A stretch of DNA of 64,000 nucleotides, from NCBI GenBank assembly GCA_002707695.1, contig PANR01000018.1, positions 1,865-65,864 of the forward strand, read 5' to 3'. The position numbers were made by a program, and so were the translations under genes. Below, piece by piece: positions 1-64,000 of this stretch (its first letter is position 1; every line of letters starts with the position of its first letter). Source of the stretch: Legionellaceae bacterium. GTDB taxonomy: Bacteria; Pseudomonadota; Gammaproteobacteria; UBA12402. Under the pieces are notes generated by a model. It searched no databases and had not been told where the DNA came from. It saw only the letters and a list, made by a program, of their open reading frames with translations.

Positions 1-94
1 GCGCATGAATGCAATGGCAACAGACGCCTTGCTCATTAAAAGTAATCGCTGGATCTGTCATGTCCATCACGCACTTAGCACAAACCTTGGCCAT
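1..94 (-). CDS. N-acetyl sugar amidotransferase (WbuX/WbpG-like), N-terminal fragment; the gene continues beyond the window edge
   Basis: The reverse strand translates to MAKVCAKCVMDMTDPAITFNEQGVCCHCIHA. This matches the Cys-rich N-terminus (CxxC...DPxITFxxxGxCxxC) of WbpG/WbuX amidotransferases, which partner with HisH/HisF-like WbuY/WbuZ. The ATG is the complement of 92-94. It is absent from the ORF track because it is truncated. Confidence 0.5.
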   Translation of the reverse strand, partial: MAKVCAKCVMDMTDPAITFNEQGVCCHCIHA

Positions 95-142
95 TTTATT
101 GTCAACCCTCTCTTATATTGCTATCCAAATAGGTCCAAGAGA

Positions 143-916
143 CTATTCTGTTTCACTAAACAAATCAACATATCGACTTAATTCTGACTGGGATGGGTAA
201 TTAATTAACACCGACCTTTTTTTATCATGAAAAATGAAAACGCTGCCCGCACCCGCAGCGAATACACCACCTGAGGCGAAAATATCATGAAAATCTTGCA
301 AACTACCCGCGCCGCCGCAGGCTACAACGGGAATCGACAAGCGGTTGGTAATTGTTTTAACAAGCTCAATATCATAACCCTCCATGGTGCCATCGCGATC
401 AACTGCATTAATGATCAACTCTCCCGCGCCCTTTGCTTGAACACTCAACGCGTATTCCTCTGCCAAGCAAGCGGTTAATTTTCCTCGCGAATAAACCCTA
501 TAACGCCCCCTCCAATCTTTTTTTACATCCATCGTGACAACAATGGTTGAGCTGCCAAATGCTTTTGCAGCTTCCTCAACCAGCTGGTCATTTACAATGG
601 CCGCTGTATTAAGCGACACCTTTTCAACACCCAACTTTAGAATATGTTCAATATCGGATAATGTACGCACACCACCCCCATAGCAAAGAGGCATAAAACA
701 CTCTGATGCAAACTCTGAAATCAATTGAAAATTAATTTCAGAGCCTGGTTTACTCGCCGAAATATCAAAAACAACGAGCTCGTCAACCTCTTTATCATTA
801 AAAATTTTAGCAGTATTAATCGGTTCACCTATATAAACTGGCCGTTTAAATTTGACTGTTTTAACAAGCTTATTATCTTGCACCAATAACACAGGAATAA
901 CTCTATTTTCTATCAC
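143..916 (-). CDS. imidazole glycerol phosphate synthase cyclase subunit paralog (HisF-like, WbuZ-type) dedicated to glycan biosynthesis
   Basis: The 257-aa protein has the HisF (beta/alpha)8 fold signature (VIPVLLV...GGGVRTL...). It sits in an operon with a hisH paralog and the wbuX-like gene, not with his genes. Confidence 0.85.
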   Translation of the reverse strand: MIENRVIPVLLVQDNKLVKTVKFKRPVYIGEPINTAKIFNDKEVDELVVFDISASKPGSEINFQLISEFASECFMPLCYGGGVRTLSDIEHILKLGVEKVSLNTAAIVNDQLVEEAAKAFGSSTIVVTMDVKKDWRGRYRVYSRGKLTACLAEEYALSVQAKGAGELIINAVDRDGTMEGYDIELVKTITNRLSIPVVACGGAGSLQDFHDIFASGGVFAAGAGSVFIFHDKKRSVLINYPSQSELSRYVDLFSETE

Positions 917-1579
917 TTAACTCATCTCACAAAAATTTTTTAAAAGTTGCATGCCATGTCGATGACTTTTTTCAGGATGGAATTGAACACCGTATATATT
1001 ATCGTGCGCAACAGACGCCACATAATCGATACCATACTGACTTGTTGCCGCAATATCAGCATCATGTGCACAATGCATATGGTAAGAGTGAACAAAATAA
1101 AATTTTTTCAAATCAGACATTCCTTTAAATAACACTTCACCATCGGGTCGAGACTCAACACGTCGCCACCCCATGTTAGGAACCTTTAAATGAGGGTAGT
1201 CTTGTGGATTAAATTTTTTTATCTCTGCGTCGATCCAACCTAGGCCAGCACAACCACCCTCCTCACTATGTTTGGCAAACAACTGCATGCCTAAGCAAAT
1301 ACCCAGAATAGGCTTCTTTTCACGCAAAACAGTTTCTTCCAGTGGTGACAATAGCCCCATTTCGTTGATATTTTTTATGCCTGTCGCAAAAGAACCCACG
1401 CCAGGGAGTATCAATTTCTCTGCAGAAAATAAATCATCAGGTCTATTAGAGATAATGGCATGTATGCCAATTTTCTTTAGCATATTCAAAACTGACTGAA
1501 GATTTCCCAAACCATAATCAACAATAACAATCAAACAATATCTCCTAAAGATTACAGCAAACCAATAACACGTTAACAA
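917..1579 (-). CDS. glutamine amidotransferase subunit paralog (HisH-like, WbuY-type)
   Basis: The protein carries the class I GATase motifs (IVDYGLGNLQSV, GICLGMQLF, HSY) and lies immediately upstream of the hisF paralog. The true start is probably internal or non-ATG, near IVIVDYG. Confidence 0.85.
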   Translation of the reverse strand: MLTCYWFAVIFRRYCLIVIVDYGLGNLQSVLNMLKKIGIHAIISNRPDDLFSAEKLILPGVGSFATGIKNINEMGLLSPLEETVLREKKPILGICLGMQLFAKHSEEGGCAGLGWIDAEIKKFNPQDYPHLKVPNMGWRRVESRPDGEVLFKGMSDLKKFYFVHSYHMHCAHDADIAATSQYGIDYVASVAHDNIYGVQFHPEKSHRHGMQLLKNFCEMS

Positions 1580-2877
1580 TTCGTTTCATTTTTATAACGG
1601 GCATGCGTCATTATCGCATAAATGTTCAACAATATAAGGCAAAAATAAGCAATGATTATACTCAAAGCCAGCAGCATTAATGTTGCCCTGGGTGACACAC
1701 TTAAAAAGTGCGAAGGTAAAAATGCCAAGAGCACCAAAACACAAAACACAATGTTCCAGAAAAAATATATATGCTGCTTTTCAAGTAACGACAAGTTTTG
1801 GGATGGTGCAACAACCAAAAACTCAACCAAAAACATTGGAGCTAGCACCTGCGCATATACACCGGCTTCATACCAGTGAACGCCAAAAACTAAAGAAAAC
1901 AGCTTGGGACCAAACAGCAGTAAAACTAGCACAGGCATAATACCAATAATTAACAGCCTAAACATAGTTGACAAATATAACCTGAGCATAGCACGCAGAT
2001 CAACGTGTGCTAACTTTGCTGCTTCGCCCAAATATACTTTTCCTACAGAAGCCTCAATCAACGCTAGCGGCATTCTCACTGCTTGAGAAGCAAGACCATA
2101 AAATCCAGCAACCGTAATACCATGCTGAACAGTGAGCAGCAACGCGGGAATATAGAATGCAACAGAGTTTAACACCGCACCTGGCGCGCTAAAACAAACA
2201 AATCCAAGGTAGCGCTTAAGCGCCCCGAATAGTCGAACGATTTGGACATGAGAAAAAATACTTTGGTCATATTTGTAAGCATCTCGGCTTAACCCTCCAG
2301 CACCTGCTACGTGCCCAATTATCTGACCTACCAGGAGACCCAGAGCAGCAAACGGCAAAAAAGCGAACACCAGTTGAGCCGCGACCTGCCCCACTCCTTG
2401 TGCAATCTTAGTCTTGGCTAACGACTTAAAGCGACGCTGCCTAATTGCCCAATAACTTGTGACAGCATAGATTGCAGCCCCACAAACGCCCAGCGGAAGT
2501 AACCATAGATAAGGGTAAAAGCGGGGAAACTTCAACCAATCTACAAAAAAATGGCCCACCAGGGGAATAAGCAAGAACAAAACGGCTGAAAAAAAGATAC
2601 CAACGATTAATGCAACCACACAAACATTTGCAGCAAGCTTATCATCACTTGGCAATGGGATTGCCCTCTCGTACCGCAAACATGCAAAAGCCGAAAAGAA
2701 GCCTAAGAGTGAACCATAAACGGAATAAACACCAAAATCTTGTGTAGAATATAACCTGGTAATAAGGGGCATCGCCAACATAACAACGCCCTGGCCAATA
2801 ACACTTGCCACGACCAACTTACCTGCATTTGCAGCGAATGCATCTAGTCTTATAAACTGTTTAACTTGTCTAAGCAT
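1573..2877 (-). CDS. wzx: polysaccharide/O-antigen flippase Wzx (MOP/MATE-like polytopic membrane protein)
   Basis: The 434-aa protein is highly hydrophobic with about 12 predicted TM helices and sits in the glycan operon. The call rests on family resemblance only. Confidence 0.65.
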   Translation of the reverse strand: MLRQVKQFIRLDAFAANAGKLVVASVIGQGVVMLAMPLITRLYSTQDFGVYSVYGSLLGFFSAFACLRYERAIPLPSDDKLAANVCVVALIVGIFFSAVLFLLIPLVGHFFVDWLKFPRFYPYLWLLPLGVCGAAIYAVTSYWAIRQRRFKSLAKTKIAQGVGQVAAQLVFAFLPFAALGLLVGQIIGHVAGAGGLSRDAYKYDQSIFSHVQIVRLFGALKRYLGFVCFSAPGAVLNSVAFYIPALLLTVQHGITVAGFYGLASQAVRMPLALIEASVGKVYLGEAAKLAHVDLRAMLRLYLSTMFRLLIIGIMPVLVLLLFGPKLFSLVFGVHWYEAGVYAQVLAPMFLVEFLVVAPSQNLSLLEKQHIYFFWNIVFCVLVLLAFLPSHFLSVSPRATLMLLALSIIIAYFCLILLNIYAIMTHARYKNETNC

Positions 2878-2919
2878 AAGTTCTCAAACTATGTTTTTAC
2901 GAGATACACTATCAAAACT

Positions 2920-4350
2920 TTATTGGACATTCGTTACACCTTCTATTAAATGAGCGTAAAACAGTCTTTCTCGCCTCGTCAACAACTCAGAATTGTGCCA
3001 AAGGATTGTCATGTCACCTCCGTAATGCTTACATGCCTCGGCCAGCATAACAACCTTATTAAAGGCTTGCTCGAAAGATAACCCCATATAGTCAAACAAG
3101 CTACAGTCCATAACGACTAGTGGCCGCTCAACTAACGGTAATATTTTACGCTTGGGCAAACTATATACGGGGAACTCAAAACAAACACCACAACGAAAGC
3201 CTACCGATCCTGGATAGGATAAACTACTGTCATAATCTATGCCAACTTCCGCCCATTGATCCCATGTCTTTCCAGCCTGCCAACGAAGATAGTGCTGCCT
3301 TCCTCCCCAACGCGATTGAACAATATTTTCCTCATCCGCAACTTGCTGCAATTTAGCAAATTCCAGAGCCAACTGCTCTGGATTATCCAAGCTGTAATAG
3401 CTAGGATGTAAACCAATTTCATGTCCACGACTATATATCTCGCACATAAGCATCCTAATAAAAGGCATATCAAGCTCATAAACCGAATCAAACTGACTCC
3501 CTTTTACTTTCCCAGCAATAAAATAAAACGCACTTTGCAAATTATGTTTTTCACTAACATTCATTATAAAATTAAACGTGTTGTTGACATCTTTGCTGCA
3601 ATCACCCTTTGATACAGCGCGGTATCGAAAGAAGCGGTTCATAGCCAAGCGTGGGTCTTTCCTATGACGGATATCACCCAATACATTTCGCAATATTTGC
3701 GAAAATGACTTTCCAAACATACCAAAAGGTCTATCCACATCATGACTCAATTTAATTGAAAAATTACGAGGCTTGCGCGAAAGACTAGGACATAAGTGCT
3801 TTAAACACGCCCACAATAATTCAATATATTCATTGATAATTGGCCTATCTAAAAAATTCTCTTGATACGCTAATGAATCCTCAACAGGAAATCGACCATG
3901 TGAATCAACTGTTTTTTTCACGACTTCCTCATAGCGCGTCATCATAAAAAATGCTGAGCCAAATATATCCACACCCAATTGAACATCATTTGAAGACATA
4001 TTAATCCAACCACCATCATCCAAATATTTTCCGTAGATAATCGGTAATTGCTTAGCGCGATTATCGTGTGAACCATAAATGTAGTCAGGGAAAATAAAAC
4101 TGGGAAGCGGCTGCTTAGGCAAACTAGATGGCAAACACCACTGTGACTCATCAATATCAAAAAAATGGTCAGCAAGAGTTAGTGTTTTATTGTTAGGAAG
4201 AGAAATCTTATAAACGTTTTTATCATGATATTGAAAAGCAAAGTCGATGCCAAGAAATTCCTTAAACAACACCGTGAGAATATATATTTTTTCTGACTCA
4301 AATCCTGCAGGAAGGTGTATCTTTATCATAAATGTATCCCAAACATGCAA
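2920..4350 (-). CDS. hypothetical protein in the glycan operon; possibly polysaccharide deacetylase / carbohydrate-esterase-like
   Basis: The 476-aa soluble protein has an HDVDRP motif reminiscent of NodB/ArnD-type deacetylases. The assignment is weak. Confidence 0.3.
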   Translation of the reverse strand: MHVWDTFMIKIHLPAGFESEKIYILTVLFKEFLGIDFAFQYHDKNVYKISLPNNKTLTLADHFFDIDESQWCLPSSLPKQPLPSFIFPDYIYGSHDNRAKQLPIIYGKYLDDGGWINMSSNDVQLGVDIFGSAFFMMTRYEEVVKKTVDSHGRFPVEDSLAYQENFLDRPIINEYIELLWACLKHLCPSLSRKPRNFSIKLSHDVDRPFGMFGKSFSQILRNVLGDIRHRKDPRLAMNRFFRYRAVSKGDCSKDVNNTFNFIMNVSEKHNLQSAFYFIAGKVKGSQFDSVYELDMPFIRMLMCEIYSRGHEIGLHPSYYSLDNPEQLALEFAKLQQVADEENIVQSRWGGRQHYLRWQAGKTWDQWAEVGIDYDSSLSYPGSVGFRCGVCFEFPVYSLPKRKILPLVERPLVVMDCSLFDYMGLSFEQAFNKVVMLAEACKHYGGDMTILWHNSELLTRRERLFYAHLIEGVTNVQ

Positions 4351-4364
4351 TATTAATCAAACAA

Positions 4365-5519
4365 TCACCAAGAAATACCTTCAGAGAAAAGTTCATTGTA
4401 ATACCAATTTTCACCATTAAAAAATTCATCGAGATTTATTTTGGGGTTAAAAATTGTTGCTAGAAGTGTCGGTTGGCTGATGGTTTTTTTATAAAATAGT
4501 TTATGATAAAAACCCAACAACTGATTAACCGGAAGGAATCCAAGATTCTTTAACAGCCCACTCATGTTAAAACCAGAACCGAGAGTTGTGGCTGAAAAAA
4601 CCGATACATCCTCCGCACGCAGTACTCTCAAACCCTTATGCATAAGACTGGATAACATCTGTTGACAATCATTTTTAGCGAACAAATCAATCAAAACTCC
4701 TTTTTTAACCTGCATTTTTTCCTGAACTGAAAATATGGCATAACCAAGCACTTCGCCTTTATCCTCAAAAGTAAAAACGCGGTGTGATAAATATGGATTT
4801 TGAAAAATTCGCCAATTAAAATATTCCACGGATCGATCAATGGTAATTTCATGCTTTGAATGATTTCTCTTCCAACACTCAGCAAGGCTAGCCAACAAGT
4901 CGGGGGAGATAGCCTTTGAGCCAAATACTTTGAGTTCTAAACCATGGGAACTTGACAACCTTTTCGCTTGGAGAGAAAAGATTTTTATTGGAATATAAAG
5001 GGGAGAAATTAAATAAGCTAGAAACTCTGGCAGCTTAAATTTTTTAAAAAATATTTTAGACAAAAACAAAAAACCACGAAATGATGCGAGCCTTAAATAA
5101 CACTCATCTTTCCCAACAACCTGATACCCCAATCTTTCACGAATTTTTCTTGGCACGCCATAGCTTGAGGTTGTATACAGCAGGTCAAATGTTTTTTTAG
5201 CCTCCTCGAAAAATCGTTTTTCAAATAAAAAATAAATGCCACTCTTGTAGTCTGGATGAAGTATGGTATTTTCAGTTTTGCCAGCTAAATATGTTTTCCC
5301 AAAAATAGACAGCTTGATTGGCAGCAGCCCATGATGGCCAACGATTTTGTTCGTCACCTTATCAACAATCACCCACATGCTATTACAATAATTTGGGTTT
5401 TCAAGCCACTCCCACTGATGCTGCTCAACTGTTCGATCCCGCCCTGTAATGAGATTATACAACGCCACTATTTCACCTTCGTCACCAGGCTGAAAAGGTC
5501 TGCTAATTAATCTAGGCAT
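4365..5519 (-). CDS. GNAT/FemAB-like acyltransferase, putatively ACP-dependent sugar N-acyltransferase
   Basis: The 384-aa protein has a GNAT-like N-terminal region and is translationally coupled to the downstream-of-ACP position in the operon. Confidence 0.35.
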   Translation of the reverse strand: MPRLISRPFQPGDEGEIVALYNLITGRDRTVEQHQWEWLENPNYCNSMWVIVDKVTNKIVGHHGLLPIKLSIFGKTYLAGKTENTILHPDYKSGIYFLFEKRFFEEAKKTFDLLYTTSSYGVPRKIRERLGYQVVGKDECYLRLASFRGFLFLSKIFFKKFKLPEFLAYLISPLYIPIKIFSLQAKRLSSSHGLELKVFGSKAISPDLLASLAECWKRNHSKHEITIDRSVEYFNWRIFQNPYLSHRVFTFEDKGEVLGYAIFSVQEKMQVKKGVLIDLFAKNDCQQMLSSLMHKGLRVLRAEDVSVFSATTLGSGFNMSGLLKNLGFLPVNQLLGFYHKLFYKKTISQPTLLATIFNPKINLDEFFNGENWYYNELFSEGISW

Positions 5520-5778
5520 TTTTTGATTCTGAATGAGAAATTATATTGTTAATTTGAAGCACGATTTTATCAATACTGCTCCACTCATTGTCTGCAATAG
5601 AGTCTTCACTGATTTCGAAGCCAAATTTTTCTTGCAGTGTAAAAAGAATATCAATCAGGTCGAGCGAGTCATAGCCCTGCTTAATCAAATCGTTATGATA
5701 ATCTAGCTTGTTCACATCAACTTCACCAATACCTTTGATCGCCTGCACAACCTCTTCGGGACTAACAGCTTGAGACAT
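5512..5778 (-). CDS. acyl carrier protein
   Basis: The 88-aa protein has a DSLD phosphopantetheine-attachment motif (GYDSLDLIDILFTL). Confidence 0.8.
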   Translation of the reverse strand: MSQAVSPEEVVQAIKGIGEVDVNKLDYHNDLIKQGYDSLDLIDILFTLQEKFGFEISEDSIADNEWSSIDKIVLQINNIISHSESKNA

Positions 5779-5795
5779 TTTACTTCACTACCCCT

Positions 5796-6716
5796 CTACG
5801 TTTTCTCTACGACAGTTGCCGCCATCGACAACCCTACACCAAAACCACACAGTAAAAACCTATGGTATTTATTTTGCCTTATATAATCAGCCAGCAAGAT
5901 AGGAATAGTCGATGAAACCGTATTGCCATATTGTGCGGCTACAAATGGCATTTTTTTCTTATCCACCCCCATACGCTGGCAAACTTTGCTTAGCATATAA
6001 CGACTTGCTTGATGCATCAAATATAGATCAATATCGTTATCAGCACAATGATTTTTAGCCAAACATTTGGCAGCCAGCAGGGGTACTTCTCGCAGAGCAA
6101 AATTAAAAATTTCACGCCCATTCATATAAAGCGACTTACCAACTTCTTTAATCAACATCTTGTGGCCAGCACCTGCTGTCGCAAACACACCCTTTTTGAT
6201 TGATAGCAACGGATCGGATGTTAATACAGTGACTGACGCTCCATCTCCAAAGATCAACGCGGTATTTTTGTCATTTTCATCTAGTATGCTAGAATATGGA
6301 TCTGCAGTAAATAACAACCCACACTTCAAATCATTGGCTTCCATAAAATTTTTAGCGAGATGCAGTGAATACACATACCCTGAACAACCTAAATTAATAT
6401 CGAACGAAGCACAATCTTCGGAAATCCCCAGCTTATCCTGCACAATTGCTGCAGTATGTGGCAATCCATAATCTCCGTTCTGGGTACAGACACAAATAAA
6501 ATCGACTTTTGGTATAAGTTTTTCAGCATTCTCTAAGTGATTAAAAGCCCAAACACATAAGTCTGAAGTGCTGGAGTCAGCAGATTTCCTTGCTACTGCT
6601 GTGAAGCCTGTTTTATTGACGATAAACTCTTCGCTTACCTGATACTTTTCCTTAAGCTCTACATTGTTAACTTTCTCATTCGGAATATAGTAAGCAACAT
6701 CACAAATTCCTATCAT
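5796..6716 (-). CDS. 3-oxoacyl-ACP synthase III (FabH-like) paralog
   Basis: The 306-aa protein has the KAS-III catalytic Cys context (LGCSGYVYSL) and the C-terminal NTVSSTIP motif region. It is adjacent to the ACP. Confidence 0.8.
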   Translation of the reverse strand: MIGICDVAYYIPNEKVNNVELKEKYQVSEEFIVNKTGFTAVARKSADSSTSDLCVWAFNHLENAEKLIPKVDFICVCTQNGDYGLPHTAAIVQDKLGISEDCASFDINLGCSGYVYSLHLAKNFMEANDLKCGLLFTADPYSSILDENDKNTALIFGDGASVTVLTSDPLLSIKKGVFATAGAGHKMLIKEVGKSLYMNGREIFNFALREVPLLAAKCLAKNHCADNDIDLYLMHQASRYMLSKVCQRMGVDKKKMPFVAAQYGNTVSSTIPILLADYIRQNKYHRFLLCGFGVGLSMAATVVEKT

Positions 6717-7333
6717 GGCTTTCTCCTTGAGAAATATACCCAGCCCACGTTTATTTCATCGAGCATCACATTGGACTTTGAATCGTGGTCACCAAGCATT
6801 TTAGATAATTGCAAAACTAACTCCGCAACACCCAGCCGACCCTCAACCACGCTCCAATCCAATTTAATTCTCCTGCAGTACCATTTGCCATTTTTGCCCG
6901 GGCATGCGTTTGATAACAATGCCTTATTGAGTGATATGACTATATTGGCGAACTGTTTGATGCCAGAGACCGGCAATCTTATTGATCGACTGGCTGGATC
7001 ATAGTTAGCCTTGGCCACCAACCCATTCTCATCGTACTCCTTTCGAATCAACTCGCCTTGATCAGTAGAAATCAAAACAATTTTGTACTCCTCTTTGTCT
7101 GTAGTAACATTAAAAGAGGCAACAACATCATGCTTACTTTCATCGCCAGACTCATTCAACAGCAAATACTTTCCCTGTGAATACAAAGGCCGATGAATTT
7201 TTAGCTCATATGATCTGATCGAGCCCAAGCGCCAAAAGACACTGGCCTTAAATAACTGCTCAATCATGCTCGTTGCATGCACATAGTCTCTCTTGTCCAA
7301 TAACACAAACTCTGCATTAAAAATTTTTTGCAT
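6713..7333 (-). CDS. hypothetical protein (first gene of the glycan operon)
   Basis: The 206-aa ORF has no motif I recognise. Its stop overlaps the fabH-like start. Confidence 0.35.
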   Translation of the reverse strand: MQKIFNAEFVLLDKRDYVHATSMIEQLFKASVFWRLGSIRSYELKIHRPLYSQGKYLLLNESGDESKHDVVASFNVTTDKEEYKIVLISTDQGELIRKEYDENGLVAKANYDPASRSIRLPVSGIKQFANIVISLNKALLSNACPGKNGKWYCRRIKLDWSVVEGRLGVAELVLQLSKMLGDHDSKSNVMLDEINVGWVYFSRRKP

Positions 7334-7424
7334 ATCAACTTTTCATGTAAAAAAAATAGCCAAACAAAAAGGCGGTTGAACAGGGGTTAAAAGTACCATA
7401 GAATCACCGTACTTCTCAAAGGCC

Positions 7425-9491
7425 ATGGAGCATAATTTGGTGCGTAATTTTTCGTTGGTTACCAAACAAGCAAAGCCAAACTTACCAAAAATAACCAACC
7501 AGGCCAGACCTGATTTTGAACAAAAAACACGCTTCTGGCTTGCACTTTTTATTTTCTTTGCTGCTTTCTTCCTACGATTTGCCTACCTCCATCGCCAAGG
7601 CTTTTGGGATAGTGATGAATATTATTCATACCGCTTCATCGTTGCCTATTTGCTGCACCACAACCTTGATCCAGCTTCAGGGGGAGATATGTGGGGTAGA
7701 CCGTTTGGTTTTTTAACCTCATATTTCTTCATGAAACTTTTTGGCTTTACCCCTTTTTCTACCCACATCAAGAGCGCACTTTTTGGATTTCTCAGTATTG
7801 TTATTGGCTACATTGTCGGGGAGAGGCATCTGGGCAAAAATGCGGGATTATTTGCAGCCGCTCTAATGACAAGTTTGTATAGCCTGGTTTACTACTCACG
7901 CACAATGAAAATGACTGCACCCTCTATGTTATTTTGTGCTTTAGCAATCTGGATTTTATTTGAAATTATGAATACACCCGGCATACAAAAGCACGCTTTA
8001 TGCGGCCTCATGCTTGGTTTTATGATCACCACTCATCCTGCCACTATACCGATGGCTTTTTCTATTTTAATGCTATTAGGTATCGTCACGCTTATTAAAG
8101 AAAAAAACTTTAAAACCACCTATATTTACGGCCTACTCACCTTGCTTGGCCTTGCCATCCCGATAATAGGCTGCGAGTTATTTTATCTCCGAACAAAGCT
8201 TTTACCATGGTGGCACATGACGCGGCACGCTGATTACTTAAGCAATGTATTCTTTACCAGTGTTAATGGCGCCCAGCCCCAGTGGGAACACGCCAAACCC
8301 CATCTTTCATTTTTCCTGGGTGAAATTCGAAACAATGGAAAACCGCTTTTGTATGCCATTATTGCCGGACAACTATTTTCTGCGCTGAACTTAACAACTA
8401 AAAAAATGAAACCATTTTTACTCACTATCATGTTTTGGTTACCTGTATTAATTTACACGTATATTCTGCACACGACAGAGGCTGAACGAGACATCTTTAC
8501 CTCCCTATTCCCTGGATGCTTAGTTGTGGGCTATATGTTAGCGCGCATAATCAACCAACTCAAATCAACAGGCATACTTAAAGCAACGGCGCTAACAGCC
8601 ATAACAATCATTTTGTTAGCTTACGGCTTACCCAGAAGCTTTCCAATCATTAAAAACGCATCGGCTGCACAAAACATATATGACGTGATTGGTAATGAGC
8701 AAGCCTCTATGACTCGCCCCTCAACCAATACCGCTCAGTGGCAGCACTACTACTTCACCAATAACGCTCTCTTTGTGGATGGCTGGAACGATGTGTTAAC
8801 TAACTTTTTACTCAATCGGGCGAGCTATTTCATACAACTTACACCAGGCTGGACAAAAAAAACGAATTTCAGCAACACTGAAAAATTCGCGACGTCATAC
8901 AAAACAGCAAACAGCAACGGACGCTTTTCTACCACCTACCTGTACACGCCAAAACAACTTGAAACTATCTTTAAAAACAAATTTTCTCTGACAAAAATTA
9001 AAACCATTGACTTAAATACATTTTCCTCAGTTAAAGATATCCGAGGAAACAGCCCTCTAAATGAATTAATTTCAAAGAAAGGCAAGCAAGCCACCATTAC
9101 CATTCCGCTCAATGCCAACCTTTTAGTCGTTAGCGGAAAAATTGCTTTAAACCCTAGCATAGGAGAAAAGATTAACATCGCCATTGGTAATCACAACAAC
9201 CCAACTGCCTATGCTGTAAAATCGTTTTCTCCACGACAACGCAGCCTAATTTTACCAAACGAGAAAGCAACAAGTATATTTTGCGTGTGGAAATTATCCG
9301 GCAAACAACCCACTCAGCTAACACTCTCCGCTCTATTAAGCAAACATCTATCGTTATTAACCTTGCTGACAAATACGCAAGCAACATTTGATTATTTTTC
9401 AACGATAAGCAAAAAACAGATAAAAGCCTTTTCAGTTACCTTTTATCACATTCCAGAACAGTATCTACCGCAAAACATGCCGACCCTTTAA
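7425..9491 (+). CDS. GT-C fold glycosyltransferase (ArnT / PMT-like, GT39/GT83-type) with a C-terminal periplasmic domain; paralog 1
   Basis: The 688-aa polytopic N-terminal part carries the first-loop motif FWDSDEYYSY (compare ArnT WQPDETRYAE). It is a close paralog of 18889..20940. Confidence 0.6.
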   Translation: MEHNLVRNFSLVTKQAKPNLPKITNQARPDFEQKTRFWLALFIFFAAFFLRFAYLHRQGFWDSDEYYSYRFIVAYLLHHNLDPASGGDMWGRPFGFLTSYFFMKLFGFTPFSTHIKSALFGFLSIVIGYIVGERHLGKNAGLFAAALMTSLYSLVYYSRTMKMTAPSMLFCALAIWILFEIMNTPGIQKHALCGLMLGFMITTHPATIPMAFSILMLLGIVTLIKEKNFKTTYIYGLLTLLGLAIPIIGCELFYLRTKLLPWWHMTRHADYLSNVFFTSVNGAQPQWEHAKPHLSFFLGEIRNNGKPLLYAIIAGQLFSALNLTTKKMKPFLLTIMFWLPVLIYTYILHTTEAERDIFTSLFPGCLVVGYMLARIINQLKSTGILKATALTAITIILLAYGLPRSFPIIKNASAAQNIYDVIGNEQASMTRPSTNTAQWQHYYFTNNALFVDGWNDVLTNFLLNRASYFIQLTPGWTKKTNFSNTEKFATSYKTANSNGRFSTTYLYTPKQLETIFKNKFSLTKIKTIDLNTFSSVKDIRGNSPLNELISKKGKQATITIPLNANLLVVSGKIALNPSIGEKINIAIGNHNNPTAYAVKSFSPRQRSLILPNEKATSIFCVWKLSGKQPTQLTLSALLSKHLSLLTLLTNTQATFDYFSTISKKQIKAFSVTFYHIPEQYLPQNMPTL

Positions 9492-9493
9492 AA

Positions 9494-10291
9494 TTATCGG
9501 GAAAAATACGTTGCCCTCATACGTTCACTCATTGCGATAAAATTTGGATTTAACAATGATTCGGTTGTGTTATACTGTATTTCTGTTAGGTTATTTTCTC
9601 GCAACAACACCCCTCCCGCTTCACTTAAAACACAATGTGCAGCAGCGGTATCCCACTCTGATGTTGGTCCTAAACGAGGATAAATATCTGCCTTACCCTC
9701 TGCCACCAAACAAATTTTTAACGAGCTGCCCACATTAATTAACTCATATTGCTCAAATCTACTCAGCATTTTTTTCAATTGGTCGCTATTGCCATGCCGT
9801 CGACTCGCCACCACACGTACGCGTGTTGGCACTTCATGATTGGCTCGGATTTGAGTCACTTTTCCTTGCTCAACTTTATACGCCCCCCGCCCTTGCTCAG
9901 CGTAATACATCACATCAAGCGCTGGCGCATAAACGACACCCATAACTGGTCGATGATCTTCAATCAACGCGATATTAACGGTGAATTCGTCAGAACGATG
10001 GATGAATTCTTTTGTGCCATCGAGCGGATCAACAAGCCAATAACGATCCCATGCTTTTCTTTGATCCCAGGGCACTACGCTGGACTCTTCGGACAACACA
10101 GGCAATGCCGGCATTAAACGTTTGAGCCCTTCCACAATAATTTGATGTGCTGTCAAATCTGCTTGCGTTAATGGCGAGCCATCTTGTTTGGCAATCACTT
10201 CGAACGCTTCAGGGCTGCGATAAATATCTAACACTGCCTTGCCAGCATCCCGTGCAACCCGCACAACAGCATTCATCCACTCAGACCGCAT
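9494..10291 (-). CDS. cysQ: 3'(2'),5'-bisphosphate nucleotidase CysQ
   Basis: The protein has inositol monophosphatase family motifs (WLVDPLDGTKEF, DTAA). Confidence 0.8.
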   Translation of the reverse strand: MRSEWMNAVVRVARDAGKAVLDIYRSPEAFEVIAKQDGSPLTQADLTAHQIIVEGLKRLMPALPVLSEESSVVPWDQRKAWDRYWLVDPLDGTKEFIHRSDEFTVNIALIEDHRPVMGVVYAPALDVMYYAEQGRGAYKVEQGKVTQIRANHEVPTRVRVVASRRHGNSDQLKKMLSRFEQYELINVGSSLKICLVAEGKADIYPRLGPTSEWDTAAAHCVLSEAGGVLLRENNLTEIQYNTTESLLNPNFIAMSERMRATYFSR

Positions 10292-10436
10292 TTAACAACC
10301 CTCTTCATATTTTTTGACATATAAATGCTCAATTTCATGCGCATCAGCCAGCATCCTAGATGAATTATCCCTTGATTTCATCCTATAATTTTATCATAGT
10401 ACCTCAACTTCTAACTGCATTGATGGTACATAGGCA

Positions 10437-11438
10437 ATGGAAAATTTCTGGAAAAACAAGCGCGTCCTTATCACTGGCATCTGTGGCACCATTGGCCAAG
10501 AGCTATTGCGCCAACTACATGAAGCAGCGGTGTCTGAAATAGTAGGTATTGATAATAATGAAACAGGGCTTTTTTTCCTCAAACAAAAATATCAAACAAG
10601 CTCTCACATCACACTCGAGCTAGGCGATCTCAGAGACCGCGATAGGTTGATAAGCATAATGCGCGGCATTGATGTGGTATTACATGCAGCCGCCTTAAAG
10701 CACGTCGGCCTATGCGAGCAATCTCCTTCGGACGCTATTCAAACGAATATTTTAGGCACTCAAAACATTATTCAGGCCGCTATTCACAACAAAGTGGCTA
10801 GAGTGCTATACACCTCATCTGATAAAGCCGTCAACCCAACTAATGTAATGGGCACCTCAAAGCTAATGGGAGAGCGCCTCATTACAGCGGCCAACAATTT
10901 TGGCGATGGCAATACGGTATTTCTTTCAACACGATTTGGAAATGTGTTGGGGTCAAGAGGGTCGGTTATTCCACTTTTCAAAAAACAAATTGCCCAGGGA
11001 GGGCCTGTTACACTGACGCATCCTGACATGACACGCTTTATCATGACACTCTCTGAAGCCACAAAATTAGTGATTGACAGTGCCTTTCTTGGCAATGCCG
11101 GTGAAGTTATGGTGACTAAAATGCCAGCCATCAACATAAAAGATTTGGCTGAAATTATGGTTCGAGAGCTTGATCCGTCGGTGCAAATTAAGTTGATCGG
11201 TTCAAAGATTGGCGAAAAAATGTATGAAGAACTGGTTAACGAAGAAGAAGTTCGCCGAACGAGGGAAACCAATAATTATTTTATTATTGAACCTGCTTTT
11301 GCCGCTCAGCGAAGCAATGCGCCATCCATCCACTCTGCATACAATTCACAAAAAAGTAAAAAAATGTCCAGAGAAGATCTGCGAACCTATTTGAAAAAGA
11401 ATCAGCTTCTTCACGAACAAGAGGAAGTGATAGCATGA
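10437..11438 (+). CDS. short soluble CapD/PseB/WbpM-C-terminal-like UDP-sugar 4,6-dehydratase
   Basis: The 333-aa protein has a GxxGxxG start (ITGICGTIGQ) and the motif TSSDKAVNPTNVMGTSK with FGNVLGSRGSVIPLF. These are near-identical to the catalytic domain of the WbpM-like protein at 27889..29754. Confidence 0.75.
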   Translation: MENFWKNKRVLITGICGTIGQELLRQLHEAAVSEIVGIDNNETGLFFLKQKYQTSSHITLELGDLRDRDRLISIMRGIDVVLHAAALKHVGLCEQSPSDAIQTNILGTQNIIQAAIHNKVARVLYTSSDKAVNPTNVMGTSKLMGERLITAANNFGDGNTVFLSTRFGNVLGSRGSVIPLFKKQIAQGGPVTLTHPDMTRFIMTLSEATKLVIDSAFLGNAGEVMVTKMPAINIKDLAEIMVRELDPSVQIKLIGSKIGEKMYEELVNEEEVRRTRETNNYFIIEPAFAAQRSNAPSIHSAYNSQKSKKMSREDLRTYLKKNQLLHEQEEVIA

Positions 11439-12580
11439 ACGTTTTAATTCTTGGTGCCGACGGTTATCTTGGCTGGCCGACAGCAATGTTTTTTGCACAA
11501 CAGGGCCACAAAGTTTGCGCGGTTGATAACTATTTGCGGCGCAAGCTGGCCGCAGCGCATCAAGCCGAAGCACTTATCCCCACGCCAGATTTACAGAAGC
11601 GTGCTGAGATTTTTAAACGTCAAACTGGCAACGCAATTGAAACACACATTGTTGATTGCGCCGACTATGAACAACTATCCAGTCTTTTTCAATCGTTTAA
11701 GCCCGATGCAGTTATCCACTATGCCGAACAACCTTCTGCGCCTTTTTCTATGCTTGGGTTTAAAAACGCCTCCTTGACCCTAAATAATAATCTTAATACG
11801 ACATTCAATGTGATTTGGGCTGTCATGGAACATGCGCCTGACTGTCACATTATCAAACTTGGCACAATGGGCGAGTATGGCACGCCAAATATTGATATCG
11901 AAGAAGGCTGGCTGAACATCACGCACAATGGCCGCTCAGATAAATTTTTATATCCCAGACAAGCGGGCAGCCTCTACCACACAACAAAAGTGTTAGATAC
12001 GGATTTACTCTGGTTCTATGTTCGCAACAATAAATTGCGCGTTACTGACCTCATGCAAGGGCCTGTATATGGACTATCAACGCCTGAAACCGAGCTAGAT
12101 GATGAGCTCTTACCTAATTTTCACTACGATGATATATTTGGCACTGTCGTTAACCGATTTCTTGTGCAAGCAGTTGCCGGCATGCCATTGACCGTTTATG
12201 GAAGTGGCGGTCAGACGCGTGGTTACCTCAATTTAAATGATACGCTACAATGCGTTAAGTTGGCGGCTGATACGCCAGCAAAACCAGGTGAGTTACGAGT
12301 ATTTAACCAGCTTACCGAATTATTTAGCGTTAACCAACTGGCCGAGAAAATCAAAAATGTTGGAGATGGCCTGAACCTAAATGTACAAATAAAATCAATC
12401 ACCAACCCACGGAAAGAAAATGAAGACCACTATTATAATGTTAAGCATCACGGCCTTGCCGAGCTAGGCTTAAAACCACACCTCATGACAGATGAAGTTA
12501 TCAAAGGCATGTTAAACAAAGTGCTTAACTTCAAAGACAACATCGATGAGTCAAAAATTCTTCCCAAAATAAAATGGTAG
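11435..12580 (+). CDS. sqdB: UDP-sulfoquinovose synthase (SQD1 / SqdB / Agl3 family)
   Basis: The N-terminal motif LGADGYLGW matches the SQD1 GGDGYCGW, with DNYLRRK following. The stretch KLGTMGEYGTPNIDIEEGW..ITHNGRSD..YHTTKV matches the SQD1 active-site region as I recall it. The protein is 381 aa. Confidence 0.8.
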   Translation: MNVLILGADGYLGWPTAMFFAQQGHKVCAVDNYLRRKLAAAHQAEALIPTPDLQKRAEIFKRQTGNAIETHIVDCADYEQLSSLFQSFKPDAVIHYAEQPSAPFSMLGFKNASLTLNNNLNTTFNVIWAVMEHAPDCHIIKLGTMGEYGTPNIDIEEGWLNITHNGRSDKFLYPRQAGSLYHTTKVLDTDLLWFYVRNNKLRVTDLMQGPVYGLSTPETELDDELLPNFHYDDIFGTVVNRFLVQAVAGMPLTVYGSGGQTRGYLNLNDTLQCVKLAADTPAKPGELRVFNQLTELFSVNQLAEKIKNVGDGLNLNVQIKSITNPRKENEDHYYNVKHHGLAELGLKPHLMTDEVIKGMLNKVLNFKDNIDESKILPKIKW

Positions 12581-12593
12581 CTGTGTCAAACCT

Positions 12594-13574
12594 ATGATAA
12601 CTGCTAAACAGATTGTTAAAAAAAACTTAGCAAAATTATTTATTTCTCTATTGATCACCCTATTTTTAGGTGGCTTCATCGTACAGTATACCAACTTTGA
12701 AAAGTTTTTAGCAACTTTCCAAAATATTCACTGGTTTTATTTTTTGTTATCTATTGGCCTCTTCATTCTTTATCAATATATTAGACGGCTTAGGTTTCAA
12801 CTGTTAATTAACGCCAGCTGCAATCAATTACATCTTTTGAATACACAATGCATTCATTCTGCCGCAAGAAATATTTTACCCATTGGCTTAGGCGAAGCTG
12901 CATTTGTTTACTTAATGAAACGTTTTTATCGATGCAGTTATCACGAAACCACAGCTGCTATTATTATTGCAAAAATGTTAGACCTATTAATTTTGCTCTT
13001 TCTATCAACCGCATTCGTTGTGTTTCTTTCCGCAACTTTCCAAAAAAACATAATTATTGCCTTATTTGGGCTGTTGTTATTATTACTAATCTCATCAGCT
13101 GGTATTTTTTTGTTGTTACGCATCGAAAGAAACAGGCGGCTGAAGAAAAAAGATTTCAAAAACTCTTTTTTGAGCAGAAACTTAACGTTACTTGCGTCTT
13201 CCATCAGAACCGTTATAAAAAAGGGCATGAGCTACAAACTTGGCGTTTATTCAATAGCCATGATCACGGTAATGTATTTCTTTTATGTCTCTTTGTTCCA
13301 TACGCTAGGGCTCAACCTTAAATGGCATGTAACGGCAATTGCCTACTTAGTTGCTGGCGGCATTGGCTTACTACCCATAAAAGGACTTGCAAATATTGGT
13401 ACATTTGAGGCCCCCTGGTTTATCGTGTTAACCAGCTTTAATCTATCGACAGAAAAGGCCGCTATTGCTAGTTTTGGTGTACACATTTTGTTATTTGTTA
13501 GTGTATTTATTTCGCTGATAATTTCAACAAGCTTACTCATTATTTCAAAGAACCTACATAAACCACTTCAGTGA
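12594..13574 (+). CDS. flippase-like polytopic membrane protein (UPF0104 / LPG-synthase-TM-type)
   Basis: The 326-aa protein has about 8 TM segments. It is arranged directly upstream of a GtrB-like GT2, as in lipid-linked glycosylation modules. Confidence 0.5.
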   Translation: MITAKQIVKKNLAKLFISLLITLFLGGFIVQYTNFEKFLATFQNIHWFYFLLSIGLFILYQYIRRLRFQLLINASCNQLHLLNTQCIHSAARNILPIGLGEAAFVYLMKRFYRCSYHETTAAIIIAKMLDLLILLFLSTAFVVFLSATFQKNIIIALFGLLLLLLISSAGIFLLLRIERNRRLKKKDFKNSFLSRNLTLLASSIRTVIKKGMSYKLGVYSIAMITVMYFFYVSLFHTLGLNLKWHVTAIAYLVAGGIGLLPIKGLANIGTFEAPWFIVLTSFNLSTEKAAIASFGVHILLFVSVFISLIISTSLLIISKNLHKPLQ

Positions 13575-13667
13575 GTGCAGCAGAACTCTGCACAACAACA
13601 TCCCAGTCAAAGCATACATAAAGACTCCTAGATCAGGTAGCCTAACAGCGAGCTTTTATGCTACAGT

Positions 13668-14729
13668 ATGCCTACTATGAGCTCATTCTCACTGCTACGA
13701 ACATCTGGGTTAATTCTAGGCCTCGTTTTTCTAGTCGCCTTATTCAAAACGCTGCGCAGCACCCCTGGCCGGCGCATGTATGTTAATACTTTTTTCTTGT
13801 TGGGCTCCGGACTCATTCTTGTCTCCCTGTTTCCAAATATTATAAATTCTCCCGCTGCCTTTTTCTCACTATCGAACGTTAAAGGCGGGCGCATTATTAC
13901 TTTACTCATCGTCGCTAACATCGCCTTATTACTATTTGCACTATATATAAATAAAAGAACTTACCAGATAAAATCTCAAATCAACCAATTTATCGAAAAA
14001 GTTGTGAGCAGTGAGACATCAAAAAATGCTTCAAACGAGAATTTATCTGAATTCATTGTAGTATTAATCCCCGCATATAACGAAGCAGAAAATTTAAAAA
14101 TGTTGCTGCCTAAAATACCCAGCTCTATTCATGGAAAAATTGTAAAGGCTCTAATTGTTGATGATGGTAGCTCTGACAGTACTGGCATAGTTGCCGAAGC
14201 AAATAACGCCATTCTTATTAAGCACCCATTCAACCGCGGAGGCGGCGCAGCACTAAGAACCGGTTACCAATTTGCAAAACAAAATCATGCGACCATCATC
14301 GTTACAATGGATGCTGATGGTCAACACGACCCGCGAGAGCTTGTGAACCTGACCACTCCTCTTCTTGAAAAGAAGGCGGACTTTGTTATCGGATCAAGAA
14401 CGCTTGGCTCATTTGACAGCTACTCACGAACCAGGATTCTTGGCTTATACTTTTTTAACTTCCTTCTCACCGTGCTGATGGGAATCAAAGTCACCGACTG
14501 TTCTAGTGGCTACAGGGCATTAAACTTATCTGCGCTTAGTCAAATTAGACTGCGCCAAGATCAATACCACACTGCCGAATTAATTATTGATGCGGCAAAA
14601 AATGGGGTCAAGATACTCGACGTCCCTATTCATGTCTCGCCACGCTACAGCGGTGAAAGCAAAAAAGGACACAATCTCTTTTATGCTTTCCGATTTTTAC
14701 GAACCATATTAACTTCTTGGTGGGCGTAA
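13668..14729 (+). CDS. GT2 polyprenyl-phosphate sugar synthase (DPM1/ArnC/GtrB-like) with an N-terminal TM region
   Basis: The protein has the motifs VLIPAYNE, DDGSSD and TMDADGQHDP (DxD) after two N-terminal TM helices. Confidence 0.7.
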   Translation: MPTMSSFSLLRTSGLILGLVFLVALFKTLRSTPGRRMYVNTFFLLGSGLILVSLFPNIINSPAAFFSLSNVKGGRIITLLIVANIALLLFALYINKRTYQIKSQINQFIEKVVSSETSKNASNENLSEFIVVLIPAYNEAENLKMLLPKIPSSIHGKIVKALIVDDGSSDSTGIVAEANNAILIKHPFNRGGGAALRTGYQFAKQNHATIIVTMDADGQHDPRELVNLTTPLLEKKADFVIGSRTLGSFDSYSRTRILGLYFFNFLLTVLMGIKVTDCSSGYRALNLSALSQIRLRQDQYHTAELIIDAAKNGVKILDVPIHVSPRYSGESKKGHNLFYAFRFLRTILTSWWA

Positions 14730-14759
14730 TCGTTGCTCGCACGATCGCATGAGCAATTC

Positions 14760-15911
14760 TTAAAGGTAACCAATATGCTCAAGCTTTAGCAGTATTTTTT
14801 GCACAGCCTCATCCGGCAAACAATTCGCCGCGTCAATAGCAAGCTCCGGGCTTGTTGGCACTTCATAAGGATCATCAATCCCAGTGAAATTTTTTATCTC
14901 ACCTTCACGGGCTTTTTTATACAGGCCTTTCCGGTCGCGCTGTTCACACACCTCCAAGCTGGTTGACACGTATATCTCAACATAACCTGCGCCATGCTGA
15001 TCAACCAACTTCCTGACGTCTGCTCTCGCTTCTTCGTAGGGGGCAATAGGCGCACAAATAGCAACGCCACCGTGTTTGGCAATCTCACTTGCAACAAAAC
15101 CAATACGTCTAACATTGATGTTACGGTCCTCCTTAGAAAAACCTAAACCCTTTGATAACGCTTGTTTACGTATCAAGTCGCCATCAAGCAGCGTCACAGC
15201 ACGACCGCCTATTTCTAATAATTTAATCATCAATGCATTAGCGATGGTTGATTTCCCAGCACCTGACAAACCAGTAAAAAACACTACAAAACCTTGCTTA
15301 GATTTAGGAGGATGTGTTTTACGCAACTCATCGATAATTTCTGGATAAGAAAACCATGCAGGCACTTCTATACCATCACGCAAACGACGCCTAAATTCGG
15401 TGCCTGATATTGTTAGAACGGTTTCACCACCGCTTAATTTATCTTTTGGCAAGTACTGCCCTTTTTCTTCAACGTAAACTACCTCTTGAAAAGGAATCAT
15501 TTCAATACCAATCTCACCTTCATACCGCCTTATTAAATCTTGCGCATCATAAGGACCATAAAAATCTTGCCCTTGAGAATTTTTTCCAGGACCCGCGTGA
15601 TCACGCCCAACGATGAAATGAGTGCAACCATAATTTTTGCGAATGATTGCATGCCACAATGCCTCGCGCGGCCCAGCCATGCGCATCGCGAGCGGCAACA
15701 AGCTCAACATAGTTGTTTGCTCAGGATATCGCTGAAGCATTTTTTCATAGCAACGAACACGGGTGTAATGATCTATGTCGCCGGGCTTGGTCATACCAAC
15801 CACAGGATGAATCAATAAATTAGCCTCATTATCTTTAGCAGCTCTCAACGTAAGCTCTTGATGCGCACGGTGCATTGGGTTGCGCGTTTGAAACGCAACA
15901 ATTTTTTCCAA
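14760..15911 (-). CDS. sat/cysC: ATP sulfurylase catalytic domain fused to APS kinase (Sat-CysC); the C-terminal portion of a frameshifted gene
   Basis: The ATP sulfurylase motifs are VAFQTRNPMHRAH and GRDHAGPG. The APS kinase P-loop is FFTGLSGAGKST. The gene continues from 15845..16468 in another frame. Confidence 0.75.
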   Translation of the reverse strand: MEKIVAFQTRNPMHRAHQELTLRAAKDNEANLLIHPVVGMTKPGDIDHYTRVRCYEKMLQRYPEQTTMLSLLPLAMRMAGPREALWHAIIRKNYGCTHFIVGRDHAGPGKNSQGQDFYGPYDAQDLIRRYEGEIGIEMIPFQEVVYVEEKGQYLPKDKLSGGETVLTISGTEFRRRLRDGIEVPAWFSYPEIIDELRKTHPPKSKQGFVVFFTGLSGAGKSTIANALMIKLLEIGGRAVTLLDGDLIRKQALSKGLGFSKEDRNINVRRIGFVASEIAKHGGVAICAPIAPYEEARADVRKLVDQHGAGYVEIYVSTSLEVCEQRDRKGLYKKAREGEIKNFTGIDDPYEVPTSPELAIDAANCLPDEAVQKILLKLEHIGYL

Positions 15912-16468
15912 CCTAACTTTTGGAACTGCGCCTTAAGCTCTGCGGGGGTGTGACGCAAATGCCGAAAATCGTAGTGCGTAGGTACAGCCGCTTTTTTAAG
16001 CTTACCACCCACATAATATTCACCCGCATGCTTGTGCAAATAACAAACAGCCGGATGTGCCATGTCATCCGCGCCAAAAACCGCCTTGGCCTCTAACGAT
16101 TTATCAGGCCGCCAGATATCGGTCACAGTTAAAATGGCAACCAACATTCCTTCTGGATCCCTTAGCGCAATTTCTGCCCCGCACTTGACTGATTGAGCAA
16201 ATAACCTCGACACATCGAGCGTAATCGGCATGGGCCAAAGTGTGCCATTTTGTAGACGCATACTGGCAAGAACGCTTTGATAATCTGCTTGAGACATGAA
16301 CCCATTCAACGGCGCAAAGCCTCCATTAATAAGTAATTCAAGATCACAAAGTTGTCGGGGTGCAAGAGACCATTCAAGCATAGCCGCTTCTTTTTGGTCA
16401 TTAGTTTGCTTTAGACCCAACATTAAATCAGATATTTTTTCATCAAATGGTGTAATTTCTTCACCCAT
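15845..16468 (-). CDS. sat: ATP sulfurylase N-terminal (PUA-like) domain; the N-terminal portion of the frameshifted sat-cysC
   Basis: The fragment ends ..FQKLGWKK exactly where sulfurylases continue ..VVAFQTRNP. The frames switch at an A6 run (T6 at 15902-15907 on the + strand). Confidence 0.7.
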   Translation of the reverse strand: MGEEITPFDEKISDLMLGLKQTNDQKEAAMLEWSLAPRQLCDLELLINGGFAPLNGFMSQADYQSVLASMRLQNGTLWPMPITLDVSRLFAQSVKCGAEIALRDPEGMLVAILTVTDIWRPDKSLEAKAVFGADDMAHPAVCYLHKHAGEYYVGGKLKKAAVPTHYDFRHLRHTPAELKAQFQKLGWKKLLRFKRATQCTVRIKSLR

Positions 16469-16730
16469 CTCTCACCTCACACATGAAACCATAGCAAACA
16501 TAAGTTGCTTCCAACTAACGTTTACTTTGTCTCGCATAGTAAACTAATCAGGACTTGACTTCATCATCGGCCAGTCAATTTAATAAAAAGTAAAATATGA
16601 TTTAACCACCCATTTTCTTATTCCCCAACCATTTCAGAAATTTCACCAGCACTTTTATTGCTCTAAGCTTGCAAATCAATTACTATTTGCTCAAATCCCC
16701 TGTCAACTAGAGCAAGAAGGATAGCAAAAC

Positions 16731-16979
16731 TTGATAAAACCAACAGATGCAAGGCGACGAAGCTTTCTCAAAGCCTTGAGCTGGCGATGCTTGGCTACAC
16801 TCACAACTTTTCTTATCAGTTATGTCGTAACGGGCAACTTTGCTTTTGCTGCCTCTATCGGTGGCCTTGAAGTCATTGCAAAAATTATTCTGTATTACTT
16901 TCATGAAAGAGCGTGGAATCAAGCCAGATTTTGGCAACATGTAAAACAACCAGATGAGCCTGCAGCGGATGCAAAATAG
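16731..16979 (+). CDS. DUF2061-like small membrane protein
   Basis: The 82-aa protein has two TM helices and a WRCLATLTTFLISYVVTG...YYFHERAW pattern. It is typically found beside APS/PAPS reductase genes. Confidence 0.55.
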   Translation: MIKPTDARRRSFLKALSWRCLATLTTFLISYVVTGNFAFAASIGGLEVIAKIILYYFHERAWNQARFWQHVKQPDEPAADAK

Positions 16980-17712
16980 CCCTCGATTTGCTAGCCCTGA
17001 TAGCCTAGAAATTCAGACAAAAAAATTAGAGACTTTTACGCCGCAAGAAATTCTGGCTTGGGCCTGGAATGAATACGCACCTCGAGTAAAAGTTGCCACC
17101 GGCTTTGGCGCCGAGGGCATGGTTTTAATTCACATGCTTGCCGAAATCGCGCCTCAAATATCTGTGTTTAATTTAGACACTGGTTATCAATTTCCTGAAA
17201 GCCTGTCACTCAAAGAAGCCGTTAAAAAACGCTATGGTATTGATATCAAACTTGTGCAGCCAGAAACTTCCGTAACAGACTATGAAAAAATTCATGGTGG
17301 CCCTGTTTATTTAACCGACGCAAATCAATGCTGTCATGATAGAAAAGTAACTGTCTTAAAAAAAGCACTGCAAGGAACCTCTGCCTGGCTAACTGCGATT
17401 AGGCGAGACCAGAGCCCAACCCGATCTAATGTGCCCATTTTGGGCTGGGATAAACAATTTAACCTTGTCAAAATCAACCCACTCGCCAACTGGAACAAGC
17501 ATGACGTATGGGCATTTATAAAAAAATACAACATTCCCTACAACCCCTTATATGATCAAGGCTATACCAGCATTGGGTGCTGGCCTTGCACAAAAAAACC
17601 CAATAATAGTGACGAACGATCCGGACGGTGGTCAGGGAGCGAGAAAACTGAATGTGGCATTCACCACCCAAACTTGAAAATCAATTCAACTCACTCACTA
17701 AAGTCTCAATAA
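16954..17712 (+). CDS. cysH: phosphoadenosine phosphosulfate (PAPS) reductase CysH
   Basis: The protein has the PP-loop region and the C-terminal KTECGIH active-site Cys motif. Confidence 0.85.
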   Translation: MSLQRMQNSPRFASPDSLEIQTKKLETFTPQEILAWAWNEYAPRVKVATGFGAEGMVLIHMLAEIAPQISVFNLDTGYQFPESLSLKEAVKKRYGIDIKLVQPETSVTDYEKIHGGPVYLTDANQCCHDRKVTVLKKALQGTSAWLTAIRRDQSPTRSNVPILGWDKQFNLVKINPLANWNKHDVWAFIKKYNIPYNPLYDQGYTSIGCWPCTKKPNNSDERSGRWSGSEKTECGIHHPNLKINSTHSLKSQ

Positions 17713-18772
17713 TTAGATCCTGCTGACTCGCATTAATATATGGATGCATCGGCAAACTTAGCACTTGACCTGACAATTCTTCAGAGGTGAAAAGCTTGTC
17801 AGAACAAATGATTTGTTCTTTGTAAGCAGGCTGTTTATGTAGAGGCTCAGGATAATGCACAATACTCGGAATTCCCTGTTTTTTTAAAGCGAGCATCGCG
17901 CTATCTCTATCCTCAAGTCTGATGACGTACTGCGCATACACACTTCTGCCAAATGCTTCCACGAAAGGTAATTGAATGTTTGTACCCAATCCTGTATTAT
18001 AACGATCAGCCACTTGTTGTCGCAACTCAATTTCTTCCGGAAAAATTTTTAATTTTTCTAATAAAATTGCGGCCTGAATGGTATCTAATCGAGAATTCAT
18101 TCCCACCCTAACATGCTGATACTTTTGCGCTTGGCCATGCACATGAATCTGCTTCATTCTTTCAGCTAACTCATCATCATCGGTAAAGCAGGCACCACCA
18201 TCACCATAACATCCAAGCGGTTTTGCAGGGAAAAAACTTGTTGTCGCAATCGTCGACAAATGGCAAGATCGCCGCCCCTTATATGTTGCCCCCATGCTTT
18301 GTGCAGCATCTTCGATAACCGGCAAATTGTGCTTCTTCGCGATTTGATTAATCGCATCAAAATCGCAGCACTGACCAAACAAATTCACAGGGACAATTGC
18401 TTTTGTTTTGGATGTGATAGCCGATTCCAGTTTAGACACATCTAGATTGAATGTTCTCTCATCGACATCAACCAACACGGGTGTGGCTCCCAAGAAAACA
18501 ATCATTTCAAGAGCAGCAATGTAGGAAAAAGCGGGGGCAATCACTTCATCGCCAGGGCCAATATCAAGCGCCATCATGGCAATCAGCAAAGCATCAGTAC
18601 CGTTGGCTACTGCGATACAATGCCGACTGTCAACAAATTGAGACAACGCTTCTTCAAGCTGCATCACCTCAGGACCCATGATATATTTCCCATGATCCAA
18701 TACTCTTTTAATGGCAGATTCTATTGGTTGTCTAATTTTTTTTTGTTGTGCTTCAATATCAATAAACTTCAC
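17681..18772 (-). CDS. DegT/DnrJ/EryC1-family PLP sugar aminotransferase (ArnB/WecE-like)
   Basis: The 363-aa protein has the family N-terminal pattern (GKYIMGPEV..LE..) and a conserved Lys region. Confidence 0.8.
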   Translation of the reverse strand: MKFIDIEAQQKKIRQPIESAIKRVLDHGKYIMGPEVMQLEEALSQFVDSRHCIAVANGTDALLIAMMALDIGPGDEVIAPAFSYIAALEMIVFLGATPVLVDVDERTFNLDVSKLESAITSKTKAIVPVNLFGQCCDFDAINQIAKKHNLPVIEDAAQSMGATYKGRRSCHLSTIATTSFFPAKPLGCYGDGGACFTDDDELAERMKQIHVHGQAQKYQHVRVGMNSRLDTIQAAILLEKLKIFPEEIELRQQVADRYNTGLGTNIQLPFVEAFGRSVYAQYVIRLEDRDSAMLALKKQGIPSIVHYPEPLHKQPAYKEQIICSDKLFTSEELSGQVLSLPMHPYINASQQDLIIETLVSELN

Positions 18773-18888
18773 ACCCTTCCCCTCCGCCTATAACCCACTG
18801 ACCCATACACCAGGTTGCAACAGGAATTGAATACGCTCTAAAAGTATCATAGAATCAGCTCCTCGACAAAGGGCGGGGGCATAAATTA

Positions 18889-20940
18889 ATGCAAATTTTA
18901 AGAGCAACTGGTGATAAAATAAAAACTGCGCTTTTGAAAACATTCCATGCCTATACTCAGCTTAATTCTGAACAAAAAACGCGTCTAACCCTTGCGCTCT
19001 TGATTTTTTTTACTGGATTTTTCCTCAGATTTGCCTACCTGAAGTATCAAGGCTTTTGGGACAGTGATGAATATGCGTCATATGCAGCCATGATGGGACA
19101 AATTCTTCAAGGAGACTTGTCTCATTTTTTGGGTGGCAATATGTGGGGGAGACCTTTTGGGTTCTTAACCTCGTATTTTTTCATGAAAATCTTCGGCTTC
19201 ACCCCTTACGCAATTCACATTAAAAGCGCACTACTTGGATTTTGTACCATTGTAATAGGCTACATCATTGGGGAGAAACACTTGTGTAAAAATGCTGGGT
19301 TATTTGCAGCAGCATTAATAGCGAGTTCGTATGAGCTTGTTTACTACTCACGCACAATGAAAATGACAGCCCCGTCTATGTTTTTCTGCGCACTGGCAAT
19401 ATGGATTTTATTTGAAATCATAGACAACCCCGGCACCCAGCGGCATGCTTTGTGCGGACTGATGTTAGGTTTTATGCTCACCACACACCCTGCGACCATC
19501 CCCATGACAGCAACTATCTTACTTATGCTTGCCATTGTAACAATCGCAAAGGAAAAAAAAATTGGGCAATCGCTAAACTATGGTCTTCTCACCTTGCTAG
19601 GCCTCCTCACCCCCATCATTGGCTGTGAATTGTTTTACCTTAGCGCAAAAATTTTGCCATGGTGGCATACCGCACCCAACATAGATTACATGAAATTTTT
19701 ATTCTTCTACAACCAACATGGGCCAGCTAACCTACAACATGTAAAACCTCATATTTCTTCTTTTCTCGGTGAAATAACAAATAACGGTAAAGCTCTCTTG
19801 TATCTTATAGGGGCTGGGCAGGCAATTTCCCTGATTGCTTTGCTTAAAGGAAAAATTAAACCCTTTTTACTCAGCATGATATTTTGGCTGCCGATTTTAA
19901 TCTACACCTATATCCTGCACCCTGTAGTGGCTGAACGCAATATTTTTACATCTCTATTTCCGGGCTGCTTGATTGGGGGGTATTTTTTTGCATACCTCAT
20001 TAATCAGACCAAACTAACATCGTTCCTTAAATCTTTCGCCATAGCAATCACATCATTCGCGCTCCTGACCTATGGAATTCCCAAAAGCCTTCCTATCATC
20101 AAAAATGCATCGGCCGCACAGAACATATATGATTATATTGGCAGCCAACAGGCCTCTATGACCCGCCCCTCCAAAAGCGTATATCAGTGGGAACATTACT
20201 ACTTCACAAACAGTTCGCTTTCCGTTGACAATTGGAGTGATGTGTTAAAAAATTTTCTACTGAACCGAGCTAATTATCTCATCCAACTCACCCCCTCCTG
20301 GACAAACGCTACTGGCTTTGAAGACACACAAAAATATGCAACTCAATTTAGGACGGCAGAGAGTCATGGTGGATTTTCTGTTTACTATCTCTACAATCCA
20401 AAACAGCTCGAAAAAATTTTGAAAGATAAATTTTCTCTGACAAAAATCAAATCAATTAATCTAAAAAGATTTTCTTCACTGACTGGCATACAAAAAAGTC
20501 AAAGCAACAAATATATGTTTGAAAAAAAAGCAAAGCAAATTATTATTAACATCCCAACTGACGCCAACCTCCTAGCAATTAGTGGGAGAATTCCCCTTAA
20601 TCCCGATATCGGAGAAAGTATTAATATTGCAATTGGAAACAAAAGCAAACCCACTCTGTACACCTTAAAATCTTTTTCTCCTCATGAAAACGGGGCGTTA
20701 TTACCCAACGAGAAAGAAACTAACATTTTTTATGTCTGGGAACTAGCTGGTAAAAAACTCACTCAACTGACTCTGTCCCCCTTGCTGACCAAGCGTTTAT
20801 CGCTGCGCGCTTTGCTGAGAAACTTTCCAGAAGCATTTGCCTATTTTTTTGCAACTGACAAAAAACAAATAAAAGGCTTTTCTGTCACCTTCTATCACAT
20901 CCCTAACAAATATCTACCAAAAAATATGCCGTCGATTTAA
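18889..20940 (+). CDS. GT-C fold glycosyltransferase (ArnT/PMT-like); paralog 2
   Basis: The 683-aa protein has the motif FWDSDEYASY. It is collinear and highly similar to 7425..9491 (for example GGNMWGRPFGFLTSYFFMK and SAAQNIYD). Confidence 0.6.
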   Translation: MQILRATGDKIKTALLKTFHAYTQLNSEQKTRLTLALLIFFTGFFLRFAYLKYQGFWDSDEYASYAAMMGQILQGDLSHFLGGNMWGRPFGFLTSYFFMKIFGFTPYAIHIKSALLGFCTIVIGYIIGEKHLCKNAGLFAAALIASSYELVYYSRTMKMTAPSMFFCALAIWILFEIIDNPGTQRHALCGLMLGFMLTTHPATIPMTATILLMLAIVTIAKEKKIGQSLNYGLLTLLGLLTPIIGCELFYLSAKILPWWHTAPNIDYMKFLFFYNQHGPANLQHVKPHISSFLGEITNNGKALLYLIGAGQAISLIALLKGKIKPFLLSMIFWLPILIYTYILHPVVAERNIFTSLFPGCLIGGYFFAYLINQTKLTSFLKSFAIAITSFALLTYGIPKSLPIIKNASAAQNIYDYIGSQQASMTRPSKSVYQWEHYYFTNSSLSVDNWSDVLKNFLLNRANYLIQLTPSWTNATGFEDTQKYATQFRTAESHGGFSVYYLYNPKQLEKILKDKFSLTKIKSINLKRFSSLTGIQKSQSNKYMFEKKAKQIIINIPTDANLLAISGRIPLNPDIGESINIAIGNKSKPTLYTLKSFSPHENGALLPNEKETNIFYVWELAGKKLTQLTLSPLLTKRLSLRALLRNFPEAFAYFFATDKKQIKGFSVTFYHIPNKYLPKNMPSI

Positions 20941-21000
20941 TGGTGGATCTTTTTTGCAGTTGCTTAACATGGATACCATGCTGTCTCAACTTAAACAACA

Positions 21001-21987
21001 TCATTCTTCCCAGCTCGACTCACACCTAGTGTCTCGAGATGAGTCCATGTCAAACCACATAGCAAAAAATAAAGACTGGAAGCCTGAAATAACTAAAAAA
21101 GCTGCAAACAATGCTGAGGTTGCTGCAACAGAATGGCCAAGCAGTCTTGTCACAACGAGAACCAAACCAAACACTGAGCCCAGTGGCAACACAACAATAG
21201 ATAATAAATAAAACAATACTAGCGGATGAAAATCACGAATGATATATTTTTCCTTCATCCGCCAAAAAAAACATTTGAACAATATGATTGATAGTGACCA
21301 TGTTGCGGAAAAAAGCCCAATACTAGAAACCTCACCGACACCATAAACCGGCTTTGTATGAATATCGCATACACGAAACTGATGTATATTAAGCGCTACT
21401 AACACTATATTTGGCAACCCGTAGCGACGATACAGTTTTTCCAATTTAACTGCTTTAAGTGCACGTAACGATATCGCAGTATAACCATTTTGGGGATCAC
21501 CCACATGCCAATACCCAGATGCAATTTTGGTCAAAAAAGATAAAATGGCGCTGCCCAAATATCGACCCTTGGGAAAATCATCTCGCGCACCTTCAATAAG
21601 CAGCCTATTTCCTTTTGTATAATCCGCTTTGTTAGCAACAATTGGCTCAATATAACGGTGTAGCTGCTCAGGGTCCATCTGCGCATCACCTGCCATTACA
21701 GCTGTCACCTCCATATTGTTATCTCTTGCCCATCGATATCCTGTTGCTACCGCCCCACCAGGCCCTGCATTCTTTTTATGTTCGATTAAAACAAGACGAT
21801 CCGCATATGATTTTTTAATTTTCTTGACGACTGCAACAGTATCATCTTTACTCTTATCATCAACCACAACCATTCGGTCAACATAATCGGGCATCGTTGT
21901 TATCACTTTTTCAATTTGGCGAGCTTCATTGTAGGCCGGAATGACAACACAGATTGACTTGCCTTTAAACATGTTTATGATCTCCAA
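21001..21987 (-). CDS. GT2 polyprenyl-phosphate glycosyltransferase (GtrB/ArnC-like) with two C-terminal TM helices
   Basis: The protein has the motifs VVIPAYNE, DDKSKDDT and MAGDAQMDP, plus a C-terminal hydrophobic hairpin. Confidence 0.75.
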   Translation of the reverse strand: MEIINMFKGKSICVVIPAYNEARQIEKVITTMPDYVDRMVVVDDKSKDDTVAVVKKIKKSYADRLVLIEHKKNAGPGGAVATGYRWARDNNMEVTAVMAGDAQMDPEQLHRYIEPIVANKADYTKGNRLLIEGARDDFPKGRYLGSAILSFLTKIASGYWHVGDPQNGYTAISLRALKAVKLEKLYRRYGLPNIVLVALNIHQFRVCDIHTKPVYGVGEVSSIGLFSATWSLSIILFKCFFWRMKEKYIIRDFHPLVLFYLLSIVVLPLGSVFGLVLVVTRLLGHSVAATSALFAAFLVISGFQSLFFAMWFDMDSSRDTRCESSWEE

Positions 21988-22127
21988 CGATTCAATGATA
22001 CCATCCTAACGGTTTCCACAAAATATTCAACGTTATTAACAATATTGAACATATTATCGTTTGCTGGCATTGACAACTTCGGCTATCATGACCCCGTTTA
22101 ACCACCCAGGCAAGCGATGAGCGAAAA

Positions 22128-22721
22128 ATGAGCTTTAAAACGGGCAACAACTGTCAAATACAAGAGCATGCTCTAGTTGGATTTATGTATAAGCAGGGTT
22201 GCCAGGAAACCCGCCTGGGCAATAATTGTATTGTAAGAGCGTTTACTATCATTTATGAAGATGTAGTCATTGGCGACAACTTTAAAACTGGCCATCACGC
22301 ACTCATCAGAGAGCACACCAACATTGGTAGCAACATTGTTGTGGGCTCAAACAGTATCATTGATGGTCATTCGAGCATTGGCAATAAAGTGAAGATAGAA
22401 AGCCAAGTATATATTCCCACACACACAACCATTGGCGATAACGTCTTTATCGGGCCTGGAGCAACTCTAACAAATGACCGCTATCCTCAACGATGCAGAA
22501 ATGAATATAGACCTGAAGGACCCACTCTTGAAAATGGTGTGACCATCGGAGCCAATGCAATTATATTACCTGGAAAACGAATTGGGGAAGGAGCATTTGT
22601 AGCGGCCGGCACGGTTGTAACAAAAGATATCCCTCCTTGGACATTGGCAAAAGGATCCTCTTGCACACTTTCACCACTCCCAGAACACCTGCGAGAGCTG
22701 AACGAGGCAATCCATTGGTAA
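22128..22721 (+). CDS. left-handed beta-helix (hexapeptide repeat) sugar N-acetyltransferase
   Basis: The protein has repeating [LIV]G-x-x-x-x hexapeptides (IGDNVFIGPGATL, IGANAIILPG). Confidence 0.7.
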   Translation: MSFKTGNNCQIQEHALVGFMYKQGCQETRLGNNCIVRAFTIIYEDVVIGDNFKTGHHALIREHTNIGSNIVVGSNSIIDGHSSIGNKVKIESQVYIPTHTTIGDNVFIGPGATLTNDRYPQRCRNEYRPEGPTLENGVTIGANAIILPGKRIGEGAFVAAGTVVTKDIPPWTLAKGSSCTLSPLPEHLRELNEAIHW

Positions 22722-22731
22722 GAGGTATATA

Positions 22732-23730
22732 ATGAGAATCGGTGTCGTTGGCGCAGGTAAAATCGCACAAAAGCATATTGCTAGCTATCAAGGATTAAAC
22801 ATAGAAGACATCTATGTTTTTGACAGTAACCCGGCTGCTGCCAAAAAAATTGCAAAAGAACATAATGCTAAATGTACCAATAGTCTCGAAGAAATAATCA
22901 ATTCTGTTGATGTTATTGATGTTTGCACGCCTGTAAAAACGCACAGAAACATCATTCTTCAGTCGCTCAGTCAAAAAAAGCATATTTTCTGTGAAAAACC
23001 CCTCTGTGAGACAGTTGATGAAGCCAATGAGATAAAAAGAGCTGTCGAAAAATCGAAAACACATCTAATGACTGGTTATTTGTATCGGTTTCACCCCAAA
23101 TTTCAGCAAGTTAAAAAATGGTTAGATCGAGGGATTATTGGAGACATTCATTTTGGCATTTTTCGCGTCGGTGGACGCGGCAACCACAAAAAATGGAAGC
23201 ACCTTAAAGAAACTGGTGGTGGATGCATCAATGAAATGCTTGTTCACAAGCTTGATCTCATTAATTTTTTATTTAGCAGAATTTCTGATGTAAAGCTTTT
23301 AACGTGTGACATCATACTAAAGGAACGCATTATTGATGGAGAGAAATTTAAAGCAACAGCCGAAGATAATCTATCACTCAGCCTTAAAGCGGGCAACTGC
23401 AAACTCATCTGTCAAGCAGACTTCACAACACCATGCTATATGGAATATATAGAACTACATGGCTCGAAGGGGTCTATTTTTACGAGCATATTAGACAGCT
23501 TACCAACAGCATTATACTTAAATGAGCCTATCGATGGATATAAAATGGGAAACAATTTTATTCCCCCTGAAATGACTCCCAACTTATTTGAGCTTGAGCT
23601 AAAGCATTTTATTGACTCAATTAAAAATCAAACAGAAAACACAAGCAACATAAACGATTCGATCAAACTACTAAAAATAACAGAGTCTATCGAAAAGCAA
23701 GCGGAGAAATTCAATGCTGAATATTGCTGA
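22732..23730 (+). CDS. Gfo/Idh/MocA-family NAD-dependent sugar oxidoreductase (WbpB/GnnA-like)
   Basis: The N-terminus has a Rossmann fold (MRIGVVGAGKIAQKH) and the EKP motif (FCEKPL). Confidence 0.75.
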   Translation: MRIGVVGAGKIAQKHIASYQGLNIEDIYVFDSNPAAAKKIAKEHNAKCTNSLEEIINSVDVIDVCTPVKTHRNIILQSLSQKKHIFCEKPLCETVDEANEIKRAVEKSKTHLMTGYLYRFHPKFQQVKKWLDRGIIGDIHFGIFRVGGRGNHKKWKHLKETGGGCINEMLVHKLDLINFLFSRISDVKLLTCDIILKERIIDGEKFKATAEDNLSLSLKAGNCKLICQADFTTPCYMEYIELHGSKGSIFTSILDSLPTALYLNEPIDGYKMGNNFIPPEMTPNLFELELKHFIDSIKNQTENTSNINDSIKLLKITESIEKQAEKFNAEYC

Positions 23731-24799
23731 AATTGAAATGGGCGAAGAAGAAATTAATGCTGCTGTAGATGTGCTGCGCTCAGGAAAGCTTTGTGAGGGA
23801 GAAAAATGTGCTGAATTCGAGAAAGAATTTGCAAAGTTAGTGGGAGCAAAATACGCAACAACTTGCTCTAGCGGAACGACAGCACTTCATACAGCTTTTC
23901 TCAATTTAATTGAGCCTGGCGATGAAGTACTCATCCCGGCGATCACCTTTTTTGCTACTGCAGCCATGGTCATCTATGCTGGCGGTGTTCCTGTTTTTTG
24001 CGACATTGACCCCAAAACATATTGCATTGACATCTCAGACGCGAGAAATAAGCTCACAAAAAAAACGCGTGCAATTGCTCCAGTCCATTTGTTCGGCAAT
24101 GCTTGTGATATTGATGAAGTTAATAAGCTTGCTAAAGAGCATGACTTGAAAATAATTTTTGATGCGGCGCAGGCGCACCTAACAAAATATAAAGACGCAG
24201 ACGTAGGCTCATTCGGTGACGCAGTATGCTACTCTTTTTATGCAACTAAAAACATGACGACGGGCGGTGAAGGTGGCATGATAGTTTCAAACAGCGATGA
24301 GTTCATTAAACAGTGCATTTTACTTAAACGTCAAGGCCAGCAAAAAAAATATTATCATACAATTACTGGCACCAACTACCGAATGACTGATATGCAAGCA
24401 GCAGTGGGTCTTGCACAGCTAAAAAAACTACCGGAATTTACTCGAAAGCGACAAACGAATGCTGATCAGCTTGATACCGAATTAAAGGCGTTGCCCCAGA
24501 TTATCACTCCTTATGTTGCTCCTGAAACAACACATTCGTATCACCAGTATACTATTCAACTTCCACCGGAAGTTAATCGGGATAAATTCGTTCAGGCGTT
24601 AAAAGATAGACAAATCGGCTCTGGCATCAATTATCCAACGCCCTTGCATCAACAGCCTGCACTCAAACAGTATTCACCCGGCAATATCATCGAAGCCGAA
24701 CAATTTTCTACCCGATGCGTTTCGCTCCCTGTCCACCCCAAGGTCGGACCAGATGATGTAAAAAAAATTGCATCCGCAACAAGAGAGTTATTGGCATAG
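23714..24799 (+). CDS. DegT-family PLP aminotransferase (WbpE/GnnB-like)
   Basis: The 361-aa protein has family motifs (GEEEINAAVDVLRSG.., YATKNM). Confidence 0.8.
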   Translation: MLNIAEIEMGEEEINAAVDVLRSGKLCEGEKCAEFEKEFAKLVGAKYATTCSSGTTALHTAFLNLIEPGDEVLIPAITFFATAAMVIYAGGVPVFCDIDPKTYCIDISDARNKLTKKTRAIAPVHLFGNACDIDEVNKLAKEHDLKIIFDAAQAHLTKYKDADVGSFGDAVCYSFYATKNMTTGGEGGMIVSNSDEFIKQCILLKRQGQQKKYYHTITGTNYRMTDMQAAVGLAQLKKLPEFTRKRQTNADQLDTELKALPQIITPYVAPETTHSYHQYTIQLPPEVNRDKFVQALKDRQIGSGINYPTPLHQQPALKQYSPGNIIEAEQFSTRCVSLPVHPKVGPDDVKKIASATRELLA

Positions 24800-24822
24800 C
24801 GGGTAAAGAATAGTGGAAATAA

Positions 24823-25413
24823 CTAGCCTTTAGCAAAACAAACCCCATCCTTCAATAGATACGTTTTCATTTCTTGAGAACACATCACCTCACTATCACC
24901 CACCAAAGGCAATGCCAAACGCTCTCCATATTCACTCATCCAACCCACTTGTTTAGCAGGCACGCCAACCATTAAGGCATAATCAGGCACATCTTTTGTG
25001 ACAACCGCGCCAGCGCCGATAAATGCGTAACGGCCAACGGTAACGCCACACAAAATTGTGCAATTCGCGCCAAGAGTTGCACCTCGTTTGACGAGCGTTG
25101 GTTTATACTCATGCTTACGTTCTATAGCGGACCGAGGATTAATCACATTAGTAAACACCATGCTCGGCCCACAAAAAACCTCGTCCTCTAATGTCACGCA
25201 ATCATAAACCGATACATTATTTTGAATTTTAACGCGGTCACCAATCTTAACCTTATTGCCAACATAAACATTTTGCCCTAATGAACAATAACTGCCAATT
25301 TCTGCTGTTGAACAAACATGCACCCAATGCCAAATACGTGAACCCTCGCCTATTTGCGCACCCTGATCAATGATTGCAGTCTCATGTTTTGTATAACTCA
25401 TAACGCCATTCAC
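24823..25413 (-). CDS. hexapeptide-repeat N-acetyltransferase (WbpD-like)
   Basis: The 196-aa LbH protein ([13 protein letters not shown].., [13 protein letters not shown]) is immediately downstream of WbpB-like and WbpA-like genes. Confidence 0.75.
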
Positions 25414-25414
25414 T

Positions 25415-26449
25415 TTATGTTAACGGTAACAACACCAAACTACCTGTTTGGGCTGACTTATATGCTGCGCTAATACACTCAAGCGATTTTAAACCCTCAG
25501 CACCATCAATCACCTTGGTTTTTTTATCATTTTGCATCGAATCAATCACGGCTTGATAATACAGCCGCATGCAATATGCTGCAACTGAACCGTCAATTTT
25601 ACATATGTTTTGTATGTCCGCATCAGAAGGCTGTTCGTCAGCAAACTGCCAATGCACCACTTCATCAAGCGCTACACCACCAATGTTGATGGTACCGCGT
25701 TCACCTAAAATAGTGATTGAAGTTTCGATGTTCTTAGGATAAGTCAACATGGTTACAGCAAAACTGCCGAACGCACCCGACTGAAACTCAAGGTTTAAAA
25801 CACTCGTGTCTTCCATTTCAATGTTTCTTGCCAGTGTTGCTGATCGCGCCTGCACAGATTGAAGATCACCCATAAACCAACAAAGCAAATCGACATAATG
25901 ACTGGCTTGGTTCATCAACGCGCCGCCATCAAATTTTTTTGTGCCCCGCCAAGATGCTTCATCGTAGTAATGTTGCGGTCTGGTCCAAAAGATATTCGAT
26001 GTTGCCAGATAGATTTTTCCAAAGCGCCCTTGCTCAATGGCTCGTTTTATCGCTTGCATGATCGGCAAATAACGCATTTGTTTCACCGTAAAAAGCTGCA
26101 CGCCATTTTCTCGACATGCTTGAACCATTTTTTTTGCATCAGCATATTCAATAGCCAGTGGCTTTTCGCAAATAACATGTTTTTTTGCATTTGCGATTTT
26201 GATAACTTGTTCAGCGTGTAACCCGCTTGGCGTACACACCACAACAAGGTCTATATCACGTGAAAGCAGAAGCTCATCAAGCGAAGAAAACGTAACAACG
26301 CCACGAGATGAAAATTGGACTAAACGTTCTGCGTTAAGATCGCAAACTGCTTTTAATTCGATACTCTCTGCACAATGCTCAATGGCATCAAGATGTTTTT
26401 TTGCATTTTGTCCACACCCAAGTATCGCAACCTGAATTTTTTTAGCCAT
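25415..26449 (-). CDS. Gfo/Idh/MocA oxidoreductase (WbpB-like UDP-GlcNAcA 3-dehydrogenase)
   Basis: The protein has the motifs [13 protein letters not shown] and ICEKPL. Confidence 0.75.
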
Positions 26450-26460
26450 CCGCCCGACCT

Positions 26461-27786
26461 TTAAGCCCTAACAACATTATGAGTTAGCCTGGTATAAACA
26501 CCACGTGTATCAACAATTAGTTTTGCATGCTTTTTTACCAACGCATAATCAACGTCATCATGCCCTGTGGCAATAATGACAGCGTCAACACTCTCAACTT
26601 CTGTTGACGTGAGTTCAATACTCACTAAATTGAACTGGTGCTTACGCATTCTTGGAAACTCAGGGACAAAAGGGTCATGATACGATATTTTAGCTCCTTT
26701 CTTCTCTAATAACTCCATCAAAAAAACAGCAGGCGATTCACGCATATCATCCACATTTTTTTTATAGGCAATGCCGAGCAACAAGATCTTAGCACCCCTT
26801 AAGGCTTTACCCTGATCATTTAACTTATCCATTAATTTATTTAACACCCACTCAGGCATGCCATTATTAATCTCACCAGCAAGCTCAATGAAACGTGTAT
26901 GAATACCGTACTCTCTTGCTTTCCAAGTTAAATAAAAGGGATCAATTGGAATACAATGCCCACCAATTCCCGGACCGGGATAATAAGGCACAAAACCAAA
27001 TGGCTTGGTAGCCGCTGCATTTATCACCTCGAATATATCAATGCCCATCTTGTCCGCGACCATCTTCATTTCATTAACCAGCCCAATGTTAACGGCTCGA
27101 TGAATATTTTCGAGTAACTTAGTCATCTCAGCAACTCTCAACGAACTAACTGGCACAACTTGTTTGACAACTTGTGCGTATAACGCCATCCCAACTGCCA
27201 AACAGTCTTCCGTCAACCCGGCACAAAGCTTAGGAATTGTAGAAGTATTAAACTTGACATTCGCTGGGTCCTCTCGCTCTGGCGAATACACAAGGAAAAA
27301 GTCTTGTCCAACCGTAAAACCCCTGCTGTCGATATAGGGTTTAATGATTTCCTCAACGGTACCTGGGTAAGTTGTGCTTTCAAACGAAAGTACTTGTCCT
27401 TTTTTCAAAAATGGTTGTATTGACGCCATGGTGGCTTCGACAAAACTCAGATCAGGCTCACGATAATCATCGAGCGGCGTTGGCACACAAATGATGATGG
27501 CATCTACCTCACTGATACGTGACATATCCGCAGTAACAGCAAACCCAGCGCGCTTAGCTGTTATAATACGATCTGCTTTAATATGACGAATAGTGCAAGT
27601 GCCACTATTTAATTTGGTAACACATCGCTCATCAATGTCAAAACCTTGAACAGCGTAGCCAGCCTCGGAGAAGTGCAAGGCTAGTGGCAAGCCAACATAG
27701 CCAACCCCAACAACACCAATAGTTGCCTGCTTAGCACCCAGCAATTGTAAGAGGTTATTTTTTATGGATTCCTCAACTAATAACAC
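26461..27786 (-). CDS. UDP-N-acetyl-hexosamine 6-dehydrogenase (WbpA/TviB/WecC family nucleotide-sugar dehydrogenase)
   Basis: The 441-aa protein has the N-terminal [13 protein letters not shown] motif and a catalytic Cys region (GGHCIPIDP). Confidence 0.8.
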
Positions 27787-27888
27787 GAATTGTCTCCAAA
27801 TAAGTTTAGCGTAGTCTCTCTGGCAATATACGCGTGAGCGCTGTATATTAACACCTTATTGCGTGACACATAAAGCAACAAGACCAAT

Positions 27889-29754
27889 ATGAAAGTAAAA
27901 AATTTTCAGCTACCTCGACTTAAGCACACCATTGCGATGATATTGGTTGATGCTGTTTTAATCACCTTGGCTTGGGCTATCAGTTATTGGCTGCGGTTTA
28001 ACCTCTCTCTTCCACCTGCTCGTGATTTGTCCAATCTCATCACACTACTGCCAGTCGCCATTGGTGTGCAAAGTTTAAGTGCGTTTTTTTTTGGTGTATA
28101 CCGCGGCGTATGGCGTTACACGTCGGTCTCTGAGCTCGTTAAAATTATTAAATCAGCTGTGGCAACCAGTATTTTATTGACATTATTTGCTTTTTTCTCC
28201 ACAGAAAAACACATATTACCGCGGTCAATTCCATTGCTGTTTGCCATCATGAACACTATGTTTTTAGGTGGCGGTCGAATGGCATATCGCCTGCTGAGAG
28301 ACTATAAGGCCAAAAGCCCTATAAAGAAACGTGCTCTCATCATAGGCGCGGGTTCTGCAGCCGAAACCTTAATTAGAAATTTGCAACGTAATAATGCACG
28401 AGGTTACCAGCTGGTTGGGCTTATTGACGACGACCCCAAAAAACTTGGCAAAGAAATTCATGGGGTGCGTGTTATCGGAACTATTAAACAACTTCCTAAA
28501 ATTGCCCAACAAAAAAGAGCCTCTTTAATTTTAATTGCGATACCATCAGCCAACCCAAATGTGATGCAGAAAATTGTTGAGCACTGTGAAAAAACGAACT
28601 TACCGTATCGCACTCTACCCAATTTACACGATATTGCAACAGGCCGAGCCAGTGTAACAACCATTCGAGAAGTTGTGCTAGAAGACCTGTTAAGCCGTGA
28701 TCCTGTCGAGCTTGACCTACCTATGCTAACTAGCGCCATAAAGAATAAAGTTATTTTGGTAACCGGCGGTGGTGGATCAATCGGCTCAGAATTATGCCTG
28801 CAAATCGCCCAACTATTACCAAAGCAACTCATTGTTGTAGACAACAATGAATACAATCTATACAAAATTAATCAAGAGCTAAACAAAAAAATAGTTAGTA
28901 GAAGCGTTTATTACCACCTCATGAGCATCACAGATGAAGTTTTTGTCAAAAGGCTGATAACTCATCATAAACCGGACATCGTTTTTCATGCGGCTGCCTA
29001 TAAACATGTGCCACTTCTAGAAACACAGCCAAACATAGCCGTTCAGAATAATATGATTGGCACTGGAATTTTAGCTAGAGCTGCAATTGCAGCCAATGTT
29101 GGGAAATTTGTTCTTATTTCGACTGACAAAGCCGTTAACCCAACCAACGTCATGGGCGCAAGCAAACGGGGCGCCGAACTTATCTGTCAATATCTCAGCG
29201 CTCAGCAAACAACGGCTTTCATCACTGTAAGGTTTGGCAATGTGCTGGGCTCAGCAGGCAGCGTTATCCCCCTCTTTAAAAAGCAAATTGCTCAGGGTGG
29301 CCCCGTCACTGTCACACACCCAGAGATCACCCGTTATTTTATGACGATACCTGAAGCTTGCCAGCTTATTTTACAGGCCGCTAGCATGGGAGAAAACGGT
29401 GATTTATTTGTGCTAGACATGGGAGAACCCATCAAAATTCAATACTTGGCTGAACAACTGATAAAATTAGCAAATAATACCCCTAACAAAGATATTAATA
29501 TTGAACATATTGGCCTGCGCCCGGGAGAAAAGTTATATGAAGAACTTTTCTATGATGAGGAAAAATTAATCAACACAAAAAATAGGAAAATTTTCTATGC
29601 GAAAACAAGCGCCATCAACACAGAAATTTTTTCACAAAAACTCAACGATCTTTTCGCTAGCAGCATGTCCAGCAAAAATGAGCTAACAAGAGAGCTGCTT
29701 TTTAACTTAATTTCGTCAGCTACAGTTCACGATCAACCTTTGTGCGAAACTTAG
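27889..29754 (+). CDS. membrane-anchored UDP-GlcNAc 4,6-dehydratase (WbpM/PglF/CapD)
   Basis: The 621-aa protein has 4 N-terminal TM helices followed by two Rossmann domains (IGAGSAAE, VTGGGGSIGSEL) and the motif STDKAVNPTNVMGASK. Confidence 0.85.
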   Translation: MKVKNFQLPRLKHTIAMILVDAVLITLAWAISYWLRFNLSLPPARDLSNLITLLPVAIGVQSLSAFFFGVYRGVWRYTSVSELVKIIKSAVATSILLTLFAFFSTEKHILPRSIPLLFAIMNTMFLGGGRMAYRLLRDYKAKSPIKKRALIIGAGSAAETLIRNLQRNNARGYQLVGLIDDDPKKLGKEIHGVRVIGTIKQLPKIAQQKRASLILIAIPSANPNVMQKIVEHCEKTNLPYRTLPNLHDIATGRASVTTIREVVLEDLLSRDPVELDLPMLTSAIKNKVILVTGGGGSIGSELCLQIAQLLPKQLIVVDNNEYNLYKINQELNKKIVSRSVYYHLMSITDEVFVKRLITHHKPDIVFHAAAYKHVPLLETQPNIAVQNNMIGTGILARAAIAANVGKFVLISTDKAVNPTNVMGASKRGAELICQYLSAQQTTAFITVRFGNVLGSAGSVIPLFKKQIAQGGPVTVTHPEITRYFMTIPEACQLILQAASMGENGDLFVLDMGEPIKIQYLAEQLIKLANNTPNKDINIEHIGLRPGEKLYEELFYDEEKLINTKNRKIFYAKTSAINTEIFSQKLNDLFASSMSSKNELTRELLFNLISSATVHDQPLCET

Positions 29755-30583
29755 ACAGAAAGTCAACAAAGAACACAAGACCGCCTGAAACCACCACGCT
29801 AATAAAAAACAACAAAATTAAAAGACGAGCATGTGAGAATTGCTCCACCCTTGATACGCTGGGCTTTGACAAAGTGGCGGGCGTTAGAGAGTCGAGGCGT
29901 GATTGTAGAGGCAGTAGCTTAAGCTGAGCTTGTTGAGCAGTTTGCAGCAATGAAAGCTTTTCTTGTTGAAGTTCTGACACGACGCGTAATTTTTCTAACG
30001 GATCTTCAGCGCGAGCGTCCGATGACTGTAGGGGAGTAAGCTCTGCATCAAGCTGATTCAACCGCTGTTGACTATCAACAAGCAACTGTTTAACAAACCT
30101 CATCTCCTCAACTAAAAGGTGTCGCTGAGATGCCAGCTCATCTGATTGAAAAGTCGTGAGAGCACGCAAAAGAGAATGAGTTTGTTTTTCAAACCGCTCA
30201 CGTAATACAGCTAAATCATGGCCTTCGGCCTGAATGGTGAACCGGTGATTATCCTGCTCATTTATAATCTGGAGAGGCAAACTGTCCTCACTAGAGACCA
30301 ACTGACTAAGCATTGAATAAACTGCGCTATTTGGCTGAATAGGTTGAAAGACGCTATTAACCTGGTATCCAGCTGGTCGTAATACGGCTGTTAACCGATA
30401 CTCTGGTTTTCTCATAAACACATAAGCAAAACTCAACAGTATGAAAATCAAGAGCGCGCTAAAAAACAATTTTTTTCGACGCAGCAGGGCCCTCACAATA
30501 TCTTCAAGAGAGATATATTGATCTTCTGAAAATGGTTGTTTTGTCATGCGTGTAGGTTCCTTAGGACTGAGGTGTGCCCCCAT
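29720..30583 (-). CDS. polysaccharide co-polymerase / O-antigen chain-length determinant (Wzz-like)
   Basis: The 287-aa protein has an N-terminal TM helix, a long coiled-coil periplasmic region and a C-terminal TM helix. Confidence 0.55.
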   Translation of the reverse strand: MGAHLSPKEPTRMTKQPFSEDQYISLEDIVRALLRRKKLFFSALLIFILLSFAYVFMRKPEYRLTAVLRPAGYQVNSVFQPIQPNSAVYSMLSQLVSSEDSLPLQIINEQDNHRFTIQAEGHDLAVLRERFEKQTHSLLRALTTFQSDELASQRHLLVEEMRFVKQLLVDSQQRLNQLDAELTPLQSSDARAEDPLEKLRVVSELQQEKLSLLQTAQQAQLKLLPLQSRLDSLTPATLSKPSVSRVEQFSHARLLILLFFISVVVSGGLVFFVDFLSKFRTKVDREL

Positions 30584-30619
30584 TTGGAGAGCTCACCTCA
30601 GCGACAAGGATACTTATAT

Positions 30620-30931
30620 TTATCCTACCGTCAACCTCCCCTTCACTTTTGCAATCAACTTATCACCAAAGCCTTTCACGTGGCTCAAGTCGCTCACGGA
30701 TTTAAAAGCGCCGTGCTGTTGGCGATAAGCTACAATGGCGCTGGCACGTTTGGGGCCAATGCCCTTGACGGCTGCCAAGCTGGCAGCATCCGCACCATTG
30801 AGATTAACAGCCGATGGCTGAGCTTGAAAAACCGCTGAGCGGTGATGGTGACTGCTTTCAGCAATGGCTTGCTGAGCACCCATAATTGCCAAGCTACCCA
30901 ATAATAGAACAGTGATTGTTTTTAAACGCAT
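30620..30931 (-). CDS. comEA: ComEA-like helix-hairpin-helix DNA-binding periplasmic protein
   Basis: The protein has a signal peptide and a tandem HhH (VNLNGADAASLAAVKGIGPKRASAIVAYR). Confidence 0.75.
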   Translation of the reverse strand: MRLKTITVLLLGSLAIMGAQQAIAESSHHHRSAVFQAQPSAVNLNGADAASLAAVKGIGPKRASAIVAYRQQHGAFKSVSDLSHVKGFGDKLIAKVKGRLTVG

Positions 30932-31182
30932 CGTTTTCTCCTTAGATTAACGTTAATAATAAAAAACCTTTCTGCAGACGCAATGATCCCGCAAGCAAGA
31001 TAATAGGTTGCAAAAAGGAATGAGTTGCTCGAACGAGCCCACGCATCGTAGCAAATTCGTTGCGAATGTCTAGGATCTGAGAGCAATTTCTTCCAAACTA
31101 ACGGGCAGCCGTCTTGTTTTTGACCGCTTCCTGGCGTATAGTGCGGTCATTGAATTAACTGACAGACTAAGAGAGGAATCTC

Positions 31183-31812
31183 ATGAAAAAAATCATTCCC
31201 GCAGCACTTGCGTTAACTGCATTATCGACGACCGCTTTGGCAGCTCCTTCACTCGCGGGCAGCAACCACAACACATCGGCTTATTACTGGCCAGCAAAAA
31301 CCTGGTATGTAGAAGCAACCGGCGGTACCAACTTTGCTTATTTGGGCGTTTTATCATCAACCAGTACCAATACTGATACGGGCATGCAAGGCTGGGGTTG
31401 GAGTGGCGCAGTCGGCTACAACATACGTGATTTCTTTGCCTTAGAAGCAGGCTTTATGCAGAACTACGTCAATGTTGAAGCCGAGAACGACACCTCTTCT
31501 GGCGATAAGGCTTATATATCAGGTCACACCAATATTCCGTATTTCACCACTCGCTTTACCGTACCTGTTGCCAACCAATTTGCCTTTATCGGTAAACTCG
31601 GCGTTATGTATGCCAGCGCATCGGGCAGCGGTAAAGACAGCGAAGGCACTCAGCAAAACGCCAAATCGCCAAGCCTATTGTTGCCTTATGTCGGCATCGG
31701 CGCGGGCTATTCATTTACACCGAATGTGCAGCTTGTCGCTCAGTATCAGGGCGCGGTTTATGGTATTGTTGGCGCAGGTCTACTCAGCTTAGGTATAGAC
31801 TGGCGTTTTTAA
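31183..31812 (+). CDS. outer-membrane beta-barrel protein
   Basis: The protein has a signal peptide, alternating amphipathic strands and a C-terminal ..IDWRF aromatic terminus. Confidence 0.55.
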   Translation: MKKIIPAALALTALSTTALAAPSLAGSNHNTSAYYWPAKTWYVEATGGTNFAYLGVLSSTSTNTDTGMQGWGWSGAVGYNIRDFFALEAGFMQNYVNVEAENDTSSGDKAYISGHTNIPYFTTRFTVPVANQFAFIGKLGVMYASASGSGKDSEGTQQNAKSPSLLLPYVGIGAGYSFTPNVQLVAQYQGAVYGIVGAGLLSLGIDWRF

Positions 31813-31889
31813 TATTTTAGGTTTTTGAACATCCAAACTCGTGTTAGACTTATGCAATAAATTGTCTTAACGCGAAGAAGGATGTTCAG

Positions 31890-33071
31890 ATGCTTAAAAA
31901 ATTATCACTGTTACTCGTTGCTATATGCATTAGCACCATTACATTCGCTGCTCCTCAACCCCAACTCCTTCCACCAGCACCATCGCTCAATGCCACAGCG
32001 TATGTGCTTATGGATGCCAACAGTGGCAAAATTCTCGCGCAAAAAAACATGAATGCGCAGCATGAGCCTGCTAGCCTGACAAAATTAATGACCTTGTACC
32101 TTACCTTCCGTGCCATTAAAAATGGCACCATCAAACCCACCGATACCGTGTTAATCAGCAAAAAAGCTTGGCACATGGGTGGATCAAAAATGTTTGTTAA
32201 AGTGGGTGATCGCGTACCTGTCGACTTGTTGATTCAAGGTGTAATTGTTGACTCAGGTAACGACGCAACCGTTGCACTCGCACAAGACATTGGCGGCACC
32301 GAACAAAGCTTTGTCAACATGATGAACCAACAAGCACAAGCATTAGGCATGACACAAACTCACTTTGTTGACAGCACCGGTTTACCTGATCCTAATCATG
32401 TCAGCACAGCTTATGATTTAGCACTACTCGCACGCGCGATTATTACCAATTTTCCAAACGACTATCACTACTTCAGCCAAAAATGGTTAACCTATAATAA
32501 AATCAAACAACCCAACCGCAACCGTTTACTCTGGCGGTTTACTGGTGCTGATGGCTTGAAAACAGGTCACACGAGCGAGGCAGGATACTGCTTAATTGCT
32601 TCGGCAAAAAATCCACAGGGCATGCGATTAATTTCGGTTGTCCTTGGTACACCAAGTGATGAGGCACGAGCGAGCGATAGCATGGCCTTGCTGCGATACG
32701 GATTTCACTTTTTCACCACAAAATCATTATACGCTGCCAACACCCCCGTTACACAAGCGCGCATTTGGGGCGGTGAGAAAAAAATGTTGAATGTTGGCGT
32801 GAAAGATCCGTTGTATTTTACAAGCACAACCGCGCAAGCCAACCAAGTCCGGACCACCATCGTGCTGAACAGTCCAATCAATGCGCCGGTGAAAAAAGGA
32901 CAGGCCATAGGCAAAGTCAATGTGATCGTCAACGGCCAAACTGTGCAAACCGTGCCACTCATCGCATTAGAGGCTGACACAAAAGGGGGGATCTTCCGTC
33001 GGTCAACCGATCATGTTGAAGGGTGGTTTCATCACAGTAAAAAACCAGTAGCAAAACCGGCAGCAAAATAG
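31890..33071 (+). CDS. dacA: D-alanyl-D-alanine carboxypeptidase (PBP5/6 class)
   Basis: The protein has a signal peptide and the SxxK (ASLTKLM), SGN and KTG motifs. Confidence 0.85.
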   Translation: MLKKLSLLLVAICISTITFAAPQPQLLPPAPSLNATAYVLMDANSGKILAQKNMNAQHEPASLTKLMTLYLTFRAIKNGTIKPTDTVLISKKAWHMGGSKMFVKVGDRVPVDLLIQGVIVDSGNDATVALAQDIGGTEQSFVNMMNQQAQALGMTQTHFVDSTGLPDPNHVSTAYDLALLARAIITNFPNDYHYFSQKWLTYNKIKQPNRNRLLWRFTGADGLKTGHTSEAGYCLIASAKNPQGMRLISVVLGTPSDEARASDSMALLRYGFHFFTTKSLYAANTPVTQARIWGGEKKMLNVGVKDPLYFTSTTAQANQVRTTIVLNSPINAPVKKGQAIGKVNVIVNGQTVQTVPLIALEADTKGGIFRRSTDHVEGWFHHSKKPVAKPAAK

Positions 33072-33079
33072 AGAGCAAC

Positions 33080-35149
33080 GTGCATAACTACTATCATCTT
33101 TTTACCCTTTGGCTACACAGCCATCCACAATGGGGATCGGTGGTCGCCTTTCTCGTTGCTTTTGCTGAATGTATTCCGCTTTTAGGCACCATCATTCCAG
33201 GATCAGTAACCATGACGGCCATAGGCGTACTCATTGGGTCTGGTGTCATGCCGCTATCTGCAACGCTTGCTTGCGCAACCATCGGCGCAGTCGCGGGTGA
33301 TAGCATTGGTTTGTTAATCGGTTATTACTACAAAGATCAATTAAAACGCATGTGGCCTTTTCGCAAATACCCTAAAATGCTCGAACGTGGCCAACAGTTT
33401 ATTGCACAGCATGGTGGTAAAAGTATCTTTATCGGTCGTTTTGTTGGTGCAATTCGCGCGTTTGTGCCCTTGGTTGCCGGCATGTTAGAAATTCCCCCAT
33501 TACGTTTTTATCTTGTCGACATTGTCTCTGCACTTTGTTGGGCCATTGCTTATATGCTGCCAGGATTTTTAATTGGTATTGCGTCACTCGAAATTCCTGC
33601 CGAAATGGCTGCAAAAGTTATTTTGCTCATCTTATCTTTATTAGTGGTATTATGGGTTGTCACCTGTATTTTAAAAGCAAGTTCGAAATGGATTTATCAA
33701 CACCTCAACGCCATTTCCGATGCAGTCTGGCAAAAACTTAAAAAACGCCCTAAAGCACATGTCATCTGCAACTTACTGCGTTTTCCACAAGAAAGAACGG
33801 AATCAGGCCAGCTCGCGCTAGCGGTTTTTGCGCTGATTCTCACAAGCTTGTTTGTTATTCTTTGGCTAAATGTCATCACGCACAGCATGCTCACCGATTG
33901 GAACGAACCGTTCTATCACCTCTTTCGTGGCATGTACACGCCAGGCATGACAAAAATCATGTTGCTCATTAGCACATTAGGCCAAAAAGCTGTGCTGCTC
34001 CCACTTGGCGCAACGGTTTTTATTTATCTGCTTGCCACTCGCCATGGACGCACAGCATTGCACTGGCTAGCCCTAGTCATTTTAATCACAGTGATTGCTT
34101 ATGCTTGCAAACATTTGTATTACAATCCCAGACCACCTGGTTTGCTCAACGGCCCCATCAATAGCTCATACCCCAGCGGGCATGTGTCGTTATCCGTTGC
34201 ATTTTATGGATTTATTGGTTTTTTACTTGGGCGTCGCATGCCTGAATGGCGGCAAGCTATTTATTGGACCGTCGCGGTCATTTGCTCGCTTGTGGCTTTG
34301 TCCCGATTGTATTTAGGCGCACACTGGTTAACGGATGTTGTGGGCGGTGCATTACTTGCAGGCGCAGTACTTTCAGGGGTGATCATTGCTTATCGTCGCT
34401 CAACGATGCCAGAGATTAATTGGATCGGCATACTAACAACTGCACTCATCACTTTGTTTATCTTTGGCGGCTGGTATCTTCACAAACACCTTCACATGCT
34501 GCAAGAAGACTATCAACCTGTTTGGCCCGAGCATCAAATTGATGAAGACAGCTGGTGGAATCAACAAAGCAATAAAATACCATTATACCGCGCAGGACGC
34601 TTGGGCGAAGCACAACAGATTTTGAATGTGCAGTGGAGCAGCTCACTTGAAGATATCATTTCAACTTTAGCAGCAAATGGCTGGCGAAATGTGCCCGTCA
34701 ATAACTTTTTCACCCTATTCGAGCGCGTCACGCAAGAAGATAAAGTAAAACACATCACCATCATCGAAGAATTAAAGAACGATCACCCCCCCGCCTATAT
34801 CGGCATTCGCACCACGGGTACAGGGCAACCTGCTGTGATTTTCTTATGGGATGCACACGTTACGCTTCAACCAGGCAATAAGCCACTTTGGGTAGGCACA
34901 ATCTATTATCAGACGGTTCATCATTATTCATTGACGCACCAAAACCAGAATATTGAAACACTTTCTGCAATCGAAGAACTCATGCCGTCATTGAAAAATT
35001 ATGTTTACAAGGAAGAAGCGATTGACGCAAAACAATTGCCGCTTCGTTTTAGCTTGAAACAACATTCGCCCTACATGTTAATACTTATTCGCCCACGTAA
35101 TACAAATATCTTAACCATACTTAATCAAAACGCTACACGGCCACTTTAA
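33080..35149 (+). CDS. bifunctional DedA-family / PAP2 phosphatase membrane protein with an extra C-terminal domain
   Basis: The N-terminal region is DedA-like (AFAECIPLLGTIIPGS..GRFVGAIRAF). The central region has the PAP2 motifs KxxxxxxRP, PSGH and SRxxxxxHxxxD (KHLYYNPRP, YPSGH, SRLYLGAHWLTD). About 230 C-terminal residues are unassigned. Confidence 0.75.
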   Translation: MHNYYHLFTLWLHSHPQWGSVVAFLVAFAECIPLLGTIIPGSVTMTAIGVLIGSGVMPLSATLACATIGAVAGDSIGLLIGYYYKDQLKRMWPFRKYPKMLERGQQFIAQHGGKSIFIGRFVGAIRAFVPLVAGMLEIPPLRFYLVDIVSALCWAIAYMLPGFLIGIASLEIPAEMAAKVILLILSLLVVLWVVTCILKASSKWIYQHLNAISDAVWQKLKKRPKAHVICNLLRFPQERTESGQLALAVFALILTSLFVILWLNVITHSMLTDWNEPFYHLFRGMYTPGMTKIMLLISTLGQKAVLLPLGATVFIYLLATRHGRTALHWLALVILITVIAYACKHLYYNPRPPGLLNGPINSSYPSGHVSLSVAFYGFIGFLLGRRMPEWRQAIYWTVAVICSLVALSRLYLGAHWLTDVVGGALLAGAVLSGVIIAYRRSTMPEINWIGILTTALITLFIFGGWYLHKHLHMLQEDYQPVWPEHQIDEDSWWNQQSNKIPLYRAGRLGEAQQILNVQWSSSLEDIISTLAANGWRNVPVNNFFTLFERVTQEDKVKHITIIEELKNDHPPAYIGIRTTGTGQPAVIFLWDAHVTLQPGNKPLWVGTIYYQTVHHYSLTHQNQNIETLSAIEELMPSLKNYVYKEEAIDAKQLPLRFSLKQHSPYMLILIRPRNTNILTILNQNATRPL

Positions 35150-35834
35150 TACTGTTGACAAAACGTTTGAACGGCAAAAAGTTGTTTTTAACTACTTCAA
35201 AACGCGTAACACCATCAATGGGGTTAATCTGACTGGTGCTGGTGCCAGTTAGCCAACACTCAATGCCATAACGTTGTTGCTGCCAAACATACACAACCTG
35301 AGTGAAAACTTTTCCGCTGGTTTTATCCGTCTGTTGATACACAGCAAATAACGCGGGATGGCCTTTAATAGCATGTGTAGCCTGATAAAGTTTGATTGGT
35401 GTGACTTGATAAACGGCTTTCATTCGCTTAACAGTTTCTTGAAGCACCTGTGTCGCATAAAGCTTAAACGGCATCGTCGCCGGTGGTATAGAGACTTTAA
35501 GACGATAAACGGTTTGATCGTGCCAGCCTGGTCCAAAATTCACAGCCGTATAACTTGGCCCTTGTTGATCACTAACTTGGGTATATTCATACTCCGACGC
35601 ATCTGCCGCCTGTGGCACCATGACTGAAAAACTAGCGGGCACTGACATTTGCCCTGGCACGGCTTTGCCAATTCGCGAAACATAATACCCTTGTTGAATT
35701 TTGCCAGACACGTTTTTAACTGTGGGTTGTGGAGCAACGGGTTTCGCTGTTTCATGGGATTGCATCACTACGGCGCAACCCGATAAGCATGTAACAGTAC
35801 TCAGCGCCACTATCATCATTATTTTTTTCATCAT
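35133..35834 (-). CDS. lipoprotein of unknown function
   Basis: The protein has a signal peptide with a lipobox (TCLSGC). Confidence 0.5.
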   Translation of the reverse strand: MMKKIMMIVALSTVTCLSGCAVVMQSHETAKPVAPQPTVKNVSGKIQQGYYVSRIGKAVPGQMSVPASFSVMVPQAADASEYEYTQVSDQQGPSYTAVNFGPGWHDQTVYRLKVSIPPATMPFKLYATQVLQETVKRMKAVYQVTPIKLYQATHAIKGHPALFAVYQQTDKTSGKVFTQVVYVWQQQRYGIECWLTGTSTSQINPIDGVTRFEVVKNNFLPFKRFVNSIKVAV

Positions 35835-35860
35835 CTAAACTCCAACACGTATTACACCAC

Positions 35861-35995
35861 ATCCGTTGCCACATGCACCGCGCCACTACCCACATCAGCA
35901 GCCGCATCAATGGGTGCTTTGAGCAAACAGCCCGAGAGCGCGCCGATCAGCAGCAATAAGGTAAATACTTTAATCAATGCTTTCATACACATTCT
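35861..35995 (-). CDS. entericidin-like small lipoprotein (44 aa); not in the ORF track
   Basis: The reverse-strand ORF reads MKALIKVFTLLLLIGALSGCLLKAPIDAAADVGSGAVHVATDVV. It has a lipobox LSGC, and its size and composition resemble EcnA/EcnB. Confidence 0.45.
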
Positions 35996-36031
35996 CTCAG
36001 CTTAACACTTCACATACTACCAAACTTCACG

Positions 36032-36325
36032 TCAACCTCTCAATAAGCGCTCAATTGTTTTTGGATCCTTCTGGATTAATTTTAACAGGACTTTAGCTGG
36101 ACCTTGAGGCTGACGTGTCCCCTGCTCCCAATGCTGCAGCGTTCTCAAATTAAATGAGTACAGAGCTGCAAATTGCTCTTGCGTCAATCCAATTTTTTGA
36201 CGAATCTTTCTAACATCAACCTCGCCTCGCAACACAATATGCTCAATTCCCTTCGACTTATCACCTTTCATAAACTCAATGGCATCTTCTAAGCCCTTTT
36301 TCAATCGCTGCCCCATGTCACTCAT
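36032..36325 (-). CDS. higA: HTH antitoxin (HigA2/NadS-like)
   Basis: The 97-aa protein has an HTH (LTQEQFAALYSFNLRTLQHWEQG) and is downstream of, and overlapping, the RelE/ParE-family toxin. Confidence 0.7.
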   Translation of the reverse strand: MSDMGQRLKKGLEDAIEFMKGDKSKGIEHIVLRGEVDVRKIRQKIGLTQEQFAALYSFNLRTLQHWEQGTRQPQGPAKVLLKLIQKDPKTIERLLRG

Positions 36326-36672
36326 TTTACACCTCGCCTGTAACTTAATTTCAATTCATTGGCCAATTTAGACAACATCTTTAGCTCTGATTTATCAAGA
36401 TCTTCTTTGTCATGCTTTGAATAAAGATCCAGCAACACAAGTGGGGCCGTATTATTATAGAAATAATAAATCACTCTCACTCCACCTCTTTTGCCTTGGC
36501 CCGATTGCCTCCATCTTAATTTTCTCAAACCACCACTGCCAGGAATCACATTTCCCGACTCTGGAAACTGTGCCAAAAAAGAAATCATTAGAGACCTCTC
36601 ATCATCTGTCAAATACTTCTTGGCCCCACCCAAAAAACAAGGCATCTCAACAACACTGCAATATTCTAGCAT
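36322..36672 (-). CDS. higB: RelE/ParE-superfamily toxin (HigB2-like)
   Basis: The region GGLRKLRW..GKRGGVRVIYYF...LLDLYSKHDKEDL matches HigB2-type toxins. The true start is possibly the internal Met at MPCFLGG. Confidence 0.65.
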   Translation of the reverse strand: MLEYCSVVEMPCFLGGAKKYLTDDERSLMISFLAQFPESGNVIPGSGGLRKLRWRQSGQGKRGGVRVIYYFYNNTAPLVLLDLYSKHDKEDLDKSELKMLSKLANELKLSYRRGVK

Positions 36673-36833
36673 AAGCTACTCCATTGGTCGACTTAATTTG
36701 CGCAAAAATTGGGAAAACATTTGGAAGAAAAACAAAGGTTCCGCCATCATAGCAACAAATGTCTATGGCAAACAAACCCTTTTTGACTGCCTAGCGGTCT
36801 TGCTGAAAGAACTGCGTGAAGGGTTGGTCGAAC

Positions 36834-36894
36834 AAACCCTGATTGGACAGGATGTCCAATCCGGAGCGAGGCAGAGATGTACGTGAGCGTGTTT
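36834..36894. repeat. 61-bp core copy of a small dispersed repeat (palindromic TTGGACAGGATGTCCAA core); related to the element at 62236..62388
   Basis: It matches 62305..62364 almost exactly, except for a 6-7-nt central variable patch. Confidence 0.7.
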
Positions 36895-37006
36895 GCAAGC
36901 AACATGAGTAAAGAATTAATCAAACAGCCTCTCATCTCTTTTATTTTCAAATATCACAAGATAAACTAGCCCCACGCAGATAACCCAACACAGCAAGGAA
37001 AACATC

Positions 37007-37990
37007 ATGCATCATCCCTGGCTTGGCCTTGGCCTTTTTGCCATCGAGACATTGATCATCGTCATCGCAATTGTAGCGATCTTCATCGCGTTTTTCACAC
37101 TCCTTGCTCGCGGCAAACTGGATAGTAAAAAAAATCGATTAAAAATCGAGAATCTTAATAAAAAATATCAAGATATGCAGTCGACACTGCAAGAAGAAAT
37201 ACTCGACAAAAAAGCATTTAAACAATTTAAAAAAAATATAAAAACGAAAAATAAAAACAATCCTCGCTTATTTGTGCTGCAGTTTAAAGGTGATATGACA
37301 GCAAAAGGTGTTGGTCAGCTGCGTGATGAAATTACCATGATACTCACCAGCGCAACGGAAAAAGACGAAGTGTTACTGCAGCTAGAAAGCCCAGGCGGTG
37401 AAGTGACCAACTATGGATTAGCTGCATCGCAATTGCAGCGCATCCGCACAGCGAACATTCCACTCACTGTCGCCGTCGACCGAGTGGCGGCAAGCGGCGG
37501 ATACATGATGGCCTGTGTCGCCAATCGAATTCTCGCAGCGCCCTTTGCTGTGCTAGGCTCAATTGGCGTGGTATTACAAGCGCCCAACGTTCATCAGTTT
37601 TTAAAATCGCGCGGTATTGATGTTGAATTACTCACTGCGGGTGAAAACAAACGCAACTTAACCCTGCTTGGCAAAAACACTGATGAAGATCGTCAAAAAG
37701 CACAAACCATCATTGATGACATTCATCAGCAGTTTATAGAACATGTTAAAACGCATCGACCCCAAGTGGAGATTGAAAAAATTGCAAAAGGTGACTTTTG
37801 GTTTGGCGCACGCGCACTTGAACTAAAGTTGATTGACGAGATCAACACAAGTGACGACTATCTTTTACAAGCTACAAAAAAACAATCGATTTATCAAATT
37901 AGCACACAACGAAAAAAACGTTTTATTGAAAAAATAATTGGCACAGCAAAAGCTGAGTTTCAATCAATACTCAACAACAAGGTTATTTAA
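37007..37990 (+). CDS. sohB: inner-membrane S49 peptidase SohB
   Basis: The protein aligns along its full length to E. coli SohB as I recall it (FVLQFKGDM.., LESPGG, TVAVDRVAASGGYMMACVA). Confidence 0.85.
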   Translation: MHHPWLGLGLFAIETLIIVIAIVAIFIAFFTLLARGKLDSKKNRLKIENLNKKYQDMQSTLQEEILDKKAFKQFKKNIKTKNKNNPRLFVLQFKGDMTAKGVGQLRDEITMILTSATEKDEVLLQLESPGGEVTNYGLAASQLQRIRTANIPLTVAVDRVAASGGYMMACVANRILAAPFAVLGSIGVVLQAPNVHQFLKSRGIDVELLTAGENKRNLTLLGKNTDEDRQKAQTIIDDIHQQFIEHVKTHRPQVEIEKIAKGDFWFGARALELKLIDEINTSDDYLLQATKKQSIYQISTQRKKRFIEKIIGTAKAEFQSILNNKVI

Positions 37991-37991
37991 C

Positions 37992-38921
37992 ATGGGACAT
38001 CATCACCACGGTCATAGTCATAGCCATGGTCACGGACATGGGCACCATCACCACGGCGCAAACTCGTCACTTAAAGTGATTATCATCGCGACGATCATTA
38101 TTTTTGGCTTTGCTATTATCGAAGTCATTGGGGGCGCCATTGCTAATTCACTGGCACTCTGGAGTGATGCGGCGCATATGCTCACCGATGCTGCTTCCTT
38201 AATGCTTGCCGGCTTTGCCGCATGGATCGCTAAGCGACCACCGTCAGATAAATTTACTTATGGGCTTGGCCGTGCCGAAGTGATTGGGGCAACTATTAGC
38301 AGCATGATTTTGTTAATTATGGTGATTGCTATTGTAGCCACAGGTGTCGACCGCCTACATCGCGAACATCATGTTGACGGCGGTACCGTGGCCATCATCG
38401 CCGCGATTGGTTTAATTGCCAATATTGTTGTGGCGTACGTATTAAGCCACGGCGAGAAAAATTTAAATATTCGCGCAGCGATTATTCACGTACTGGGCGA
38501 TGTGCTCGGCTCATTTGCTGCTATTATTGCAGGGGTTATTATTTATTTTACTGGCTGGATGCCCATTGATGCCATCTTATCTTTTGTCATCGCCGGATTA
38601 ATTTTTGTTGCTAGCTTTCGACTGCTACTGGAAACCTTATCCGTTCTTATGGAAGGCGTGCCAAAAGGCATGACACTTGCTGACGTTGGAAATCATATGG
38701 CGAGCGTCGACGGCATTCACTCGGTGCATGATTTACATATTTGGACATTAGCAACAGGTCAAATCATGCTAACTGCCCACGTCAACTTAACCAACATCGA
38801 GCACTGGCAAACCTACCTTAAACACTTAAAACACCTGCTGCATGACAAATATGAAATTGAGCATATTACCTTGCAACCCGAAGTGAATGAATTTACGTTA
38901 CATCACATTAAAGAGCCTTAA
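37992..38921 (+). CDS. cation diffusion facilitator (CzcD/ZitB-type) with a His-rich N-terminus
   Basis: The protein starts MGHHHHGHSHSHGHGHGHHHH, followed by 6 TM helices and a CDF signature. The ATG directly follows the sohB stop. Confidence 0.8.
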   Translation: MGHHHHGHSHSHGHGHGHHHHGANSSLKVIIIATIIIFGFAIIEVIGGAIANSLALWSDAAHMLTDAASLMLAGFAAWIAKRPPSDKFTYGLGRAEVIGATISSMILLIMVIAIVATGVDRLHREHHVDGGTVAIIAAIGLIANIVVAYVLSHGEKNLNIRAAIIHVLGDVLGSFAAIIAGVIIYFTGWMPIDAILSFVIAGLIFVASFRLLLETLSVLMEGVPKGMTLADVGNHMASVDGIHSVHDLHIWTLATGQIMLTAHVNLTNIEHWQTYLKHLKHLLHDKYEIEHITLQPEVNEFTLHHIKEP

Positions 38922-38932
38922 AGCCACGCTTG

Positions 38933-39610
38933 TTAGAACTCAATACGCTCTCCCTGCCAGTCGAATAAATCACCACTCATGGCAGGCGTTGTTTTTTGAA
39001 TCTGATCAAACAAATAACCCGCCGCTTGCTGTGGGGAAAATAACTTTTCAGGCTTGATATATTTTTGAAATGGTTTAGTTAAGCGGGTATCTACTGTGCC
39101 TGGATGATATCCACAGATGGCCACTTTCGGAAAACGACGAGACCACTCAATGCTGATATTTTTAATCAACATGTTTAAGGCACACTTACTGGCCCGATAG
39201 CTATACCACCCTCCTAAGCGATTGTCTGAAAGGCTAGACACCCTCGCGGACAACGTAATAAAAATTAATTCATCTTGTCTACTCAGCTTTTCTGAGAGAC
39301 ATTGTGCAATCCACATCACTGGTATGGCGTTCACACGCAAGCTCTCATAAAACCACTCAGCCTCAAATGTTGAAAGTGATTTCTCAGGCATGTGCTGATC
39401 GTCATAAAGCATGCCAACAGTATTGACGATAACAGATGGCAGTTGACCGGTTTGAAACAAGCGCCTAACATCTTCACGCTGGGTGATATCATATTCTGGA
39501 CGTGAAATTAGTACTGCTTCAACACCCAAGTCTTGATATTTTTTAGCCAAAGCCTTGCCGACCCCGCCCCCACCGATAATCCAAATACTTTGATCAAAAT
39601 GCATAGCCAC
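38933..39610 (-). CDS. short-chain dehydrogenase/reductase
   Basis: The protein has the N-terminal motif IGGGGVGKAL and YxxxK (YSYRASK). Confidence 0.7.
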   Translation of the reverse strand: MAMHFDQSIWIIGGGGVGKALAKKYQDLGVEAVLISRPEYDITQREDVRRLFQTGQLPSVIVNTVGMLYDDQHMPEKSLSTFEAEWFYESLRVNAIPVMWIAQCLSEKLSRQDELIFITLSARVSSLSDNRLGGWYSYRASKCALNMLIKNISIEWSRRFPKVAICGYHPGTVDTRLTKPFQKYIKPEKLFSPQQAAGYLFDQIQKTTPAMSGDLFDWQGERIEF

Positions 39611-39630
39611 AATCTCCCATAGGCTTTATA

Positions 39631-40113
39631 ATGATTCGCATGAAAAGAAACAAACAGATCATCCTGCCGTGTTTTATAGGCGTAGTTTTATGTTTATTAA
39701 TTGCTGGCATCGAGGGCTGGGTGACAGCATCAAATACCAACTCATGGTATCATACGCTCAACAAACCTGTATTCAACCCCCCCTCCTTTGTTTTTGGACC
39801 CATTTGGACAGTGCTCTACATCATGATAGGAATTGCTGGTGGATTGATTTGGAACAAACGAAAGCAGCATAAAGGGTTATGGATTTTATTTCTCATACAA
39901 TTGCTCTTTAATTTTTTGTGGTCTTTTTTATTTTTTCTCTGGGAATCAATAAGCTGGGCACTCATAGATATCAGCTTACTTTGGATAACTTTACTCATTA
40001 TTTTGATCTGTGCTTACAGAACTTATAGAGTCGTTGCTTACTGGCTAACGCCTTATTTTATCTGGGTAAGTTTTGCAGCCTTGCTTAATGTTAGCCTTTG
40101 GATATTAAACTAA
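39631..40113 (+). CDS. tspO: TspO/MBR tryptophan-rich sensory protein
   Basis: The 160-aa protein has 5 TM helices, a WYxxLxKP start and a Trp-rich sequence. Confidence 0.8.
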   Translation: MIRMKRNKQIILPCFIGVVLCLLIAGIEGWVTASNTNSWYHTLNKPVFNPPSFVFGPIWTVLYIMIGIAGGLIWNKRKQHKGLWILFLIQLLFNFLWSFLFFLWESISWALIDISLLWITLLIILICAYRTYRVVAYWLTPYFIWVSFAALLNVSLWILN

Positions 40114-40135
40114 TGAGCACATTACGCTTTATCAC

Positions 40136-41491
40136 TTAAAGAGTTTTAGGAACAGCTGCTCGCAGCCCACCCGCTGCAGCACCATCTGCACCGCTGTGCA
40201 ATGTGGCTGCTGCGCTGAGTGAACCTGTTGGTTTGCTTAAGTACTCAGCTAATTCAGAATAATAGCTAGTTGGTTTGCCAAGTTTTGTATATGCCTCAAC
40301 AGCTGAACTAAACAACGCTTTTGGATCCTCACCCTTTTCTACTAACAACCACCCTTCTGCTTCTTGTAAATTAGCCGTATAAAACGCTTGCTGATCGGCA
40401 CTAGTGTGCTTAATCGCGTCGCTAAAAGCAGCGCGCGCAAATTGATAGTGCTGCAATCTTAAATGACAACGGCCAATATTGAGCAGTAGTGTCGCTTTTT
40501 GTTGGGGTGTGTAACGATCACTGTTTTTTTGTCGCTCTTGATAAAGCTCAAGCGCACTTTGATAACGCCCGGCTTGATAAAGTTTAGCGGGATTTAACCG
40601 CACATCAAAAACAAATTGAAAAGTAAAAGGCGTAAGTGCTTCACCCAATCGAAGCATCTTAACCGTAGGATAAGGTGCTTGTCTTGCGAGTCTGACAGCC
40701 GCCATAGACAAACGCTGGTTATCTAAAAATCGAAGTGTAACCTCCTCACTAGCCAGATAGCGGCTTGGATCGGGTGAAGCTTTGGCTTCGTCTATAAAAG
40801 GTTTCATCTGCGGGTAGGGGCAGCTACGCCTAAATTTTTCGTCTGCCATAGGCACTGTAACGAGACGAGCCACTTCGATTCGGTGATGAAACGTCGCCAA
40901 TAGATCTGCTTCCTTTCCTGCCAGCGCTGGAATGGTATCTTTAAAAATTTCTACAAATGGATCATTGGCTTCACCGCTCATATTGGGCTGAAAATAACAT
41001 ACCACGTGAAACCCACTTTCAGGGAATACCTTTGCGCTTCGCATTGCATCAACACACCCTTTCGGATCGGCTGCATCAGTTTTGACAAACGTTATATGGT
41101 CAAAACGCTTATCAGCATACACATTGGTAAAAAATGCAGAATAGTTGAACCCAGTGCTAACTAAATCAATATCTGTCAACACAAGTTGATAGCGAATTTT
41201 TTCTTTCTGACAAATCATATCGATAAGCGGAACGAGAAACGCATAGCCGCAAGCAACATCACAAATCTTGAGTACTTCGCCTGGCGCCAATCGCTTAGCA
41301 TGCTTTTGAATCAAATGATACATGGTATCGTAAGCATAGATCCCACACACCAACATCAGTGCACGAGTCTCTATACCGGCGACGGTTCCTGCAAGAAAAC
41401 ACATGATGTGCGCTTTCAATTCCGCATAGAGCGCTTGCTTCGCTTTAGGCAAGTTTTCATAAAATTCATTCAGCTTGGGATTCGATGGCAT
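40136..41491 (-). CDS. orphan protein: class-I methyltransferase-like N-terminal region plus TPR-like C-terminal region; candidate secreted effector
   Basis: LKICDVACGYAF followed by LTDIDL resembles SAM-MTase motifs I and post-I. The C-terminus has TPR-like helices and a GC-rich Ala/Gly tail. Confidence 0.35.
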   Translation of the reverse strand: MPSNPKLNEFYENLPKAKQALYAELKAHIMCFLAGTVAGIETRALMLVCGIYAYDTMYHLIQKHAKRLAPGEVLKICDVACGYAFLVPLIDMICQKEKIRYQLVLTDIDLVSTGFNYSAFFTNVYADKRFDHITFVKTDAADPKGCVDAMRSAKVFPESGFHVVCYFQPNMSGEANDPFVEIFKDTIPALAGKEADLLATFHHRIEVARLVTVPMADEKFRRSCPYPQMKPFIDEAKASPDPSRYLASEEVTLRFLDNQRLSMAAVRLARQAPYPTVKMLRLGEALTPFTFQFVFDVRLNPAKLYQAGRYQSALELYQERQKNSDRYTPQQKATLLLNIGRCHLRLQHYQFARAAFSDAIKHTSADQQAFYTANLQEAEGWLLVEKGEDPKALFSSAVEAYTKLGKPTSYYSELAEYLSKPTGSLSAAATLHSGADGAAAGGLRAAVPKTL

Positions 41492-41747
41492 CTTTTCTCA
41501 CTCATCAAGCCTATTGACTTGATCATTTTTTGCTATACTTGGTGAAATAAGGCCCAGATGCTAGCACAACGGCTTGCTGATAGCAAAAGCATGCTAACGC
41601 ATTGATTAAAATGGCATCCCCGATGGAAAATAACTTGCCGCATAATCAAGTCAAATGATATATTCGTTTGCACTCATCAACGAATATCAATTAAAAATAT
41701 TTGCACAATAACGCATAAAGCAACTACGTAGAAAGAGGGGAATTTGC

Positions 41748-43352
41748 ATGAAGTTTGTTGACTTTATCTCTACCGAGACTCATCCCATTGATTCAGAAAA
41801 CCAACTGAAAAAAGCAATGATGGCCTTTTTTCACACCGCGTTAATTAAGCCCTATCTAGAAGCAATATTTCGGACGGGCGAAAGCAAAGTAAAAGAAATT
41901 AAGGCAGTGTTTAACCCACTGATCAATGAGTACCATGAGGCTATCGAGAGCTCCCCATTTATGGAAAATTTCGATTGGGCATTCAGCTCGCTACTCGAAG
42001 CATCCCCGGCTGATGAAGAAACAAAGCAACGTTTTGCAGCAACACTCGCAGAAATAAGGCCAATGCTTTTGCCGCAAGCGGCACGCCACCCAACCGTCGT
42101 TGCTGTTGAAGAACGGTTGACTCGACGTATAAGGGATGAAGGAAAGAAGCTCTTAATGGCCGAAAATAATTTAGCTTTTGAAAAAGCGAAAGCAATATTT
42201 TACGAAGAAGGACGTTTTGTCGATTTTTATGAATTTGTCACGCTTGCCTGGGGTGCATCTTCGCCCGAGGCAGCTCACGCACAAACCTTCACTCGCCTTC
42301 AATATATTGCCTACCTTCAATTTGCTTCGAATTTGGTGGCCCCGCTATCTGAGCAAACACTTTATTCAGTAAACAAAGTTAAAGCCTGTGAGCTGCGTGG
42401 AGAGCGTATGAGAGTTGTCAATTTAATGCGCGATAGCCAAAAAAAATATGAAGACATTTTAGCAAAAGTTACTGATCTAGAATCCAAATATGCGCAATTA
42501 GACAAGGCCTACCAACAGCTTCCTCCATGCGAACCCGGCTGTGGCCACACCGGCGGCATTGGCTGCCTTGCTACCACAGGGCCTGAGCACATTGATTTAC
42601 TTCAACAACTAGGCCTAAACCACGGTGAACTTCACAAAGCTGATGCTGAGCTCAGCGAATATTCTCATTTTTTATCATCGGCTGATGGCGAAATGTGTGA
42701 GCCACCGGATGGGCTGAAAAAAATGCAGGCCTTACTAAAATATTGGCAAAAAAACGCGCCAAGATTGCGTCAACGCGCGCAAGATATAGCAGCCTTGTGT
42801 CAATTCAAGCCGGCCAGCACTACTGAATATGACATTATCTATCGGCTAGTCAGTGAGGAAGAGCGAACATCTCTTTGTGCAGGCAAATGCTTTGCTCAGC
42901 ATGCTGGCTCTTTAGAAAGAGAAAAATGGTTTTATTACAAGGAAGGTAAGCCAGGTGTTGACCATCGATACTGTTGCGGCATTTATCTTTATAAAGGTGC
43001 TTTGGATCTGCTGCTTTCCTTACAGCAATCTGATGGAAAGTTTGCAACAGTCGTTGAAAAAGGAGATGCAGAACCTGACTGTTTTGGTATTCATGAAGAT
43101 GCCCTGCCTTGTGTAAACAGCATGATTCATCATGTAACCATTGTAGACTGTAAAGCACTGAGCAAAAAAACAACCGTCACTTTTCGCAAAAACCCACCCA
43201 CTATGCCTGATATACTGCTTCCCAAAATAGTTGATGATGCAGAAGAAACACCCTTGCCGCCTAGCGCTACTGGCACTACTCAACATTTTTTTTCACCAAC
43301 AGAGGAAACTTCAGCTGCAGCAGCTGCACCGCCAGCAAGGGCGACAAAATAA
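41748..43352 (+). CDS. orphan Cys-rich protein of unknown function (within the tRNA-associated islet)
   Basis: The 534-aa ORF has no recognisable family. Cys clusters (CEPGCGHTGGIGC, YCCGIY) are present, along with an Ala/Pro-rich tail. Confidence 0.35.
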   Translation: MKFVDFISTETHPIDSENQLKKAMMAFFHTALIKPYLEAIFRTGESKVKEIKAVFNPLINEYHEAIESSPFMENFDWAFSSLLEASPADEETKQRFAATLAEIRPMLLPQAARHPTVVAVEERLTRRIRDEGKKLLMAENNLAFEKAKAIFYEEGRFVDFYEFVTLAWGASSPEAAHAQTFTRLQYIAYLQFASNLVAPLSEQTLYSVNKVKACELRGERMRVVNLMRDSQKKYEDILAKVTDLESKYAQLDKAYQQLPPCEPGCGHTGGIGCLATTGPEHIDLLQQLGLNHGELHKADAELSEYSHFLSSADGEMCEPPDGLKKMQALLKYWQKNAPRLRQRAQDIAALCQFKPASTTEYDIIYRLVSEEERTSLCAGKCFAQHAGSLEREKWFYYKEGKPGVDHRYCCGIYLYKGALDLLLSLQQSDGKFATVVEKGDAEPDCFGIHEDALPCVNSMIHHVTIVDCKALSKKTTVTFRKNPPTMPDILLPKIVDDAEETPLPPSATGTTQHFFSPTEETSAAAAAPPARATK

Positions 43353-43413
43353 GGCCATCAGCCATAGACAAAGTCAAACAAAAAACAACAACGTCCATGA
43401 TATGACTGAAACA

Positions 43414-44241
43414 CTACAAACAAAAACAATCAGTATTATCAATCGATTTTGAGTAGAGATAACAATTTGGAAACCCAATCAAGCCGGCTAACACGGGGAT
43501 TTTTATGCCATGCACTTTAAATGCCTGGTGTGACAATTTTATTTCGTTCATATCTTCAACCCCAACACAGTCCTCAAGTTTGCAATCAAAATATTCAGGT
43601 TTCTCGTAAGGCATCATAAACGACTTGATAGGATCGCCATTTGCTGCATGAAAAGGTGAAATAAACTCAGGAGCTACCAATCCTTTTTTCACAAAAGCGT
43701 CTTTGACCTGCAGCTTGAGAGCATGAGCAAATTTTTCAACTGCTTCGTGTATGGTTAGCAATGAACGTTGCAATAAAATTTCAATCTGTTCAAGATAGTA
43801 ATGATACTCTAAAAGAGGAAAATGATAGAGAATACGCTTGGGTTTTAATAATTCAATTTTTTCAACCTGCCATGCAATCAAATACTGATGATATTTACCC
43901 AACGTCTGTGGCACATACATTTTAGTCACCCTATCGCCGGAATGGATTTTTTCAACGGCTTTTTTTCTTTCAAGCGGTGAAGTCAACGCCCGACGAGATG
44001 GTGGATTTCCTCTACCTTTTTTTTCAAACTCAAGCTGCCATCTTGCGTCCAGTAGACAAATCCCAGTAATGACTGTAGATCGATAATCATCAGGCGGCAG
44101 CGGCCACCAGCCTTCATAGGTAGTTTGATTGGCACTTAATGATAATGCTATCTTCGTGGGATTTTGATCGTCAGAAAAATGTCGAGTTGCTAGCTTAGCG
44201 CCGGTATCGACAGCCCACCCAGCATAATTGATAGTAGCCAT
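43414..44241 (-). CDS. orphan protein of unknown function (within the tRNA-associated islet)
   Basis: The 275-aa ORF has no recognisable motifs. Confidence 0.35.
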   Translation of the reverse strand: MATINYAGWAVDTGAKLATRHFSDDQNPTKIALSLSANQTTYEGWWPLPPDDYRSTVITGICLLDARWQLEFEKKGRGNPPSRRALTSPLERKKAVEKIHSGDRVTKMYVPQTLGKYHQYLIAWQVEKIELLKPKRILYHFPLLEYHYYLEQIEILLQRSLLTIHEAVEKFAHALKLQVKDAFVKKGLVAPEFISPFHAANGDPIKSFMMPYEKPEYFDCKLEDCVGVEDMNEIKLSHQAFKVHGIKIPVLAGLIGFPNCYLYSKSIDNTDCFCL

Positions 44242-44318
44242 TTACAGCCCAAATTATAAACTAAACCTACATGGGAGCCTGAGGGCCAGGCAAGTATAAT
44301 AATTAACATTGATTAAAA

Positions 44319-44394
44319 TGGCATCCCCGACGGGAGTCGAACCCGTGTTTTCACCGTGAAAGGGTGGTGTCCTAGGCCTCTAGACGACGGGGAC
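44319..44394 (-). tRNA. tRNA-Glu (anticodon UUC)
   Basis: The reverse complement is GTCCCCGTCGTCTAGAGGCCTAGGACACCACCCTTTCACGGTGAAAACACGGGTTCGACTCCCGTCGGGGATGCCA. It folds as a cloverleaf with anticodon loop CUUUCAC and an encoded CCA. Confidence 0.9.
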
Positions 44395-44579
44395 CCAATA
44401 TAATCTTCGTCTTTTCACTTTATGCATCGCTGCGTTCGGCCTCAAACTTCAGTCACTTACACAAGTAAGCTCCTTCATTTTCATCCTCAGCATCTCGCCT
44501 AAAGCAAAAATACTTGACTCTATTTCTTTTTGCCTGACTTTGCTCTAGCCGGCTTGCCATGCGCAGCCTTAGCGATGCA

Positions 44580-44655
<76 letters not shown>

Positions 44656-44726
44656 GCAAAGACCGAGATTCTATGCAGCTCAACCAACCTTGTCAATGAT
44701 AAACTAGCGATATTCTTAAGGATCGG

Positions 44727-45113
44727 CTATTGCAAACCGTAGACTTTAACCTCATCAAAATACTTGAAGTCTTTATCAAGCGTCAGAATAGATAAATCGT
44801 GCTTTTTGCATACCGTCGCAATCAGTGAATCTGTGCTCGACACAGTCACCCCACGACCTCTCAAAGCAGCCATCCACTGGCCAGCCAATACAAAATCATT
44901 TCGTTCAATATCAACATAAGGCAGCGCCGATAATAAGGGTAATACCTTAGTTTTTTCTTTGTTATGCAGCCCTCGGATAAGCTCCATTTCGACGATGCCA
45001 CATAATACAACCTCATCAGCATCCAACGCTTTTTCCATCAACTCAGACACTAGTCCAGGACCGTCGCGGAAATAGTCTATCCAGGCAGACGTATCCACCA
45101 ACACCTTGCGCAC
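44727..45113 (-). CDS. vapC: PIN-domain toxin VapC
   Basis: The 128-aa protein has the N-terminal VLVDTSAWIDYF motif (first PIN Asp) and further acidic residues. Confidence 0.8.
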   Translation of the reverse strand: MRKVLVDTSAWIDYFRDGPGLVSELMEKALDADEVVLCGIVEMELIRGLHNKEKTKVLPLLSALPYVDIERNDFVLAGQWMAALRGRGVTVSSTDSLIATVCKKHDLSILTLDKDFKYFDEVKVYGLQ

Positions 45114-45371
45114 TTATTCTTCATCCTTATCAAGGTCACGCAATTGGCGCCAGTCATTGGCAATGCCAACTTTCCCGCGTAACTTTTTGATTTCTTGTAT
45201 TTTTCGATAACGGATCCACTCTTCTATAGCCATGTTAACTGCCTCGGTTCGCTTGCGTGCATGCGTATAAGCCATTAAATCTGCGAGCAAGCTGTCTGGA
45301 ATAGTCACTGTTGTTCTCATAGCCACCTCATCACTAAAATCACTATATTTTGATGTTAGCATAAACATCAA
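45114..45371 (-). CDS. vapB: VapB-type antitoxin
   Basis: The small ORF abuts vapC. It has an RHH-like region (MRTTVTIPDSLLADL) and an acidic C-terminus. The real start is probably the internal Met. Confidence 0.6.
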   Translation of the reverse strand: MMFMLTSKYSDFSDEVAMRTTVTIPDSLLADLMAYTHARKRTEAVNMAIEEWIRYRKIQEIKKLRGKVGIANDWRQLRDLDKDEE

Positions 45372-45397
45372 AATATACCATCAAATTATTCGGATAT

Positions 45398-46795
45398 TTA
45401 TGCTTTTTTGCAGCATAACAACGCCTGCTCAAGGCGCTGGAGGGTTTTTTCACGCCCAAGAAGCGCCAAGGTGGCATCGATGGAGGGCGAAATGGTGCTG
45501 CCAGTAACGGCCACGCGGATGGGCTGGGCGACCTTGCCCATACCGAGATTAAGCTCAGTGGACGTGCCTTTGATAACCTCATGCAAGGCCTCACGCTCCC
45601 AATGCTCAAGCGCACTGAATTTAGCAAGAAGCGCCTCAAACACGGCAGCCGTTTCCGTGGTCAAAAATTTCTTTGCGGCCTTTTCATCATAGTGTTTAAC
45701 ATCCTGATAAAAATAGCGGCTCATGTCGGCCATTTCTTCGAGCGTTTTAGCGCGATCTGCCAATAAGGCCACCAAATCAATCAACTCGGGCCCTTGGCTC
45801 ACATCCAAATCACGTTTGAGCAAGTGAGGTTTTAACACGGCCGCAACATCATGACGATTAAGTGATTTAATATAATGTTGGTTTAACCATAATAATTTTT
45901 CATGATTAAATACCGCGGGTGAACGACTAATGTTTTTAACATCAAACAAAGCAATCATGTCTTGTTTCGAAAAAATTTCCTGATCGCCACACGACCATCC
46001 CAAGCGCACTAAATAGTTTAATAAAGCTTCTGGCAAATAACCATCTTCACGATACTCCAACACACTCACCGCACCATGACGCTTAGAAAGTTTTTTGCCA
46101 TCATCGCCATGAATCATCGGCAAATGGCCATAAACAGGAGGGTTAACACCCAGTGCGTTAAAAAGATTAATTTGTTTAGGCGTGTTACTTAAATGATCAT
46201 CACCACGCAACACATGCGTGATGTCCATATCTGCATCATCTACTACAACGGTAAAATTATAAGTGGGTGTACCATCGGTTCGCGCTAAAATTAAATCATC
46301 CAATTCACTGTTATTCACGGTAATACGGCCACGAATCATGTCATCGAATTCAACCGCGCCAGACTCAGGATTTTTAAACCGCACAACAAAAGGTGCATCT
46401 TTTTTTTCTGTCAATTCACGACAGCAACCATCATAACGTGGATTTTCTTTATTACTCATTTGTGTTGCACGCAATTTTTCGAGCCGTTCTTTAGAACAAT
46501 AACAACGATAGGCATTCCCTGACTCAAGCAATTGATCAATCACCGCTTTATAACGATCAAAACGTTTGGTTTGATAAGTGATTTCTCCATCATGCTCCAG
46601 GCCCAACCAGGCCATGCCTTCCAAAATAATTTGTGTAGCCTCGTCAGTCGAACGCTCACGATCGGTATCTTCAATACGCAAAATAAACTCACCCTCTTGG
46701 GAGCGGGCAAACAAATAAGCAAATAATGCTGTCCGTGCACTGCCAACATGAAAAAACCCGGTGGGACTTGGTGCAAAACGTGTTTTAATCTTCAT
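45398..46795 (-). CDS. gltX: glutamyl-tRNA synthetase
   Basis: The protein has the HVGSARTALF (HIGH) and KLSKR (KMSKS) motifs and is 465 aa long. Confidence 0.9.
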   Translation of the reverse strand: MKIKTRFAPSPTGFFHVGSARTALFAYLFARSQEGEFILRIEDTDRERSTDEATQIILEGMAWLGLEHDGEITYQTKRFDRYKAVIDQLLESGNAYRCYCSKERLEKLRATQMSNKENPRYDGCCRELTEKKDAPFVVRFKNPESGAVEFDDMIRGRITVNNSELDDLILARTDGTPTYNFTVVVDDADMDITHVLRGDDHLSNTPKQINLFNALGVNPPVYGHLPMIHGDDGKKLSKRHGAVSVLEYREDGYLPEALLNYLVRLGWSCGDQEIFSKQDMIALFDVKNISRSPAVFNHEKLLWLNQHYIKSLNRHDVAAVLKPHLLKRDLDVSQGPELIDLVALLADRAKTLEEMADMSRYFYQDVKHYDEKAAKKFLTTETAAVFEALLAKFSALEHWEREALHEVIKGTSTELNLGMGKVAQPIRVAVTGSTISPSIDATLALLGREKTLQRLEQALLCCKKA

Positions 46796-46863
46796 TTTAT
46801 TCTCTAGCTCGTTACATTGCCTGAAATTATGCTATATTTATAGGAGAATGAGAAGGAGCAATC

Positions 46864-48147
46864 ATGTTTAAGTGGATAATCTGGCTATGGAACTTACTCA
46901 AACGCCTGTTTGGCATGGGCCGAAAACTTGACCTGCCCTCAACGGCCAAATTGATGCAAGAGGATAGCGTTTTATCAGATAGCATTCAACCTGCCGGCGA
47001 TATCACACCACCAAATCGAGCTGAGAATATTTTGTTAATTGGCGCAACGGGTATTGTTGGGCCTCATCTACTTCGCTACTTGCTCGACAACACAAAAGCT
47101 AATATTTATTGTTTAGTCCATCACCGTCATGGTGAGCTTGCCAAAAACTATCTTCTCACACAACTTGAACGCGATGGTTTAGACAAGCACATTGATCACT
47201 CACGTATTCATGTGGTACACGGCAATATTGCTGAAAAAAAATTTGGACTCAACGTTGAAACCTATCAATTTCTCGCACAAACCATCGATATAATTTTTCA
47301 TAATGCCGCTTGGACAAATCACGTCAGGCCTTATTCTGAAGGCGAGAACAAACAAGCAGACATTCGTCAAACCAACGCATTAAGCTTGCATCGCACACTC
47401 GCACTGGCAGCAAAATATAAAACTAAACTTGTTAACTTCACATCAACTATCGGCGCGATTAATCGTATTGATTTAGATGGCTGCTTAGTAGAGGAGTTGC
47501 CAGAGCCAGATAATCAAGGGGACAGACTGCATATAGGCTATTTACAAAGTAAATTTGTCGCTGAAAAACTCATTTTTCAGGCCATTGAACGAGGCCTGCC
47601 CTGCCGTGTTTTTCGATTAGGACAAATCACAGGCGACAGCAAAACAGGTGTGCAACATGCTGAAAAAGATCACATGATGCTCGAGCTAAAAGCCTGTGCA
47701 CAAATGGGCATCGCGCCCGATTGGCCTGATGCTCGAAGTTTTGTGCCTAGTGATATTGCTGCAAGTATTATTGGCAGCATCGGCCTGCAAACTCATGCAA
47801 AAAGTGGCGCGTACAATATCAACAACCCTCACCTTGTGAGCTGGTTAGAAATCATTGATGCACTCAATCGCTTTGATCACAAGGTCGAGGTCATTCCTGA
47901 AAAAGAATGGGTTGAAGCGTTTTCAGCTATTGATGAAAGCAATGCTCTCTACCCCTTACGCGCTGCTTATGAAGCGCCTGGCACTTTTGCCAAACTTATG
48001 CCAGCCGTTCGCCTAATGTTTAACCATCACATACATTGCGAACGCACAATGCAGGCGATCGAACAGACTGATATCAAATTCCCCAACAGCAGCATGCTGT
48101 TAGAGAAATACTTAAATTACTTTAACGAAACTGGTTTCTTTAGTTAG
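46864..48147 (+). CDS. SDR-type thioester-reductase-domain (NAD_binding_4-like) protein
   Basis: The protein has GATGIVGPHLLRYLL and a later YxxxK (YLQSKFVAEK). The function is unassigned. Confidence 0.5.
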   Translation: MFKWIIWLWNLLKRLFGMGRKLDLPSTAKLMQEDSVLSDSIQPAGDITPPNRAENILLIGATGIVGPHLLRYLLDNTKANIYCLVHHRHGELAKNYLLTQLERDGLDKHIDHSRIHVVHGNIAEKKFGLNVETYQFLAQTIDIIFHNAAWTNHVRPYSEGENKQADIRQTNALSLHRTLALAAKYKTKLVNFTSTIGAINRIDLDGCLVEELPEPDNQGDRLHIGYLQSKFVAEKLIFQAIERGLPCRVFRLGQITGDSKTGVQHAEKDHMMLELKACAQMGIAPDWPDARSFVPSDIAASIIGSIGLQTHAKSGAYNINNPHLVSWLEIIDALNRFDHKVEVIPEKEWVEAFSAIDESNALYPLRAAYEAPGTFAKLMPAVRLMFNHHIHCERTMQAIEQTDIKFPNSSMLLEKYLNYFNETGFFS

Positions 48148-48189
48148 ACGCCAGTTCACTCTTTGAACGATATTTGCTAAGCTCTGAAC

Positions 48190-49920
48190 ATGAGAAAAAT
48201 TAGTGTTCTACTCACACTCTGTGTTGCTTTGTGCTGCACGACACAGGCGCTCGCGGCGCTCTCGCTTAAGAACGTGATCACCGGTATTAAAAACAAAAAA
48301 GTGCTTAACAACGCCCTGGCTCGATTAAAAATTAACCAGGAACATAACAACGAAACACTGACTAAAAGTGAGATTGGCGAATTTTTTAGTGAAGGCCCCA
48401 AAAACATTGAAGCTGCTGTGGCGCCCTACGGTTACTTTAACCCGACGATCAAATCGAACTTAAGCAATCGCGGTGATGCCTGGACAGCTACCTACGATGT
48501 AGAACTTGGCCCCAAGCTCACCGTCACCGTCGCCAATATTCGGATTATGGGCCCTGGCAATATCAATAAACATATTACCATGGCGTTTGACAAAGTCCCT
48601 TTAAAAACGGGAGCGGTGTTTACCACAGAACACTACGATAAAACCAAAGATTTACTTATCGACACCGCCCATGCTGCTGGATTCATTGATGCAAAATACA
48701 CGATTGATAAAATCACCATCAACCCTAGCGCTTACACTTGTGTTCTTGATTTAACATTGCAAACAGGGCCGCGATATTACTTTGGTGATGTAAGCTTTTC
48801 ACCAAGCCCGATTTCCGATAGTTTGTTAAAACGCTATATTCCATTTAAAACTGGCGATCCTTACTCAACTACTACGCTAACTGACTTTCAACAACTACTT
48901 TCACAAAGTGGTTACTTTAAAAGCGTCATTGCCAACCCAGAAAAAGATAAAGCCGTCAATCAACAAATTCCCATTGATATGCAGCTCACACGCAACAAAC
49001 AAAAATTTTATCGTGTAGGTATTGGTTACGGTACAGGCACCGGTCCACGACTTTTGGGCAGTATTAACTGGCGATGGGTTAATAAATACGGGCATAAGTT
49101 CAGCTTAAATACCATGCTTTCTAAAATAAATAATGCACTAACCGCGCAATATTTAATTCCAGGAAGCAAACCATCGACCGATCAATACACTATCACCGGC
49201 ACGCACTTTACGTTAGCCCCTTATCGCACACAAAAAAGTTTTGGTAATCGTTTATCGCTGGCCGATACCTTTAAGCTATGGGGCTGGCAGCAAACCTATC
49301 AAGTTGATTTTTTATCTGAGCGCTATCGCTTTTCAAGCAACGCCGGCTATAACGATGCGCGCGCGGTAATTCCCGGCTTTACATGGCGACGCGTATCAAC
49401 AGGCAATATTTTAAAAATTACAAAAGGCAGCATGTTTAGCATGAACTGGCGCGGTGCAAGCCGGCATGCGGGCTCAACTGTCAACTTTATACAAACCAAT
49501 TGGCAATACAAATGGGTACACCCGCTTTTTACAAAAAACTTTCGCATTATTTTACGTGGTCAGCTAGGTTATACGTTTATTAACGAAAACAGCATCACCA
49601 AACTACCATTGAGCTTGCAGTTTTATGCAGGTGGCATATACAGCATGCGAGGATATAATTACAACTCACTCGGACCAGGCCGTTACTTAATGATTGGCAG
49701 CGGCGAAATTCAACGCCGGATTGTTGGCAACTTATGGGTGGGCACTTTTGTTGATGAAGGAAATGTGTTTAACAACTTCCCCATCGACCCACAACGCGGG
49801 ATGGGCCTCTCATTAATTTATCAAACACCTGTCGGACCGTTAGCAATTAGTCTTGCCCAAGCGTCAACGAAAAAAGGCAAACCGCTTAAATTCCAATTCA
49901 GCATAGGACCAGAGCTATGA
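48190..49920 (+). CDS. tamA: translocation and assembly module outer-membrane subunit TamA (Omp85 family)
   Basis: The protein has a signal peptide, POTRA-like repeats and a C-terminal 16-strand barrel ending in an aromatic-rich terminus. It is followed by tamB with a 4-nt overlap. Confidence 0.8.
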   Translation: MRKISVLLTLCVALCCTTQALAALSLKNVITGIKNKKVLNNALARLKINQEHNNETLTKSEIGEFFSEGPKNIEAAVAPYGYFNPTIKSNLSNRGDAWTATYDVELGPKLTVTVANIRIMGPGNINKHITMAFDKVPLKTGAVFTTEHYDKTKDLLIDTAHAAGFIDAKYTIDKITINPSAYTCVLDLTLQTGPRYYFGDVSFSPSPISDSLLKRYIPFKTGDPYSTTTLTDFQQLLSQSGYFKSVIANPEKDKAVNQQIPIDMQLTRNKQKFYRVGIGYGTGTGPRLLGSINWRWVNKYGHKFSLNTMLSKINNALTAQYLIPGSKPSTDQYTITGTHFTLAPYRTQKSFGNRLSLADTFKLWGWQQTYQVDFLSERYRFSSNAGYNDARAVIPGFTWRRVSTGNILKITKGSMFSMNWRGASRHAGSTVNFIQTNWQYKWVHPLFTKNFRIILRGQLGYTFINENSITKLPLSLQFYAGGIYSMRGYNYNSLGPGRYLMIGSGEIQRRIVGNLWVGTFVDEGNVFNNFPIDPQRGMGLSLIYQTPVGPLAISLAQASTKKGKPLKFQFSIGPEL

Positions 49921-52900
49921 GGTGGTTACGTTACATTGCTTATACCCTCATCACCCTCGTGATTGTTATCTTTATTCTATTTGTCTTGCTGGTAACAACC
50001 AATACAGGTTTGCGAATTGCTTTTGCTATAGCCAAACATGCTATTCCAGGCAAAACTGAGATCGGACAAATCAACGGTCGTTTAATCAGCTCGTTAACAC
50101 TAAAAGATGTGAGTTACCGCAACGATGACATGTCTGTTAACGTCAACCATGTTTACCTAAAAGGTTCGCTCCTCCCTTTGATTGTTGGCAACCTTAAATT
50201 AAAAACGTTCAATGTTCAGGGGGTTTACTATAAGACCTTAGAAAACAAAAAGCCCGCGAAGAAAACTAAAGAAAACATCAAGCAACCTGAAAAATCGTAC
50301 AAATGGGAAGGCTTACCCATACGAGTTAACATCTCTCGCGTTGATATCAAAGATGTCACCATTGACCAACAAGGTAATATGAAAAAAATTAATCATATTA
50401 CTGGCGGTATTCAAACCTCTGGCCAGCAAGTCACAGTTAAACAATTCAAATTACTCACCCCTGATTATCAGGCGATGGCACAAGGTAAAGTGCTAGCAAA
50501 AGCCCCATTCACCACACAGTTTCGTGCAGAATTAAAAGGAAGCCCGAATCGGGAGCAACTTGCTGATGTCAAAGCCAATATTGATGGTGATGTAAACAAA
50601 CTTACAATCGCTGCACAAACGACGCAGCCGTTCAAAAGCAACTTAAACATTGTTTTCACTCAGTTAGCTGACAACCCAGGCATCGATGCAAGCATTGATT
50701 GGCAACGCGCAGCGTGGGTGGTTAACGGCTTCTCATCGATATCGATGCAACAAGGTCGCGCTATCATTAAAGGGCCCTTGAACAATTATCAATTTTCAAT
50801 CGTGACTGATATCAGCGGATCAAAAATACCTTTTGGCAACTGGTCGATCAATGGTTCAGGTAACTATCATAGCCTTCAAATCAAACAACTAACCGGTGAA
50901 ACACTCGGTGGCAAGTTAACAGCAAATGCCGCGATAGATTGGCAAAAGGCTATCATGTGGCAAGCGAACATTAACGCCCAAAACATTAATCCTGGTCTAC
51001 AGTGGAGTCGTTGGGAAGGCAACCTCAATGTTGCCAGCACATTCAACGGTCAATACAACAGCAAACAACAACAGCTTAGCAATCACCTCATTGTTTCCAA
51101 ACTCAGTGGTAACTTGCATAAATACAATTTAACCGGGCAAGCCGACATAAACTTGGCAAACAAGCAGCTACTCATTAAACAACTCAGCGTCAAGCTCGGA
51201 CAAAACCGCCTTAATGCTTCAGGGCAACTAGCGCAACAATGGGATCTCAACTGGCAAGCAAAACTGCCTAACCTCACTGCCATTTGGAAACACGGTGGCG
51301 GGCAATTTAACAGCGAAGGTCGCATCAAAGGCAGCTTGAAACAGCCCATCGTTAAAGCCACGGCAGTGGGCAAAAATATCAAACTACCCTGGCTATCGCT
51401 TGATGCGTTATCAGCGAACATTGATTTAGGTGCCGATGCAAGTGCGCCTGCCAACGTACAAGTTGAGCTTGATAATTTGCGCGCCCAAGCTCATTACATT
51501 AAATCCATTAAGTTACTCAGCCAAGGCACCATCGCTAACCAAAAAATTAATGGATCATTGGTCATGCCTAAAGTTACGTTGAACACACAACTTGCTGGCG
51601 GCATCACACAACAACAATGGCAAGGTGAGCTACAAAAACTTAACATCAACACAACTGATTTTGGAAATTGGCAACTTAAACAGCGCGCGAAACTCATGCT
51701 TAAACCCAACAACGTTTCGCTTGCGAATACCTGTTTAGTCAAACAATCTGAATCTGTGTGTGGCGGATTAACTTGGCAAGCGCAACACATGCTGCAAGCA
51801 TCACTTAAATCAAGCGGTTTAAATGCTGGCATGCTGAGCGCCTTCTTTCCGAACAATTTAAAAATTGATGCGCCAATTGATATTGACATGAATATTGACA
51901 GTAATGTTGATGGAAAACAAAGTGGATACGCAAAAGTTGTTATCCCTCAAGGAAAAGTCGCTTACACTTATAAAGGCCATACTCAACTGTTTGCTATCAA
52001 AAATAGCAGTATTGTCAGCCAACTCTCCTCTGCTGGCATTAACACACAAATCAATGCAGCAACTGACCCCAACCAAACACTGACTGGCACTATCAACCTC
52101 CCTCAATTCATGTTAATCAAAGGCTGGAATCCAAAACAATCGCTACAAGGCTCGATTAATTTGAATGCACCTGACTTGAGCTGGCTTGCTGCCATTGTAG
52201 GACCATTGGAAAACACCAAAGGTAGCATTGTTGGCAAGCTCAACATCGCTGGCGATCTACAACAACCGAAGCTCAACGGGTTTGTTGCATTAAAAAATGC
52301 GAGTGCCTTTATTGCACCGCTTGACATCACCCCAACCAATATCAATCTCGATGCAAACTTCAAACCTAACCAAGGTGTGATTTACAAAGGCAGCCTACTC
52401 TCTGAGAAAGGAAAACTAACACTCAATGGACAAACTCAACTGAATTCGTTTTTCAAAACAGCGCTCTTTATCAAAGGTAACAATGTGCTCGGCATTGACA
52501 CGCCTGAATATAAAGCTTACTTGTCGCCTGACTTGAAGTTGACCTATGATAAACCTAAGTTAACCTTAAGCGGCAAACTGAATGTTACGAATGCCACACT
52601 CAAACCAAAAACGTTTAGCAGTACAACCACGCTGCCAGACAATATTGTTTACATCCGCCCAGAAGGTGAAAAAGATCCATTGCAATTTTATCTTGACCTT
52701 AACTTAGGCTTAAAAAATGTAAGCTTTGCTTACCAAGGCTTAAAAGCAGAAGTCGAAGGACAACTCAAATTACACCTTGAGCCTGACAGCATCATGACGG
52801 CGACTGGCGAACTAAGAACAACGAGCGGTTCGTATAAAGCTTATAATCAAGATTTAACGATTGAAAAAGGAAACTTTGTTTATAATGGCGGACCGCTAAG

Positions 52901-53441
52901 CAATCCAAGCCTTGATATTTCTGCAACTCGAAAAATACAAACCGTTTTTGATGCCAGCGGCGTACAGCAAACGTTAACCGTTGGGGTCAATATCACCGGC
53001 ACCATTAGACGCCCACAACTCAACCTTTTCTCATCACCTGTGTCGCTAAGCCAGTCAGATATTTTGTCCTACATAATTTTAGGTCATGGCACGAACACCG
53101 CCAGCGGTGGTCAAGGACAACTTTTATTAGCAGCGGCCTCATCAATGGGCTTAACTGATAATAAACTCACCCAGAATATACAAAAAACATTTGGTCTGTC
53201 AGAGCTTGGGCTACAAAGTGATGAAATCATGAATCAACAAGGCTCACTGCAATCAAACACGTCGCTGGTCGTTGGCAAACAAATCACGCCAAAATTCAGC
53301 ATCCGTTACAGTGCGGGGTTATTAGTGCCCGTGGATGTCTTTAGAATGGTCTATCAAATGTCAAGGCGCTGGTCAGTCCAAACCGATAGCAGCACCTATG
53401 ATAATGGCGCGGACATTATCTACACCATTGAAACAGGCTGA
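49917..53441 (+). CDS. tamB: translocation and assembly module subunit TamB (DUF490)
   Basis: The 1174-aa protein has an N-terminal TM anchor, a long beta-rich body and a C-terminal DUF490-like region. It is coupled to tamA. Confidence 0.8.
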   Translation: MRWLRYIAYTLITLVIVIFILFVLLVTTNTGLRIAFAIAKHAIPGKTEIGQINGRLISSLTLKDVSYRNDDMSVNVNHVYLKGSLLPLIVGNLKLKTFNVQGVYYKTLENKKPAKKTKENIKQPEKSYKWEGLPIRVNISRVDIKDVTIDQQGNMKKINHITGGIQTSGQQVTVKQFKLLTPDYQAMAQGKVLAKAPFTTQFRAELKGSPNREQLADVKANIDGDVNKLTIAAQTTQPFKSNLNIVFTQLADNPGIDASIDWQRAAWVVNGFSSISMQQGRAIIKGPLNNYQFSIVTDISGSKIPFGNWSINGSGNYHSLQIKQLTGETLGGKLTANAAIDWQKAIMWQANINAQNINPGLQWSRWEGNLNVASTFNGQYNSKQQQLSNHLIVSKLSGNLHKYNLTGQADINLANKQLLIKQLSVKLGQNRLNASGQLAQQWDLNWQAKLPNLTAIWKHGGGQFNSEGRIKGSLKQPIVKATAVGKNIKLPWLSLDALSANIDLGADASAPANVQVELDNLRAQAHYIKSIKLLSQGTIANQKINGSLVMPKVTLNTQLAGGITQQQWQGELQKLNINTTDFGNWQLKQRAKLMLKPNNVSLANTCLVKQSESVCGGLTWQAQHMLQASLKSSGLNAGMLSAFFPNNLKIDAPIDIDMNIDSNVDGKQSGYAKVVIPQGKVAYTYKGHTQLFAIKNSSIVSQLSSAGINTQINAATDPNQTLTGTINLPQFMLIKGWNPKQSLQGSINLNAPDLSWLAAIVGPLENTKGSIVGKLNIAGDLQQPKLNGFVALKNASAFIAPLDITPTNINLDANFKPNQGVIYKGSLLSEKGKLTLNGQTQLNSFFKTALFIKGNNVLGIDTPEYKAYLSPDLKLTYDKPKLTLSGKLNVTNATLKPKTFSSTTTLPDNIVYIRPEGEKDPLQFYLDLNLGLKNVSFAYQGLKAEVEGQLKLHLEPDSIMTATGELRTTSGSYKAYNQDLTIEKGNFVYNGGPLSNPSLDISATRKIQTVFDASGVQQTLTVGVNITGTIRRPQLNLFSSPVSLSQSDILSYIILGHGTNTASGGQGQLLLAAASSMGLTDNKLTQNIQKTFGLSELGLQSDEIMNQQGSLQSNTSLVVGKQITPKFSIRYSAGLLVPVDVFRMVYQMSRRWSVQTDSSTYDNGADIIYTIETG

Positions 53442-53506
53442 TTGACAAATAAATGCATTCTTGCCATAGTCAATAAGCATTATCGATTTTAAACAAGGAG
53501 TTTGTG

Positions 53507-53716
53507 ATGAAGAAATTACTCTCTATCGCCATTCTCGGCTTATCAGTTACCGGCTTGGCGCTTGCTGCCCCAAATGGTGCTACAAATAAGACCCCAACTT
53601 TTCAACGTGTGAGCTATGATGGCTACCCTTCTGGGCACAATTTTGCGCAGGATTTTGGGCAGAATTTGGGGCATGCTTTTCACTTCAGAACTCGGCCCGT
53701 CGTTATCGGACCCTAA
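53507..53716 (+). CDS. small secreted protein (69 aa) of unknown function
   Basis: The strong SD AAGGAG lies 6 nt upstream of the ATG. A signal peptide MKKLLSIAILGLSVTGLALAAP is present. Confidence 0.4.
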   Translation: MKKLLSIAILGLSVTGLALAAPNGATNKTPTFQRVSYDGYPSGHNFAQDFGQNLGHAFHFRTRPVVIGP

Positions 53717-53727
53717 TACCCAACGGC

Positions 53728-53760
53728 TCGGGTTGTGCTCAGCGCAACCCGACTATTTGA
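53728..53760. terminator. candidate hairpin terminator (8-bp stem TCGGGTTG/CAACCCGA followed by a semi-T-rich tract) between the small ORF and the convergent yhdP
   Basis: The inverted repeat is visible in the sequence. The T tract is weak (CTATTTGAT). Confidence 0.3.
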
Positions 53761-53910
53761 TAAAGCAATATACAATGGTCAACATGAGTCGTGTGCAAAA
53801 ACAAGCCATAATCAAAAGGTTAGACAAAAAAATGGTCTTTATCGTTCAGGCAATATTCACATAACGAGAGCTATTAATTTTCTCAAACAGCTTTATCTAT
53901 AAAAAAATAA

Positions 53911-56900
53911 TCAACCCCGCAACGGATCATTTTGATCGGCTGGGTCGATAATCGGTCTTGATGCTGGTGGTTTACCCAATGGCACGATGGTGGGCTTTGC
54001 AAACCCACCTTTAATCAAATAACGACGCGAAACAACGCTGTTCACCGCGGGCGAGACAACCTTGTCAGCCACGTACGTTGCCACACCAACTAAAGGATTA
54101 AGCGTGGCAATGCCTGCGATCACAGGTAGACTTGATGTCACATGTGGTGTGACAGTTAAATGTAAATTTAATATTTTCTCTACCAGATGTATTTCACCAG
54201 AAAAATCGAGTCGCGCAACAGGCCCTTGAAAATACGTATTTTTAAGACTCACCTCACCGTGATGAAAGCCTGCTTCTGCATGCATCACATCAAAGCCATA
54301 TCCTTTTTTAGATAACCCTTTAAACCCTGTGAAAATATTATCAACACTGAGCAAAGAAATAATGCGACCTAAGTTTAATCTCGCCACCGTTGTCGCGTTA
54401 TTCAGCAACACTGTGCCTCCACCTAAATTCAATACTGCATTACCATCAAGTGTTTCAAGGCTAAAATCATAGGGCGAAGCAGGCCAACTTAACAAAAAGC
54501 GCATATTTCCAGGGCCGGCTCGCAAATTTGAAGTGACACCCCAGGCTTTATTAAGTGCCGTTAAATGGTCTGTACCAAGATAGCCAGACAATGAAGTTTG
54601 ATAACGCCCGTGAATCAACGACCAAGCGCCGGTAACCTTTCCAGTTAATAAATGCCCGACAAAATTAATATGTTTAATCAGCATTGCATTTTTTTCTGGC
54701 TGACTTTCAAAATACACACCACCCATCGGTTTGTCACCAAGTTGAAAATCAGCAATGCCAATTTGCATTGCTGGCAGCGCTGCAGGATCGACTTGATCAT
54801 CAAATGCTGATTTTTCACCCGCTGATTGTGACGTGTTAAGATGAAGCCTAACAAAATTAGCAGTGAGTCTGCCTTTAGGATAATTTGTCGGAATACTAAT
54901 AGTTCCATTAATGGCTTGGCTATTAATGCTGACACTATAATGATTTAACAAGGATTCAAATTTAATATCAATAGGCGAAAACTTTTGCCCCATCAGCGAA
55001 AATTTACCAATTGTTAAATCAACCAATCTTGGAATCATCGACACACGATGTTCCTGCGGGTGTGTTTGTTGTTCTTGATATTGCTGTTTTTTTACTTGAT
55101 AAAACGTATACCACGCCTTCCAATCTAATGATGACAAATAACCACGAACCACTAAACCAGGCGCTTGCTGCACAACAACTGGCTTGTTGCCAAACATGAA
55201 CTCACCGCTATATAACTTTAAGGTTTTATGAACATCTGGACGAAAAGATAAAACACCTTTTATACGATCAGAAACAAGCTGATGATTGAAATACACATTC
55301 ATTGGTCCGTGCTGTGTAAAATTCAGATGCACAGATAATGGCGCAGCAGCTGTGGCTGTTTTGCCAAGCGGTGCTGGTAAATCAATCTTAATCCCTTTTA
55401 ACGCCGACTCAATAGTGAGTGTACTTGGCGTACGATCCTTTTTGCCAGCATGTAAATTCAGCTGGGCTTGATAAGCTGTCTGACCAGACAACTGAGGAAA
55501 AGCTGGCGTATTAAGGAATTTCACAAGCTGATTCACTGAGGTTTGGCCTGCAACATTCACTTGGATCACGGTATGATGTTGCGGAGTAGAAACAGTTTGC
55601 AATGACGCTGTGGTGGGGAACCCTAGAAAATAGGTTGATAAACGAGTAGACGATAATCCATTTTCAGTAAAATGCAAGGTCCCCTGCACTTGGTTGAATG
55701 CCAGCTTCCAACTAGGCACTTGGAAACTTGCTTGCTTTAAGGTGGTATCACCATCAACTTGTGTATGATCAGCATGATCAAGCGGAATCAGTAATTTTAA
55801 ATGTGTGGATGCTGGCCCCTGACCTGAAAATTGATTGACATTATTGCCCAAAATAGCTTTAAGCGGGCTCTCTTTTAAAAAACTAAAAATATCAGCAAAC
55901 GAACCAGCAGCATCTGCATTCACATGTAAAATAGGCCCGCCCTTTTGGCCTGTTAATCGTGGAATGCTCGCTGAAAGCTCGTGAATTTGTGTGTTATACA
56001 TCGTTGCATGCTGGCCTTGAGCAAACATACTATCATTTCTAAAAACTAATTCACCATCCACATCATTAAGTACCGGCCAGCCTTTCGCGTATTCAAATTG
56101 CAGATCAGAAATAAACGTATCAACCATAAAGATACCCTGATTATTAAGATAAGGGTAATCAGAAAGCTGGCCTCGTAACACAAACGTACCACTTCCTGGC
56201 TTGCCTGCAAGAAACGCTTGGTTTAGCCACTCAGAGAGTGAATGATGAAAAAATCGCTCAGGTAAGTACTGTTTAATTTTAGCCGGATCTATTTCATGAT
56301 AACCAAACATCATACTAACCATGGGAGAGCTTTTATCATGCGGTATTTTCATTGCAAGACTACCCGACAGAGCGGCATCTTCATTAACTGCACTCACATG
56401 CTTAGCCTGGATGATCCAATCATGATGACTGTTAAGTCGCCAGCTTATCGCTGCAGTGCTCATACCTGCAGTTAAACTGTGTGAAAATAAACGAGGAAAA
56501 TCCAACACCAAGTTTGAACTCAATAAATTAAATTGGCCTGAGTTGGGCTGTAGCGCTAGCACACCACTCACGCCACTTGCAGCCGGCATATGTTCATAAG
56601 GCAAGATGGCAACCTGGTTTAATGTTGCTTGAAATGAAAAAGGTTTGCTGGTTGTCTGTGTGTGAAGTTGGCGTGAAAACGTTAAATCAGTTAGCGAACC
56701 TGTCGGCTGCATCGCTTTTAATCGCTGCGTCCATTGAGCGGGCAATTTAACAAAAGCATTTGCCAAGCGTTCTGCATCATGTAAATCAACATAGCCGAGC
56801 TGAAAACGTTGACTATCAGGCTGTTTGTTAACAAGAAAGTTGGTCAGAGGCCAAGGGTGTTGATCAATCACCAAAGACACATGATCACCTATCACCTGCC

Positions 56901-57897
56901 AGCCCTTTTTATTTGGCTGCCATGCAACATGGCCGCTAAACTGCTCAAGTGGAATAAGTTTTTGTCGTTGCAACGCATAAACCTGCAACCCTGAAAGCGC
57001 CAATCTAGACTGGGATGCCTGCAAATGCTGGTTGTCCCAATTTAACCATATTGGCCCATTAACCATGGCTTGCTTAACTTGATAACCTTCAATGGGCTGC
57101 GTCCACCAATCTTGTAATGCGACATCATGAAAATTCGCATAGAACATAATCGCCATATCATGCAGTTTAGTTAAATCACCATGAGCCCACACGCCTAGAT
57201 CAATACTAGAGGATGCATTAGACTGCTGAGAAACCGTGACAAATAATTGATGCAATTGCCCATTATTTTCTAAACGAAGATGTTTGATATAATAATGTTT
57301 CGCGCCTTTATTTTTTGTTTTAAAAAAAAGATTGGAATTTTCGATCACCAACAGTTGCTGTGATTGAAGCCACTCTAGCATTCGACCCAAATGAACATTT
57401 TTCACACCCGTTAATTGCGAACTGGCTAACAAGTTATTAACAGACAAATCACCATGGCCTGTCGAGGCGATGTGTAAATTTAACCCCTGAGCAAAAATAC
57501 CTGTTGGCTGAAGACTTAAAGCAAACAATGCTTTTGTTAAATTTAATTCTATATGCAGATTATCTAAGGTTATTTGGCCAACACTACCTACAGATTGCTC
57601 AACATTAGGTGTCAAAGTCACACCATACAAATCAATTTCAGGACGAATGCCATCCCAATGCGCCTCAATTTTATCAATTTTCACTGGCATATTCAGTGTT
57701 TTGCTAACCCACTGCTGTATGTAAGGTTTGTGGCGATTCAGGTTGGGCGTTACAACATGTAACACTGAAACCACAATTGCGATAAAAAGAATAAACGCTG
57801 CGAGCAGATACCAAAGTGCATACAATATCCCTCTGAGCGTTTTAGCTTTCACTGCACCTGACTCCCCATCAGCGTAGCGCTCATTGCAGCCCAGCAA
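53911..57897 (-). CDS. yhdP: AsmA-like large envelope protein YhdP (DUF3971/AsmA family)
   Basis: The roughly 1310-1328-aa protein has an N-terminal TM helix and lies directly downstream of mreD. A likely GTG start at 57852 overlaps the mreD stop (GTGA). Confidence 0.75.
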   Translation of the reverse strand: MLGCNERYADGESGAVKAKTLRGILYALWYLLAAFILFIAIVVSVLHVVTPNLNRHKPYIQQWVSKTLNMPVKIDKIEAHWDGIRPEIDLYGVTLTPNVEQSVGSVGQITLDNLHIELNLTKALFALSLQPTGIFAQGLNLHIASTGHGDLSVNNLLASSQLTGVKNVHLGRMLEWLQSQQLLVIENSNLFFKTKNKGAKHYYIKHLRLENNGQLHQLFVTVSQQSNASSSIDLGVWAHGDLTKLHDMAIMFYANFHDVALQDWWTQPIEGYQVKQAMVNGPIWLNWDNQHLQASQSRLALSGLQVYALQRQKLIPLEQFSGHVAWQPNKKGWQVIGDHVSLVIDQHPWPLTNFLVNKQPDSQRFQLGYVDLHDAERLANAFVKLPAQWTQRLKAMQPTGSLTDLTFSRQLHTQTTSKPFSFQATLNQVAILPYEHMPAASGVSGVLALQPNSGQFNLLSSNLVLDFPRLFSHSLTAGMSTAAISWRLNSHHDWIIQAKHVSAVNEDAALSGSLAMKIPHDKSSPMVSMMFGYHEIDPAKIKQYLPERFFHHSLSEWLNQAFLAGKPGSGTFVLRGQLSDYPYLNNQGIFMVDTFISDLQFEYAKGWPVLNDVDGELVFRNDSMFAQGQHATMYNTQIHELSASIPRLTGQKGGPILHVNADAAGSFADIFSFLKESPLKAILGNNVNQFSGQGPASTHLKLLIPLDHADHTQVDGDTTLKQASFQVPSWKLAFNQVQGTLHFTENGLSSTRLSTYFLGFPTTASLQTVSTPQHHTVIQVNVAGQTSVNQLVKFLNTPAFPQLSGQTAYQAQLNLHAGKKDRTPSTLTIESALKGIKIDLPAPLGKTATAAAPLSVHLNFTQHGPMNVYFNHQLVSDRIKGVLSFRPDVHKTLKLYSGEFMFGNKPVVVQQAPGLVVRGYLSSLDWKAWYTFYQVKKQQYQEQQTHPQEHRVSMIPRLVDLTIGKFSLMGQKFSPIDIKFESLLNHYSVSINSQAINGTISIPTNYPKGRLTANFVRLHLNTSQSAGEKSAFDDQVDPAALPAMQIGIADFQLGDKPMGGVYFESQPEKNAMLIKHINFVGHLLTGKVTGAWSLIHGRYQTSLSGYLGTDHLTALNKAWGVTSNLRAGPGNMRFLLSWPASPYDFSLETLDGNAVLNLGGGTVLLNNATTVARLNLGRIISLLSVDNIFTGFKGLSKKGYGFDVMHAEAGFHHGEVSLKNTYFQGPVARLDFSGEIHLVEKILNLHLTVTPHVTSSLPVIAGIATLNPLVGVATYVADKVVSPAVNSVVSRRYLIKGGFAKPTIVPLGKPPASRPIIDPADQNDPLRG

Positions 57898-58331
57898 ATG
57901 GCAGATGTGAAGGCAGACATCAAGAACAACATCGTATTAGGCGTTTGGCCATGAATAGACATGATGATGTACGTGAGCAGTTTTCCCAGAACTAACAACA
58001 AAAAAATACAAACACTTTGCAATGGCCATGAAAGTACTCGCAACCACTGAGCAAATTTGGCTACGAGGTAAGCCAACACAACAAAAACAAACGCTGATTG
58101 TCCCAAGACGGATCCGTTAAATAAATCAACTAACAATCCAACGGCAAATCCGATACCCACACTAATGTGATAAGGCGCCATCATCACCCAATACAGCAAT
58201 ACAAGCAATGCAAATTCAGGTCGCCACCAAAGCAACGCTTGCGGTAAAGGCACGATATCAAGCATCAATGCGATCACAAGACTTAAAATGATTATTCGAT
58301 TTCTTGGCATAAAATCAGTGCGCATGCGCAT
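57849..58331 (-). CDS. mreD: rod shape-determining protein MreD
   Basis: The 160-aa polytopic protein is downstream of mreC. Confidence 0.8.
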   Translation of the reverse strand: MRMRTDFMPRNRIIILSLVIALMLDIVPLPQALLWWRPEFALLVLLYWVMMAPYHISVGIGFAVGLLVDLFNGSVLGQSAFVFVVLAYLVAKFAQWLRVLSWPLQSVCIFLLLVLGKLLTYIIMSIHGQTPNTMLFLMSAFTSAICWAAMSATLMGSQVQ

Positions 58332-59151
58332 CCTCCTCCGGCCAAGAAAGTAAAACCAATCGACTGCTATCTAAATGTGCTGCGGGCTGCAGAATAACGG
58401 TTGAAAACTGCGCCCCGGCTGGCTGCTCAACTTTAACAACTTTTCCTACGGGATAGCCAAAGGGAAAACGGCCACCCAAACCTGATGTAATCATCATGTC
58501 ACCAACTTTCACATCAGTCGTTTGTGTCACACCACGCAAGCTTAATGTATTCACAGGACCATCACCTACTGCAATGCTACGAAGATGTGTGCGCTGGTTT
58601 TCAACAGGAATATTGCTTTTGCGATTCGTTAACAGCATGACGTGACTAGTAAAAGGCTGAACATCCAAGACCTGCCCGATAACACCATATGCATCTAACA
58701 CGGCTTGCCCTGGAAAAATCTGGCTGTGCTCGCCTTTATCAAGCACCAATTGCTGTTCACTCGGATCGAGCGACACCAATAACACCTGAGCCTCAAGTGT
58801 TTTGCTGCCTAGCTTTTTAGATGAATTTAACAACTCGCGAAGCTGCGCATTTTCTTCTTGCAATGCCATGAGCTTTTGCAGATGACTTTCCAACACAATC
58901 TGCTGAGCGCGCAAACGGGTATTTTCTGCCTGCAAATGTTCACGCGTTTGCAAATCGACCGCTGCATCTTTGATAAGTTTAGCCGGTTCGCTAACCAAGT
59001 ATTCTACAGGGGTAACGATAAACGCACCTTGGTTTCTCGCGCGATGCAAAAAAGGACTATGATGATCGAGCCACATTAATAAAATGGCACCAAGAGCAAA
59101 TCCACACGCGCGTGCACCCAGCCACACATCCTTTTTAAAAATTAACCGCAT
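58315..59151 (-). CDS. mreC: rod shape-determining protein MreC
   Basis: The protein has an N-terminal TM helix, a coiled coil and a beta-domain. It lies between mreB and mreD. Confidence 0.85.
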   Translation of the reverse strand: MRLIFKKDVWLGARACGFALGAILLMWLDHHSPFLHRARNQGAFIVTPVEYLVSEPAKLIKDAAVDLQTREHLQAENTRLRAQQIVLESHLQKLMALQEENAQLRELLNSSKKLGSKTLEAQVLLVSLDPSEQQLVLDKGEHSQIFPGQAVLDAYGVIGQVLDVQPFTSHVMLLTNRKSNIPVENQRTHLRSIAVGDGPVNTLSLRGVTQTTDVKVGDMMITSGLGGRFPFGYPVGKVVKVEQPAGAQFSTVILQPAAHLDSSRLVLLSWPEEDAHAH

Positions 59152-59161
59152 GGGTTTCCAT

Positions 59162-60259
<1,098 letters not shown>

Positions 60260-60309
60260 TTACATATTAATCAGGATGAATAGAGAGTTGTGAGAGTAAA
60301 TCGCTTGCT

Positions 60310-60399
60310 GTCATTCCCGACCTGCACCCACAGGGCACTTATCGGGAATCCAGTTTTTTATCAAAGATTCCTGGATCCCGCATCGAGTGCGGGATGACA
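60310..60399. repeat. nested palindromic element in the mreB/gatC divergent intergenic region
   Basis: It contains the inverted repeats ATTCCCGA/TCGGGAAT (60313-60320 and 60342-60349) and ATCCCGCA/TGCGGGAT (60375-60382 and 60388-60395), plus an outer pair GTCATTCCCG...CGGGATGAC. Confidence 0.5.
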
Positions 60400-60479
60400 A
60401 CCTTCCAAATCGGGGTAACTTGAGCGCGTTTAGAAGAAAGGGTATGATCTCCCACTCGATCAGCTAGGCAACTTGACAT

Positions 60480-60770
60480 ATGAACAAAGAAACCGTAGAA
60501 AAAATAGCCCACTTAGCCCGTATCCACATCGACGACAAGGATATGCCGGCTATCACTGACAAGCTGCAAAAAGTCATGAAACTCATTGATGAGATGAATG
60601 CCATTGATACCAGCGACATAGAACCCATGGCTCATCCGCTCGATCTTGCTCAGCGTTTGCGCGAAGACGAGGTCACTGAAACCAACCAACGTGATGAATT
60701 TATTAAACTCGCCCCTGCTGCTGAAGCAGGTTTATATTTAGTTCCCAAAGTTATCGACATTGTTGAGTAA
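60480..60770 (+). CDS. gatC: Glu-tRNA(Gln)/Asp-tRNA(Asn) amidotransferase subunit C
   Basis: The 96-aa protein begins [12 protein letters not shown]... It is upstream of gatA with an overlap. Confidence 0.9.
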
Positions 60771-62229
60771 ATACGTTATGCACGAAAAAACCATTAGACA
60801 ACTGCGCACCATGCTAGATAACAAAGAAATATCGAGTGTTGAACTGACGCAACATTTCTTAGCACGCATTAAATCTGACGAAACAAATAGCTTTATTACC
60901 ATCACCGAAGAACACGCACTGGCTGCCGCTAGCGCTGCCGACAAACAAATCGCGGCGGGAAAAACCAGTGCATTAACTGGCATACCTATTGCACAAAAAG
61001 ATATTTTTTGCACGCAAGGTATTCGCTCAAGCGCTGGCTCAAAAATTCTTGATCCTTTTATTTCACCTTACGATGCTACGAGCGTGAGCAAACTCAAACA
61101 AGCTGGCACGGTGATGTTGGGCAAAACCAACATGGATGATTGCGCGATGGGCTCATCCAACGAAAATAGTTATTACGGGCCTTGCAAAAATCCGTGGAAC
61201 ACTGCTCATGTCCCCGGTGGGTCTTCAGGCGGCTCTGCTGCCGCTATTGCTGCAGGGTTAACGCCAGCGGCGACTGGCACTGACACCGGCGGCTCAATTC
61301 GCCAACCTGCTGCACTGTGTGGCATTACTGGATTAAAACCTACTTATGGACGTGTTTCCCGCTACGGCATGATTGCGTTTGCCTCAAGCCTCGATCAAGG
61401 CGGGCCGATGGCTCGCACTGCTGAAGACTGCGCAATACTGCTACAAGCGATGGCGGGCTTTGATGAAAAAGATTCAACTTCGGTGAACAAGCCCGTTCCT
61501 GATTATACAGCACACCTCAATGACTCAATCGAAGGTCTTCGCATTGGCTTACCCAAAGAATATTTTAGTGAACAACTCAATCCAGCGATTGCGAACCATA
61601 TTCACGAAGCAGCAAAAACCTTAGAAAAGCAAGGCGCAAAACTGGTAGAAATTAGTTTGCCCAATAATCATTTATCCATTCCCGCTTATTATGTTATTGC
61701 ACCGGCGGAAGCGTCTTCCAATTTATCACGCTACGATGGCGTGCGTTATGGGCACCGTTGTGAAAACCCGAAAGATCTCATTGATTTGTACAAGCGCTCA
61801 CGTGCGGAAGGCTTCGGCGCTGAAGTTCAACGACGCATTTTAACCGGCACTTATGTATTATCAACCGGTTATTACGACGCTTATTATTTAAAAGCACAAA
61901 AAATTCGTCGCTTAATCGCCAATGACTATCAAGCAGCATTTAACGATGTGGATGTCATCTTAGGCCCCACCTCACCCTGCACAGCATTTAAATTGGGTGA
62001 AAAAAGCGATGACCCAGTGGCCATGTACTTATCAGATATTTATACCATTGCGGTAAATTTAGCAGGTTTGCCCGGAATTTCGGTGCCCGCTGGGTTTGTC
62101 GATGGATTACCGGTTGGTTTACAACTGATTAGCAATCATTTTACTGAGGAAAAATTATTAAACGTCGCCCATCAGTATCAACAAGTCACTGATTGGCACA
62201 ACAGGCGCCCTGGCGGAAAAACATCTTGA
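60760..62229 (+). CDS. gatA: amidotransferase subunit A (amidase signature family)
   Basis: The amidase signature [10 protein letters not shown] and the catalytic Ser/Lys context are present. Confidence 0.9.
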
Positions 62230-62235
62230 TAGAAA

Positions 62236-62388
62236 CAAAAAATTGTCGTGTGTTTTTCCGAAACACACAACAATAGAAACAAAAAATTGTCGTGTGTTTT
62301 GACGAAACCCTGATTGGACAGGACGTCCAATCCGGAGCGATACAGGATGTACTTGAGCGTGTTTCGGAAAAACACACGACAATTTTTA
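62236..62388. mobile_element. MITE-like element with roughly 20-bp terminal inverted repeats (AAAAATTGTCGTGTGTTTT ... AAAACACACGACAATTTTT), carrying the palindromic core shared with 36834..36894
   Basis: The TIRs are visible directly in the sequence. The left end is tandemly duplicated (40-bp period, 62226-62293). The element sits in a 176-bp gap between gatA and gatB, which normally abut. Confidence 0.65.
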
Positions 62389-62405
62389 ATAAATAGAGAA
62401 ACACC

Positions 62406-63839
62406 ATGCAATGGGAAACCATCATCGGACTTGAAGTCCACGCACAATTAGCTACGAAAAGTAAAATCTTTTCAGGCGCCTCAACAACCTACGGCGCAGA
62501 GCCGAATGTACAAGCTTGTGCAATAGATCTTGCCATGCCTGGCGTTTTACCTGTGCTCAACCATGAAGCTGTCAATATGGCCATTAAATTTGGTTGCGCC
62601 ATTGACGCGCAGATCAACAAAAAATCAGTCTTTGCTCGCAAAAACTATTTCTACCCTGACTTACCCAAAGGCTATCAAATTAGCCAGTTTGAATTGCCCA
62701 TAGTCGGCAAGGGACATCTCGACATCAACTTGCCTGATGGCAACAGCAAACGCATTGGCGTGACGCGCGCGCATTTAGAAGAAGATGCAGGCAAATCATT
62801 ACATGAAGATTTTCACGGCATGACAGGCGTTGATTTAAATCGCGCGGGTGTACCGTTACTTGAAATTGTCTCAGAACCTGACATGCGCTCACCTGAAGAA
62901 GCCATTAGTTATTTGAAAACACTTCACGCGTTGGTGCGCTATTTAGAAATTTGTGATGGCAATATGCAAGAAGGCTCATTTCGTTGCGATGTCAATGTTT
63001 CTGTTCGCCCTGTTGGGCAAGAACAATTCGGCACGCGTGCTGAAATTAAAAACGTTAACTCATTTCGTTCAGTGGAGCGCGCGATTAAATACGAAGTTGA
63101 AAGACAAATTGACCTGATTAGCAATGGCAAAGACGTTGTACAAGAAACACGCCTGTTCGATGCGAATAAAAATATCACGCGCAGCATGCGATCAAAAGAA
63201 GATGCGCAAGACTATCGTTATTTTCCAGATCCCGACTTGTTGCCACTCATACTCGCTGATGAAAACATCGAAAAAATCAGAAAAAATTTGCCTGAATTGC
63301 CGCATGAAAAATGCGAGCGCTTTCAGCAAGCTTACGAGTTAAGCGCTTATGATGCCAACGTTTTAATTAGCGATCTTGATTTGGCGCATTATTTTGAAGC
63401 TGTTGTCAGCAATACCGACGCTAAACCTAAACTAGCCGCCAACTGGATTAGCAGTGAATTGCTCGGCCTGTTAAACAAGGAGAGTTTGTCTATCACTCAA
63501 AGCCCTATTAGCGCTGACCAACTTGCTGGGCTGCTAACACGAATCCACGACAACACCATTTCAGGCAAAATTGCAAAAGACGTTTTTCTTGCTATGTTTG
63601 AAGGTGAAGGAAGCGCTGATGATATTATTGAGAAAAAAGGCTTGAAACAAATTACCGATACAGCGGCCATTGAAAAAATTATTGATGACGTTATCGCTAA
63701 TAGCCCAACACAACTTGAGCAATACCGCAGCGGTAAAGACAAACTATTTGGCTACTTCGTCGGACAAACGATGAAAGCCACCCAAGGCAAGGCAAACCCT
63801 GCTCAAGTCAATGCAATGTTAAAGAAAAAATTGCAGTAA
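62406..63839 (+). CDS. gatB: amidotransferase subunit B
   Basis: The N-terminus has the pattern W(E)[11 protein letters not shown]. The protein is 477 aa with a C-terminal YqeY-like domain. Confidence 0.9.
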
Positions 63840-64000
63840 TTTACTCGTAGGCTGCCCCAGCAGGACTTGTGCTAGCATTGCTCGCAAAAGCCACCTCAAC
63901 GGGCGGCGTTGCTGGCTTGAAGCACGAAAAAAGTGATGCAAAACAATCAATGATTGACTCACAACCCGACTCCTTAACCTCTTCTGACTCTACTCGCATA

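What the first reader, a model, noticed from the sequence alone, without database searches (positions are those of the whole stretch)
62226..62400. MITE-like element with 20-bp TIRs splitting gatA-gatB, and a second copy of its core at 36.8 kb
gatA and gatB normally abut, but here they are separated by 176 bp. The spacer contains terminal inverted repeats AAAAATTGTCGTGTGTTTT / AAAACACACGACAATTTTT. The left TIR region is tandemly duplicated (40-bp period). There is also a central palindrome TTGGACAGGACGTCCAA. The 60-bp core (62305-62364) recurs at 36834-36894 in the higB / sohB intergenic region, without the TIRs. This indicates a small non-autonomous mobile repeat family active in this genome. 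Being inside the gatCAB operon, it may also form an RNA hairpin that modulates gatB expression.
Basis: seen in the sequence. Interest (0 to 1): 0.55.

Follow-up and report, generated by a model that had tools for sequence, protein, structure and literature searches.

The report
Hairpin repeat with host-copied arms
The 176-base gap between gatA and gatB holds a real, very stable hairpin repeat from a small dispersed family in this uncultured marine Legionella-like bacterium, but its long "inverted repeats" look like copies of the neighbouring host DNA, not ends carried by a transposon.

Summary
The gatA-gatB spacer is 176 nt. It contains a 28-nt perfect direct repeat, a perfect 29-nt inverted repeat and a ~65-nt core that recurs at 36.8 kb (92% identity). 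It is identical in three independent assemblies.

The MITE reading is only partly right. I found more copies:
- Copy C lies on the same scaffold just past the window, inside the ybgF signal-peptide coding region and in frame.
- Copy D lies upstream of gatC in a relative, with a truncated remnant at the same place in the window.
- Copy E is a weak candidate in the relative.

The cores share a three-way-junction fold with compensatory changes. No Rfam family matches.

Close relatives give empty sites. One has gatA and gatB 2 nt apart. Another has pal and ybgF 2 nt apart, without the 123-nt insertion.

That ybgF empty site shows that one "TIR" arm of copy C is native ybgF coding sequence. The other arm is its inverted duplicate. 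An 8-bp direct duplication flanks the insert. The same polarity (native arm 3' of the core) is seen upstream of gatC, and probably at gatA-gatB.

Best reading: a selfish or mutational structured repeat whose arms are templated locally, probably by replication template switching. An effect on gatB expression is possible but untested. This is a new variant of a known kind, of moderate interest.

The parts
60778..62229 (+). gatA. Its last 14 nt (62216-62229, including CGGAAAAACA and the stop codon) already belong to the 44-nt repeat unit.
   Evidence: Amidase domain PF01425 on the called gene L001 8373-9824, which is window 60778-62229. Direct repeat D1 covers 62216-62259 and 62260-62303. CGGAAAAACA at 62214-62223 repeats the junction of the core with the right arm (I5).
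62229..62256 (+). First copy of the 28-nt perfect direct repeat ATAGAAACAAAAAATTGTCGTGTGTTTT (left arm L1)
   Evidence: blastn 100% over 28 nt against 62273-62300; direct repeat D1
62242..62274 (+). H1, a small 'solo' hairpin without a core: ATTGTCGTGTGTTT-TTCCG-AAACACACAACAAT. On the minus strand it looks like an intrinsic terminator.
   Evidence: I4 (14-nt arms, 93%). Terminator-like hit on the minus strand. L1 plus TCCGAAACAC (62238-62266) is the perfect 29-nt complement of 62359-62387 (I1).
62273..62300 (+). Second copy of the 28-nt direct repeat. It contains the left arm L2 (62282-62300), inferred to be an inverted duplicate of the native right arm.
   Evidence: Polarity is inferred by analogy with copy C and from the orthology of the right arm with the relative's gatB leader.
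62301..62368 (+). Core copy A, a three-way junction. P1 base pairs 62303-62308 with 62361-62366. P2 hairpin is 62309-62335 (tip TTGGAC-AGGAC-GTCCAA). P3 hairpin is 62337-62360.
   Evidence: MFE fold; covariance-model hit 62298-62371 at 91.6 bits; pair counts on four copies
62369..62387 (+). Right arm R2 (AAAACACACGACAATTTTT), probably native gatB leader sequence
   Evidence: The 41 nt before the gatB ATG align without gaps to the relative's leader: 25/41, 0 of 20000 shuffles. For the first 23 nt (the core junction plus R2): 13/23, p 0.007.
62388..62405 (+). gatB leader with the conserved ATAGAGA motif. It is left unpaired by the hairpin.
   Evidence: Conserved between the window and L087; unpaired in the fold
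62406..63839 (+). gatB. Codons 4-12 resemble the 5' half of the core, in the same frame (unexplained).
   Evidence: GatB_N and GatB_Yqey domains. 19-21 of 26 nt match; shuffle p about 0.0015; 5 of 2548 window segments score as high.
36827..36901 (+). Core copy B, between the RelE/HigB-like toxin gene (minus strand) and sohB (plus strand). Only a weak, degenerate flanking inverted repeat.
   Evidence: Covariance-model hit at 87.1 bits; 92% identical to A. It lies in a variable insertion site: relatives lack the toxin-antitoxin pair there.
36767..36791 (+). Partial duplicate of the 5' edge of core B, 60 nt upstream (GGCAAACAAACCCTTTTTGACTGCC)
   Evidence: Read. The exact 10-mer AACAAACCCT occurs only at 36771 and 36831 in the window.
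60382..60460 (+). Remnant D' upstream of gatC. It is orthologous to full copy D of the relative. Only the 3' part of the core is kept (60417-60435). It is flanked by a 23-nt inverted repeat whose right arm is the conserved gatC leader.
   Evidence: CTTGAGCG..TTTAGAAGAAAGGGTAT conserved with L087; inverted repeat 60382-60404 / 60438-60460, 78%

Best explanation
The gatA-gatB spacer holds one member (copy A) of a lineage-restricted family of short structured repeats in an uncultured marine Legionellaceae-like bacterium.

**Shown**
- The conserved unit is a ~65-nt core (RAAACCYT...GGAGCG...GGATG.AC.TGAGCGTRTTT). It folds as a three-way junction: a closing stem P1 and hairpins P2 and P3.
- The core occurs at non-orthologous sites: gatA/gatB, higB/sohB, inside ybgF, and upstream of gatC.
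- In intact copies the core sits at the tip of a long, nearly perfect hairpin (19-32 bp).
- The arms of that hairpin differ from copy to copy.
- At ybgF, one arm is pre-existing host coding sequence, the other arm is its inverted duplicate, and an 8-bp direct duplication flanks the 123-nt in-frame insert.

**Inferred**
- The long arms are not carried by the element. They are templated from the flank 3' of the core, most simply by replication template switching at a quasi-palindrome. Repeated rounds produced the nested direct and inverted repeats seen at gatA-gatB.
- The core spreads by an unknown copy mechanism. No transposase was seen.
- The element is essentially selfish or neutral DNA.
- Because gatB has no predicted promoter of its own, the element must be transcribed within the gatCAB mRNA. 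There it would form a -50 to -64 kcal/mol hairpin followed by U5, 18 nt upstream of the gatB start. That could cause partial termination, RNase III processing or a 3'-exonuclease block, and so uncouple gatA and gatB levels. This is a side effect and not a demonstrated function.
For: **Copies.** A and B lie in the window. C is at L001 18984-19059 (blastn E 3e-10; sequence). D is at L087 7928-8000 (blastn E 1e-3). D' is the window remnant. The covariance model finds these and only a weak fifth copy.

**Structure.** A and C fold independently into the same three-way junction (z -8.4 and -10.9). On four copies, 88% of cells pair, against 19-38% with slid partners. Five pairs carry changes on both sides.

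**Empty sites.** A relative with 88%-identical GatB has a 2-nt gatA/gatB spacer. Relative L089, 86-90% identical in DNA, has pal and ybgF 2 nt apart and lacks the 123-nt insert.

**Host-derived arm.** The left part of the filled ybgF site, TTAAAAAGATGGGCGTACGTGTGTTTAC, aligns with L089's coding sequence TTAAAAAAATTGCCGTACGTGTGTTTAC. The second arm is its reverse complement. It matches the window organism's own version at 25/26 positions and L089's at 22/26. The direct duplication GTGTTTAC flanks the insert.

**Same polarity elsewhere.** Upstream of gatC the right arm is the conserved gatC leader. At gatA-gatB the stretch from the core junction through R2 and the leader to the gatB ATG aligns with the relative's leader (25/41, 0 of 20000 shuffles).

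**Transcription context.** No promoter is predicted on the plus strand in the spacer. The ribosome-binding site is unpaired in the fold.

**Mechanistic precedent.** Template switching creates perfect hairpin stems in a single event (PMC8794818, PMC10710096). Quasi-palindrome template-switch mutations are established in E. coli (PMC7202029).
Against: - Only four to five copies from about 100 kb of DNA were available. The whole genome could not be searched.
- The host-derived arm is demonstrated directly at one locus (C). It is supported at D', where the arms are only 78% complementary, and only indirectly at A.
- A and C share the inner 9 nt of their arms (CGTGTGTTT / AAACACACG). A short element-borne inverted repeat or a target preference therefore cannot be excluded.
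- Copy B keeps a 92%-identical core with almost no arms, which simple neutral decay of a hairpin element does not explain.
- L089 could in principle be a precise deletion between the 8-bp repeats and not a never-occupied site.
- Template switching explains the arms but not how the core reaches new loci.
- No expression data exist.
Confidence: 0.55

Rival explanations
1. It is a conventional MITE. A non-autonomous transposon with its own terminal inverted repeats is mobilised in trans by a transposase encoded elsewhere in the genome and makes target-site duplications.
For: - Small, non-coding and multi-copy.
- An 8-bp direct duplication flanks copy C.
- A and C share the inner arm motif CGTGTGTTT / AAACACACG.
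- The site is empty in relatives.
- Coxiella QMITE2 elements have similar size, variable 7-11-nt direct repeats and overlaps with gene 3' ends (PMC5896051).
Against: - The outer arms are unrelated between A, C and D.
- In C, the arm to one side of the core pre-exists in the empty site as coding sequence, so it cannot have been brought by the element.
- The ends of the 115-nt inserted block of C do not form a terminal inverted repeat.
- No transposase appears among the Pfam-listed genes of about 41 kb of the scaffold.
- Copy B has no arms.
Confidence: 0.15
2. It is a selected cis-regulatory or small RNA. The three-way-junction core is a functional RNA motif (a protein-binding element, riboregulator or new ribozyme) that tunes gatB and other neighbouring genes.
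For: - Compensatory changes in P2 and P1, with invariant junction sequences (GGAGCG, TGAGCGTGTTT) across copies that are otherwise about 75% identical.
- In intact copies the non-Watson-Crick pairs are G-U on the core strand, and none are A-C.
- Copies A, B and D point the same way as the downstream gene.
- MITE-derived small RNAs are known in Coxiella (PMC5896051).
Against: - No Rfam family matches even at E up to 10, including all ribozyme classes.
- Copy C lies antisense to ybgF and inside its coding sequence.
- The element is absent from the same sites in close relatives, so it is not needed for gatCAB expression.
- No promoter or terminator defines an sRNA gene at copy B.
- Four sequences give little statistical power: 17 of 500 shuffles reach the observed number of covarying pairs.
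Confidence: 0.1
3. On origin, and compatible with the best explanation: the core was born at the gat locus from a duplicated piece of the gatB 5' coding region. Its native GGAC-loop-GTCC hairpin was extended into P2 by template switching, and the result was later copied elsewhere.
For: - Core A and gatB codons 4-12 match at 19 of 26 nt in the window and 21 of 26 in the relative. They are in the same reading frame (ETLIGQDVQ against ETIIGLEVH).
- Shuffle p is about 0.0015, and 5 of 2548 window segments score as high.
- Two of the five loci are in the gatCAB operon.
- nhmmer repeatedly picks up the gatB start in unrelated genomes.
Against: - The match is short and was noticed after the fact.
- Copies C and D do not resemble gatB significantly.
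- No similarity extends beyond 26 nt.
- A comparable chance hit to hslO of an unrelated genome was also seen.
Confidence: 0.15
4. It is an assembly or chimera artefact of a metagenomic scaffold.
For: The source is a metagenome assembly (TARA scaffold). Palindromes can be created by assemblers.
Against: The 176-nt spacer is identical in three assemblies made independently from different accessions. Copy B is also found in a fourth collection (L005). The reading frames of gatA, gatB and ybgF are intact.
Confidence: 0.01

Closest known systems
QMITE2 of Coxiella burnetii (Wachter et al. 2018, PMC5896051)
   Same: Also from Legionellales. Similar size (150-190 bp), very stable hairpin, and variable 7-11-nt direct repeats unique to each copy. 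Found in intergenic regions and 3' UTRs, overlapping gene 3' ends by a few bases. 'Full' and 'small' (solo-hairpin) versions coexist, as H1 and the full element do here.
   Different: QMITE2 is built on a GTAG-type REP and carries its own TIRs; neither is seen here. Sequence similarity could not be tested because no Coxiella genome was in the searchable sets. Host-derived arms are not described for QMITE2.
Rickettsia palindromic elements (RPE) (own knowledge: Ogata et al. 2000; mentioned in the MITE review PMC10969869)
   Same: Short palindromic repeats with no known transposase. They insert in frame into protein-coding genes and are tolerated there, as copy C is in the ybgF signal-peptide region.
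   Different: Different phylum-level host (Alphaproteobacteria). No sequence relation was tested. RPEs are 100-150 bp units with family consensus sequences along their whole length, not a core with locally templated arms.
ERIC/IRU and Correia (NEMIS) elements (own knowledge: De Gregorio et al. 2002-2005)
   Same: Imperfect palindromes of about 100-150 bp inserted between genes of one operon. They are co-transcribed, fold into long RNA hairpins, and alter mRNA processing or stability (RNase III, RNase E). This is the functional analogy for the gatA-gatB copy.
   Different: Those elements have conserved, element-borne TIRs, TA duplications, and hundreds of near-identical copies. Here the arms are copy-specific and an effect on mRNA is untested.
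REP / REPIN-RAYT systems (PMC3733652)
   Same: Short extragenic palindromes, sometimes as inverted doublets that form long hairpins, often at operon junctions. A second, REP-like family (TTGTCATCCCCGA...TCGGGGATCCAG) does coexist in this lineage.
   Different: The arms carry no GTAG or CGTC head. No RAYT gene was seen in the available sequence. A REP does not have a 65-nt branched core.
Template-switch mutations that create hairpins (Monttinen and Loytynoja 2022, PMC8794818; PMC10710096; E. coli quasi-palindrome mutagenesis, PMC7202029)
   Same: A single replication event copies the opposite strand nearby. This produces a perfect inverted duplicate of adjacent sequence and so a long perfect stem, which is the anatomy seen at ybgF.
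   Different: Those events are described as local mutations, not as the accompaniment of a dispersed repeat. They do not explain how the core moves between loci.

Membership tests
MITE (classical) | Small (under about 500 bp), non-coding, multiple copies in the genome | tested here: met
   Units of 65-150 nt. Copies A, B and C plus remnant D' in about 74 kb; D and possibly E in a relative. There is no conserved ORF: frameshifts and a stop codon separate the copies.
MITE (classical) | Terminal inverted repeats carried by the element and shared among copies or with a parent IS | tested here: not met
   The arms of A, C and D are unrelated apart from a 9-nt inner motif shared by A and C. One arm of C is native ybgF coding sequence present in the empty site.
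MITE (classical) | Target-site duplication flanking the insertion | tested here: inconclusive
   Copy C has 8 bp, GTGTTTAC, on both sides. This fits a TSD, but it equally fits microhomology-mediated copying or a deletion substrate. Copy A has only an imperfect ATAGA(GA)AAC repeat.
MITE (classical) | A cognate transposase or parent IS in the genome | not testable with these tools
   None appears among the Pfam-annotated genes of about 41 kb of the scaffold.
REP/REPIN | Imperfect palindrome of 20-40 nt with a conserved GTAG or CGTC head, plus a RAYT gene | tested here: not met
   The arms begin AAAAATTGTCG (A) and AAAAAGATGGGCG (C), with no GTAG or CGTC head. No Y1-transposase domain appears in the gene lists. 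Genome-wide absence of RAYT was not testable.
Known RNA families, including self-cleaving ribozymes (Rfam 15) | Match to a curated covariance model | tested here: not met
   Only two tRNAs in the window pass gathering thresholds. In the spacer, every hit with E up to 10 scores far below its family's gathering threshold. The same holds for the relative's spacer.
Rickettsia palindromic elements | Palindromic repeat inserted in frame in ORFs | tested here: met
   Copy C adds 41 codons to ybgF and the frame stays open. This shows the same behaviour only.
Rickettsia palindromic elements | Sequence membership in an RPE family | not tested
Template-switch-generated hairpin | One stem arm is an inverted copy of adjacent pre-existing sequence, absent from the ancestral or empty allele | tested here: met
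   Copy C: 26-nt inverted duplicate of native sequence, 25/26, absent from L089. D': the right arm is the conserved gatC leader. A: indirect evidence only.
QMITE2 (Coxiella) | Sequence similarity to the CbsR16 / QMITE2 consensus | not testable with these tools
   No Coxiella sequence was available. The strict P2-hairpin pattern of the core had no match in the GTDB representative genomes, but this pattern does not even match family copies C and D.

The most novel reading that the evidence does not exclude
This is a previously undescribed kind of bacterial repeat. A ~65-nt three-way-junction core is copied to new sites, including in frame into genes, without a transposase. At each site it builds its own long perfect hairpin by templating an inverted copy of the host DNA 3' of the core. 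The 'TIRs' are therefore a product of insertion and not a requirement for it. The family may have been born from the 5' end of gatB.
Probability: 0.3. Interest if true: 0.65.

Novelty: new variant of a known kind. Interest (0 to 1): 0.45.

Why it matters
Small palindromic repeats (REP, ERIC, Correia, RPE, QMITE) are common in bacteria. For several of them, RPE above all, the way they spread is unknown.

Here a filled site and an empty site differ by a clean 123-nt in-frame insertion, and one hairpin arm is demonstrably host sequence. That gives a concrete, testable alternative to transposase-mediated mobility: the stems are templated locally.

It also warns against calling any inverted repeat around a repeated core a 'TIR'. 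For annotation, it shows how such insertions remodel gene ends (the last codons and stop of gatA) and signal peptides (ybgF) in uncultured Legionellales.

The practical consequence for gatCAB expression is probably small. It could be tested with reporters.

Tried and rejected
- **Rfam.** The whole window at gathering thresholds, and both spacers at E up to 10, gave nothing. I also compared the sequence by eye with the hammerhead and integron attC consensus. Neither fits.
- **Strict P2-hairpin pattern in public collections.** GTDB representative genomes gave 0 hits. Metagenome contigs gave only copy B of the same organism plus one chance hit in a GC-rich genome. In hindsight the pattern was too strict, because P2 varies between copies. 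These scans therefore say nothing about copy number.
- **Conserved 3' motif in viral contigs.** Six hits, all chance matches inside coding sequence.
- **Plasmid database, distant mode.** No match.
- **Coding potential of the core.** Open frames exist on both strands, but a frameshift between A and B and a stop codon in D argue against a peptide.
- **A 21-nt match of copy B to hslO of an unrelated genome.** Judged to be chance.
- **Whole-spacer alignment of the window with relative L087.** Only the last ~45 nt (the gatB leader) align. The shared GACGAA[A/G]CCC 10-mer is at chance level (my own estimate).
- **One contig look-up was wasted** on a protein whose start codon differs from the called gene.
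- **No further family members** in 80 distant gammaproteobacterial gatB loci or in four loci from 74%-identical relatives.
Full report
**Source and setting**

The window is part of a 103-kb Tara Oceans metagenome scaffold (ERZ2777187 scaffold_58). NCBI names its GatB and SohB 'MAG: Legionellaceae bacterium'. The gene order is mreDCB (minus strand), then gatC-gatA-gatB (plus strand), followed by three eukaryote-like Ser/Thr kinase genes.

No close relative exists among the GTDB representative genomes; the best GatB identity there is 72%. Three useful relatives were found in metagenome assemblies:
- a JGI contig with 88%-identical GatB, for which only gene coordinates are available, not DNA;
- Logan SRR25654131 (L087 and L088), with 86%-identical GatB and 72-78% DNA identity;
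- Logan SRR33375159 (L089), with 86-90% DNA identity.

**Check of the observation**

gatA ends at 62229 and gatB starts at 62406, a spacer of 176 nt. All the described features are present:
- 19-nt arms at 62282-62300 and 62369-62387;
- a direct repeat of the left region;
- the palindrome TTGGAC-AGGAC-GTCCAA;
- a second copy of the core at 36834-36894, 92% identical over 61 nt.

Three details differ from the finding:
- The direct repeat has a period of 44 nt, with 28 perfectly identical bases (62229-62256 and 62273-62300).
- The best inverted repeat is a perfect 29-mer joining the first left arm to the right arm together with the end of the core (62238-62266 / 62359-62387).
- There is also a small 'solo' hairpin, H1 (62242-62274).

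This is the strongest inverted repeat in the 64 kb. The spacer is identical in three independent assemblies, so it is not an artefact.

The premise that gatA and gatB 'normally abut' is only half true. In 66 gammaproteobacterial loci the median spacer is about 23 nt, and about a quarter exceed 100 nt.

**More copies**

Sensitive blastn, nhmmer and a covariance model found these:
- Copy C, on the same scaffold about 7.4 kb past the window end (L001 18984-19059, with arms 18965-19085).
- Copy D, upstream of gatC in relative L087 (7928-8000).
- D', a truncated orthologue of D in the window's own mreB-gatC spacer (60382-60460).
- A weak fifth candidate, E, in L088 (3202-3277, E about 0.04).

Nothing was found in 80 distant gatB loci or in relatives with 74%-identical GatB, whose gatA/gatB spacer is 22 nt. 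The family is therefore real, dispersed, and so far restricted to this small clade.

My early scans of the public collections used the P2 hairpin as the pattern and found nothing new. That pattern was too strict because P2 varies among copies. Those scans say nothing about copy number.

**Structure**

Copies A and C fold independently into the same architecture (-49.6 and -71.4 kcal/mol; z -8.4 and -10.9):
- a long outer stem;
- a closing stem P1 (AAAC/GTTT);
- hairpin P2 (CC.GATTGGAC / GTCCAATC.GG in copy A);
- hairpin P3 (GCG...CA.GG / C.TG...CGT).

On an alignment of A-D, 88% of cells pair, against 19-38% when the partners are slid. Five pairs change on both sides, for example G-C to A-U and A-U to C-G in P2 between A and C. 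Seventeen of 500 shuffles reach that number.

The junction sequences (GGAGCG, TGAGCGTGTTT) are invariant. With four sequences this is suggestive and not conclusive.

No Rfam family matches, ribozymes included.

**The key result: what the arms are**

In relative L089, pal and ybgF are 2 nt apart. YbgF begins MKKFYKGLKKLPYVCLLLGLTSLAYA.

In the window organism the same gene reads VKKYCKHLKRWAYVCL-[41 extra codons]-LLLGLASLAYA. The frame stays open.

The DNA alignment shows a clean 123-nt insertion after ...TACGTGTGTTTAC, flanked by an 8-bp direct duplication (GTGTTTAC).

One arm of copy C (AAAAAGATGGGCGTACGTGTGTTTAC in the ybgF sense) is the native coding sequence. It is also present in the empty site. 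The other arm, inside the insertion, is its reverse complement. That arm matches the window organism's own version at 25/26 positions but L089's at only 22/26.

The 'TIR' of copy C was therefore made on the spot from host DNA. It probably arose after the two lineages split.

Two other loci show the same polarity, with the native arm 3' of the core and the inverted copy 5' of it:
- Upstream of gatC, the right arm is the gatC leader, conserved between the window and L087. Each species has its own left arm.
- At gatA-gatB, the 41 nt before the gatB ATG (the core junction, the right arm R2 and the leader) align without gaps to L087's gatB leader (25/41; 0 of 20000 shuffles).

The arms of A, C and D are otherwise unrelated. 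The one exception is a 9-nt inner motif (CGTGTGTTT / AAACACACG) shared by A and C.

**Interpretation**

But the element is not a classical MITE with its own terminal repeats.

The most economical mechanism for the arms is replication template switching at a quasi-palindrome:
1. A nascent strand copies the flank on the far side of the core from the opposite strand.
2. It switches back at the short AAAC/GTTT stem.
3. The result is X - rc(Y) - core - Y.

This process is documented in E. coli (PMC7202029). It has been shown to create perfect stems in one step (PMC8794818, PMC10710096). Repeated rounds would explain the layered direct and inverted repeats at gatA-gatB. One sign of this is that gatA's last codons and stop (GGCGGAAAAACATCTTGA) repeat the junction CGGAAAAACA of the core with the right arm.

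How the core itself reaches new loci is unknown. No transposase is present among the genes listed for about 41 kb. The 8-bp duplication fits either a transposase or microhomology-mediated copying.

**Likely consequence at gatA-gatB**

No promoter is predicted on the plus strand in the spacer, so gatB must be transcribed through the element. The RNA would form a -50 to -64 kcal/mol hairpin ending in U5, 18 nt before the start codon. The ATAGAGA leader would remain unpaired.

By analogy with ERIC, Correia and REP elements (my own knowledge), partial termination, RNase III cleavage or an exonuclease block is plausible.

The element is absent from the same site in close relatives. Copy C is antisense to its host gene. 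Both argue that any such effect is incidental.

**Unexplained**

1. The 5' half of the core resembles gatB codons 4-12 in the same frame (19-21 of 26 nt, p about 0.002). This could mean the family arose from a duplicated gatB 5' end whose native GGAC-loop-GTCC hairpin was extended. It could also be chance.
2. Copy B keeps a 92%-identical core but almost no arms. It sits in a variable site next to a toxin-antitoxin pair that relatives lack.
3. The 9-mer TGTTTCGGA occurs three times in L001, always at elements. One occurrence is at the far left edge of insertion C, next to a CACACAACA motif also present in H1. This suggests that C was copied from an A-like donor.

**Comparison with known elements, and verdict**

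The closest known elements are:
- Coxiella QMITE2, in size, variable direct repeats and full and small versions (PMC5896051);
- Rickettsia RPEs, in the in-frame insertions;
- ERIC and Correia elements, in their co-transcribed hairpins within operons.

The defining MITE feature of element-borne TIRs was tested and not met. I therefore file this as a new variant of the small-palindromic-repeat kind, in which the arms are templated locally.

Interest is moderate. The filled and empty ybgF pair makes a transposase-free mechanism directly testable. Against that, the data come from a few copies in metagenome assemblies, and no function is shown.

Noticed in passing
L001 18951-19101 (same scaffold, about 7.4 kb beyond the window end): Copy C of the repeat is inserted in frame in the signal-peptide region of ybgF/cpoB. 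It adds 41 codons. The hydrophobic core and cleavage site (LLLGLASLAYA-EAP) are regenerated after the insert. Gene callers disagree on the start (328 aa from GTG, or 305 aa from an ATG inside the element).
   Followed up: yes
window 60309-60355; also L089 3188-3234 and L001 17290-17345 (two tandem short copies): A second, REP-like palindromic family, TTGTCAT(T/C)CCCGACCTG...ATCGGG(A/G)ATCCAG, occurs at different loci in two species (96% identity over 47 nt). Its head resembles the inverted repeat ATTGTCATCCC / GGGATGGCAAT that bounds the unrelated 215-nt gatA-gatB spacer of relative L087.
   Followed up: partly
window 41600-41626 and 44307-44333: A 27-nt direct repeat (96%). The second copy overlaps the 3' end of the tRNA at 44322-44394 (minus strand). 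The two copies bracket about 2.7 kb holding two genes with no Pfam domain (534 and 275 aa). This looks like the att sites of an integrated-element remnant.
   Followed up: no
window 36032-36672: A RelE/HigB-like toxin and an HTH antitoxin sit between a 44-aa ORF and sohB. One relative has only a 96-nt gap there. Another has an unrelated 445-aa gene. This is a variable insertion hotspot, and it also holds core copy B.
   Followed up: partly
window 7513-7979 and 18965-19431: Two stretches about 77% identical and 11.4 kb apart, inside the 688-aa and 683-aa ORFs at 7425-9491 and 18889-20940. These are probably paralogous genes.
   Followed up: no
L001 11436-16513 (window 63841 onward and beyond): Three consecutive eukaryote-like Ser/Thr protein kinase genes lie directly downstream of gatB on the opposite strand. 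Relatives have one or two. These are candidate effectors, typical of intracellular Legionellales.
   Followed up: no
window 62406-62440: gatB codons 4-12 (GAAACCATCATCGGACTTGAAGTCCA) match the 5' half of the repeat core in the same frame (19/26 nt). nhmmer picks up the gatB start in many unrelated genomes for this reason.
   Followed up: partly
L001 17040-17200 (beyond the window): An unusually GC-rich stretch with several GC hairpins, between a called 72-aa ORF and the methyltransferase gene, in an otherwise roughly 40% GC genome.
   Followed up: no
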